Position numbers and translations under genes: made by a program. Below the pieces are notes generated by a model. It was given only the letters and a program-made list of their open reading frames with translations, had not been told where the DNA came from and made no database searches. This document shows, piece after piece, positions 1-47,077 of a DNA stretch of 47,077 bases. Source of the DNA: Verrucomicrobiota bacterium (GTDB lineage Bacteria; Verrucomicrobiota; Kiritimatiellia; CAIQIC01; JAGNIJ01); NCBI GenBank assembly GCA_018823105.1, contig JAHJJH010000224.1, positions 1-47,077 on the forward strand, read 5' to 3'. Positions within the stretch are counted from its first letter, which is position 1. Each line of letters starts with the position of its first letter.

Positions 1-1113
1 GTGGTCCTCGGACTGGTGAGCCTCCTGCTCTACATCCTCTGGTTGTTGCGTCGCCACCCGCCCATCCCCCGCCCCCCGCGCGTGACGGGGCGCGAATCCG
101 ATCACACACGCATGGGGCGGTACTGCCGCTACCTGGTCAGCTACCTCCAGCACCTGGCCACGAATCCCAACCTGCCGGAAGACCGCCGGGCGGCCTTGCG
201 GGAGGGCGCCCGTGAAATCCGCGACGTGCTCTCCGCGCACCCGCTGAACGAGGACCTGGCCCGAACCATCCTGAAAACCGAGGAGCAGGTTGTGCTCCCG
301 GCCCTGGCCGCACTGAACGAGCTGGCTTCCGCCGAGGTGCGCCGGTGCGTGCGCGACGTGATGCTGGGCGTGACGTTGAGCCCCTACCAGGCGCTCGACC
401 TGGTCGTGGTGCTCTACCGCAACCTGGCGATGACGAACCGGCTGGTCCGCCTCTACCACGGCCGCCCCTCGCCGGGCGACGCCTGGCGCATGCTCCGTGA
501 CATCCTGATGACCGTGGCCACCGTGAACGCGCTGAACTTGAGCCGCAAGCTGTTCGCCAGCCTGCTCTCGGAGGTGCCGCTGCTCGGGCGCGTGGTGGAA
601 GGCATCGGCCAGGGGCTCGGCGCCGGGTTGATGACTTCCATCACCGGGCACACGGCCATGGACCGCTGCACGGCGTTCCGCGGATGGAACGCCGAGGAGG
701 AACGCCGATCCCTCGGGCATCGCATGGCCGGGTTCCTCACGGATGTCCGGGACCTGTTCACGAAAGATCTTCTCCCACAACTGAAGGGACTGATCCGCGC
801 CGGGGCGCAACCCGGCACGGCGGACCAGCCGGGTTTCTGGGATGCCATCGCCCGCGGCGTTGGTTCGGCGGTGGACCTGACCGCCCGGGTGGCCGACACG
901 CTGGTGCTCCAACCCGTCGTCGCGGTCGGCACCGGGGTGGTGCAGGCCGGGACGTACCTGACGCGGGGCGCGGTCCAAGCGGGGCAGACGGCCGTCCGCG
1001 CGACGCGGCGGCGGGTCAAGCGGGCCGGCGGCGGCGTCGGCCGCGTCTTTCGCACGTTCGGGCAGCGGCTTTATTACCTCTTTCGCGCCCCGCGCTTTTT
1101 CGATGGACCTTGA
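1..1113 (+). CDS. DUF697/YcjF-family membrane protein, 5'-truncated at window edge
   Basis: Frame open from position 1. Segment 'VTLSPYQALDLVVVLYRNLAMTNRLVRLYHGRP' and 'GQGLGAGLMT..TGH.AM..C' resemble the YcjF/DUF697 C-terminal region. Confidence 0.6.
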   Translation: MVLGLVSLLLYILWLLRRHPPIPRPPRVTGRESDHTRMGRYCRYLVSYLQHLATNPNLPEDRRAALREGAREIRDVLSAHPLNEDLARTILKTEEQVVLPALAALNELASAEVRRCVRDVMLGVTLSPYQALDLVVVLYRNLAMTNRLVRLYHGRPSPGDAWRMLRDILMTVATVNALNLSRKLFASLLSEVPLLGRVVEGIGQGLGAGLMTSITGHTAMDRCTAFRGWNAEEERRSLGHRMAGFLTDVRDLFTKDLLPQLKGLIRAGAQPGTADQPGFWDAIARGVGSAVDLTARVADTLVLQPVVAVGTGVVQAGTYLTRGAVQAGQTAVRATRRRVKRAGGGVGRVFRTFGQRLYYLFRAPRFFDGP

Positions 1114-1123
1114 TGACAATCCC

Positions 1124-3232
1124 ATGAAGAAACAGTCCGCCACCCATCTTCTGCCCAGCACGCCCCTGCTGGTGCCATACGGGGCGCACGTAGTGGAAAA
1201 AGGGGTGCAGTTCACGCTCTTCAGCCGGCACGCCACGCGCGTGTGGCTGATGCTCTTCGACAACCCGGACGATACCGAGCCCGTGGAGGAATTCGAGCTG
1301 ACCTCCGACCGCAACCGCATCGGCGACATCTGGCACCTGCACGTCGAGGACGCGCGGGAGGGCCAGTTCTACCTCTACCGGATGGAGGGCCGGACGCCCA
1401 AGGGCGTGGCCAATTTCTTCGACCCCGAACAGTGGCTCCTGGACCCCTACGCGCTGGCCGTAGCCGGCGCGCCGAAATGGGAGGACACCCGGGGCCTGGC
1501 GCCGGGTGTCGTGCCTCGCCACGGACCGCTCTTTCCCAAGGGCGTCATCGTGCGCGACGATTTTGACTGGTCGAAGGACCGGACGCTGCGCGTCCCGCTC
1601 GCCGACACGGTGATCTACGAGATGCACCTGCGCGGCTACACGGCGCACGCCTCGTCGGGCGTCAAGGCCCCCGGGACGTACCGCGGGCTCATTGAAAAAA
1701 TCCCCTACCTGCGCGACCTGGGCGTGACGGCCGTCGAACTGCTGCCGATCCAGGAATTCAACGAGATGGAGTACTACCAGGCCAACGACGCGCGGCGCGA
1801 CCTGCGCAATTTCTGGGGATACAGTACGCTGGCGTTCTTCGCCCCCAACGGGCGGTACGCGCAGGACGGCGTGGTCGGGCGGCAGGTCCGGGAGTTCAAG
1901 AAGATGGTCATGGCCCTGCACCAGGCCGGCCTGGAGGTTATCCTCGACGTGGTCTTCAATCACACCGCCGAGAACGGCGACGGCGGACCCACCTACTCGT
2001 TCCGCGGCATTGACAACTCGATTTTTTACCTGATGGAGGAGAACCGGCCGCACTACAAGAACTTCTCGGGCTGCGGCAACACGGTGAACAGCAACCACCC
2101 GGTCGTCCGCGATTTCATCCTCAACTGCCTGCGCTACTGGGTCCTGCACATGCACGTGGACGGATTCCGGTTCGACCTCGCCAGCATCCTGGCTCGCGGC
2201 GCGGACGGGGAGTTGCTGCCCGACCCGCCCATCGTGGAACACATCGCCGAGGACCCCGCCCTGCGCGATACCAAAATCATCGCCGAGGCCTGGGACGCCG
2301 CGGGCGCCTACCAGGTCGGCACCTTCCCCAACGAGCGCTGGTCCGAGTGGAACGGCCTGTTCCGGGACGACATCCGCCGCTACTGGAAAGGCGAGGCCGG
2401 GATGCTGGGCCGTCTCGCCATGCGCCTGACCGGCAGCGCGGATCTCTACGACAAGAGCGGCCAGACCCCGAGGAAGAGCATCAACTTCGTCACCTGCCAC
2501 GACGGGTTCACCCTCCGGGACCTCGTTTCCTACGAGCGCAAACATAACGAGGCCAACGGAGAGCAGAACCGGGACGGCGAGCGCCACAACCACAGCCGCC
2601 ACTATGGCGAGGAGGGCCCCACCCGCGATCCGGAAATCAACGCCGTGCGCAGCCGCCAGCAGAAAAACCTCCTGGCGACGCTCTTCCTTTCCATGGGCGT
2701 GCCCATGGTGCTCGCCGGGGACGAGTTCTCGCGCACCCAGAGGGGCAACAACAACGCCTATTGCCAGGACAACAAGATCAACTGGGTGAACTGGGAGCTG
2801 CTCCAGGAGAACCAGGCCCTCCATGCCTTCGTGAAGAGGCTGATCGCATTCCGCAAGGCGCACCCGTCGCTGCGCCGGACGCGGTTCCTGGGCGGAAAGC
2901 AGCCCGAGGCGACCAACGCAGACATCGCCTGGCATGGCGTCAACGGGCGCGCCCCCGATTGGGAGAAGGACTTTGCCGTGGCCTGCCTGTTGAACGGGCG
3001 GGCCGAGCATACGGGCGGCCCCGAGGACGACGACAGCCTCTTCATGATCTTCAACGCCGGCGAGGAACCTGCCACTTTCCTCATCCCGCCGCCGCCCGAC
3101 AAGCCCTGGACCCTGGCCCTGACCACCGAGGAGCATCCGCCCATGTGGTATCGCGCGAAGGGCGTATTCACCGCCGACGCGCGGTCGGTCACCGCCCTCG
3201 CCTCCGCGCCCTTCCGCCGGTTCTGGCGGTGA
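1124..3232 (+). CDS. glgX: Glycogen debranching enzyme (isoamylase, CBM48 + GH13_11)
   Basis: Motifs 'GVQFTLFSRHA', 'NFWGYST', 'LDVVFNH', 'VDGFRFDLAS', 'IAEAWD', 'NFVTCHDGFTL', 'TQRGNNNAYCQDN'. ATG 1124 follows the upstream stop; the ORF is open from 1103. Confidence 0.95.
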   Translation: MKKQSATHLLPSTPLLVPYGAHVVEKGVQFTLFSRHATRVWLMLFDNPDDTEPVEEFELTSDRNRIGDIWHLHVEDAREGQFYLYRMEGRTPKGVANFFDPEQWLLDPYALAVAGAPKWEDTRGLAPGVVPRHGPLFPKGVIVRDDFDWSKDRTLRVPLADTVIYEMHLRGYTAHASSGVKAPGTYRGLIEKIPYLRDLGVTAVELLPIQEFNEMEYYQANDARRDLRNFWGYSTLAFFAPNGRYAQDGVVGRQVREFKKMVMALHQAGLEVILDVVFNHTAENGDGGPTYSFRGIDNSIFYLMEENRPHYKNFSGCGNTVNSNHPVVRDFILNCLRYWVLHMHVDGFRFDLASILARGADGELLPDPPIVEHIAEDPALRDTKIIAEAWDAAGAYQVGTFPNERWSEWNGLFRDDIRRYWKGEAGMLGRLAMRLTGSADLYDKSGQTPRKSINFVTCHDGFTLRDLVSYERKHNEANGEQNRDGERHNHSRHYGEEGPTRDPEINAVRSRQQKNLLATLFLSMGVPMVLAGDEFSRTQRGNNNAYCQDNKINWVNWELLQENQALHAFVKRLIAFRKAHPSLRRTRFLGGKQPEATNADIAWHGVNGRAPDWEKDFAVACLLNGRAEHTGGPEDDDSLFMIFNAGEEPATFLIPPPPDKPWTLALTTEEHPPMWYRAKGVFTADARSVTALASAPFRRFWR

Positions 3233-3263
3233 GGGAAGAAACAACATCCGAGAGGTCGGGGCG

Positions 3264-3339
3264 TGTCATGCCGAGCCTGTCGAGGCATCTCCGCCATGAA
3301 CAGCATATCGGAGATCCCTCGACTTCGCTCGGGATGACA
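3264..3339. repeat. Imperfect intergenic palindrome (~30-bp arms, REP/MITE-like) between convergent genes
   Basis: TGTCATGCCGAGCCTGTCGAGGCATCTCCG (3264-3293) pairs with CGGAGATCCCTCGACTTCGCTCGGGATGACA (3309-3339). Confidence 0.8.
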
Positions 3340-3351
3340 GCGCAACCGACA

Positions 3352-3705
3352 TCAGGCATTGGACGTTTTTTCCCGGCGTGCTTTGGCGACCGTCCGCGTC
3401 TCTGCCGCGATCCATTCCAGGAACGGAGGATGCCCCCTGGACAGCGGCCAGGCGACAATGCACGGGACTTCGTAACTGTGTTGTTTTTTAATCGCGCCAA
3501 TCAGTGCTTCAACGCGCCGCTCTTGTGTCTTCGCCAGCACGGCCACTTCGCGCCCGTCTTCGACGATGCCCCGCCAACGATAGATCGAACGGATCCCGGC
3601 CAGGATATTTACGCATGCCGCCAGACGCCGCTGGACGACGGCACGTCCGATTTTCCGGGCCTCTGTCATTGTGCCGGCCGTGAAATAGACCATCCAGATT
3701 TTCAT
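3352..3705 (-). CDS. cutA: Divalent-cation tolerance protein CutA
   Basis: 'ARKIGRAVVQRRLAACVNI..I.SIYRWRG', 'KT', 'HSYEVPCI' are CutA signatures. Start taken at MKIWMVY (ATG 3705). Confidence 0.92.
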   Translation of the reverse strand: MKIWMVYFTAGTMTEARKIGRAVVQRRLAACVNILAGIRSIYRWRGIVEDGREVAVLAKTQERRVEALIGAIKKQHSYEVPCIVAWPLSRGHPPFLEWIAAETRTVAKARREKTSNA

Positions 3706-3843
3706 AAAAACCCCTGTCTTTCTCGACCCTTCATTATCACTTTTTAGAATGCGTGGCAACGCCGAGCAGGGCCGTACCTAGTAAATAGAGAAATAGCCTG
3801 TAAATCAAATGGTAATGGCGCCGGCGAGCAGGTAGCGGCCTCT

Positions 3844-3858
3844 TGGTACGGAAGTTGC
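3844..3858 (+). promoter_or_regulatory. Putative sigma-54 (-24/-12) promoter for the lipoprotein gene
   Basis: TGGTACG-GAAG-TTGC matches TGGCACG-N4-TTGC at all but one position, ~20 nt upstream of ATG 3878. Confidence 0.5.
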
Positions 3859-3877
3859 GTTAATAATTCTGGGGTAT

Positions 3878-4465
3878 ATGAAGAAGGCATCCAGAATTGT
3901 GACCTTTTTGTTCCTCGCGCTTTTCGGGGCCGGGTGCGCCAGCATGCCCGCCCCCTATAAACCGGCAACAGAGGGCCGAATCAACAATGCCGAACGCGAC
4001 GTCGCTTTGGAAATCAGACTCGACACCGAGACCCCCGTCATCGCCATCGGCGATCCGATTTTTCTGATTGTAACGATCCGGAATGTCGGACCGAACCGCG
4101 TATGGCTGCCCCAGCAGCCCACCGTGTTGATCAGCTGGATTTACCCCGACGGCATACACGACAATTTCCTGAAGGAACTGCGCGAAGAAGAACGTTTGGC
4201 GCCTCACCAGCTCGTCTGCCTTGAACCGAACCAGCAGATATCGCAACGCGTCGAGGTGCGCACCTACTACTTCGATCGGCTGGGCGTCACGGAGTTCCGG
4301 GCCCTGTTGCACACAGGCCGCAACACGAATCCGGACACCGGGCCGACCTGGATGGGGCGGCTGCAATCGAATTCCTTCGGCGTCCGCATCGAGCGGCGCA
4401 CTAAAAAAAAGATGTCCGATTTCCGTATCGTGAATGGCGACGCCCCTGACCAGCCGGATGCGTAA
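3878..4465 (+). CDS. Hypothetical lipoprotein (probable Ig-like beta-sandwich)
   Basis: Basic N-region, hydrophobic stretch and lipobox 'FGAG-C' at residue 20. Beta-strand-like pattern 'IGDPIFLIVTIRNVG'. Confidence 0.7.
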   Translation: MKKASRIVTFLFLALFGAGCASMPAPYKPATEGRINNAERDVALEIRLDTETPVIAIGDPIFLIVTIRNVGPNRVWLPQQPTVLISWIYPDGIHDNFLKELREEERLAPHQLVCLEPNQQISQRVEVRTYYFDRLGVTEFRALLHTGRNTNPDTGPTWMGRLQSNSFGVRIERRTKKKMSDFRIVNGDAPDQPDA

Positions 4466-4469
4466 AATT

Positions 4470-4542
4470 CTCCGGCGGCGGAGCGCCGGAGCTACAGATT
4501 GTTTCGGTGTTCACCTGTAGTTCCGCCGCTCTGTCGGCGGAA
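4470..4542. repeat. Pair of GTAG-type REP-like hairpins in opposite orientation
   Basis: CTCCGGCG-gcggag-CGCCGGAG-CTAC (4470-4495) and GTAG-TTCCGCCG-ctctgt-CGGCGGAA (4517-4542), between convergent genes. Confidence 0.75.
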
Positions 4543-4556
4543 AGCAGAAGGGGCAT

Positions 4557-6296
4557 TCATGTCAACGTCACGCCCAGCGCCAGCACCTTCCATCCGCGCG
4601 CGGGAATGACCAGTTTGTCGGCGCGCACAGGCCTGTCCGTCCACAGATCGCGCGCCGCCCGTTCAAGACGATGTGAAACCGGCAGGTCTCCCGCGTTCAG
4701 CAACACGCGAATGACTTGCCGACGGTCATAACGCTCGAAGGCCAGCAGGCGCTCGTGCCCCGCGTCCAGCCAGCGAAGCCGTCCGCGTCGCAAGACCCGG
4801 TGCGCTTTCCGCAGGGCGATGGCGTGGCGTACAAAGGCCCGCAGTTCGAGGTCCGGTTCCCGCGGCGCGGCCGGGCAACTGCCCCGCGGTGTGTGAGTTT
4901 CCGGTTGGTGCCGGATATCACCCCAGCCCATGGGCTGGCGGTTGTCCGGATCGTTGGCCCCCCACATCCCGACCTCGGTCCCGTAGTAGAGCATCGGCGC
5001 GCCCAGGCCGGTCATCTGGAAAACGATCATCTGTCGCAGCGCGGCCAGCGCGCGCGGCCCCGGTCGCGTGGTCTTGAGATCCGGATTGGAATGCGCCCGC
5101 GGGAAATTGAAGTAGCTGTCCCAGTCCGGGAACGGCGGACAGGCGTTCTCCAGCAGCGTCAGGACGCGGCCGGTGTCGTGCGAATCCAGCAGGTTTTGCA
5201 ACGCGTAATTCACCGGGCGTGGGTACCGCCGCCAGAGCTCGTTGAGCCTTTTCTGCAATTCGGCGGCGGGCAGGGGGCGTTCGGAGGGCGAGAAAAAACC
5301 GAGCGTCGGATACAGCCACATGTAGTTCATCACGGCATCGAACTCATCGCCCCGGAGGAACTCGTCTGCGTAGCCCACGACCTCGCCCGTCGTGTAGGCC
5401 CGCGGATTGATCTTTTTCACGTGCCGGGCCCAGCTTTTCCAGAAACCGTGCGGCACGCAGAAGGCGACGTCCAGCCGCCAGCCGTCCACGCCGTCGGATG
5501 GATCGCCGTCGCCGTCCGGATCCATCCAGCGGCGCGTGATGGCGAAGAGGTAGTCGCGCACGGGTTTCGCCAGCGTGGTTTTTGTACGCGCCAGTTCCGG
5601 CAGCCCGGCGTGGTCGAACCAGCCCTGGTAGTCGAACGTGCCGTCGGCGCGCCATTCCTTGATGCGAAACCAGTCCTGGTAACGCGACGCGCGCCCGTTT
5701 GTCACCAGGTCGCGGAACGCGAAAAAGTGCGTGCCAACGTGGTTGAACACCCCGTCGAGGATGATGCGCATTCCGCGGTGATGCACCTCCGCGACCAGGT
5801 CCACAAGATAGCGGTCCGCCGCGGTCCATATCCACGTCTTCGGGTCCTCCGTCTCGCACGCGGCGGCGAGGAGGGCCAGGTCGCCCTCGCGGTCGGGGCC
5901 GAGGGTCGGGTCCACGTGATGCAGGCAGGCGGCATCGTACTTGTGCAGCGACGGCGCCATGAAGATCGGGTTCAGGTAGATCGCGTTGACGCCGAGGTCC
6001 TGGAGGTAATCCAGCTTCCCGCGCAATCCGACGAGGTCGCCGCCGAACCGGCGCTGATACACGGAACGATAGAACGCACCCGACAGCTTTTCCCAAGCCG
6101 CCCGATCGTACCAGTCCATGCCCCATGGCGAGACCTTCCAGCCCGGGACCGGGTTGCCGCCAATGTCTTCAGGGCGCGGATTGCTGGACGGGCAGCCGTT
6201 CCGGAACCGCTCCGGGAACACCTGGTACCAGATCGCATCCGCCGCCCAATCCGGCACCCGGCTTTTCGGTTTCACCGCGCGCGGGGCTCGTTTCAT
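4557..6296 (-). CDS. GH13 neopullulanase/cyclomaltodextrinase-type alpha-glycosidase (cytoplasmic)
   Basis: 'PDWAADAIWYQVFPERFRNG', 'GGDL.G...KLDYLQDLGVNAIYLNPIF', 'LDGVFNH', 'DGWRLDVA', 'GEV', 'NLLDSHD'. GGAGG lies 7 nt before ATG 6296 (alternative ATG 6302). Confidence 0.92.
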   Translation of the reverse strand: MKRAPRAVKPKSRVPDWAADAIWYQVFPERFRNGCPSSNPRPEDIGGNPVPGWKVSPWGMDWYDRAAWEKLSGAFYRSVYQRRFGGDLVGLRGKLDYLQDLGVNAIYLNPIFMAPSLHKYDAACLHHVDPTLGPDREGDLALLAAACETEDPKTWIWTAADRYLVDLVAEVHHRGMRIILDGVFNHVGTHFFAFRDLVTNGRASRYQDWFRIKEWRADGTFDYQGWFDHAGLPELARTKTTLAKPVRDYLFAITRRWMDPDGDGDPSDGVDGWRLDVAFCVPHGFWKSWARHVKKINPRAYTTGEVVGYADEFLRGDEFDAVMNYMWLYPTLGFFSPSERPLPAAELQKRLNELWRRYPRPVNYALQNLLDSHDTGRVLTLLENACPPFPDWDSYFNFPRAHSNPDLKTTRPGPRALAALRQMIVFQMTGLGAPMLYYGTEVGMWGANDPDNRQPMGWGDIRHQPETHTPRGSCPAAPREPDLELRAFVRHAIALRKAHRVLRRGRLRWLDAGHERLLAFERYDRRQVIRVLLNAGDLPVSHRLERAARDLWTDRPVRADKLVIPARGWKVLALGVTLT

Positions 6297-6353
6297 CGCC
6301 ATTCCTCCGGGAAATGGGGCGGCATTATACGCGGCCCCGGGGGGGCGTCAACG
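6277..6353. repeat. Left copy of 77-bp degenerate direct repeat bounding the 3.9-kb cassette
   Basis: Shares ordered, near-equally spaced blocks GCGCGC / GTTTCAT / TCCT / GGGAAATGG / ATTAT / CGCGGC / CGTCAACG with 10176-10252. Confidence 0.7.
6324..6351 (-). promoter_or_regulatory. Sigma-70-type promoter of the GH13 gene
   Basis: Minus strand TTGACG-N16-TATAAT, followed by GGAGG RBS and ATG. Confidence 0.7.
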
Positions 6354-6534
6354 AAAGCCCAAGAGTTCCCGCCATGCGGCCGATCACACCGTGGCATTGA
6401 ACAATGGGAAGAACTGACATAAAACTTGGTGACGCCGATGGGGGCAGGTCAACTTGGGCGGAATCACGCGTGTCGCCACGAGCGCAATGGCGACCGGATA
6501 AGGACATGCGGCTCCCGGCTTTGGGCCACACATT

Positions 6535-7872
6535 ATGAGGCTGCGCCATCTCGATCTGGAGGTTCTTCGGATCTTTGCCTCGATCGCGGCGACGCGCGTT
6601 GTGGACGCCGCCGCACTGGCGCGGATTCAGACCCGGCGGCTGAGGCGGCTCGTGAGGTACGCATACCGCCACGTGCCGTTCTACCGCGACCTGTTCGAAC
6701 GGTGCGGGCTCCGGCCGGACGACGTCCGCTCCGCGCGCGACCTGTCCCGCCTGCCGGTGATCGGAACGGACGTGCCGCGCGCCCGACTGCCGGAGATGGT
6801 CTCCCGGGAAGTCGACCTCGATCGTTGCCTGCGACGGGTCACGGCGGGCACGACCGGAGCCGCTCTTCTCTGCCCGTGGACGCGGCTGGAGATGCTGCTG
6901 GACATGATGCGGTGGACGCAAGGCTACATGAGGCACGGGCTGAGGCCGTGGCACAAGCAGGCGAAAATCGGAATCCCCCCTCTGATGAACCGGCGCCCGA
7001 CGTTCCTGCAGAAGCTCGGCCTGTTTCGCCGCCGCTACTTCCCCGTGCTGGAGTCGGCCCCGGCCAAGATCGCATGGCTCCGCGAGCAACGGCCCGACGC
7101 GCTCTTCACCTGGGCCTCCTGCCTGGACGAGATCAGCCGCCAACTCGAGCGGGAAGGCGGATCGTTGTCCATCCCCCTCGTCTTCAGCGCGTCCGACATG
7201 CTGTGGCCGGACACGCGCCGCCGCGTCCACGAGCGGATGGGCGCCCGCGTGACGAACACGTACGGCTCGGTGGAAACCGGTCCGGCGGCCTGGGAATGCC
7301 CGGTCGGGGGCGGGTTCCACGTCCTCACCCACGAGGTGATCGTCGAGATCCTGGACGAGCGGGAGGACCGGCCGTCCAGGCGGGGCCGCCTTGTCTGCAC
7401 GCCGCTGTGGCGGTTTACCATGCCGCTGTTCCGATACGCTATCGGAGACATGGCCGAGTGGGACGACCGCCCGTGTCCTTGCGGGAGCCCGCTGCCGGTG
7501 CTGCGGAACCTGCAGGGGCGGGCCTGCGACCTGATCCAGTGGCCGCCGGGAGGCCCCTGGGTACTGGCCGCACCTCTGCTGCGCCCGATGTATGAGTCCC
7601 CCGAGGTCAGGCAGTTCCAATTCGTCCAGGAGGCGCCGGATCGTTTTCTCCTACGCGTCGTGGACGAGCCGACGTTCGGCCCGGAAACCGAGCGGCGCCT
7701 GCTCGCCGACTACCGGACCTGTTTCGACGGAAAGATGCATGTGCGGATCCGCAAGGTCGCGCGGATCCGACAGCCGCCGGAGGTCAAGTTCACGACCATC
7801 GTCACCCTGAAACGCCTGGAGGAGATCCGGATCCGGGGCGGGGATGTCGGCTGTTTTTTCGAGGACACTTGA
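6535..7872 (+). CDS. Phenylacetate-CoA-ligase-like adenylate-forming enzyme (CapK/PaaK family)
   Basis: 'LRRLVRYAYRHVPFYRDLF', P-loop-like 'TAGTTG', 'NTYGSVETG..AWEC', 'MPLFRYAIGD', 'CPCG..LP.L....GR..D'. Confidence 0.85.
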   Translation: MRLRHLDLEVLRIFASIAATRVVDAAALARIQTRRLRRLVRYAYRHVPFYRDLFERCGLRPDDVRSARDLSRLPVIGTDVPRARLPEMVSREVDLDRCLRRVTAGTTGAALLCPWTRLEMLLDMMRWTQGYMRHGLRPWHKQAKIGIPPLMNRRPTFLQKLGLFRRRYFPVLESAPAKIAWLREQRPDALFTWASCLDEISRQLEREGGSLSIPLVFSASDMLWPDTRRRVHERMGARVTNTYGSVETGPAAWECPVGGGFHVLTHEVIVEILDEREDRPSRRGRLVCTPLWRFTMPLFRYAIGDMAEWDDRPCPCGSPLPVLRNLQGRACDLIQWPPGGPWVLAAPLLRPMYESPEVRQFQFVQEAPDRFLLRVVDEPTFGPETERRLLADYRTCFDGKMHVRIRKVARIRQPPEVKFTTIVTLKRLEEIRIRGGDVGCFFEDT

Positions 7873-7976
7873 AATGATCGGCCTCTCGCGAGCACCATTT
7901 GCTTGCGCATCCCTGCGTTCTATGGTCAAAGGGGTTGAACATGCGCAACCGTGATCAGCAGAAGGAATAAAATCAC

Positions 7977-8807
7977 ATGCCAAACCCAGATCCCATGTCC
8001 GACCAAAACCCCGCAATCCACGAGAAGCAGTATGCCAGCAACAAATGGAAACCCCCGGTTTCGATCCGGCCGACCCGGGAGTTGCTGGAGGTATACGACC
8101 GATGGATTGCGCGGACGGCAGAACGTCGGGGTGCGCGCATGCTCATCTTGGGCTCGACTCCGGAGTTGCGGGACCTGGCCCTGGCCCACGGCCTCGTGCC
8201 CGTGTCCTGCGACCACAGCCCGGTCATATGGGAGAGCATGAAGGCCCTCATGACGCAGCGCGGCCCGGAGGAGTTCCTGCAGGTGAACTGGCTGGAAATC
8301 CCGGAAGCCCATCCATATGACCTGGTCGCAGGCGACGGCTCGCTGGTGATGCTCCGGCCGGACCAGATCGAGCCGATGCTGCTGAAGATCGCAAAGCTCT
8401 TGGCCCCCACCGGAGCGGCGCTCCTGAAGGTGGGCGTCCGAAGCCGCCCGTTCGCGCCGAAGGACTTTACGGACGCCGTCGCGGAATATCGGCGCACCCG
8501 CCCGCCCATGTCGTTGCACGAGTACGTCCTCATCCTTGTCACCGAGTTGCGCAGCGACCGCTACGTGGATTGGACGCTGCGCGAGTTGTGGGAGCGCGTG
8601 CTCTTCGCGCACTTGACCCCCGAAGAAATCGCCGAGGTCCGGCCGTGCCTGCTGGACGCCCGGTTCTACACGCCCACGAAGGCGGACTTCGAACGAATGG
8701 CGGCTGGTTGCTTTACCGTGGAACAGGTGGTCGAGGCCAAGGGACCCGGGCAGTGGGGCACGACGCATCTGTACGTGCTCCGGCCCGTGATCGCCGCCGG
8801 AGGATAG
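7977..8807 (+). CDS. Class I SAM-dependent methyltransferase-like protein
   Basis: 'MLILGSTPELRDLA' (motif I variant), 'VSCD', 'YDLVAGDGSL', 'LLAPTGAALL'. Start could also be ATG 7995. Confidence 0.65.
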   Translation: MPNPDPMSDQNPAIHEKQYASNKWKPPVSIRPTRELLEVYDRWIARTAERRGARMLILGSTPELRDLALAHGLVPVSCDHSPVIWESMKALMTQRGPEEFLQVNWLEIPEAHPYDLVAGDGSLVMLRPDQIEPMLLKIAKLLAPTGAALLKVGVRSRPFAPKDFTDAVAEYRRTRPPMSLHEYVLILVTELRSDRYVDWTLRELWERVLFAHLTPEEIAEVRPCLLDARFYTPTKADFERMAAGCFTVEQVVEAKGPGQWGTTHLYVLRPVIAAGG

Positions 8808-8829
8808 TGCGGTACCCGGTCTTGCGTTC

Positions 8830-10101
8830 ATGAGCCCTCAAAATACGCCCTGTGCTTCGTCGTCCGCTCGTCGCTCGAGCGGCTTCGGCCGATGGCTTGG
8901 CGTGCTCCTGTTCTTTGGCTTGGCCTGCCCCGGCGACCTGTACGCCCTCCGCCTGCCGCTCAAGCCGGCGATCCTGCTTGCCGCCGCCGGCCTGGCCGCG
9001 CTCCAACTGGCCTCCGCCGATCGAATGCGCGAGGCGTGGCGCACGCTGCTCGCGCCGCCGATGGGGTGCTTCGCTTTGTTCCTGCTTACGGCTCTCGTCG
9101 CCATGGGCCACACCGCTCACCTTCGGCCCGCGTTCGCGTTCATGGCGCTCTACGTGTCCGCCCTGCTCGTGGCGCTGGCGGCCTGCGGCGAGTCACCCGC
9201 CCGTTTGCTGGGCCTCTATCGCCACGCCGTCGGACTTAACCTCCTACTGTCCGCGCTGGTTCATTTCCTCGGCGTGTTCCCCGGCTTCATCCAGGTGAGT
9301 GAGGGCCTGCGCTTCGGCGGCCTCTATGCCTACCCCACCCCCGTCGCGGCCGCGGCGGCCACCTACCTCTTGATCTTCCTGCAGCAGCGCCGCGAGCGCC
9401 TGGCGGAGGACACCCCGCCGCGGAGGCTGACCGGCATGCAGGTGCTCCGATGGCTGGAGTTTGCGGCGGCGACGTGGGCATTGTGGCAGGCCCGCAGCCG
9501 GGGGGTTCCGATCATACTGCTGGCGGTGTCCGTCGGGTTCCTGCTGGCACACGCGGCGGTGAAGCTTCGCCATCGTTCGACGGAGCCGATTCCACGATGG
9601 CCTTTCTTCACGGCGGCCTTAAGCCTTGCGCTGCTGGCCGACACCGTGATGACCCGCGGGACCGGCAGCCTGGCGACGATGAGCGGTCGGATTCCAGCCT
9701 GGAAACAAGCGCTGGGGGCTATCGCCGCCCATCCGTTCCTCGGCTATGGTCCCGGCTCCTTCCGGGATGTGTTCCCGCTGCAACAGGGCGCCGGTTGGCA
9801 TTCCTTCGGCTCTCACAATGCCATCCTCGATGCGTGCCTGTACTCGGGCGTCCTTGGCGGCCTCTTCTACACCTGCTTCCTGGCGGGCGTTGTGCTGAGC
9901 ACGGCCGCTCGCTTCGCGCGGCACCCGGCCCGCGCCGGCACGCCCTTCATCCTCGCAACCTTCTGGGTCCTGCTGTCGATGACGGACCCGCTTCTCATGC
10001 GCTGGCCCTACAGCAGTCACGTAGTCCTGCTTGTCATGGCCGCCTGGATGAGCCGGCCGAGTGATGGCCCGAGCCGTTCCTGCACGACGCGGATGGAGTA
10101 G
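8830..10101 (+). CDS. O-antigen ligase/Wzy-like polytopic membrane protein
   Basis: Many TM segments plus 'SRG', '[22 protein letters not shown]', 'HNAILD.....GVLG' (Wzy_C-type motifs). Confidence 0.85.
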
Positions 10102-10175
10102 TTGTCCTGGAGCAGGTGCGTGGCGAGGCTGTGCCGGAAAGTGTGGGCGCTCACGCGCTTGGTCAGCCCTGCCGT
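10065..10175 (-). pseudogene. Remnant of a tyrosine recombinase (integron-integrase-like box II region)
   Basis: Minus-strand translation '[36 protein letters not shown]' carries the HxxR...LG(H) catalytic box. No in-frame start, N-terminal part or catalytic Tyr is recognisable. Not in the ORF track. Confidence 0.8.
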
Positions 10176-10252
10176 GCGCGCCGGCCTTGTTTCATGGAAG
10201 CTCCTTCAGGGAAATGGCGGGTATTATGCGCGGCGCCTCTCCCTCGTCAACG
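10176..10252. repeat. Right copy of 77-bp degenerate direct repeat (orphan promoter + RBS + ATG on minus strand)
   Basis: TTGACG-N16-CATAAT, GAAGGAG, ATG AAA CAA GGC CGG CGC GC versus ATG AAA CGA GCC CCG CGC GC at the GH13 start (17/20 nt identical). Confidence 0.7.
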
Positions 10253-10375
10253 GCGACCCGGCACGCTCATCTCACGCCCGGGTGCGCCGAGTTGTTTTGG
10301 CGACGACGACGAAAAACCTTTATCGCTGGAAGCCAGTGTGGGAAACTTGGCGCCAGTTATGCAATGGAGGCAGCC

Positions 10376-11911
10376 ATGAATGGAGAATCGTTTCCTGTTC
10401 CTTCGAATCGTATTCCTCGGCGCCGGGGCTTGGCCCTGCCCCTTTTCACCGGGGGCGGGGTGCTGTTGATCTTCGCGCTGGCGCTGGCGATTCCTCTCTG
10501 GGTCTGGTTCTTCTGGCGAATCGAGCCGGATGCGGGCGAGATCGCGGTGCTCATTCACAAGACCGGGAAGGACCTGCCGTCCGGCCAGATCCTGGCCCTG
10601 GAACCGGACCAGAAAGGCATCCAACTGGAAGTCCTGCCGGAAGGCCGGTATTTCCATAATCCTTTCTCGTGGGGCTGGCGCATCTCGCCGATGAACGATA
10701 TCCCGGCGGGGAAACTCGGCGTGCAGACGCGCCTGTTCGGGGCCGACCTGCCGCCGGGCGAAATCGTCGCCGGGGAAGGCACCAAGGGTATCCTGGCCGA
10801 CATCCTGCGGCCCGGGAAGTACCGCATCAATCCCTTCGCGTACAGTGTGGAGATCTTTGACGCGATTTCCATCCGGCCCGGCTCGGTCGGCGTGGTGACT
10901 TCGCTCGCCGGCCGCGACGTGCTGAACAGCGAGTTGAAGCCGGAGGAGCGCAACACGTTTCTCGTAAGCAAGGGGCTGAAGGGCGTGATCCCGGAGGTGC
11001 TCGAGCCTGGGACGTACTACCTGAATCCCTACCTCTTCGCCGTCTCGGAGGTGAACCTGCAGAGCCAGCGCTTCGAGATGAGCGGCGAGGACGCGATCAG
11101 CTTCCTGACCATGGACGGGTTTACGGTGTCGGTCGAAGGGACACTGGAGTACGCCATCATCCGGGAAAAGGCGGCGCTGATTACGCACCGGGTCGGCGAC
11201 ATGGACGACATCCTCAAGAAAGTCATCCTGCCGCGCGCCCGCGGGTTCAGCCGCATCGAAGGCAGCAAGCACCCGGCGATCAACTTCATCGTCGGCGAGA
11301 CGCGCCAGCAGTTCCAGGACACGCTCGAGGCGCACCTGCGGGAGAAATCCGAGGTCTGGGGCGTGGCCATCAAGTCCGTCCTGATCCGTAACATCAAGCC
11401 GCCGGACGAGATCGCCAGCGTGATCCGCGACCGCGAGGTGGCGGTCCAGAACGCGCTCAAGATCGAGCAGCAGATCGCGCAGGCGAAGTCCAAGGCGGAA
11501 CTGGGGAAACAGGAGATGCTGGCCGAGCAGAGCAGGCAGAAGGTCGAAGCGGACACGGCCCGCATCCGCGCGGTGATCCGCGCGCAGCAGGAGATGGCCG
11601 TGCGCCTGACGGCGGCACGCAAGGACTTGGAGGTGGCCGAGGTCGAGAACGAGGCGGCGGACTTCCAGGTGCAGGCCCGGCTCGCGGCCGCGGAAGCCGA
11701 ACGGGACGTGATCCGGCTGAACAACGAGGCGCAGGCCGGCGTGCTCAAGGGCCAGGTGAAAGCCTTCCGGACCGGGATGAATCTGGCCCGCTATACGCTC
11801 TATCGCAAACTCGCACCGCGTATCGCGACGATCCTGACGGGGGATCAGAAGGACGGGCTGGGCGCCGTCTTCCTCCCGTTCCTTCCCGACCGGAAGGAGG
11901 TGGCCCAATGA
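10376..11911 (+). CDS. SPFH/Band-7 domain protein A (one TM, three tandem repeats, SPFH domain, coiled coil)
   Basis: GGAGG RBS then ATG 10376; TM helix; 3x 'KG....L.[EP]G.Y..NP'; 'FLTMDGFTVSVEGTLEY'; 'GVAIKSVLIRNIKPP'; A/E/Q-rich tail. Confidence 0.85.
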   Translation: MNGESFPVPSNRIPRRRGLALPLFTGGGVLLIFALALAIPLWVWFFWRIEPDAGEIAVLIHKTGKDLPSGQILALEPDQKGIQLEVLPEGRYFHNPFSWGWRISPMNDIPAGKLGVQTRLFGADLPPGEIVAGEGTKGILADILRPGKYRINPFAYSVEIFDAISIRPGSVGVVTSLAGRDVLNSELKPEERNTFLVSKGLKGVIPEVLEPGTYYLNPYLFAVSEVNLQSQRFEMSGEDAISFLTMDGFTVSVEGTLEYAIIREKAALITHRVGDMDDILKKVILPRARGFSRIEGSKHPAINFIVGETRQQFQDTLEAHLREKSEVWGVAIKSVLIRNIKPPDEIASVIRDREVAVQNALKIEQQIAQAKSKAELGKQEMLAEQSRQKVEADTARIRAVIRAQQEMAVRLTAARKDLEVAEVENEAADFQVQARLAAAEAERDVIRLNNEAQAGVLKGQVKAFRTGMNLARYTLYRKLAPRIATILTGDQKDGLGAVFLPFLPDRKEVAQ

Positions 11912-13575
11912 AATCCACCTTCGCTATTGTGGTTACGCTGGTGATCATCGTCGGCGGCGTGTGGCTGTTCTGGCAATGGGGCATCTGCCGCTTCTACGTG
12001 GACACCGATGAAATGGCCGTAATCATCGCCAAGATCGGCGACCCGCTGCCCCCCGGCCAGATCCTCGCGAATCCCGGGCAGAAAGGCGTCCAGGAAGCCG
12101 TCCTCGGCGAGGGCCGGCACTTCCGGAACCCGTGGCTGTACGAACGCGTGATCAAGCCGGTCATCGTCATCCCCCCCGGCAAGGTCGGCGTGGTTACGTC
12201 CAAGGTCGGCAACGAACTGCCGCAGGGCGAGTTCCTGGCGGAGGTCGGCCAGAAAGGTATCTGGCGGCGAGTGCTGGGGCCCGGCAAGTACCGGCTGAAC
12301 CCCTACGGGTACCAGGTGGAAGTCGTCAACGCCATCAGTGTCCCCATCGGGTATGTCGGCGTGATCACCTCGCTCTCCGGGGAGCAGGCCCCCCCGGGTG
12401 AATTCGCCGGGACAGGACAGAAGGGCATCCGCAAGGACGTCATGCAGCCGGGCCTTTATTATGTCAATCCGAAGGCCCTGAAGACCGACGTGCTGGAGAT
12501 CGGCGTCAACCAGGTCTCCCTGATCGGCAAGACCGGCGGCGAGGTCATCACCAAGACCCAGATCGCCAGCCAGAACGTGGCCATGCAGCAGTTGCAGCGC
12601 CAGGTACTCGACGACCAGAAGGATAAACGGATGGAGTATATGATGTCGCGCGCGCAGGAAGCCGCCCCGGCGCCGAAACCCGGGATGAAAGCCGTCCAGC
12701 AGATGCCGGACTACAGCGCCGCCTTGAGCATAGCGCAGTTCGTCGAATTCCCCTCGCGCGACGGGTTCGAGATCAGCCTGGACATGACCGTCGAGTTCGA
12801 ACTGCTGCCCGAGCTCATCGCCGCGATCTTCCGCAACTACGGCGACCTGCCGGCGGTCGTGGACAAGATCATCATGCCGCAGATCCTCTCCGTATCACGC
12901 CTCAAGGGCTCCGCCTACCGCGCCAAGGACTTCATCGTCGGCGAGGGCCGCGAAAAGTTCCAGAGCGACCTGACCGAGGCGCTCGCGCGGTCGCTCGCGG
13001 AGCGGAAGATCGTCATCCACAACGCCCTGATCCGCCACGTCAACGTGCCCATGCAGATCCTCGATCCCATCCAGCAGGCGAGCATCGCCGTGGAGCAGGA
13101 CCTGACCAACCAGGAGAAGCAGAACACGGCGAAGAAGCAGGCCGAACTGAACACCCAGTTGAGCCTGATTGACCAGGCCCGCGAGCAGGTGGCGCAACTG
13201 ACGGAGAAGATCAAGGCGGAGATCAAGGCCGACCAGGAGAAGCAGGTCGCCAAGATCCAGGCGGACACGCTCAAGCAGACGGCGGACATCGCGCGGCAGA
13301 CCGCCCAGGTGCGGGCCGAAAGGACCCGTAAACTCGGCGGCGTGGAGGCCAAGGTGATCGAGCTCGTGGAGGGCGAGAAGGCGAAGGGCTTCGAGCTCAA
13401 GGCCGACGCCTTCGGCGACCCGTCCGGCTTCTCGCTGTGGGAGTTCGCCCAGAGCCTCAACCCGCAGGTGCAGGTCAACATCCTCCACTCCGGCCCGGGC
13501 ACGCTCTGGACCGACCTCGAGAAAGCGCGGCTCGGCGACCTCGGCGGCGCCGCGGTGATCAAGCAGGAGAAATAA
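11908..13575 (+). CDS. SPFH/Band-7 domain protein B (paralog of A, with ~70-aa insertion)
   Basis: ATGA overlap with A and AAGGAGG RBS; same three repeats; 'FPSRDGFEISLDMTVEF'; 'IVIHNALIRHVNVP'; coiled-coil tail. Confidence 0.85.
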   Translation: MKSTFAIVVTLVIIVGGVWLFWQWGICRFYVDTDEMAVIIAKIGDPLPPGQILANPGQKGVQEAVLGEGRHFRNPWLYERVIKPVIVIPPGKVGVVTSKVGNELPQGEFLAEVGQKGIWRRVLGPGKYRLNPYGYQVEVVNAISVPIGYVGVITSLSGEQAPPGEFAGTGQKGIRKDVMQPGLYYVNPKALKTDVLEIGVNQVSLIGKTGGEVITKTQIASQNVAMQQLQRQVLDDQKDKRMEYMMSRAQEAAPAPKPGMKAVQQMPDYSAALSIAQFVEFPSRDGFEISLDMTVEFELLPELIAAIFRNYGDLPAVVDKIIMPQILSVSRLKGSAYRAKDFIVGEGREKFQSDLTEALARSLAERKIVIHNALIRHVNVPMQILDPIQQASIAVEQDLTNQEKQNTAKKQAELNTQLSLIDQAREQVAQLTEKIKAEIKADQEKQVAKIQADTLKQTADIARQTAQVRAERTRKLGGVEAKVIELVEGEKAKGFELKADAFGDPSGFSLWEFAQSLNPQVQVNILHSGPGTLWTDLEKARLGDLGGAAVIKQEK

Positions 13576-13585
13576 CCGTCGCCCG

Positions 13586-13640
13586 GCCGGCTTCAACGAA
13601 GCCGGCTACAGGTCCTGTAGCCGCGGCGTTATACGCCGCG
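13586..13640. repeat. Pair of GTAG-type REP-like hairpins downstream of the SPFH operon
   Basis: GCCGGCTTC-aac-GAAGCCGG-CTAC (13586-13609) and GTAGC-CGCGGCGT-tat-ACGCCGCG (13617-13640). Confidence 0.75.
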
Positions 13641-13741
13641 AAAGGGCACGCCGTATAACAGGGAAGAAATGGGTCTGGAGTCTTTTCAAGGTCGGGCGAC
13701 AGGCCCGCGCGACGGAGCGCGCGGGCCACCTCAAGAAGGCA

Positions 13742-14155
13742 TCATCGTGGGTCCCGGGTCAGTTCGTCGGGGGCGAGGCGCCGGCGGACGTCGAAGTCAT
13801 AGCCCCAGACCGGGCGGCCTTCGAGTTTCAGGAACAAGCAGCGGGAGTCCTCGCTCCAGGACAGCCGCTCGCCCAGGTCCACGCGGTAGTCGTTCGTGAG
13901 CGGGGCGGAATAGAACAGCGTTCGCCAGGTCCAGCCTTCCTTCGCCTTGACCACCAGGCTCTCGCGGGCCGAGTAGCGGGTGCGGAGTAACCGCGCCGAC
14001 CGCCGACCGTCCGGGGAGTCCAGCCGCTGCACAATCCAAGCGGGCGGCGCGACGATGCGCAGCCCGAGATACAACAGAGCGGCGCTCGCCAGCAGAAGGA
14101 CGATCCAGCGCGGGACCCACAGGCCGCCGACAAGGTTACGGGGATTCGGCGCCAT
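13742..14155 (-). CDS. Hypothetical membrane-anchored protein
   Basis: N-terminal TM helix, 'SPDGRRSARL' and 'LSWSEDS' beta-rich motifs; overlaps the rseP 3' end by 20 nt. Confidence 0.6.
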   Translation of the reverse strand: MAPNPRNLVGGLWVPRWIVLLLASAALLYLGLRIVAPPAWIVQRLDSPDGRRSARLLRTRYSARESLVVKAKEGWTWRTLFYSAPLTNDYRVDLGERLSWSEDSRCLFLKLEGRPVWGYDFDVRRRLAPDELTRDPR

Positions 14156-15530
14156 GCTCCGCCTCCGGGCCCGCCGGCGCCTCGACGGCTACCGGGGCGC
14201 CGTTGGTCGCCACGACTTCCACCGGTTCGCCCCGGAAGAAGGGCAGGATCATGCGCACGGTGTCGCGGTACAGGAGCAGGGCGAACAGCGCGATGATCAG
14301 CGCGGCGAAGATATTCATCAGCGCATTCACGATGCGCGCGCTGGGCGGGCGGCGCGTGACGGCCTCCCACAAGGCGAACATCAGGTGCCCGCCGTCGAGC
14401 ACGGGGATCGGCAGGATGTTGATGATGGCCAGGTTGACGTTGAGCATGCCGGTGAACCAGAGGGCCATCAGGAAACTGCCCTGCACGTAAAGCCAGAACA
14501 TGCCGAAGATGGCCACCGGGCCGCCCACGGCCTGCGCCGCGGCCCGGGACTGCCCCGGCGTCAGCAGCGCGCGCAGCAGGCGCACGATCAGGAAGGCATG
14601 GGTCTTGATCTGGGCCATGGGCCGCTTGACGTCCAGCGTGTTGAACACCACGCCGATCCGCACCTTCTTCGTCGCCTCCTCATACGCCGGCGTCACCTCG
14701 AGCGTCAGCGGGGTGCCCTCCCGCTCGATCAGCACAGGGACGGCTTTATCCCGGCATTCCGCCACCTGCTGGATAAGATGCTCGCGGCTGTATAAGCGCA
14801 CGCCGTTGAGCTCCACGATCCGGTCGCGCGGACGGATGCCAGCGCGGTCGGCACTGGAGCCGGCGTCCACGCTCAACACCCAGCAGTAACTCATCGGCAT
14901 CAGCCCGGGGACATACCGCGCGCCGAGAAAACGCTCAGTCCGCACCGCCACGGTCTTCTCCGTCCCGTCGGCCGCGCGAACCTCCAGGACGAGGTCATCA
15001 TAGAGCGCGCCGGTGACCAGGAAGTCCTCCCAGGTGCGGACGGACTGGCCGTTGACCGTTTCGATCGAATCGCCGATCCGCACCCCGGCCTCGAAAGCGG
15101 CGCCGTCCGGGTCCACGAAGCCGACGAGGCTGTTCTCCTGTTCCGGCGCGTAGGACTGGCCGCCCAGGTAGACGATCCAGGCAAGGATCACGGCCAGGAT
15201 CATGTTACCCGCGACGCCCGCCAGCGAAACCAGGAGGCGTTTCCACGGGGCCGCGGGCGGCAGGTTCTTTTTCTCCGACTTGCCTTCCAGCGCCAGCCCG
15301 CCCGTCGGGTCCATCTGCGGCAGCGCCACGTAACCTCCGAAGGGGATCAGTCCGATCTTGTAGGTGATATCGCCGACTTTTTTCTTCCAGATCGCCGGTC
15401 CGAACCCGATGGAGAAGACCTCGATGACCATGCCCAGCCGCCGGGCCACGAGGAAGTGACCTAACTCATGAACCAGGATGGTGGCGCCGAAGAGGAGGGC
15501 GATGACGAAAATCGTATAGAGCGTGAGCAT
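14136..15530 (-). CDS. rseP: RIP metalloprotease RseP (M50, two PDZ domains)
   Basis: 'HELGH', 'FSIGFGP', 'IPFGGYV', 'NILPIPVLDGGH'. Confidence 0.95.
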   Translation of the reverse strand: MLTLYTIFVIALLFGATILVHELGHFLVARRLGMVIEVFSIGFGPAIWKKKVGDITYKIGLIPFGGYVALPQMDPTGGLALEGKSEKKNLPPAAPWKRLLVSLAGVAGNMILAVILAWIVYLGGQSYAPEQENSLVGFVDPDGAAFEAGVRIGDSIETVNGQSVRTWEDFLVTGALYDDLVLEVRAADGTEKTVAVRTERFLGARYVPGLMPMSYCWVLSVDAGSSADRAGIRPRDRIVELNGVRLYSREHLIQQVAECRDKAVPVLIEREGTPLTLEVTPAYEEATKKVRIGVVFNTLDVKRPMAQIKTHAFLIVRLLRALLTPGQSRAAAQAVGGPVAIFGMFWLYVQGSFLMALWFTGMLNVNLAIINILPIPVLDGGHLMFALWEAVTRRPPSARIVNALMNIFAALIIALFALLLYRDTVRMILPFFRGEPVEVVATNGAPVAVEAPAGPEAEHGAESP

Positions 15531-15556
15531 TCAGGATTTCCTTTGGTTCCGGGGCC

Positions 15557-16387
15557 TCAAGTGAGGAAGAAGGTGGCGTACACGTACAGCATCGGGACGG
15601 CGAACAGGAGGCTGTCGAGCATGTCCAGCAGACCGCCCATGCCGAGGATGATCCGCCCGGAATCCTTGACGCCGGCGGCCCGTTTGAAGAGCGATTCGGT
15701 CAGGTCGCCCGCGATGCCCGCCAGGGACAGGAGGATGCCAAGCGCGATCGCGTCGCCCCAGCAGAACCGCACCTGCTGCCAGTAGGGCCGGGCGAGGACG
15801 AACGCGGCCAGGCTGCCCAGGACGGAGGCGCCGATGCCCCCGAGGCAGCCCTCCCACGACTTGGCCGGCGAGATGCGCGGGATGAGCTTATGTCGCCCGA
15901 TGGCGCAGCCGATGAAGAAGGCGCCGACGTCCGACAGTTTAACCACGACGATCGCGTACAGGGCCAGGAGCCGTCCGTCGTGATCGCCCCAGTCAACCAG
16001 CAGCCGGGTGAAAAAGTTGAACAGGAAAGCGACATAGAGCACGCCGAACAGCGTCCCCGCGATGGTTTCCAGCGGGCGCGGGTTATTCTTCTGCGGGAAC
16101 TGCCGCAGCAGCACGGCCACCAGGATGCCGAACAGCACGATGATTTCGATCCGGCCCGGCGCGGCCTTCAGCACGCCCGTGCCCAGGATCAGGGCCAGGC
16201 CGCCCGCGATGCCGACGTAGGGAAAGTGGGGAATGTGCGCGCCATCGAGCAGTCCGTAGAACTCCCAGAGGGCGATCGCCGTCAGCGCCAGCAGCACCAC
16301 CAGCCACCCGTTGAACGGCAGCCACCACGCCGCCGCGAACAGCGCCGCGCTGATCAGCAAGCCGCTCTGGATTCGCTGTCGAAACAT
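15557..16387 (-). CDS. cdsA: Phosphatidate cytidylyltransferase
   Basis: 'SDVGAFFIG...GRHKL.PRISPAKSWEG', 'GDLTESLFKRAAGVKDSG....GMGGLLD..DS'. Confidence 0.95.
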   Translation of the reverse strand: MFRQRIQSGLLISAALFAAAWWLPFNGWLVVLLALTAIALWEFYGLLDGAHIPHFPYVGIAGGLALILGTGVLKAAPGRIEIIVLFGILVAVLLRQFPQKNNPRPLETIAGTLFGVLYVAFLFNFFTRLLVDWGDHDGRLLALYAIVVVKLSDVGAFFIGCAIGRHKLIPRISPAKSWEGCLGGIGASVLGSLAAFVLARPYWQQVRFCWGDAIALGILLSLAGIAGDLTESLFKRAAGVKDSGRIILGMGGLLDMLDSLLFAVPMLYVYATFFLT

Positions 16388-16397
16388 GACCGTCCGC

Positions 16398-17135
16398 CTA
16401 TCCGATGTCCCCGAACCGCCGATGCCGCCGCGCGTACTCGGCCAGTGCCTCCCGGAACTGCTCTTCCCGGAAGTCCGGCCAGAGCACGTCGGTAAAGTAT
16501 AGCTCGGCGTACGAAAGCTGCCAGAGCAGGAAATTGCTGATCCGTAATTCGCCGCTGGTCCGGATCATCAGGTCGGGATCCGGCACGTCCGGCGCGTAGA
16601 GGTTGGCCGCGATGGTTTTTTCGTCAATCGCGTCCGGCGTCACTTCGCCGTCCCGCACCCGGCGGGCGATGCGACGGACGGCGTCGCTCAACTCGGTGCG
16701 GCTGCCGTAGCTTAACGCCAGGATCAACTGGCCGGCGTCGTAGTGCTCCGTGGCTTTCATCACCCGCTTCAGCTCCTGCTGGATCTCCGCGGGCAGGTCG
16801 GCCAGCCGCCCGATCACGCGCAGCCGGACCTTGTTCTCATGCAGATCGCGCTCGTCGCGCCGGAGGAACCGCTTGAGCAGCGACATCAGGCCGCGGATCT
16901 CCGCGCGCGGCCGGACCCAATTCTCCACGCTGAAGGCGTAGAGGGTCAGGTACTTGACGCCGGCATCACGGCAGGCCCGGATGATGGCCCGCACGGACTC
17001 GGCCCCGGCCTGGTGGCCACGCAGGCGCGGCAAGCCGCGCCGTTTGGCCCAGCGGCCGTTGCCATCCATGATGATGGCCACATGGACGGGAACCTTGGGC
17101 CCGCTCTCACCCGGGCCGACTTTCGGCCTGGTCAT
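16398..17135 (-). CDS. uppS: Undecaprenyl diphosphate synthase (isoprenyl transferase)
   Basis: 'HVAIIMDGNGRWA', 'YAFSVENW.RP', 'IRTSGELRISNFLLWQLSYAE'. ATG 17135 overlaps the purA stop (ATGA). Confidence 0.95.
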   Translation of the reverse strand: MTRPKVGPGESGPKVPVHVAIIMDGNGRWAKRRGLPRLRGHQAGAESVRAIIRACRDAGVKYLTLYAFSVENWVRPRAEIRGLMSLLKRFLRRDERDLHENKVRLRVIGRLADLPAEIQQELKRVMKATEHYDAGQLILALSYGSRTELSDAVRRIARRVRDGEVTPDAIDEKTIAANLYAPDVPDPDLMIRTSGELRISNFLLWQLSYAELYFTDVLWPDFREEQFREALAEYARRHRRFGDIG

Positions 17136-18424
17136 GGTTTCTCTCCCGCCGGCTTCAACCAGATCGTGCTCTCCCGGCGCGGCCCCACGGACAGCAGGCC
17201 GACGGGAACGCCGGTGAGTTCTTCCAGCCGGGCCACGTAGGCCCGGGCGCGTTTCGGCAGGTCCTGGAACCGCGTCGCGTCGCGCGTGGGGCATTGCCAG
17301 CCGCCAAAGTCCTCGTATACCGGCCGGCACCGCTCGAGAAAGCGCGCGTCGGCCGGGACGTGCTCCAGGCGCCGGCCGTCGCACTCGTAGGCCGTGCAAA
17401 GGCGGATGGTTTCCACCGTATCCAGCACGTCGAGCTTGGTGACGGCCCACCAGTTCACACCGTTGATCATGACGGCGTGCCGGGCGATCACCGCGTCGAA
17501 CCAGCCGCAGCGGCGCGGCCGGCCCGTCGTTGCGCCGAATTCCTGCCCGCTATCGCGCAGCCACGCGCCGGCTTCGTCCTTCAGTTCGGTCGGGAACGGC
17601 CCCTCGCCCACCCGCGTCGTGTACGCCTTGATGACCCCGACCACCCGGTCAATCCGGTTCGGCGGGATGCCGCTCCCGGTGCACGCCCCGCCCGCGGTGG
17701 CGTTGGAGGAGGTCACGAAGGGGTAAGTCCCGTAATCGATATCCAGCATCGTCCCCTGTGCGCCCTCGAAGAGAACCGACTCCCCGCGCGCGACCGCGTC
17801 GTTGAGCAGGGGGAGCGTATCCGCCACGAACGGCGCGAGCCGCGCGGCGGCGGCCCGGTAGTCCGCCTCGATGGCGGCGGCGTCCATCGCCGGCGCCCCG
17901 AGGGCGGCCAGGATTCGGTTCTGCTCCTCCAGGCGCGGGCGCAACAGGGAGGGCAGGTTGGGCGCGACCAGGTCCGCCATCCGCAACCCGACCCGCGAGG
18001 CCTTGTCGCCGTAAGCGGGGCCGATGCCCCGCTTGGTGGTCCCGATCAGCGGCCCGCCCGTCCGGGCCAGCTCGCGCTGTTCGTCGAGCAGCCGGTGAAA
18101 GGGCAGCACCACGTGCGCCCGGTCGCTGACGAAGAGCCGGCCGGCCGGGTCCACGCCCCGCTCGCGGAGCCCGTCGAGTTCGAGCAGCAGGGCCAGGGGG
18201 TCCACGACCACCCCGTGCCCTATGATGCAGCGACAGGCGGGGTGCAGGATGCCGGAGGGGATCAGGTGGAGAATAAATCGTTCGCGGCCGATCTCCACGG
18301 TATGGCCCGCGTTGTTGCCGCCCTGGTAGCGGACGACCCAGTCCGCTTGGGCGGACAGGACGTCAATGATCTTGCCCTTACCCTCGTCTCCCCACTGCGC
18401 CCCGATTAACACCGTAGTGGCCAT
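17132..18424 (-). CDS. purA: Adenylosuccinate synthetase
   Basis: 'GAQWGDEGKGK', 'GGNNAGHT', 'EGAQG..LD.DYGTYPFVTSS', 'GATTGRPRRCGWFD'. Confidence 0.97.
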   Translation of the reverse strand: MATTVLIGAQWGDEGKGKIIDVLSAQADWVVRYQGGNNAGHTVEIGRERFILHLIPSGILHPACRCIIGHGVVVDPLALLLELDGLRERGVDPAGRLFVSDRAHVVLPFHRLLDEQRELARTGGPLIGTTKRGIGPAYGDKASRVGLRMADLVAPNLPSLLRPRLEEQNRILAALGAPAMDAAAIEADYRAAAARLAPFVADTLPLLNDAVARGESVLFEGAQGTMLDIDYGTYPFVTSSNATAGGACTGSGIPPNRIDRVVGVIKAYTTRVGEGPFPTELKDEAGAWLRDSGQEFGATTGRPRRCGWFDAVIARHAVMINGVNWWAVTKLDVLDTVETIRLCTAYECDGRRLEHVPADARFLERCRPVYEDFGGWQCPTRDATRFQDLPKRARAYVARLEELTGVPVGLLSVGPRRESTIWLKPAGEKP

Positions 18425-18625
18425 TGGTTTTTCCCGCTATCGCGAAGTCCTGCGCCTGGGTGCTGTAACCTATCGGATGCCCCCGGCCGAATCAACGGAA
18501 AAGGCGGCCGCCGGCAAACCGTGCATTTTTCTTATATACAGCGATGCACGGGCTGCACTATGTTTATCGATGAGGGCGAAGTGGGCCTGCCCTTGGAGGG
18601 CAGTCGCGCAAAAGACAGGTAGGCG

Positions 18626-20191
18626 ATGACGGGGGGAAAATTAACGGTCTTTGGCATAACCCGGCGTCAAGGGATGGGCCTGTTCCTGGCGAGCCTGATC
18701 ATCCTGCTCCTGTTCTCCTTCCTCTACTTCAACGCCCGGCGTTCAGTTCTCAATGAAATCCGGAATCAGGCCAAGGGGATTGCCATCGCCGTCGCCACGG
18801 GCTTGGGCGCCTCGGACCTGGAAGCCGTGCGCGGCCCCGAAGACATCGACTCGGAGCCCTATCAGCGTATTCAGACGTACCTCGGGCACGCGGAGGAGGC
18901 CATCTCCGATGTCCGGTACGTCTATACCATGCGCCGTTCGTCGGCGACCGACGCGACCGAGAGCGATTATGAATACCTGGTGGACGGCCCCGAGCGTGAC
19001 ATCAACGGCGACGGGATCATCGACCGCGAGGAACAAAGCGAGACGCTGGGCAATCCCTACTCCGCCGCCGAGTTGCCCGAGCTGATCCAGGCCTGGCACC
19101 GGCCGGCCGCGGACCTGGACGTCTCGCCCGACCCGCCGTACCCCGACCTGATGTCCGGTTATGCCCCCGTGCGCAACGCTCGTGGCCAGACGGTGGCCAT
19201 CGTGGGGGTGGACATCACGGCCGCGACGGTGCGCGCAAAGCTGCTGACCCTGCGGATCGTCATTGCCGCGGTGTGGATCGTGCTGACGCTGCTGATGATC
19301 ATGGTGGTCCATCTTTACTACCGCGCGCAGGAAGCCCTGGAGACCAACCGCGCCCTGTCCGCCGAACTGGCAAGCCGCAACGAAATGCTGCGGGCGGCCA
19401 ACGTGGAACTCGCCCATAACAACGAGCAGTTCGTGCGGGAAATGAAGTTGGCCCAGTCTGTTCAGCTCGGCTTCCTCCCCAAGAGCTTCCCGAGGCAGGA
19501 CAAGATCGTCTTCGACCGCTATTACCTCACCTGCGAAATGCTCGGCGGCGATCTGTTCGACGTCTTTACGCTGGATAACGACCACGTCGGCATGTACATG
19601 GCGGACGTCGCCGGTCATGGCGTCAGTGCGGCCCTGATCTCCGGCCTCCTGAAAATGGCCGTCAACTCGGTGCGGGACAACCCGGCCGGCGACGCCGGCC
19701 CCCTCTCCGCCCGCCTGACCCAGCCCGATAAGACACTGTCCACGATCAACGACATGCTGGTCAAGGAACTCCCGGAATACGAGTTCATCACCATGATTTA
19801 TGCCGTGCTCGACATCCCCACGTGCACCTTCCACATCTCCAGCGCGGGACATCTCTCGCCGCTGAAATACGATGCCGTGGCCCGCCGGGTCGTCTCGTGG
19901 GAGATCCCGACGGAAACCGCGCTGGGGCTTGTGGAGAAGTGCACGTACACGACCGTCGAGCGCGCGGTCGCCCCGGGGGATAAAATCCTTTTCTTCACCG
20001 ACGGGCTGGTCGAGGCCATGAACGAACGCGGCGAGGAATTCGGAGAAGAGGTCCTCTTCAAGCTGTTCGAACAGCAGGCCTCCCAGCCGCCCGCCCAGAT
20101 CATCAGCGTGCTCAAGCAATCGGTGGAACAGCATCGCGGCGCCGAAAAGGTCAGCGACGACTACTCCATCCTCGTCGCGGAGATCCGGTAA
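18626..20191 (+). CDS. Membrane-bound PP2C/SpoIIE (RsbU-like) phosphatase with extracytoplasmic sensor domain
   Basis: Two TM helices flanking a Cache-like domain, coiled coil, then 'AQSVQ...LP', 'GGDLFD', 'ADVAGHGVSAAL', 'FTDGLVEA', 'SDD'. Confidence 0.9.
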   Translation: MTGGKLTVFGITRRQGMGLFLASLIILLLFSFLYFNARRSVLNEIRNQAKGIAIAVATGLGASDLEAVRGPEDIDSEPYQRIQTYLGHAEEAISDVRYVYTMRRSSATDATESDYEYLVDGPERDINGDGIIDREEQSETLGNPYSAAELPELIQAWHRPAADLDVSPDPPYPDLMSGYAPVRNARGQTVAIVGVDITAATVRAKLLTLRIVIAAVWIVLTLLMIMVVHLYYRAQEALETNRALSAELASRNEMLRAANVELAHNNEQFVREMKLAQSVQLGFLPKSFPRQDKIVFDRYYLTCEMLGGDLFDVFTLDNDHVGMYMADVAGHGVSAALISGLLKMAVNSVRDNPAGDAGPLSARLTQPDKTLSTINDMLVKELPEYEFITMIYAVLDIPTCTFHISSAGHLSPLKYDAVARRVVSWEIPTETALGLVEKCTYTTVERAVAPGDKILFFTDGLVEAMNERGEEFGEEVLFKLFEQQASQPPAQIISVLKQSVEQHRGAEKVSDDYSILVAEIR

Positions 20192-20281
20192 AGCCCGGCG
20201 CCCTCATGTCCGCCCGCGGAGCGGCCGGACCACCCATGGATCGTTCCGGGGTGGCCGTCGCTTTCCGCCGCGACGCTGCCC

Positions 20282-21583
20282 TCATTTTGAAACGACTTGG
20301 CGCGCCGCTTTCCGCCGCTTTCGCGCGGCATATTCGGGCGCTTCGCGGAGGCACAGGCCCAGCACGCGCAGCGATTCCTTGAAGTAGCGCAGGCTTTCCT
20401 TTTTCAGTTCCGCCGGCAACTCGCCCACGTCCGCCCAGCCGGCCGTCTGGAGATCGTCGGGGGGCAGGGCCAGCTTCTCCCAGTTCCGGAACAGCCGCCC
20501 CCACTCGCTGTGCAGGATCTTGTGCACCAGCTTCTGGTGCGTCGGGTACCAGAACGAATCGTGGTACAACACGCTGGCGATGTAGGCCCACGGGGCCAGG
20601 ATGGTTTTCAGCGACCATTCGACGGGCTTCTTCAGCGGCCCCCAGTAGATCAGGTGCTGCATCCGGCTCGCGAAGGTCATCTTCCGGAACGGACCGTCGA
20701 AGCGCCAATTCTCCGCGGCGGCCTCCGCGTCGCCGACGATCTCGATCTCGCGCGGGTCGCCGCAGCCCAACCCGCGCTCATGGGCCAGGCGCACATACTT
20801 CAGGTCCGCGAGCGGATCGAAGCCCATGATTTTCGCGGCGACCGCGTCAATGGCCACCTGGTCGGCCGAGGCCAGCAGGACGTTCTTGACGTGCGGCACC
20901 ATGCAGCGCGGCCCCGGCCCATCTCCGGCCAACGTGCCGTCCATGACGGCGAACATGCCGCTGTGGATTTTTTTCTGGATCATCAGCAGGTCCACCAGGG
21001 TCTCGTGGATCACCGGGTGGGTCCAATGCCGGCGCTCGTTCAGCAGTCCCCCGAAGGCGTTTTTCATGGCCCCGGTGGTCGTCGTGAAGACGTGGGTCTT
21101 CACCGTTGGCAGGTGGATGATGTTCTCGCCCAGGAAGCGCTTCGGGATCATGAACCCGTCGGGATACACCTGGTTCAGGCAGAGGAACGTATCGGCCAGG
21201 TCGCCCACGGCGTCGCGGATGTGCATCCACTCCTCGCCCTCGTACAGGTGGACGTTCTTGAGCCCGTGCGCCTCGATCACGGGGAGCTGTTTGTTTTCCC
21301 GCTCGCCGAGATGGGCGTCGATGACCACCGTTCGGTTATGGCATCCGTGGATCCGGGCGGGGTCATAGCCGTCCCGTTTGAGGGCGCGAATGACCCCGTC
21401 GAGCTGCCAGGGGGTGGTGGAACTCGCCGGGTAGAAAAAGTGCCAGCTGATGTTGATTTTAAGCGCCGTGTCGCGGTCGCGCGGCAGGACGGACTGGTAC
21501 CCGGCCAGGTTCATCAGGCGATGGATATCGCCCAGGATCGTGGCCGGCCCCGTCCTCAATACCGCGACTTTGGCCTTGCTCAT
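20282..21583 (-). CDS. DUF362 family protein
   Basis: 'ALKINISW', 'TTPWQL.GVI', 'LPTVKTH...TTTGAMKNAFG', 'DG...GDGPGP', 'ASADQVAIDAVAAKIMGFDP'. Confidence 0.8.
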   Translation of the reverse strand: MSKAKVAVLRTGPATILGDIHRLMNLAGYQSVLPRDRDTALKINISWHFFYPASSTTPWQLDGVIRALKRDGYDPARIHGCHNRTVVIDAHLGERENKQLPVIEAHGLKNVHLYEGEEWMHIRDAVGDLADTFLCLNQVYPDGFMIPKRFLGENIIHLPTVKTHVFTTTTGAMKNAFGGLLNERRHWTHPVIHETLVDLLMIQKKIHSGMFAVMDGTLAGDGPGPRCMVPHVKNVLLASADQVAIDAVAAKIMGFDPLADLKYVRLAHERGLGCGDPREIEIVGDAEAAAENWRFDGPFRKMTFASRMQHLIYWGPLKKPVEWSLKTILAPWAYIASVLYHDSFWYPTHQKLVHKILHSEWGRLFRNWEKLALPPDDLQTAGWADVGELPAELKKESLRYFKESLRVLGLCLREAPEYAARKRRKAARQVVSK

Positions 21584-21732
21584 GCTTTAGCCTGCCTTTT
21601 CAGAAAGATATACTGCCGAAGCAGCCGTCGCAAGGACCGCCTGACATTGTGCCGCCAGACATTGACATGCCGCGGTATATATTTAACAATCAGACTGGTG
21701 TAGTAATAAGAGAAAGGCTGGAATAGTACATC

Positions 21733-22098
21733 ATGCCGGCGCCACCGCTTAATATCCTCACGACGCAAAGGGGGGAGGTCGTGGTGGTCAAGCTGGACGG
21801 CATCGTGGATGCTTCGACCATTGATGCCCTCCGGCGGATATTGGAGCCGCTTTGCCTCCAGCCGGGCGCGCGCATCGTGGTGGACGGGTCCCTGCTCTCG
21901 TACATCAACAGCCTTGGATTCGGCATCTTCTTCAAGCTGTCGCAGGTCTGCCGCGAACAGCAGGGCCGCCTGATCCTCGCCGGCCTGCAGGAAAAACTTC
22001 TCATCGTTTTCAAGATCCTCGGGCTGGAAAAATTACTGGCGTTCGCCCCGACCTGCGAGGAGGCCGTGGCGACCCTTTCCGGGAGCGGAGGATCGTGA
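21733..22098 (+). CDS. STAS-domain anti-sigma-factor antagonist (RsbV/SpoIIAA-like)
   Basis: 'VVVKLDGIVDAST', phospho-acceptor region 'LSYINSLGFG', 'VFKILGL'. Confidence 0.9.
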   Translation: MPAPPLNILTTQRGEVVVVKLDGIVDASTIDALRRILEPLCLQPGARIVVDGSLLSYINSLGFGIFFKLSQVCREQQGRLILAGLQEKLLIVFKILGLEKLLAFAPTCEEAVATLSGSGGS

Positions 22099-22544
22099 GC
22101 TCCGTCGTGGCAGATACCCGATCCAACGTGCAGATTCGCGTCCCCGGCGAACTGCGGTTCCTGGCCCTCATCCGCTCGGTGATTACCATGCTGGCCCGGA
22201 CGGCGGGCTTCCCGGACACGGACGTGGACAAAATCGAACTGGCCGTGGACGAGGCCTGTACCAACGTCATGGAACATGCCTACCGCACGGCCTGCCCCAA
22301 GCCGGCCGTCGAGCTGGAAGTCCGTTGGGAGCCCGGTCGGTTCGTCGTGGACATCGTGGACCAGGGCACTCCGTTCGATTTCTCCAATTACGTCCCGCCG
22401 AAATTCCCGGACCACTGGCTGAGCGGACGCACCCGCGGCGCCGGGCTTTTCCTGATCCGCTCCTGCATGGACGAGACCGAGTATGAAAGCGAGCCCGGGC
22501 GGGCCAACCGGCTGCGCTTGGTCAAGCTGCTTCAGCCGGCCTGA
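22095..22544 (+). CDS. Anti-sigma factor Ser/Thr kinase (RsbW/SpoIIAB-like, HATPase)
   Basis: GTG 22095 overlaps the STAS stop; 'IELAVDEACTNVMEHAY', 'DQG.PFD', 'G.GLFLIR..MDE'. Confidence 0.9.
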   Translation: MSSVVADTRSNVQIRVPGELRFLALIRSVITMLARTAGFPDTDVDKIELAVDEACTNVMEHAYRTACPKPAVELEVRWEPGRFVVDIVDQGTPFDFSNYVPPKFPDHWLSGRTRGAGLFLIRSCMDETEYESEPGRANRLRLVKLLQPA

Positions 22545-22556
22545 ACGCGCGCCGGC

Positions 22557-23936
22557 TCACCGCGCGCGCTCCTCGATAAACGACTTGACCGCCTCGACGT
22601 CCGCCGGCAGCGTGGCGCATCGCGTAGGGGCGTGCGCCAGGTTGTCGAGGATCTCGTGGTGCGCTTCCCGCCCGGTGGCCTCGCGGATGGCCTGACTGAA
22701 CTTGGCCGGATGCGCCGTAGCCAGGCAGATCGTCGGCGCCTCGCGGTCCAGGTGCTGCTCCGCCACGTGCACACCCACCGCCGTATGGGGGTCGAGCAGG
22801 TAGCCGTATTCCCGGTCGTACCGACGGATCGTCGCCAGCGTGTCGGCGCTGGTGCCCACCCCCGGGATGAAGAGTTCGTCTACCCGCCCCCCGGCTCCGC
22901 AAGGAATGGAGAGCGACCCTGTCGCGGCGAAATCCTTCATCAGGGCCGTCAGCCGCTCGGGGTTCCCTCCCCCCTTGTAATAAAGGTATCGCTCAAAATT
23001 GCTCGCCACCTGGATGTCCATGGAGGGGCTCAACGTCGGCACCACACGCCCCAGGCTGTATACGCCCGACTCGAAAAATCGCGCCAGGATGTCGTTCTCG
23101 TTCGTCGCCAGGATGAGCCGGCGGATGGGCATCCCCATGCGCCACGCGTAGTAGCCCGCCAGGACGTCCCCGAAGTTCCCCGTCGGCACCGCGAACTGCA
23201 CCTCCCGCGCGCCCGTGGTCTGCATGACGTACAGGCCCGCACTGAAGTAATAGACGATCTGCACCAGCACCCGCGCCCAGTTGACGGAGTTCACCGCGCC
23301 CAGGGCGTGTCGCCGCTTGAACTCGAGATCGCTGAACAGCGTCTTCATGATCCGCTGGCAGTCGTCGAACGTGCCCTCGACGGCGATGTTGAAGACGTTG
23401 GAATCCAGTACGGCCGTCATCTGCCTCTCCTGCAGCGGCGCCACGCGGCCGCGCGGGTGCATGATGAAGATATTGATCCGCTCGCGGCCGCGCACGCCGT
23501 GGATCGCCGCGCTGCCCGTGTCGCCGCTGGTCGCGCCGAGGATGTTCAATCGCGCGTCCCGACGCTTGAGGATGTACTCGAAGAAGTTGCTCAAGAACTG
23601 CAGCGCGATGTCCTTGAACGCCAGCGTCGGGCCGTGAAACAGTTCCAGGATATGCACGGGCCCCACCGGCCAGGCGGGGGCGATCTCCGGATGCCGGAAC
23701 GCCATGTAGCTGCGCTCGATCAGGTGGCGCAGGTCGCCGTCCGGCAGGTCCACGAACAGCCGCAGGATCTCGAACGTGATGTCCTGGTAGGACAACCGCG
23801 ACCACGCGTCCAGGCGGTCTTCCACGCGCGGGATGTCCGTCGGGATCAACAAGCCCCCGTCCGGGGCCAGCCCGGTGAGCACCGCGTCCTGGAAACCCAT
23901 CGGCGGAGTCCGCCCCCGTGTGCTGATGTAGTTCAT
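22557..23936 (-). CDS. thrC: Threonine synthase
   Basis: 'YISTRG', 'GLAPDGGL', 'ELFHGPTLAFKD', 'ATSGDTG', 'VPTGNFG', 'DPHTA', 'TAHPAKF'. Confidence 0.96.
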   Translation of the reverse strand: MNYISTRGRTPPMGFQDAVLTGLAPDGGLLIPTDIPRVEDRLDAWSRLSYQDITFEILRLFVDLPDGDLRHLIERSYMAFRHPEIAPAWPVGPVHILELFHGPTLAFKDIALQFLSNFFEYILKRRDARLNILGATSGDTGSAAIHGVRGRERINIFIMHPRGRVAPLQERQMTAVLDSNVFNIAVEGTFDDCQRIMKTLFSDLEFKRRHALGAVNSVNWARVLVQIVYYFSAGLYVMQTTGAREVQFAVPTGNFGDVLAGYYAWRMGMPIRRLILATNENDILARFFESGVYSLGRVVPTLSPSMDIQVASNFERYLYYKGGGNPERLTALMKDFAATGSLSIPCGAGGRVDELFIPGVGTSADTLATIRRYDREYGYLLDPHTAVGVHVAEQHLDREAPTICLATAHPAKFSQAIREATGREAHHEILDNLAHAPTRCATLPADVEAVKSFIEERAR

Positions 23937-24047
23937 CCCATACCTCGGGGGAGAGGATAATCAGCCCCGCGTCGTTTCGACAAGCCCGTTCCGGCGCCCG
24001 CCCCCCCGCGCCACACTTTGCAAAGTGTGGCGCACAGGGGGGGGCGA

Positions 24048-24863
24048 CTACGGATGCCCAATCCTGGCCAGCGCCTCCGCCGCATCGGCCCGGACAAAGG
24101 GATCGGGATCCTTCAACTGCCGACGCAGCGCGCCCGCAGCCCGACGCGACCGCAGCGCGCCCAGGGTCCGGAGGATATGCCGCCGCGCGGGGTCTTCCGC
24201 GCCCGGCAGCGCGCGCAGCAAGGCTTTCCCGGCCGGGGCGCCCAGCGAGGCCAGGGCCTTCGCGGCGGCCTCCCGCACGGTGAAGTAGGGATCGCCCAGG
24301 GCGTCCAGCATATCCGGGATCGCCGCGGGATTGCCGATGTCGCGCAGGGCGTTGATCGCGGCCACGCGCCGCGTTTCGCGCTCATGCCTTACGAAACGAC
24401 GGATCTCGGGCACGGCCTCGCGGCATCGCCACTTACCGAGCGTCCGCAGTGCCGCGCCACTCGTCTCCTCGTCGGCCAGGAGCGCCCGCACGGCACCGGC
24501 GTGTTCGGGCGTTTCACAGAATCCCAGGAGCCAGGCGGCCAACCGCCGAGTTTCCGATCGCTCGTCGCCCAGGAAATCGACCAGCACGGAGGCCGCCTGG
24601 CGGTCGTCCAGGTTTTCCACCATCTCAAAAACCAGGACCTGCACGCCGATGTTCTCCAGGTGCACATAGCGCATCACCAGGCGCAGGCCGTCCGCGCCGC
24701 GGTCCGTCAGCTCGGCCTTCGCCTTTTCCTTCCGGGCCCGCTTCTCCGGCGTCGTCGCATACCGTACGGCGTCCCGCAGCAGCATTTCCTCCGGGTCGGC
24801 CGCCAGGGCCGACAGGACCAGCGCCAGAAAAAGCAATCCCGCCTTTTTCCCATTCGTGTTCAT
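24048..24863 (-). CDS. Secreted HEAT/PBS-lyase repeat protein
   Basis: Signal peptide ending 'SALA-A'; repeats 'LGDERSETRRLAAWLLG', 'LGDPYFTVREAAAKALASLG', 'LKDPDPFVRADAAEALARIG'. Confidence 0.8.
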   Translation of the reverse strand: MNTNGKKAGLLFLALVLSALAADPEEMLLRDAVRYATTPEKRARKEKAKAELTDRGADGLRLVMRYVHLENIGVQVLVFEMVENLDDRQAASVLVDFLGDERSETRRLAAWLLGFCETPEHAGAVRALLADEETSGAALRTLGKWRCREAVPEIRRFVRHERETRRVAAINALRDIGNPAAIPDMLDALGDPYFTVREAAAKALASLGAPAGKALLRALPGAEDPARRHILRTLGALRSRRAAGALRRQLKDPDPFVRADAAEALARIGHP

Positions 24864-26842
24864 TCGCGTAATTCGCCCGGCCCTTTATCTTCTTCAAGGT
24901 CGTACACGATGCCGAAATCGGGGCGTTTCATCCGCGCGCCGTCTTCCGCGCCGCAGGTGTAGCGATCCCGGCCCGCGAGATCGAGCAGGACGGCGAGGCT
25001 GCCGTAGTCGCGGTAGCCGCCGTCGTTGCCGATGCCCTGGCACTGGTCCGGCTGCCGGCCGAAGTAGGCGTCGTCCCCCGCCGAGTCCACGAGCAGGGCC
25101 AGGGCGTTGTTCAGCGCGCGCCCCTGGGCGTGGTGGTCGGCCGTGTAGGTGTCGTCCCCGCCGCGGTCGAAGAGCATGCCCACGCCATAGTCGTGCGCTG
25201 CGCCCTGGACCAGGATATAGCCTGTATACAGGTCGTTTCCCTTGTCATCCGCGAGGAGGCCCAGGCTCAAATGGATGCCTGCGCCCTGGCCGTACTGGTA
25301 CATCTGGTACGTGTCGTTCCCGGCCCCGTCCACCAAGAGGCCGACGCTGTACCAGTAGCTCGCGCCCTGTCCGTAGATGTCCGCCGCGTACGTGTCGTTC
25401 CCGGCCAGGTCCACCAGCGCCGCCACTCCGCCGCCGGCCCAGGGCCGCATTCCGATGGAAAAGCCCTGCGCCAGCGAAAGGAACCGGTCGTCGTGGCGCT
25501 CGTGATCCGGTTCGCGACCGCCGGCCAGGTACCGATCGTTCCCGGCCTTGTCCGCCAGCAGCGCAAAGCCCAACACGCCGGCGTAAGCCTGGCCTGCAAG
25601 CCCCACATCGTACACGTCATTCCCCCCGCCCTCCCGCAGCACGGCCGCCCCGTAAAACGCCGCCGCCTGCGCAAACCCGCCCGCGCGGTACGTGTCTTCG
25701 CCGGCCCGATCCTCGAGCCACGCCGTCCCGCAGAAGGCCGCCGCTTGGCCTGCGTATCGGGCCTGGTAGAGATCGTCGCCCGAGAGGTCGAGCAGCACAG
25801 ACACTGCGAACAGGGCCGCGCCCGGCCCCAGGATCCCCTCGCTTGCGTATCGGTCGTTTCCTTGGAGGTCCACGATGGCCGTGAGCGGTGCGTCGGCCCG
25901 CCCGTCCGCCGAGCCGGCCGCGCCCGAATAGACATCATCTCCGCCCGGGTCCAGAATGAGCAAGGCGCGCTCTGCATACTCATCGCGGCTCGTCGTGCCG
26001 ATGAAGATCGGCCCAAGTTTCGTATCCAGGCGCAGGCCTTCTTTCGGCCAGTCGTCTACGCCGGCTGCCGCGGAAGCCAGTCGGCTTGCCGCCTTGTGAA
26101 AAAGGCGCCCGGCCTTCAACAAATCGTTAAGGCGCACCGAGCGGAGCCGGGCGAGGAAGTTGGACGCCGCCGGCTCCGGATCTAGCGCGTCGGATTCCGC
26201 GATGACCTCTCGAATGAGCTCGGGCGGGAAGCCCGCCGCCTCCAGCTCTGCCCGAACCTCGGAACGGTCCTCCGCGTTGAACACCCCGGCGAAAAAGGAA
26301 GCCGCGAGGTAATCCGCGTCGCCGGGCTCCAGCGCCGCGACGGCGCGCGCGGCCAGCGCCCCGGCCTCGCGGGCGGTCTGATGGAACAAGCGCAACGCCT
26401 GCAGCAGATCGGCCGAGAGGCCTTCAGGCCAGACCGGTTCAGCGTCCGAGCCCGGAAGCCGGGGCACACCGGTCCGGCTCGCTTCCAGCAGGGAAAAGGC
26501 CAGATCCCAAACCTTTCCGCCCCGGCCTCGCGCGGCCGACGTCACCCGGTCGGCCAGGGACGGCAGGCCGAGCGGGTCGGAAAGGAGACGCCGCAAGTCC
26601 GTAAGGACCGGGTCCGGCTTGGCGTGATCCTTGGCAAAGGCCAAGTCCGCCTCGGTCATGTTCAGGTGCCGCAGCGCGATCGAGAGGTGTCCCGACACGT
26701 TCGTATCGAGGAGCGGGGCGGGCTGCCCCGCCCGGACGGGCAGCGCGAGGAGTGCCAGGAGCGCGGCCTTTCCAATGATTGGGAAAAACGTTCTGCCTTT
26801 TTTCCAATCATTGGAAAAATTTTGCGCGCGTTTTCCAAACAT
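24860..26842 (-). CDS. Secreted protein with ~12 DxxG[DN]DxY repeats (probable Ca2+-binding beta-solenoid), function unknown
   Basis: Signal-peptide-like 'AALLALLALPVRA'; repeats from LDPGGDDVY to LDLAGRDRY with ~31-aa period; stop overlaps the HEAT gene start. Confidence 0.75.
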   Translation of the reverse strand: MFGKRAQNFSNDWKKGRTFFPIIGKAALLALLALPVRAGQPAPLLDTNVSGHLSIALRHLNMTEADLAFAKDHAKPDPVLTDLRRLLSDPLGLPSLADRVTSAARGRGGKVWDLAFSLLEASRTGVPRLPGSDAEPVWPEGLSADLLQALRLFHQTAREAGALAARAVAALEPGDADYLAASFFAGVFNAEDRSEVRAELEAAGFPPELIREVIAESDALDPEPAASNFLARLRSVRLNDLLKAGRLFHKAASRLASAAAGVDDWPKEGLRLDTKLGPIFIGTTSRDEYAERALLILDPGGDDVYSGAAGSADGRADAPLTAIVDLQGNDRYASEGILGPGAALFAVSVLLDLSGDDLYQARYAGQAAAFCGTAWLEDRAGEDTYRAGGFAQAAAFYGAAVLREGGGNDVYDVGLAGQAYAGVLGFALLADKAGNDRYLAGGREPDHERHDDRFLSLAQGFSIGMRPWAGGGVAALVDLAGNDTYAADIYGQGASYWYSVGLLVDGAGNDTYQMYQYGQGAGIHLSLGLLADDKGNDLYTGYILVQGAAHDYGVGMLFDRGGDDTYTADHHAQGRALNNALALLVDSAGDDAYFGRQPDQCQGIGNDGGYRDYGSLAVLLDLAGRDRYTCGAEDGARMKRPDFGIVYDLEEDKGPGELRE

Positions 26843-26855
26843 TGGAACTTTCCAA
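26770..26855. repeat. Short array of TTCCAA-N3-TTGGAA palindromes (3 full copies + 1 half)
   Basis: TTCCAA at 26770, 26802, 26833, 26850; the first three are followed after 3 nt by TTGG(G)AA. Confidence 0.85.
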
Positions 26856-26945
26856 ACGTCTCATAAAAAAACTTCGCGGTTTTCACTTTCTATTCTGCCG
26901 CACCACGGAAGAAAATGGCAGTTTCTTTTTATGCGGGGCACGGGG

Positions 26946-26972
26946 AATAAAAAGCCTTTGCCGAGGAGGCTT
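26946..26972 (-). terminator. Possible intrinsic terminator after the radical SAM gene
   Basis: Minus strand AAGCCT-loop-AGGCTT followed by TTTATT, ~30 nt after the stop at 27001. Confidence 0.35.
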
Positions 26973-27000
26973 CAAATCGGAACACCTGGATCACAGTTAA

Positions 27001-28020
27001 TTAAGTGTGATCCGGGGTCTTTCTAGGTTCCGGGGCCGGGGAACGGTTGCCGCGGAAGACTTCACGGGCGCGGAAGTCGGGCATGAAGTCCGTCGTGTCG
27101 CGCAGGTGCTGAACGTAGGCATACCGGAAGCCCAACTCCTCCACCCGATCCACAACGCGGCGGTGCTCGTCCGGGGTCAGGCCCTGCGCCAGTTCGCCAC
27201 GCTCGAAACAGGCCGGCACGGGCCGGAACTGGCTCATGACAGAAATCGGCAGATGCGCACCGAACTCCGCGTGCAGGAAATCCAGCACGGCCAGGCTGTT
27301 CTCGACGTGCCCGGGGAGGACGAGATGGCGCACCAGCACGCCCTGCCGGGCCGGCTCCGCCCCGGTCGGATCCCAGGGTGAGAGAAAACCTTTCGCCTCG
27401 ACCATCCGGCGGAGCGCCTCGAGCGCAATCCGCGGATACCCGGGATCACCCATGCATTGCCGGGCCAGTTCGGGCTCGGCGAATTTGAAGTCGGGCATGA
27501 ACATATCCATCACGCCCGCATATTCCCCAACGAGCCCGGGCTCCTGGTAGCCCGAGCTGTTGAAGAGAAACGGAATGTCCACCCCGGCCTCGCGGACGCG
27601 ATGACAAAGCCACTCGATGTGCGGCCAGAAGTGGTCCGGGGTGACAAAGTTGAGATTGTGTACGCGCCCCGGACCCGTCATCGAAAGCGCTGCCGCCCGC
27701 AGTTCATGCGGGGCCATCTCGACGCCGTTGTGTTCGATGGAGATCTGGTAGTTCTGGCAGAAGAAACACCGGCTGGAACAGCCGCTGAAAAAAATCGTGC
27801 CCGAACCGCGGGTCCCCGAGAAAGAAGGCTCCTCGCCGAAATGCGGACCGTACGAAGCGACGCGGCAGGCGGCGGATTCGCCGCAGACGCCGCGCTCCCC
27901 CGCCACGCGATCCACGCCGCACCGGCGCGGGCAAAGCCGGCACTCCCGATAGCGATCCAGCGAAACCGTATCGGTGGGAACCTGCTTGCTTTTCGTTCGT
28001 TCCGCTTCCATACTGATCAT
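27001..28020 (-). CDS. Radical SAM protein, PflX-like (PFL-activating-enzyme-related)
   Basis: 'CRLCPRRCGVDR', 'HFGEEP..SGTRGSGTIFFSGC...CFFCQNYQIS' (CxxxCxxC), 'NLNFVTP.H', 'VRHLVLPG'. Start may be ATG 28011. Confidence 0.88.
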   Translation of the reverse strand: MISMEAERTKSKQVPTDTVSLDRYRECRLCPRRCGVDRVAGERGVCGESAACRVASYGPHFGEEPSFSGTRGSGTIFFSGCSSRCFFCQNYQISIEHNGVEMAPHELRAAALSMTGPGRVHNLNFVTPDHFWPHIEWLCHRVREAGVDIPFLFNSSGYQEPGLVGEYAGVMDMFMPDFKFAEPELARQCMGDPGYPRIALEALRRMVEAKGFLSPWDPTGAEPARQGVLVRHLVLPGHVENSLAVLDFLHAEFGAHLPISVMSQFRPVPACFERGELAQGLTPDEHRRVVDRVEELGFRYAYVQHLRDTTDFMPDFRAREVFRGNRSPAPEPRKTPDHT

Positions 28021-28068
28021 AGGAGGAACTGGGAGATTATCTTTCGTTTCTATTCATCAGGATAGACC

Positions 28069-29184
28069 ATGTATCTTCCGCAAGCCAGCGTGACGGAGAT
28101 CCTGGCCGCCGCCTCGAAGCTGAACCCGTCGGCGGACGAGGCGCTGATGATTCTCGTGGCCGAACAGAACGCCCCTGATTTGGACGTATTACGACGGGCG
28201 CTGGCGGAGAAGGGCGTTCGCTTTTTCGGCGGCATTTTTCCCGCGGTAATCGCGGGGGCGCGCACTCATCTCGAAGGGGCCATCATGACCGCGTTGCCCG
28301 TCCTGGCGCCGCCCCGCGTGTTTCCAAATCTTGATCATGAAGATCTGGTCGTGCCCGACCTGGAGATCCCCGCCGACGATTCGCTCACGGTCATCCTGCT
28401 GGTGGATGGCCTGGGCGCAGGGATTCCCGAGTTCCTGGCGGGCGTCTTCGGCCAACTGGGTCCGGCGGCGCACTACCTGGGCGGCGGCGCGGGAACGCCC
28501 ATGACACAGCGACCCTGTATCTTCACGGCAGAGGGCGTCTTCCAGAACGCCGCCGTCCTGGCCTTCGTCCCTTGGCGCGGTTCGCTGGGCGTGCAGCACG
28601 GCCTGAAGCGCCTGGACGGCCCCATCGTGGTCACGGCCGCGCATCACAACGTGGTGAAGGAAATGAACTGGCGCCCGGCGTTCGAGGTCTACCGGGCCAT
28701 CGTCGAGCGGGACGCCGGGCACCCGCTGACGCCGGAGAACTTCTACCGCGAGGGCCGCGCCTGGGCCTACCCCTTCGGTCTGGTTCGCGAGGGCGTCGAG
28801 GACGTCGTGCGTGAACCGTTGCTGGTAACCGTCGACGGCGGCATCCAGTGCGGGGGGGGCGTTCCGGAAAACACGGTGCTGCACGTGATGAAAGGGCAAT
28901 CCCAGGATCTCATCGCGGCGGCCCGGAAGGCCGCCGAAACCGCCGCGCGCGGCGCGCAGGGCCGGCCGCGCTATGCCCTGGTCTGCGACTGCATCTCGCG
29001 ACAGTTTTTCCTGGGCCAACACATGGCCGATGAACTCGAAGCTGTGGCCCGGGAAGTCCGCAAGACGGACGCCGGCCTCGAGCCGGAAGGCATGCTGACC
29101 CTGGGCGAAATTTCATCCTCCGGTGAAAGCGTTCTCGACTTTTTCAACAAGACCATCGTCGTGGGAATTCTCTCCGATGGATGA
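28069..29184 (+). CDS. FIST-domain signal transduction protein (FIST_N + FIST_C)
   Basis: 'FFGGIFPAVI', 'LVDGL', 'YLGGGAG', 'VQHG', 'NWRPAFEVY', 'DCISR..FLG....EL', 'G.LTLGEI', 'FFNKTIVVG'. Confidence 0.85.
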   Translation: MYLPQASVTEILAAASKLNPSADEALMILVAEQNAPDLDVLRRALAEKGVRFFGGIFPAVIAGARTHLEGAIMTALPVLAPPRVFPNLDHEDLVVPDLEIPADDSLTVILLVDGLGAGIPEFLAGVFGQLGPAAHYLGGGAGTPMTQRPCIFTAEGVFQNAAVLAFVPWRGSLGVQHGLKRLDGPIVVTAAHHNVVKEMNWRPAFEVYRAIVERDAGHPLTPENFYREGRAWAYPFGLVREGVEDVVREPLLVTVDGGIQCGGGVPENTVLHVMKGQSQDLIAAARKAAETAARGAQGRPRYALVCDCISRQFFLGQHMADELEAVAREVRKTDAGLEPEGMLTLGEISSSGESVLDFFNKTIVVGILSDG

Positions 29185-31252
29185 ACAACACCCCAGCGAC
29201 ATCACGGGGGCGATCTCCCTCCTCTACGAACTGGCGCTGTCCACGGGGCACAGCCTGGACCTGGAGGCCAACTGCGACCGATTCATCCGGACCCTGCTCG
29301 CGCGCAAAAACCTGGCCTTCGGCTCGGTCTGGCTGACCGTCGAAGCCCTGGACGACGTGAATACCGGGGATACAAAACCCGGCGATGTCCAACTGGCATA
29401 CGCCAACCCTCATTTCCGCATCCGGGAGACACGCCTGCCGGCCGATCATCCCCTGCTTCGCAAACTGGCCGGGGAAGAGTTTTTCTCGGCCACGGCCGGG
29501 GAGCCGGGCTTTGAAGACCTGGTGACCGAGAAGGGGATTACCGGCGGCGTGTTCGCCGTGTATTCGCTGGGGACGATCGGATTCCTGAAGCTGTATTCCC
29601 TGACGCGACGGACAGCGTTTCCCCGGGTGGAACTCAACTCCCTTCGCCAGGTGATCGCCAAGTTCGCCGTCTCGCTGGAGGGGTGTCTGGCGCACCGCCA
29701 GCTCGCGCGCAAGATCGAGGAGCGTGACCACGCCGAGGGTGAGCGGCGGCGCCTGGCCATGGTGGTCGAACAGATGGCGGACAGCGTGATCATCACGGAC
29801 ACCCACGGAACCATTCAGTACGTCAATCCCGCCTTCGAGCATTGGACGGGTTATTCCGCCGGCGAGACCGCCGGCCTGACTCCGCGCCTGTTGAAAAGCG
29901 GCCGGCATCCGCCGGCGTTCTACGAGGCCATGTGGAAAACCCTGTTGGCCGGCGAAACCTGGCGCGGCCAGATCGTCAACCGGCTCAAGAACGGGAACCT
30001 GGCGACGTGCGACACCGTCATCGTGCCCGCGCGGGACGAAAAAGGCGCCCCCACCGGATTTGTCGCCGTATTGCGCGACATCACCCGGTTACTGGAAGTG
30101 GAAGAGCAGTATGCGCACGCGCAGAAAATGGAGTCTATTGGCCGCCTGACCGGGGGCATCGCGCACGATTTCAACAACACCCTGACCGCGGTGCTCGGAT
30201 TCAGTTCGCTGCTCCTGGAGAAAACCGGCGAGGACGATCCGGACCGCCAAAACCTGGAGCAAATCATGATGGCCGGCGAGCGGGCCGCCAACCTGACCCG
30301 CCAGTTACTCACCTTCAGCCATCCGCCGCTGGCCGAAATGCGCGTGCTGGACCTCAACGCCCTCGTGGTCAATGCCTGCCACCTGTTGCGGCGTTCGCTG
30401 GGCGAGGACGTGGACCTGGTAACGCTGCTCGACGAACACGCCGGCAACGTCCGGGCGGACGCCAGCCTGCTCAACCAGATCGTCATGAACCTGGCCCTCA
30501 ACGCGCGGGACGCCATGCCGCGCGGCGGACAATTGACGATCCGGACGGCCCCGGCTGAACTCGATCAGGACTTCTGCGCGAGGCAAGGCGGCCTCGCCCC
30601 CGGTTCCTATGTTCTGTTGGGTGTGCGCGACACGGGCACCGGTATGAGCGAGGAGGTGCGGCGCCGCGCCTTCGAACCCTTCTTCACCACCAAGTCAGAC
30701 GGAAAAGGCACCGGGCTGGGGTTGTCCGTCGTGTACGGCATCGCCCACCGCCTCGGCGGCTGTGTCGAACTGGAGAGCCGGCCGGAGGCCGGCACCGAGG
30801 CGCGGTTCTGGCTGCCGCGCGTCGAGGGGCGGGGCGACACCCTCCCCGTGGAACTGGAGGGGAAAGTGGTCGGCGGCCGCGAAACCCTCCTGCTCGTCGA
30901 GGACGAGGCCATGGTGCGGGACCTGGCCACCCAGCTGCTCCGCTCGCTGGGATACAGCGTGCTCGAAGCCGGTGGCGGCGAGGAGGCCCTGGCCCTCCTC
31001 CGGAGCTACCGCGACCGGCTGGACCTGGTCCTGACCGACGTGGTCATGCCACAGATGGACGGCGTGGAACTGACGCTGCGGATGCGCCAGGAGCGGCCGG
31101 AATTGAAGGTGCTCTACATGTCCGGCTTCGCGGACAACGCCTTCGCCGAGCGGGGCTTGATCCTCGACCCCCGGCAGTTGATCCGCAAACCCTTCACGCG
31201 CGAGACCCTCGCGCGCAAGATCCGCGAAGTCCTGGATGCCCCGGAGGCGTAG
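29177..31252 (+). CDS. Cytoplasmic hybrid sensor histidine kinase (GAF-like + PAS/PAC + HisKA + HATPase + REC)
   Basis: PAS 'ITDTHGTIQYVNPAFE'; H-box 'GGIAHDFNN'; 'NLALNARDAMP', 'DTGTGM', 'FEPFFTTK..GKGTGLGL'; REC 'LLVEDE', 'LTDVVMP'. ATG 29177 overlaps the FIST 3' end. Confidence 0.92.
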   Translation: MDEQHPSDITGAISLLYELALSTGHSLDLEANCDRFIRTLLARKNLAFGSVWLTVEALDDVNTGDTKPGDVQLAYANPHFRIRETRLPADHPLLRKLAGEEFFSATAGEPGFEDLVTEKGITGGVFAVYSLGTIGFLKLYSLTRRTAFPRVELNSLRQVIAKFAVSLEGCLAHRQLARKIEERDHAEGERRRLAMVVEQMADSVIITDTHGTIQYVNPAFEHWTGYSAGETAGLTPRLLKSGRHPPAFYEAMWKTLLAGETWRGQIVNRLKNGNLATCDTVIVPARDEKGAPTGFVAVLRDITRLLEVEEQYAHAQKMESIGRLTGGIAHDFNNTLTAVLGFSSLLLEKTGEDDPDRQNLEQIMMAGERAANLTRQLLTFSHPPLAEMRVLDLNALVVNACHLLRRSLGEDVDLVTLLDEHAGNVRADASLLNQIVMNLALNARDAMPRGGQLTIRTAPAELDQDFCARQGGLAPGSYVLLGVRDTGTGMSEEVRRRAFEPFFTTKSDGKGTGLGLSVVYGIAHRLGGCVELESRPEAGTEARFWLPRVEGRGDTLPVELEGKVVGGRETLLLVEDEAMVRDLATQLLRSLGYSVLEAGGGEEALALLRSYRDRLDLVLTDVVMPQMDGVELTLRMRQERPELKVLYMSGFADNAFAERGLILDPRQLIRKPFTRETLARKIREVLDAPEA

Positions 31253-31331
31253 CCCCGGGCACTGGCGAGGGGAATTCCGCTCGCTCACCCCGCTTCGCCC
31301 GGGGCTTTGCAGGGCGAGCGCTCACGGCTAC
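31249..31331. repeat. GTAG...CTAC-bounded palindromic REP-like element between convergent genes
   Basis: GTAGCC at 31249 and GGCTAC ending at 31331; AGCCCCGGGC (31251-60) pairs with GCCCGGGGCT (31297-306). Confidence 0.6.
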
Positions 31332-31334
31332 GAC

Positions 31335-33524
<2,190 letters not shown>

Positions 33525-33563
33525 GCCGCTCTCTTCATAGACGGGCGCCGATGAGCCGCGCCC

Positions 33564-34856
33564 CTACCTTGGCTCCTCGACCCGGGGCGCGCCGCGCAGG
33601 TTCAAGGCCCTAAGGGCCAGAAGGATGTCCACGGCGCGGCGCAGCGCCGGATCTCCACGCACGCGCTCCCGCAGGAGGCGATGCTCTTTTCCCTCCGCCT
33701 GCAGCCGGCCCCTCGCATCCGGCTCCGGCTCGTAGTCAACTTGGCCACCCTCGGCGCCGTTGAGGGTCACATCCGGCTCCACGCTTTCGCGCCCGTTGAA
33801 TACGGAACCGTCGGCCATGACCAGTCGCCGGATCGCCAGGTAAAGGTATCCGCCGCCGGGACAGGGAATGATCTCGCGCACACCGGGATCGCCGCGCGTA
33901 GGGTAGCCGATGAGCATGGCGCCGCGCAGACTGTGGGTAAAAACAGCGGCCAGCGCCTCCGCGGCGCCCTCGGTGTCGCCGTCGGTCAAGACCATGACCG
34001 GGGCGTCGAGGCCGGTCCCGCCGGACGCACGGAAAACCTCCATGTCCTGGTCTTGTGAGCTCCGCAGCGAGAAAAGCAGCGCCCCCTCCGGCGCGAAAAG
34101 ACGGGCCACGTCGGCCGCGGCGGCCAGATTGGTGCCCCCGGCGCCTCGCAGATCCAGGACAATGCCGCAGTAATTCGTCCCATCCCAGCCGCGCAACGCC
34201 GGAATGATTTCTTTCGACGCCCCTTTATACAAGCCGTTCAGCCGCAGATAGCCGATCCCGACCGGCAAATCCTCCGCGCTTGCCACGGACGACTGCTGGA
34301 GGCGCGCGGTGGCTATTTCCACCTCCTGCGTTTCCGCCCCTCGCAGGAAGCTGACGCGGATCCGGTCGCCGGGCCCGACCCGAAGCAGGCCGCGCACTTC
34401 CCAGTCCTTGAGACCGGCCACGGCCCCGCCGTCGATGAATTCCAGCCGGTCCCCCGCCTGTATACCGGCCTCGGCGGCGGGCGATTTCTCCACGACCTCC
34501 GTGACCTTCGGGGCACCGTTGGCCACCCGGAGGCGCACACCTGTTTCATACACCAGGCCGGCCAGGCGATCCTGCAAAGCCGCGCGCTCCTCCTCGTTCA
34601 GCCAGCGCCCCTGGGGATCAGCGCTTTTCACCATCGCCGAAACAGCGGCCCGGCGCGCGGTTTCGGTGTCGAGGGTCAGGCCGTGCTGCTCCAACAGCGC
34701 GGCCAGTTGCTCCACCGCGGGCACGGCGTCCCGCTTTAGCGACGGCGCCGGGGACGGAGCGGGCTCTGCCGGGGTTGCATTCGTGGCCGGCGGCTCCGCG
34801 GCGGAAAGGCCAACGGCCATGCCCAGAACGATGAACAGGATGATGAGCTTCCTCAT
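33564..34856 (-). CDS. Secreted S41/CtpA-like PDZ protein, probably catalytically inactive
   Basis: Signal peptide, PDZ '[12 protein letters not shown]', 'IGYLRL', 'VLDLRG.GG'; expected active-site motifs read 'TEGAAE' and 'TRGD'. Confidence 0.8.
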
Positions 34857-35494
34857 TTCTTTTTCTCCCCAACCGCGTTAGTAGCCCGTCCATACTTGTC
34901 TGGACGCGCCGTGGGTAGGGCGGCTTGGCTCAAGCCGCCGCGGCGCGCTCGGCGAGCGCGCCCTACCTGTTTTGATGTCCACTTCAGTCTGGACCGAGTC
35001 GCAAGTCGTCGATTTCCGGCTTCCACTTTCTTCTTCATCGCGCGCTTGTGCCGCTCCAGGCGTCGCCGCAGGTCCGGACGGCCCAGCGCCAGGATCTGCA
35101 CCGCCAGCAGCGCGGCGTTGATCGCGCCGGCCTTGTCCATCGCCACGGTGGCCACGGGCACGCCCGCCGGCATCTGGACGGTCGCCAGAAGCGCGTCCAG
35201 GCCGTCCAGCGCGCCCCCCCCCACGGGAACGCCGATCACCGGCAGCGTGGTATTCGCCGCCAGCGCCCCGGCCAGGTGGGCGGCGCCGCCCGCCGCCGCA
35301 ATCAGAATCTTGAGACCGCGCCGGGCCGCCGAACGGGCATACGCCGCCGCCAGTGCCGGCGTGCGGTGCGCGGAAAGGACGCGGGCTTCGTATTCGACAC
35401 CGAAATCGCGAAGGGTAGCCGCGGTATACTCGACCACCGGCCAGTCCGAATCGCTGCCCATCAGCACGCCTACCTCGGCCCTTGTTTTTTTCAT
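34853..35494 (-). CDS. purE: N5-CAIR mutase with C-terminal extension containing REP-like sequence
   Basis: '[10 protein letters not shown]', 'SAHRTP', 'AGGAAHLAG', 'PVIGVP', '[12 protein letters not shown]'. Confidence 0.95.
34881..34967. repeat. Cluster of three GTAG-type REP-like hairpins inside the purE 3' end
   Basis: GTAGCC-CGTCCA..TGGACG (34881-906); GGTAG-GGCGGCTTG..CAAGCCGCC (34914-39); GGCGCGCTC..GAGCGCGCC-CTACC (34942-67). Confidence 0.8.
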
Positions 35495-36771
35495 CGCTGC
35501 AAACCCCGCGCGCCAATATCCCGGCGAAATTGGGCCCGGTCAAACCGGATTCTTTCCACCGCCCCGTAAGCGCGGTCCCTCGCTTCGCGCAAGTTCGCGC
35601 CCCGAGCCGTCACGCCCAGCACCCGGCCACCCGCCGTCATCACCCGGCCGCCGGTCAGACGGGTGCCGGCATGGAATACCACAACGCCCTCCAGCGCGGA
35701 AGCCTCTTCCAGTCCAGAAATGGGCAGGTCCGCGTCATAACGACCCGGATAGCCGCCCGCGGCCATGACGACACACACGCAGGCTTCCGGCGTCCAGGCC
35801 AGACGGACGCGTTCCAGGTTCCCCTCCGCACAAGCCAAAAGCGCGGGAAGGATATCGCCTTCCCATCGTGGCAGGATAGCCTGCGTTTCCGGATCGCCGA
35901 ACCGGCAGTTGAATTCCAGGACCTTCGGCCCGTCGGCCGTCAGCATGAGGCCGGCGTAGAGCACGCCTCGGTAAACGATCCCGCGGCGAGTGAGTTCGGA
36001 CAGTGTGCGCTCAAAGACCTCGCTCCGAACTGTTCTCCACTGCTTCTCGTCAAGAATCGGGGCCGGGGAATAAGCGCCCATCCCGCCCGTGTTAGGCCCG
36101 GTGTCGCCATCCCCCACCCGCTTGTGGTCCTGCGCCGAGGCGAGCAGTTCGATCTGTTTTCCGTCGGTGAGCGCCAGGACGGAAACCTCCTCGCCCTCCA
36201 GGCGTTCTTCCACCAGCACCTCGAGCCCGGCCTCGCCGAACGCACGGCGGATCAGGGCCTCCTCGACAGCGGCGGCCGCCTCGGCGGCCGTGTCGCACAC
36301 CGTCACGCCTTTCCCGGCGGCCAGGCCATCCGCCTTGACCACGAGACGGCCGGGCTGGCGCCGGACATACGCCATGGCCTCCTCCGCGCGGGTGAAGCGG
36401 GCGGCGCGTGCGCTCGGTACGCCAGCAGACGCCATAATCTCCTTGGCAAAAGCCTTGCTGCCTTCCAGCCGGGCCCCGTCGCGGCCGGGACCAAAAACGC
36501 GAAGTCCTTCGGCCTCCAGCCGATCCGACAGGCCGGCGCAGAGGGGGGCTTCGGGTCCGATCACGGTCAGGTCGGGCCGGTTTTCCCGCGCCCAAGCGAC
36601 CAGGCCGTCCGGGTCGGAGGCCTGAATCGGGACATTTCCAGCGACCTGCGCGGTTCCGGCGTTACCGGGCGCGCAGAAGACGGCTGGCCGGCTGGAATCC
36701 CTGGCGATTTTCCACGCCAGCGCGTGTTCCCGGCCGCCGCCGCCCACAATTAGAATCTTGGGGTCCGCCAT
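35491..36771 (-). CDS. purD: Phosphoribosylamine-glycine ligase
   Basis: '[15 protein letters not shown]', 'APGNAG', 'LEGSKAFAK', '[11 protein letters not shown]', '[12 protein letters not shown]', '[10 protein letters not shown]'. Start MADPK at 36771. Confidence 0.96.
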
Positions 36772-36962
36772 ACGGCCCCGGGACCATACCGGACGGGCGG
36801 GCCGCGGACAAGGCGGGATTGAAACCTGTGAGCGTGGAGCCGGGGCGACCTCGCCCCGGCCGAATTTGCGGCTATTGAAGGTGGACAATGAGACGGGTAC
36901 TTGTTACCTAGATGCCCATTGGCTTCGGGCAGTCCAGGCAAATGGAGTTTCTCGTGAAAACA

Positions 36963-39900
36963 ATGCGTACCCGGTCCCTGTGGGCAATGATACTGGTGCC
37001 TGTCCTCCTGGCCGCGCCGGCGTTCGGCGAGGCGTATCGAGGCCAGATGAACCAATGGGGCACGAACTGGATGTCCCAGGACACCACCTTCGGCAGCGTG
37101 TGGCAGGTGACCGTGGTCGCCACGAACACGAGCGCCACCTCCACGTTCAAGTTTGATCGCAAGGGCGACTGGACCACGAACTGGGGCAGCGGCGCATCTT
37201 ATACCGGCGCGGTGAAAAACTCCAACGTGGGGCAGTGTCGCATCAACCCCAACAGCAACCTGACCAATTCCGAGGTCAACGGACGCAGTTACACCTTCCG
37301 CCTCGAAGGCGAGGGCCACTGGTGGTACCGGCCTTTCGTGGTGATGGAGACAGACAGCACCCCCGTTTGGCCCCTCGCCGTTTCGGACGGGCACGTCCAG
37401 GACCCCGCGACCAACCCGGTGGCCGTCAGCATTAAGATGAGTGCCGCGTTGAGTACGCAAGAGACGGTCTGGGTCCGTTACGCCACGAATTCCGATTTCT
37501 CCGCCGCTCGGATCACCGCGGCAACGGGGAGTTCGACCAACTACAGCGCCACGCTGCCCGGCGGGCATAATCCGGGCGCGCGCGTGTACTACTACGTGCT
37601 GACCTCGACGATGCCGTCCAACCTGATCGCGGGCAAGCCCGATCTCTGCACGCTGCGCGGGACCAACAACGCGGGCGCGAACTGGACGTACCGGCCCGGC
37701 GGCGGGAACTGCTGGCATCACCCGACCAATGTCCAGCCCGGCACGGCGACCATGCGCAATCCCGTGACCAACGCGGCGCCGTCGGCCCCGGTCTATTTCT
37801 ACGACGGCAATTTCTTCACCAACGGCTGGGCCATGGGCAACCAGACGGGCGCCACGCTGTACCATCGGCTGAAAGGCTCGGGCGGCGGCTGGACCGCGAC
37901 CAACGCCTGGTACGATTCCTCGAGCGGCAACAACAAGTGGTGGCAAATGAATATCCCCGGCGGGGCGTACGCGGCCACCAACGAGGTCGAGTATTATATT
38001 CTCGTCAGCTACAGCGACTACGACACCACCTACCTGGGCACGACCAACAACCTCGCTTCGAAGACCTACGTCGTCGAGGCCAGCGCGCAGGCGGCGGCCT
38101 TCAGCTTCCGGTACGGGTCGAGCACCAACCTGGGCAACTGCTGGCACATCCCGGCCAACGTGGAGCCGCCGGGCGCCTACATGCGCAACCCGCCGTACGC
38201 GTTCTCGAACAACGCCGTGTACGTCTACAACGGCAACCAGTTCCAGGGCGCCGGCAACGCGGCCGACCAGAGCGGCGGCACGCTGTACCACCGGCTGATC
38301 GGCGCTGGTTCGTGGAGCGCCACCAACCTTGCGTTCGACAGCCAGCAGGGCAACAACAAGTACTGGTACAGCATCATTCCCGTCGGCGCCTACAAGGCGA
38401 CCAACGTGGTTCAATACTACCTTAAGGCCACCTACACCGACCGCGACACGACCTACATCGGCACAACCAATGCCGGAGAGGGCAGCCTGACTTACGGGGC
38501 CGAGGGCGACGCGCAGGGGAATCCGTTCACGTTCACGTACGGCGGGGAACCCGGCACGGAGGCCGGCTATATCTGGCACAATTCCAACCGGGTCAACGTA
38601 GCGGCGGGGTCGGTCCAGTTCTGGGCCAAGATCGGCTACGCGCAGGGTGCGGGGAGCAATCGCTGGGTGGAGCAGGCCTGTCTCTACTACACCACCAACG
38701 ACGCGTCCGTGGCGGTGTCGGACAAGGGCACCGGCGGCGTGAACACGCTGGTCCAGGAACTCACCTTCGACCACGTGGAAGAAGATTCTTCCGAGAACGG
38801 CAACGCGATGTGGTGGATGGGCACGCTCACCGGCCTGCCGCTGACGGGCAACATCCGCTACAAGATCGGCGCGTGGAACGGCGCGGGAACTCAACGCTTC
38901 GCGGAATACAACACCGAGGGGACGGACAATAAGGAGTTCGTCTTCTCGCTCTACGTCGCCGGGGCCGACGGGCTGACCGTGAACGGGGTCAACGCCGACT
39001 ACACGACGACCAAGTTTTTCGTGGACGAGCGCGCGGGCGAGACCAACTACGTGTCGGTCCAGTACACCATCCCCGGCGTCACGGCCATCGAGAAGGCGGA
39101 AATCTTCTCCAACCTCGACCGTCGCGACTGGGCGGACGTGGACTACAACAGCGACGGCACCCCGGACGGCATCAACCCGCCGCTGGGCGCCAGCATCACC
39201 ACGAACGACACCGGCGCTTACTTCAGGGCCTACCCGATGCAATTGCTGGGCGGGCGCTCCTACTGCTGGACGGGCACGGCCAGCAAGTGCGGGGCGTACC
39301 GGTTGACGGGGCGCTACAAGCTGTCCGGCGACACGAACTGGTACTGGTACAGCAGCGACGGGCGCCGGGACCACGCGATCGTGGTCTCGCCGAAGAAGGC
39401 GCTGGGCATGACCCTGTACGAGGTCAACCCGCTGACGGTCAAGGCCACGAGCAACGACAAGAACGGGCGCAGCACGTTCGACGATCTGCTCGACGGCGAC
39501 CCGGACAGCTTCACGAACTTCAATCTGGGCTACCTGAACAAGCTGCAGGTCAACTGCCTGTGGTTCCAGCCGATCCACCCCAGCGCTGAAACCACGCGCG
39601 GCGACCCGAGTGGCTACGACCCCGGCAGCCCATACGCCACGCGCAACTACTTCGCCGTGTCGAGCAACATGGCCGCCGACGGGACGGAATCCGGCGCGAT
39701 GAGCGAGTTCACGAACTTCGTGCATCGGTGCGACACCAACGCCACCAGCGTCGGAACCATTAACATCATGCTCGACGGGGTGTTCAACCACACCGCGTGG
39801 GACGCGGTCATGGGCCAAGGCGGCGTGGACCTGGGATATGCGGCGACCGCCGACCAGAGCATGCCCGGTAACCGGCCGGGCTGGTATTCTTACTGGGAGG

Positions 39901-41918
39901 ATTACGGCGAGCCGGCCACGTTCTACAACGGCGTCTACGACAACGACATCGCCACCGCGCCCGACCGGGGCGACTTCGGGAAGTGGGACGACGTGGCGGA
40001 GTTGTATTTCGGGAAATATTCCGCCCTGGTCCGGCACAATCCGGACAACAACGGCGACTACACCAACGAGGGCGACACGTACGACCATACGGGCATGACC
40101 GCCGACACGATCGCCCTGTGGAAATACTTCGGGTACTACACCGAGTACTGGCTGAAGAAGACCGGGCACCCGACGAACAACAACAACGCCGCCTACGACG
40201 ACTACGGCATTGACTCACTGCGGTGCGACTTCGGGCAGGGCCTACCGCCCCAGCTCTGGGAGTACATCATCAACCGCACGCGCAAGATGAAGTGGAACTT
40301 CGTCTTCATGGCCGAGACGCTCGACGGCGGCAGCCCCGGCTACCGCTCGAACCGGCATTTCGACATCCTGAATGAGAACCTGGTCTTCCAGTTCACCCAG
40401 GCGCACATCAACTACTCGAGTTCCCTGCGCCAGGCGCTCGAGGACCGCCGCAACTCCTACAGCAGCGGGCTGGTCCTGTTGAACCTGACCGGACACGACG
40501 AGGTTATGGCGGACAACGACCCGTGGGTCGTCGCCAGCCGCTACGGGTCCGTCTCCATGGTGGACGGCCTGCCGATGATCTTCTACGGCCAGGAGTGGGG
40601 CATCGAGCAGTTCAATCCGTCGGACCCGGATAACAAGAACGACGGGTTCCTGAACTGGCACGAGCAGAACTTCGGCAAGTACATCCCGCACTTCAAGCAG
40701 TGGAACAAGCTCACCGTCTGGGAGAATCCGCCGGATAACTCCGACGGGCTGGCCCAATGGTACGGCCGCGTCAACTGGGCGCGCCTGAACTCCCCCGCCC
40801 TGCGCAGCCACAACCGCTACTTCCTCAACAAGGTCGGCGACGGCGAGGAAGGCACCATCATGGCCGCGGCGAAGTACCAGACGGCGTACGCCTCGCCAAC
40901 GACCAGCGACGTGGTGCTCGCGTTCTCGCTCTTCTTGCGGCACGGCGAGGCCCATTTCTCCTCCGCGGCCTCGTTCGACCTGACAGGCTGCTGGGGCCTG
41001 CTCGGCCTGGACACCGGCAAGACCTACCGCGTGCGCAACCTGGCCTCCAGCGACGCCTCCGCGTACCTCTCCGACGGCTGGCCGCAGACAGGCCAACAGC
41101 TCTACGACAACGGCCTCTACGTCTCGCTCGGCGGCGGCACGGTCAACCCGATCACCGACGACGGCGAGATCGTGCAGTACCTGAAGATCGAGGAATACAC
41201 CGCGACCAACCATGCGCCGGCGATCAGCCTGCCCGGCCCGCACACGGTCCCGGTCGGGTCCAGCACCGGCTTCGTCGTCAGCGCGTCGGATTCCGACGGG
41301 AATACAGTGACCCTGACGAACGCCGTGGCGCCCGCCGGGGCGACCTATGTCGGGACGAATTTCTCATGGACCGCGCTGCCGACCTCCTTCGCGAACACGA
41401 CCAACTTGCTCGTCTTCGTGGCCGACGACGGCCAGGGCGAGACGAACAGCATCGTGACCAACAGCACCGTGATCATCGTCCCGTTCGATTGGGATGCGGA
41501 CGGCATGCCGGACGGCTGGGAGTGGGACAATTTCACCACGCTGACCAACCCGCCGACGGGCGACTGGGATAACGACGGCTCGCCCAATGGGGATGAATAT
41601 GTTGCCGGAACAACACCGACCAGCGCTTCGTCGGTATTTGAAGTGCAATCGGTCACGGTTCCGGCCGGAAATACCAACTACCAGGTCCGGGTCCGGACCC
41701 AGCCGCAGCGGCACTATACGATCTACTTTGCCAACAACCTGACCAACCCCGCGGTGTGGTCGGGCTTCGGCAACACGAACAACGACGTGGGCACGTGGCT
41801 GGAGACAAATGTGGCGGAGAGCACCCACACCTTCACCGACGACCAGACCGTGAACACGTCGAGCAATCCGCCGCCGGACGGGCGCCGGTTCTACAGGTTC
41901 AAAGTGCAGCAACCTTAG
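36963..41918 (+). CDS. Large secreted multidomain GH13 alpha-amylase-family enzyme
   Basis: Signal peptide ending 'APAFG'; GH13 regions 'LDGVFNH', 'DSLRCDFGQG', 'FMAETL', 'NLTGHDE'; N-terminal repeats; C-terminal DxDxDG motifs and 'RFYRFKV'. Start uncertain (36942, 36954 or 36963). Confidence 0.85.
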   Translation: MRTRSLWAMILVPVLLAAPAFGEAYRGQMNQWGTNWMSQDTTFGSVWQVTVVATNTSATSTFKFDRKGDWTTNWGSGASYTGAVKNSNVGQCRINPNSNLTNSEVNGRSYTFRLEGEGHWWYRPFVVMETDSTPVWPLAVSDGHVQDPATNPVAVSIKMSAALSTQETVWVRYATNSDFSAARITAATGSSTNYSATLPGGHNPGARVYYYVLTSTMPSNLIAGKPDLCTLRGTNNAGANWTYRPGGGNCWHHPTNVQPGTATMRNPVTNAAPSAPVYFYDGNFFTNGWAMGNQTGATLYHRLKGSGGGWTATNAWYDSSSGNNKWWQMNIPGGAYAATNEVEYYILVSYSDYDTTYLGTTNNLASKTYVVEASAQAAAFSFRYGSSTNLGNCWHIPANVEPPGAYMRNPPYAFSNNAVYVYNGNQFQGAGNAADQSGGTLYHRLIGAGSWSATNLAFDSQQGNNKYWYSIIPVGAYKATNVVQYYLKATYTDRDTTYIGTTNAGEGSLTYGAEGDAQGNPFTFTYGGEPGTEAGYIWHNSNRVNVAAGSVQFWAKIGYAQGAGSNRWVEQACLYYTTNDASVAVSDKGTGGVNTLVQELTFDHVEEDSSENGNAMWWMGTLTGLPLTGNIRYKIGAWNGAGTQRFAEYNTEGTDNKEFVFSLYVAGADGLTVNGVNADYTTTKFFVDERAGETNYVSVQYTIPGVTAIEKAEIFSNLDRRDWADVDYNSDGTPDGINPPLGASITTNDTGAYFRAYPMQLLGGRSYCWTGTASKCGAYRLTGRYKLSGDTNWYWYSSDGRRDHAIVVSPKKALGMTLYEVNPLTVKATSNDKNGRSTFDDLLDGDPDSFTNFNLGYLNKLQVNCLWFQPIHPSAETTRGDPSGYDPGSPYATRNYFAVSSNMAADGTESGAMSEFTNFVHRCDTNATSVGTINIMLDGVFNHTAWDAVMGQGGVDLGYAATADQSMPGNRPGWYSYWEDYGEPATFYNGVYDNDIATAPDRGDFGKWDDVAELYFGKYSALVRHNPDNNGDYTNEGDTYDHTGMTADTIALWKYFGYYTEYWLKKTGHPTNNNNAAYDDYGIDSLRCDFGQGLPPQLWEYIINRTRKMKWNFVFMAETLDGGSPGYRSNRHFDILNENLVFQFTQAHINYSSSLRQALEDRRNSYSSGLVLLNLTGHDEVMADNDPWVVASRYGSVSMVDGLPMIFYGQEWGIEQFNPSDPDNKNDGFLNWHEQNFGKYIPHFKQWNKLTVWENPPDNSDGLAQWYGRVNWARLNSPALRSHNRYFLNKVGDGEEGTIMAAAKYQTAYASPTTSDVVLAFSLFLRHGEAHFSSAASFDLTGCWGLLGLDTGKTYRVRNLASSDASAYLSDGWPQTGQQLYDNGLYVSLGGGTVNPITDDGEIVQYLKIEEYTATNHAPAISLPGPHTVPVGSSTGFVVSASDSDGNTVTLTNAVAPAGATYVGTNFSWTALPTSFANTTNLLVFVADDGQGETNSIVTNSTVIIVPFDWDADGMPDGWEWDNFTTLTNPPTGDWDNDGSPNGDEYVAGTTPTSASSVFEVQSVTVPAGNTNYQVRVRTQPQRHYTIYFANNLTNPAVWSGFGNTNNDVGTWLETNVAESTHTFTDDQTVNTSSNPPPDGRRFYRFKVQQP

Positions 41919-41975
41919 CTCCGGCCCAAGGTCATCTTCGCCCGGCTCCAATACCGGGGGGCCATCGCATCCCCG

Positions 41976-42004
41976 TTGCATAATGCCGGCGGCGATGCTA
42001 TGGT
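41976..42004 (+). promoter_or_regulatory. Putative sigma-70-type promoter of the ftsH operon
   Basis: TTGCAT-N17-TATGGT with extended TG, ~36 nt before ATG 42041. Confidence 0.4.
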
Positions 42005-42040
42005 TCCGCACCGAAAAGCATGGGAGCGTCTTGAACCAGC

Positions 42041-44002
42041 ATGGAACCTCCGATTTACAGTCCGAAGGATAGCGGATCGAAAAAGACCAATGTCCCCCTG
42101 CGCGGACTGGCCTTGTGGCTGCTGCTGCTGGCGCTGTTCCTGACGGTGTACCAGATGTTCTCACAGCAGCAGGACCGCTACGAGCGCGTCCCGTACAGCC
42201 CGGACTTCATTGAGCTGGTCAGTCAGCATCGCATTCGAAGGGCGGAGGTAGTCGTCGAGGTGTCCGGGCTTCACTACGTGCGAGGGGAGTTGCTCGACGT
42301 GGACGCGCGCACCAAGCGCCCCCGACGGTTCCGGACGGAGATCGTGGTCGGGGACGACCTGATCCGTTTCCTGCGGGAGAACGGGGTCCCGTTCGCGTTC
42401 AAGGCACAGAATCCGTATATCTGGCAACTCGTCTCCGGGGCCGTGCCGTTCCTGCTGGTGCTGGGTCTGCTGTACTTCCTGTTCGTACGGCAGATGCGCA
42501 TGGCGGGCCGCGGGGCGATGAGCTTCGGCAAGAGCCGGGCCCGGCTGATGAGCCGGGAGCGCAACAAGGTCACGTTCGCGGACGTCGCGGGCATTGACGA
42601 GGCCAAGGAGGAGGTGCAGGAGATCATCGAGTTCCTGCGCGATCCCAAGCGCTTCCAGAGGCTGGGCGGTCGCATCCCCAAGGGCGTGATCCTGGTGGGC
42701 CCGCCGGGTACCGGCAAGACGCTGCTGGCCAAGGCCATTGCCGGCGAGGCGCAGGTGCCTTTCTTCAGCATCAGCGGTTCGGACTTCGTGGAGATGTTCG
42801 TCGGCGTGGGCGCCAGCCGCGTGCGCGACATGTTCGAGCAGGGCAAGAAAAATGCGCCCTGCATCATCTTCGTGGACGAGATTGACGCCGTGGGCCGCAG
42901 CCGGTTCAGCGGCATCGGCGGCGGGCACGACGAGCGGGAACAGACCCTCAACGCCCTGCTCGTGGAGATGGACGGCTTCGACACGCAGGAGGGCGTCATC
43001 ATCATCGCGGCCACCAACCGGCCGGACGTGCTCGATCCCGCGCTGCTCCGGCCGGGCCGGTTCGACCGCCAGATCGTCATTGACCTGCCGGGCCTGGAGG
43101 GGCGCGAGGCGATCCTGCGGATCCACGCGCGCCGGGTGAAGTTGACGCCGAACACGGATCTGCACCGGATCGCGCGCGGGACGCCGGGGTTCTCGGGCGC
43201 GGACCTCTCCAACCTGATCAACGAAGCCGCGCTCCTGGCCGCGCGCAACAACCTCGAGGCCGTCACCGTGCGGGAACTGGAGGAGGCGCGCGACAAGGTC
43301 CGCTGGGGCCGCGAGCGCCGCAGCCGCGTGCTGGACGACAAGGAAAAGAGCCTGACCGCCTACCACGAGGCCGGCCACGCCGTGCTGCTGCACCTGGTGG
43401 AAGGATGCGAGCCGCTGCACAAGGTCACCATCATCCCGCGCGGGACGGCGCTCGGCGCGACCATGCAACTGCCGGAGAAGGACCGCTACACGGAGAGCCG
43501 CACCAAGCTGCTGGCGGTCCTGGTCGGCCTGATGGGCGGGCGCACGTCGGAGGAACTCGTCTTCGGCGATATCACAACGGGCGCGCACAATGACATCAAG
43601 CAGGCCACGCACATCGCCCGCATGATGGTCTGCGAGTGGGGCATGAGCGAAGCGCTGGGCCCGCTCAGCTTCGGCCAGCGCGAGGAACTGCTTTTCCTGG
43701 GCCGCGAGATCTCCCGCACCAACGAGATCAGCGAGGATACCGCCCGCAAGATTGACGAGGAAGTCAGCCGGATCGTCCGCGAGGCCCACGAGAAGGCGCT
43801 GAACATTCTCCGCGCGAACCGCGAGAGCCTGGACCGCGTGGCGCAGTTGCTGCTGGAACGGGAGACGCTGGACGGCCGCGAGGTGGGGGAGATCGTAAAA
43901 CACGGGCGGATTCTTTCCGAGGCCGAGCGGGCGGAAACCGACGGGCCAAAGAAGGATTCCCCGGAGGCCGGGACCGGCGAATCACCCGCCCTCTCCGCCT
44001 GA
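42041..44002 (+). CDS. ftsH: ATP-dependent zinc metalloprotease FtsH
   Basis: Two TM helices, Walker A 'GPPGTGKT', 'IFVDEID', SRH '[20 protein letters not shown]', 'HEAGH'. Confidence 0.97.
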
Positions 44003-44056
44003 CGCCCCCGTCGAACGGCGTCGCGCTCCGGAGTATCCACGGTCCGGGACCATGGC

Positions 44057-44917
44057 ATGAGCGACAGTCGCACACTTCTATGGGCCGCGAGGGAGCGGCG
44101 TTTTGAGCTCGGGCGACGCACCCTTCTCATGGGCGTGCTGAATGTCACGCCGGATTCTTTTTCCGACGGCGGCCGATTCCTCGATCCCAAGCGCGCCGCG
44201 GAGCAGGCCCGGCGCATGATCGCCGAGGGCGCGGACCTGCTGGACATCGGCGGGGAATCCACGCGGCCGGGCGCGGCGCCGGTGCCGGCGGACGAGGAAC
44301 TTCACCGGGTGCTCCCGGTGATCGAGGCGATCCGGGCCGGGAGTGACATTCCCCTCTCCGTGGACACCCGCAAGGCGGCGGTGGCCAGCCGCGCGCTGGA
44401 AGCCGGCGCGGACATCATCAACGACGTCTCCGCCCTGACGGCCGACCCCGGGATGCCCGAAGTGGCCGCGCGGTACCGCGCGGGCGTCATCCTGATGCAC
44501 ATGCAGGGCGCCCCCCCGACCATGCAGGCCTCCCCTCAGTACGAGCAGGTTGTGCAGGAAGTCCGCGACTACCTGGCGGCCCGGCTGGAAGCCCTGGCGG
44601 CCTGCGGCCTCGCGCGAGAGTCCATGGCCGTGGATCCCGGCATCGGCTTCGGTAAGACGCTCGAACACAATGTGCAACTCCTGGCCCGGTTGGAGACGCT
44701 GACCGCCCTGGGCCGGCCGCTGATCCTCGGAGTTTCCCGTAAAAGCTTCCTGGGCCGGATCACGGGCCGCGAGATGGGCGACCGGCTCGCGGGCAGCTTG
44801 GCGGCGGCCGCCTGGGCCATCGCCCGGGGGGCGCACGTGATTCGCGCGCACGACATAAAGGAGACTTGCGATATGGTCCGTGTCGTGGATATGTTGAGGC
44901 AGGAAAGCGTGACGTGA
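44057..44917 (+). CDS. folP: Dihydropteroate synthase
   Basis: 'MGVLNVTPDSFSDGG', 'DIGGESTRPG', 'DPGIGFGK', 'SRKSF', 'RAHD'. Confidence 0.96.
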   Translation: MSDSRTLLWAARERRFELGRRTLLMGVLNVTPDSFSDGGRFLDPKRAAEQARRMIAEGADLLDIGGESTRPGAAPVPADEELHRVLPVIEAIRAGSDIPLSVDTRKAAVASRALEAGADIINDVSALTADPGMPEVAARYRAGVILMHMQGAPPTMQASPQYEQVVQEVRDYLAARLEALAACGLARESMAVDPGIGFGKTLEHNVQLLARLETLTALGRPLILGVSRKSFLGRITGREMGDRLAGSLAAAAWAIARGAHVIRAHDIKETCDMVRVVDMLRQESVT

Positions 44918-45780
44918 ACTTTCTGAACCAGATCCAGTGGCCGGGGCCGACCGGCCTGCTGGAGATCGCCTTGTTCGCCTTCGCCTTTTACTACGTCATC
45001 AAGTTCTTCCAGGGCACCCGCGGCGTCCAAATTTTATTCGGGCTGGCGGTGGTGCTGGTCGTGCTCATCGTGCTGACCAAGGTCCTGCGGCTGGACACGG
45101 TGAACTGGCTGGTCGCGCGGGCCTCGTTATACGTGGCGGTGGCGCTGGTCATCATTTTCCAGCCGGAGATCCGCCGGGCGCTGGCGGAGCTCGGCAAGCC
45201 CCACGTCTTCGCTCCGGCGCCGTCGGAACGCCACGTGGTGGACCATATCGTACACGCCGCGCTCATGCTCTCGGAACGCAAGATCGGCGCGCTGATGGCC
45301 GTCGAGCGCGAGATCGGGACGCGGGCGGTGCACGAGACCGGCGTGCGCCTCGACAGCCTGGTCACGCCGGAGCTGCTGGCCAGCATCTTCTATCCGCACA
45401 CCCCCCTCCACGACGGCGGGGTGCTGATCCGGGGTAATCGCGTGGTCGCCGCCGGCTGCATGTTCCCCCTTTCCGCGCGCGAGGAAATCAGCAAGGCCCT
45501 CGGCACGCGGCATCGCGCGGCCGTGGGCCTGACCGAGGAAACGGATGCCATCGTCGTCGTGATCTCGGAGGAGACGGGTACCATCTCCGTGGCCTACAAG
45601 GGCCGCTTGAGCCGCGGCCTGGACGAGGAGCGGCTGCGACGCATGCTGGCGGCGGTGCTCCTCAAGGCGCCCCGCCCGCAAAGCCGGATGGGCCGCGTCA
45701 AGGAGCAGCTCGACCTGACGCCGGAGGGCGTGGCCAAGACCGAGGCGGCCCGGCAGGAGGAGGACCCGCCCCGTGCCTGA
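44914..45780 (+). CDS. cdaA: Membrane diadenylate cyclase (CdaA/DacA)
   Basis: GTG 44914 overlaps the folP stop; three TM helices; 'IIFQPEIRRALAELG', 'TPLHDGG', 'GTRHRAAVG', 'VISEETG'. Confidence 0.92.
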   Translation: MNFLNQIQWPGPTGLLEIALFAFAFYYVIKFFQGTRGVQILFGLAVVLVVLIVLTKVLRLDTVNWLVARASLYVAVALVIIFQPEIRRALAELGKPHVFAPAPSERHVVDHIVHAALMLSERKIGALMAVEREIGTRAVHETGVRLDSLVTPELLASIFYPHTPLHDGGVLIRGNRVVAAGCMFPLSAREEISKALGTRHRAAVGLTEETDAIVVVISEETGTISVAYKGRLSRGLDEERLRRMLAAVLLKAPRPQSRMGRVKEQLDLTPEGVAKTEAARQEEDPPRA

Positions 45781-46735
45781 CTGGGTGTCCAGACTCCGGG
45801 ATATCCTCCAACGCCACTGGGGCGGCAAGGTGGCCGCCGTGGTCCTGGCGACCGCGACGTGGTACGGGATCCAATCCGTCATCAACTTCGAAACGCGCAT
45901 CCGCGAGGTGCCCGTGAACCTGGTCCTGCCCGACGGCTGGGCCACCCTCGACCGGTCCGCCTCCACGGTGGATATCGTCTTCCGCGGCTCGCAGGAGGAC
46001 ATCCGCTTCCTGAACCGCGACCAGGTCAAGGTCGAGCTGGACCTTCGTCAGAAGGTCCTGAACGGGACCAATCTTCTCACGCGCGTCAAGATTCTGCCGA
46101 AGCACGTCAACGCGCCCAGCGCCGTCCGGCCGATCCAGATCCGCCCGGCCGAGATCACCGTGAGCCTGGACCGCCAGGAGGAAAAGACGGTGCCGGTCAA
46201 GGCGGATTTCCAAGGCAGCCCCGCCGAGGAATACGAGGTGGAGCGCTGGGCCTGCGCGCCGACCGCCGTAGCCATCTCCGGCCCGCGCAGCCGTTTGTTG
46301 AGAATCGAGTCGGTCACCACGGCACCGATCGACCTGGAGGGCCGCACCAAGTCGTTCCGCAAAACGCGCGTGCCGGTGCAGTTGCCGCCCGAAACGGTGC
46401 TGGTCGAATCCAGTCCCGGCCAGGTGACGGTGGAGGTGACCATGGGAGAGCGCACGACCACCGAGGTGTGGCCCGGCGTGCCGGTGGACGTGCTGACCGC
46501 GCCGGGCCCGCGGGAGCATGTGCAGGTGGTGCCGACCGAAGTCACGGTGTCCGTTCGCGGTCGGGCCGAGGTCTTGAAAAAAATGGACGCGCGCGATATC
46601 CGCGTGTATGCGGACGGCTCGGAAGTGGAAAAGAGCGGGGCCTACGATCTGCCCGTGCGGGTCCACGCGCCGCCGGCACTGGCGGTGTTCAAGATTGATC
46701 CGGCCGTGGTCAGGGTAACGCTGGGGGATCGTTGA
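45773..46735 (+). CDS. cdaR: CdaR/YbbR-domain regulator of diadenylate cyclase
   Basis: N-terminal anchor 'KVAAVVLATATW' and three YbbR-like units ('TVDIVFRG', 'PTAVAISGP', 'PTEVTVSVRG'); directly follows cdaA. Confidence 0.88.
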   Translation: MPDWVSRLRDILQRHWGGKVAAVVLATATWYGIQSVINFETRIREVPVNLVLPDGWATLDRSASTVDIVFRGSQEDIRFLNRDQVKVELDLRQKVLNGTNLLTRVKILPKHVNAPSAVRPIQIRPAEITVSLDRQEEKTVPVKADFQGSPAEEYEVERWACAPTAVAISGPRSRLLRIESVTTAPIDLEGRTKSFRKTRVPVQLPPETVLVESSPGQVTVEVTMGERTTTEVWPGVPVDVLTAPGPREHVQVVPTEVTVSVRGRAEVLKKMDARDIRVYADGSEVEKSGAYDLPVRVHAPPALAVFKIDPAVVRVTLGDR

Positions 46736-47077
46736 TGCACTTGCTCCGCCATACGCTGGCGGCACTGCTTGGCGCATGCCTGCTGGCCAGCGCCCTGGCC
46801 GCGCCGGCCGATGCCGACCTGATGATCTTCGCGTTCGCCAGTTGGGCCAAAGCGGCCGAACCCCGGCGCCGGCCGAGATCCCGCCGGACATGCCCGCGCG
46901 GACCCGCGCCGAGCTTCGCGAGATCAACCGCCGCCTGGACCAGGGCTACGGGAACATGAGCCGCGGCCGTTATCAGGAGGCCCTCTCGCAATTCCGCAGC
47001 GTGTTGAAGTTCGATCCCGCCAGCCACCGCGCTCGTTTCGGTCTCGGAAACGTGATGATCCAACTCCAGCAGTTCGA
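46735..47077 (+). CDS. Secreted TPR-repeat protein, apparently frameshifted and truncated at window end
   Basis: Signal peptide in the 46735 frame; TPR-like 'GYGNMSRGRYQEALSQFRSVLKFDPASHRARFGLGNVMIQLQQF' lies in a different frame, open to the window end. Confidence 0.6.

Follow-up and report, generated by a model that had tools for sequence, protein, structure and literature searches.

A 3.9-kb block between two copies of a GH13 promoter and start in a Kiritimatiellia genome

How does the start of a glycoside hydrolase gene come to stand at both ends of a block of other genes? In the window analysed here (the whole stretch of 47,077 nucleotides of Kiritimatiellia contig JAHJJH010000224.1, from NCBI assembly GCA_018823105.1), two direct repeats of 77 bp, at 6277-6353 and 10176-10252, lie 3899 bp apart and agree, ungapped, at 52 of their 77 positions. 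Both read, on the minus strand, TTGACG-N16-(T/C)ATAAT, followed by an RBS and by ATG AAA C.A G.C C.G CGC GC, and the orientation and the exact spacing of these elements are the same in both. Thus, each end of the block carries the 5' end of the adjoining GH13 gene, from the -35 to codon 7. In the left copy (minus strand), the -35 (TTGACG, 6346-6351), the -10 (TATAAT, 6324-6329) and the RBS (6303-6308) precede codons 1-7 of a gene (4557-6296, minus strand, ATG at 6294-6296) that probably encodes a cyclomaltodextrinase-like GH13 glycoside hydrolase (Pfam Alpha-amylase, E 1.8e-42; the NCBIfam models for maltodextrin glucosidase and cyclomaltodextrinase also match, but under their cut-offs) and whose orthologues show 82-86% amino-acid identity. 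The protein would begin MKRAPRA, from within the left copy, as an alternative in-frame ATG upstream sits too near the RBS. The right copy (minus strand) resembles a diverged promoter of the GH13 type, with a -35 at 10245-10250, a -10 (CATAAT) at 10223-10228, an RBS and an ATG at 10193-10195, and it opens a stub ORF of just 10 codons (10163-10195, minus strand; beginning MKQGRRA). A preliminary description of this DNA had reported such a duplication of promoter, RBS and first codons, with one copy starting the GH13 gene and the other only a stub, and its coordinates and sequence were found to be accurate.

Could the two copies resemble each other by chance, or as members of a generic class of promoters? 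The blocks that they have in common are mostly consensus (-35, -10, RBS, ATG AAA), and both predicted promoters have the sigma-70-type layout, with -35 and -10 elements separated by a spacer of 16-18 nt and placed upstream of an RBS and a start. A scan of 6150-10500 gave these two as its only sigma-70-like hits, with scores of 11/12 and 10/12 (0.6 hits were expected). However, a non-consensus 5'UTR block, CCATTTCCC, and codons are also common to both; a search of the 3.56-Mb genome (+1/-1 scoring) with either copy found only the other (E 2.4e-5); and when the window was compared with itself, all against all, the pair (E 1.1e-4) was the top noncoding one (with no identified CDS) among the 16 pairs listed. 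The motif is present twice in this genome, and once in each of two genomes of the same genus (G001 and G002), where it is the promoter of GH13; it was found in none of the other 52 genomes of the order. That it occurs solely at the promoter of GH13, and in three genomes out of 55, is far from the pattern ahead of many unrelated genes that, according to the preliminary description, would have spoken against a duplication. We therefore consider chance or a generic class extremely improbable, and take the repeats, from their alignment and distribution, to be a duplicated GH13 promoter and start. A third promoter copy was considered at 4154-4179 and rejected as a chance match (E 3.8), since it lies in apparent coding sequence with no -35 or -10 upstream.

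Was the DNA between the copies inserted? On the far side of the block, two SPFH/Band-7 genes (10376-11911 and 11908-13575, plus strand; Pfam Band_7, E 3.6e-25 and 1.5e-13) are the conserved divergent neighbours of GH13 and show 86-87% DNA identity to their counterparts in G001 and G002. GH13 diverges from this SPFH operon in both same-genus genomes and in four more distant relatives (G003, G006, G010 and G013). The cassette is missing from the locus in all six, and comparison of the loci thus makes the 3.9-kb block a lineage-specific insertion, as had been proposed; a situation in which relatives all carried the three genes here without the repeats was not encountered. From GH13 to SPFH homology the distance is 886 bp in G001 and 855 bp in G002, and in the four more distant relatives 266-463 bp separate the matched GH13 and SPFH stretches (by coordinate subtraction). 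The site is not truly empty in G001 and G002, which have a 213-aa ORF there, and yet another cargo is found in G007. DNA seems to have landed repeatedly in this intergenic region, which has three different cargoes in three lineages.

The composition of the insert is ordinary (47% of random genome chunks deviate as much or more), and compositional foreignness was accordingly rejected; it is thus absence from relatives that points to a foreign origin. The DNA at 10253-10375 is evidently native SPFH-side intergenic DNA, in which homology to G001 and G002 picks up again at about 10309, and a foreign patch reaching into SPFH was rejected, the identity profile being flat from about 10544 on. Scans of 3200-10600 for Rfam families and tRNAs found nothing, hence no att site of the tRNA type. 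As for a donor, the single match to the promoter pattern among metagenome contigs was the contig of G002 itself (100% identical), and a search of genome contigs with the Wzy_C protein of the block yielded nothing beyond a distant partial match (41%) in an Anaerolineae MAG; neither search found a full-length relative of the element.

The block holds three accessory genes, all on the plus strand and hence opposite to GH13, as previously noted. The first (6535-7872) is predicted to encode a PaaK/F390-synthetase-like adenylate-forming ligase (NCBIfam DVU_1553-family AMP-dependent CoA ligase, E 1.4e-37, below the cut-off; a weak match to Pfam AMP-binding), and has paralogues of 44-46% amino-acid identity on contigs C56 and C234. 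The second (7977-8807) is methyltransferase-like and the sole copy in the genome; PF13649 is found in its relatives, one of which (P0002) shows 83% amino-acid identity, and weakly in the protein itself, and a sample of 400 other genomes of the class yielded no counterpart. The third (8830-10101), again the sole copy, would specify a Wzy_C (O-antigen-ligase-like) membrane protein (Pfam Wzy_C, E 2.9e-10). Together, these predicted functions characterize the cargo as a polysaccharide-type module. The last 8-10 codons of the Wzy_C gene are the antisense of an integrase fragment, and the alignment with its relative P0012 (71%) reaches about residue 415, i.e. up to that fragment.

This fragment (10068-10181, minus strand), the recombinase remnant that had been noticed beside the right copy, is an internal piece of a tyrosine recombinase of 38 codons (114 bp), matching positions 118-155 of the 172 in PF00589 (E 1.1e-8). 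It lacks the N-terminal two-thirds and the region of the catalytic Tyr, has paralogues, and takes in the final 6 nt of the right copy, from which the stub enters the integrase match in a different frame. This stretch of profile is all that stands where an intact tyrosine integrase might be expected beside one att site. An integron was rejected, since the three genes, given the orientation of the fragment, could not be its cassettes. Neither the stub ORF nor the integrase fragment should be called as a gene in annotation. At the other end of the block, homology to relatives is lost in the 38 bp that follow the left copy (6354-6391), and next come 60 bp of the right end (terminal inverted repeat) of an IS3-family element (6392-6451, plus strand), presumably of the 'IS407-like' subgroup. 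This piece is 92% identical to positions 6995-7054 of contig C26, where the IS3-like copy is itself internally deleted, its frame fusing the start of a transposase to a transposase C-terminal end. The IS3 family is recognized by its terminal inverted repeats and by a DDE transposase in two ORFs; the window has only this single 60-bp end, of which the terminal 14-mer occurs once, and a composite transposon was rejected on the same ground.

The arrangement recurs in contigs from two sequencing runs, one of X1 covering 5500-11000 identically and others of X2 crossing both junctions, although both runs probably derive from the source sample of the genome, so that their support for the assembly is not fully independent. 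Run X2 also contains a second allele of the right copy (R'), with five clustered changes at 10207-10228 that bring it four changes nearer to the left copy; both -10 sequences, CATAAT and TATAAT, coexist in the source sample. None of the contigs of three runs over 5500-11000 joins 6353 to 10253, rare forms being invisible in contigs.

Which of the copies is native to the GH13 gene? The left one is identical to the GH13 promoter of G002 at 66 of 77 positions and to that of G001 at 58, the right one at only 49 and 47 (63 of 88 in a gapped alignment with G002). From this, it is the gene-bound copy that looks native, and the one with the stub that looks foreign or decayed. Homology to G001 and G002 is unbroken from the body of GH13 through the whole left copy and ends at 6353, CGTCAACG; the right flank of the right copy shows a weak likeness to the flank of the G002 promoter (GGCG.CCC.GC). 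The preliminary description had supposed that the working promoter of GH13 was supplied by the element, which does not sit well with a left copy continuous with, and closest to, the GH13 promoter of relatives.

Roughly an even chance may be given to the reading that we favour, in which the block is a decayed, now immobile mobile island of the GH13/SPFH intergenic region that entered by one recombination inside the GH13 promoter region. A single event, either a Campbell-type single crossover or a site-specific integration, would have brought in DNA carrying its own homologue of the GH13 promoter and start, and so left promoter, RBS and codons 1-7 duplicated on either side. GH13 would still be driven by its native promoter, the left copy; the right copy, as the more divergent homologue, would have come in with the block and now be an orphan promoter before a stub of 10 codons. 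The crossover would appear to have taken place at the -35-distal edge, at CGTCAACG. Later deletions may have brought the 3' end of the Wzy_C gene up against the 114-bp integrase piece, and this in turn up against codon 7 of the stub, while an IS3-family element could have landed near the left end and been trimmed to 60 bp. One feature is odd on this reading: with a crossover at the -35 edge, the 69-bp promoter homologue of the element would have had no job, which would be strange for a dedicated att site.

In the dusA and SXT/prfC systems, the displaced stub of the native gene has the integrase next to it. An element of that kind, site-specific for the first codons of GH13, could have supplied the left copy as promoter, RBS and N-terminus, the right copy then being the displaced and decayed native one with its seven-codon stub. 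The layout of the locus is like that of the known systems, in which the promoter and N-terminus of the element end up on the gene body (PMC8409611), and of the readings considered this alone gives the homology borne by the element a function. There is also a counter-hint to the left copy being native: P0013, the closest relative of the GH13 protein (86% amino-acid identity), begins MKQGPRV, which is nearer to the stub (MKQGRRA) than to MKRAPRA. Moreover, because identity between this genome and G001 or G002 is 67% at fourfold sites, a native right copy decaying neutrally could have reached the 61-68% observed, and R' indicates that this copy can change fast. Nevertheless, the supposedly foreign left copy is nearer to the G002 promoter than that of G001 is (66 against 63 of 77), leaving the supposedly native right copy as the outlier; no fall in identity marks the inner boundary of the left copy; an intact integrase and an excision factor are both missing; and the integrase fragment starts at the edge of the repeat, which would require a deletion of about 900 bp that stopped precisely at the core. 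We think this alternative unlikely.

The GH13 gene itself looks mosaic, grouping with P0013 in its 3' half only (informative sites 42:10, against 15:20 in the 5' half; permutation p 0.006), with a breakpoint near codon 296. Might homology-facilitated illegitimate recombination then have imported the block from a related strain of Kiritimatiellia, with a crossover within GH13 and an illegitimate joint at codon 7 of the recipient? The left copy and the islet would be the donor's, and the recipient's promoter and stub (the right copy) would have been stranded 3.9 kb away. The P0013-like stub is consistent with this, as are six bases of microhomology (GCGCGC) at the joint of stub and integrase fragment, a composition indistinguishable from that of the genome (as expected of a close donor) and the other cargo at the same intergenic site in G007 and in G001/G002. 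Yet in trees the 5' half of GH13 fails to resolve and shows no supported conflict; at fourfold sites, the 5' half is only slightly more like G001 and G002 (identity 0.68-0.69) than the 3' half is (0.59-0.64); the mosaic might equally be in P0013; and the right copy is tied to P0013 by two stub residues only. Such an import is, in our view, quite improbable. As to whether the copy joined to the gene was borne by the element, these comparisons point both ways, its matches to G002 and G001 arguing against, and the MKQG start of P0013 and the apparent GH13 mosaic for.

A further possibility, more doubtful still, is a local tandem duplication of promoter and start in this lineage, followed by unrelated insertions between the copies and decay of the unused one. 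Besides the orientation and spacing, it can call on the agreement of the right copy with the left at 11 of the 21 positions that vary among the left copy, G001 and G002 (6 for G001, 8 for G002), and on R', closer to the left copy by four changes. However, the right copy has just two of the four derived states specific to the left (at sites where G001 and G002 agree), its codon 4 is Gly, as in P0013 and P0015 but unlike the left copy, G001 and G002, and the block has mobile-element fragments at its very ends. In addition, it retains 41 of the 56 positions invariant in the left copy, G001 and G002, and its mismatches are concentrated in the spacer and between RBS and ATG, two parts that also vary among orthologues; hence it looks like a homologue under promoter constraint, constrained positions having been kept preferentially, unlike the outcome of neutral decay.

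Returning to the reading as a dead island, would excision restore the divergent GH13/SPFH arrangement, as the preliminary description had suggested? Formally so, as deleting the DNA between the copies would leave an intergenic region of about 180 bp; but none of the three ORFs of the block is a candidate excision (directionality) gene, and self-driven excision is not now credible, because the integrase has been reduced to 38 codons. The block thus looks like a fairly ordinary insertion scar behind which the mobile element is dead. There is a slim chance that it represents instead a previously unknown family of Kiritimatiellia integrative elements that target the GH13 promoter and first codons and, in the manner of dusA and prfC elements, keep the gene expressed with a promoter, RBS and N-terminus that they bring along. 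In that case, the left copy would come from the element, and the right copy would be the stranded native promoter, surviving in antisense orientation to the Wzy_C gene, its -10 alternating between CATAAT and TATAAT through short-patch conversion templated by the left copy.

No new mechanism is opened up by the locus. What it offers is a clean case, dated by comparison with kin, of the gain of a small polysaccharide module by a Kiritimatiellia genome, of relevance to surface-glycan variation in a little-cultured phylum, and an illustration that insertion at the 5' end of a gene can leave a second consensus-like predicted promoter, antisense to the new genes.

Finally, how does the block compare with known systems? 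In phage 21 and e14 in icd, and in tRNA-gene islands, the 3' end of the target is rebuilt and an imperfect duplication of the 3' coding end flanks the element. The block resembles them in that a gene end, duplicated imperfectly and over some length, flanks it, but what is duplicated is a 5' regulatory end with seven codons, and there is no active element. Closer in layout are the dusA islands and the SXT/prfC elements, which supply a promoter and N-terminus to their target gene (PMC8409611); 5' integration of the promoter-supplying kind is thus already documented there, and is not a new mechanism. Like dusA elements (e.g. IMEVchUSA3) and SXT/R391 in prfC, the block sits at the 5' end of a gene, with promoter and first codons duplicated across it and a tyrosine recombinase (here as a 114-bp fragment) at one end. 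It differs from them in having no excision factor or transfer genes, in a cargo of three genes as against 20-100 kb, in a gene-attached copy that looks native and not derived from the element, in repeats that are 68% identical with no long exact core, and in its host and target, a Kiritimatiellia MAG and a GH13 gene. It is like decayed genomic islets in its accessory genes missing from sister genomes, its truncated integrase and IS at the borders and its host-like composition, although few such islets retain a recognizable second promoter and start codon of the adjoining gene.

The similarity between the two promoter copies is real and specific. As the preliminary description held, 77-bp direct repeats are present at 6353-6277 and 10252-10176 on the minus strand; they are identical at 52/77 positions in an ungapped alignment (about 56/78, by our own count, if a single pair of 1-nt gaps is allowed around the 5'UTR). 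Common to both is the order CGTTGACG, a variable 12-nt spacer, CGCG(T/C)ATAAT, the block CCATTTCCC, a ribosome-binding site (RBS) and ATG AAA C.A G.C C.G CGC GC, and they are the two sigma-70-like sites found by a consensus scan of 6150-10500 (0.6 expected from shuffles), with scores of 11/12 and 10/12. The sole non-self match of each copy in the 3.56-Mb genome, searched with +1/-1 scoring, was the other copy (E 2.4e-5), and in the all-against-all comparison of the window this pair (E 1.1e-4) was the top one outside identified coding sequence among the 16 listed. (The same comparison gave a 28-bp inverted match, 96% identical, between 5739-5766, inside the glycoside hydrolase gene GH13, and 39764-39791, distant on the contig.) Nor do the copies represent a generic promoter class, a possibility named beforehand as fatal to the proposal: among 55 genomes of the order, this one included, the pattern of -35, -10 and 5'UTR block was matched twice here, once in each of two genomes of the same genus (G001 and G002), where the match is the GH13 promoter, and in none of the remaining 52. 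A scan of metagenome contigs for the motif gave nothing beyond G002's own contig.

The GH13 promoter region differs among relatives. In the more distant G003, G006, G010 and G013, of which the sequences of G003, G010 and G013 were read, the promoter region of GH13 is another one, marked by repeats of TTTTCCAA/TTGGAAAA type. GH13 in loci L008, L009 and L018 (from G010, G003 and G007, respectively) is preceded by TTTTCCAA-N-TTGGAAAA-type palindromes in tandem, two or three per locus; these have the look of operator sites and are missing from the genus of the present organism. At the G001 locus (L002), 18 nt resembling the -10/5'UTR of that organism's GH13 promoter (83% identity) recur 67 bp nearer the SPFH side (575-592 and 642-659); this could be chance, or the vestige of a second promoter copy.

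GH13, recognized from family matches, occupies 4557-6296 (minus strand), and the left copy (6277-6353, minus strand) is followed by 38 bp of unassigned origin (6354-6391) and a 60-bp IS3-family right-end fragment (6392-6451), 92% identical to the end of an element on contig C26. Then come three plus-strand genes, for a PaaK/F390-synthetase-like ligase (6535-7872; family matches), a methyltransferase-like protein (7977-8807) and a Wzy_C membrane protein (8830-10101), for which family matches alone suggest a function in surface-polysaccharide modification. A 38-codon integrase fragment (10068-10181, minus strand; Phage_integrase profile 118-155 of 172, E 1.1e-8), which lacks the first two thirds of the protein and the tyrosine region, is followed by the right copy (10176-10252, minus strand) with its 10-codon stub, and two SPFH genes begin at 10376 on the plus strand. 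Because Wzy_C aligns with a 71% relative (P0012) to about residue 415, just its final codons are antisense integrase; the integrase match itself starts within the GCGCGC shared with the end of the right copy, so that three unrelated pieces directly adjoin one another in a span of about 130 bp.

The IS3-family copy on C26 (6995-7300, reverse strand) has an internal deletion, keeps both terminal repeats and has a reading frame in which the transposase start is fused to the C-terminal end, so it seems to resemble a miniature derivative. Directly downstream of GH13, a ~75-bp palindromic element (4469-4543) has 80-84% identical repeats on several contigs of this genome and of G001, which points to a REP-like element or shared terminator. 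Three integrase paralogues in the genome (C168:245-457, C95:28719-28931 and C275:5199-5390), of a type that may resemble integron integrases, all carry, at one shared position in the conserved HTFRH / SHLL box, an interrupting insert of some 90 bp with a stop codon; the same insert is present on abundant contigs of runs X1 and X2.

That the block is an insertion between GH13 and SPFH is borne out by relatives. The homology distance across this interval is 886 bp in G001, 855 bp in G002 and 4098 bp here, and the three block genes are absent from the G001 and G002 loci, where the gap holds an ORF of 213 aa on the SPFH strand (about 640-1280 in L002), apparently secreted and with no homologue in the present genome. 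For G003, G006, G010 and G013, which belong to other genera and families, the aligned parts of GH13 and SPFH are 266-463 bp apart (subtracted coordinates). A sample of 400 other genomes of the class yielded no copy of the methyltransferase, and this, with the block-free loci, indicates an insertion specific to the present lineage. A large protein collection held eight methyltransferase relatives, the nearest 83% identical; the longest contig of its cluster is 69,012 bp, a length also given for the nearest relative of Wzy_C. At the same intergenic place, G007 has one inserted gene (L018, from G007:C222, 1121-2058), which reads, from its N-terminal sequence, like an NAD-dependent epimerase/dehydratase. 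The site thus appears to have taken up differing cargo at least three times; neither flanking repeats nor mobile-element debris were found with the cargo of G007 or of G001 and G002. The composition of the block is ordinary for the genome, so the insertion may be old or its donor similar in composition.

The preliminary description had the element supply GH13 with a replacement promoter and start, and this is not supported. Homology with G001 and G002 is unbroken from the body of GH13 across the entire left copy (125/152 and 122/152), ending exactly past CGTCAACG, at 6353. Over the 77 bp, the left copy is identical to G002 at 66 positions and to G001 at 58 (G001 and G002 share 63), as against 49 and 47, respectively, for the right copy, which agrees at 41/56 of the positions invariant in the other three. 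Mismatches in the right copy cluster in the spacer and the RBS-to-ATG stretch, both also variable among orthologues. Just past CGTCAACG, the flank of the right copy resembles that of G002 (8/12) and the flank of the left copy does not, a weak signal. This pattern is as expected from a crossover at the -35-distal edge, by which the left copy would be native and the right an incoming homologue, continued by native SPFH-side DNA.

Two readings with the right copy native are nevertheless retained. Fourfold-degenerate sites of GH13 are 67% identical to those of G001/G002, so a native copy freed from selection could drift to the level of the right one. P0013, at 86% identity the nearest relative of the GH13 protein, has the N-terminus MKQGPRV, similar to the right stub, MKQGRRA; the left copy gives MKRAPRA, G001 MKRSLRA and G002 MKRRPPA. 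Moreover, GH13 itself looks mosaic: informative sites grouping with P0013 and with G001 stand at 15:20 up to about codon 296 and at 42:10 beyond it (permutation p 0.006 by maximum chi-square). Trees temper this, agreeing only in part: the 3' half groups with P0013 (82/84 support), but the 5' half, equidistant from P0013 and from G001/G002, gives an unresolved trichotomy, so the split hints at recombination without proving it. Fourfold-site identity to G001/G002 differs only slightly between halves. Of the two readings, a dusA/prfC-like element that supplied the GH13 promoter seems unlikely, and homology-facilitated import from a relative distinctly doubtful.

Assembled contigs provide population data, runs X1 and X2 coming from the probable source sample and X3 from another. 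An X1 contig is identical throughout 5500-11000, and X2 contigs span both block junctions. One X2 contig, over 9573-10336, has five differences, all within the right copy and grouped within 22 bp (10207 C>G, 10218 C>G, an A inserted behind 10219, 10222 T>C and 10228 G>A), the other ~740 bp being identical; elsewhere there are four further differences over ~4600 nt. The right copy therefore has two alleles in the source sample, differing by a short patch. Three substitutions and the length change reach the left copy's state (the -10 changing from CATAAT to TATAAT); the X2 allele is best explained by conversion from left-type sequence or by complex mutation. A 185-nt, low-depth X3 contig (record 20) matches 6208-6352 with 19 differences and diverges past 6352; the 12 listed are all at or left of 6304, with none in the 48-bp promoter core, and the other seven are unplaced, since those near contig ends go unlisted.

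The best-supported reading is that recombinational insertion inside the GH13 promoter region would have duplicated that region, the element then decaying. Among documented systems, the nearest are SXT/R391 in prfC and the dusA-specific integrative elements, in which the element brings a promoter and N-terminus to its target gene (PMC8409611). Those have an intact integrase, whereas here a 38-codon fragment is left, and the element is a fossil. In them the element-borne copy is joined to the gene; here the copy joined to GH13 is the more orthologue-like, yet the right stub is P0013-like. The class of mechanism is one already known.
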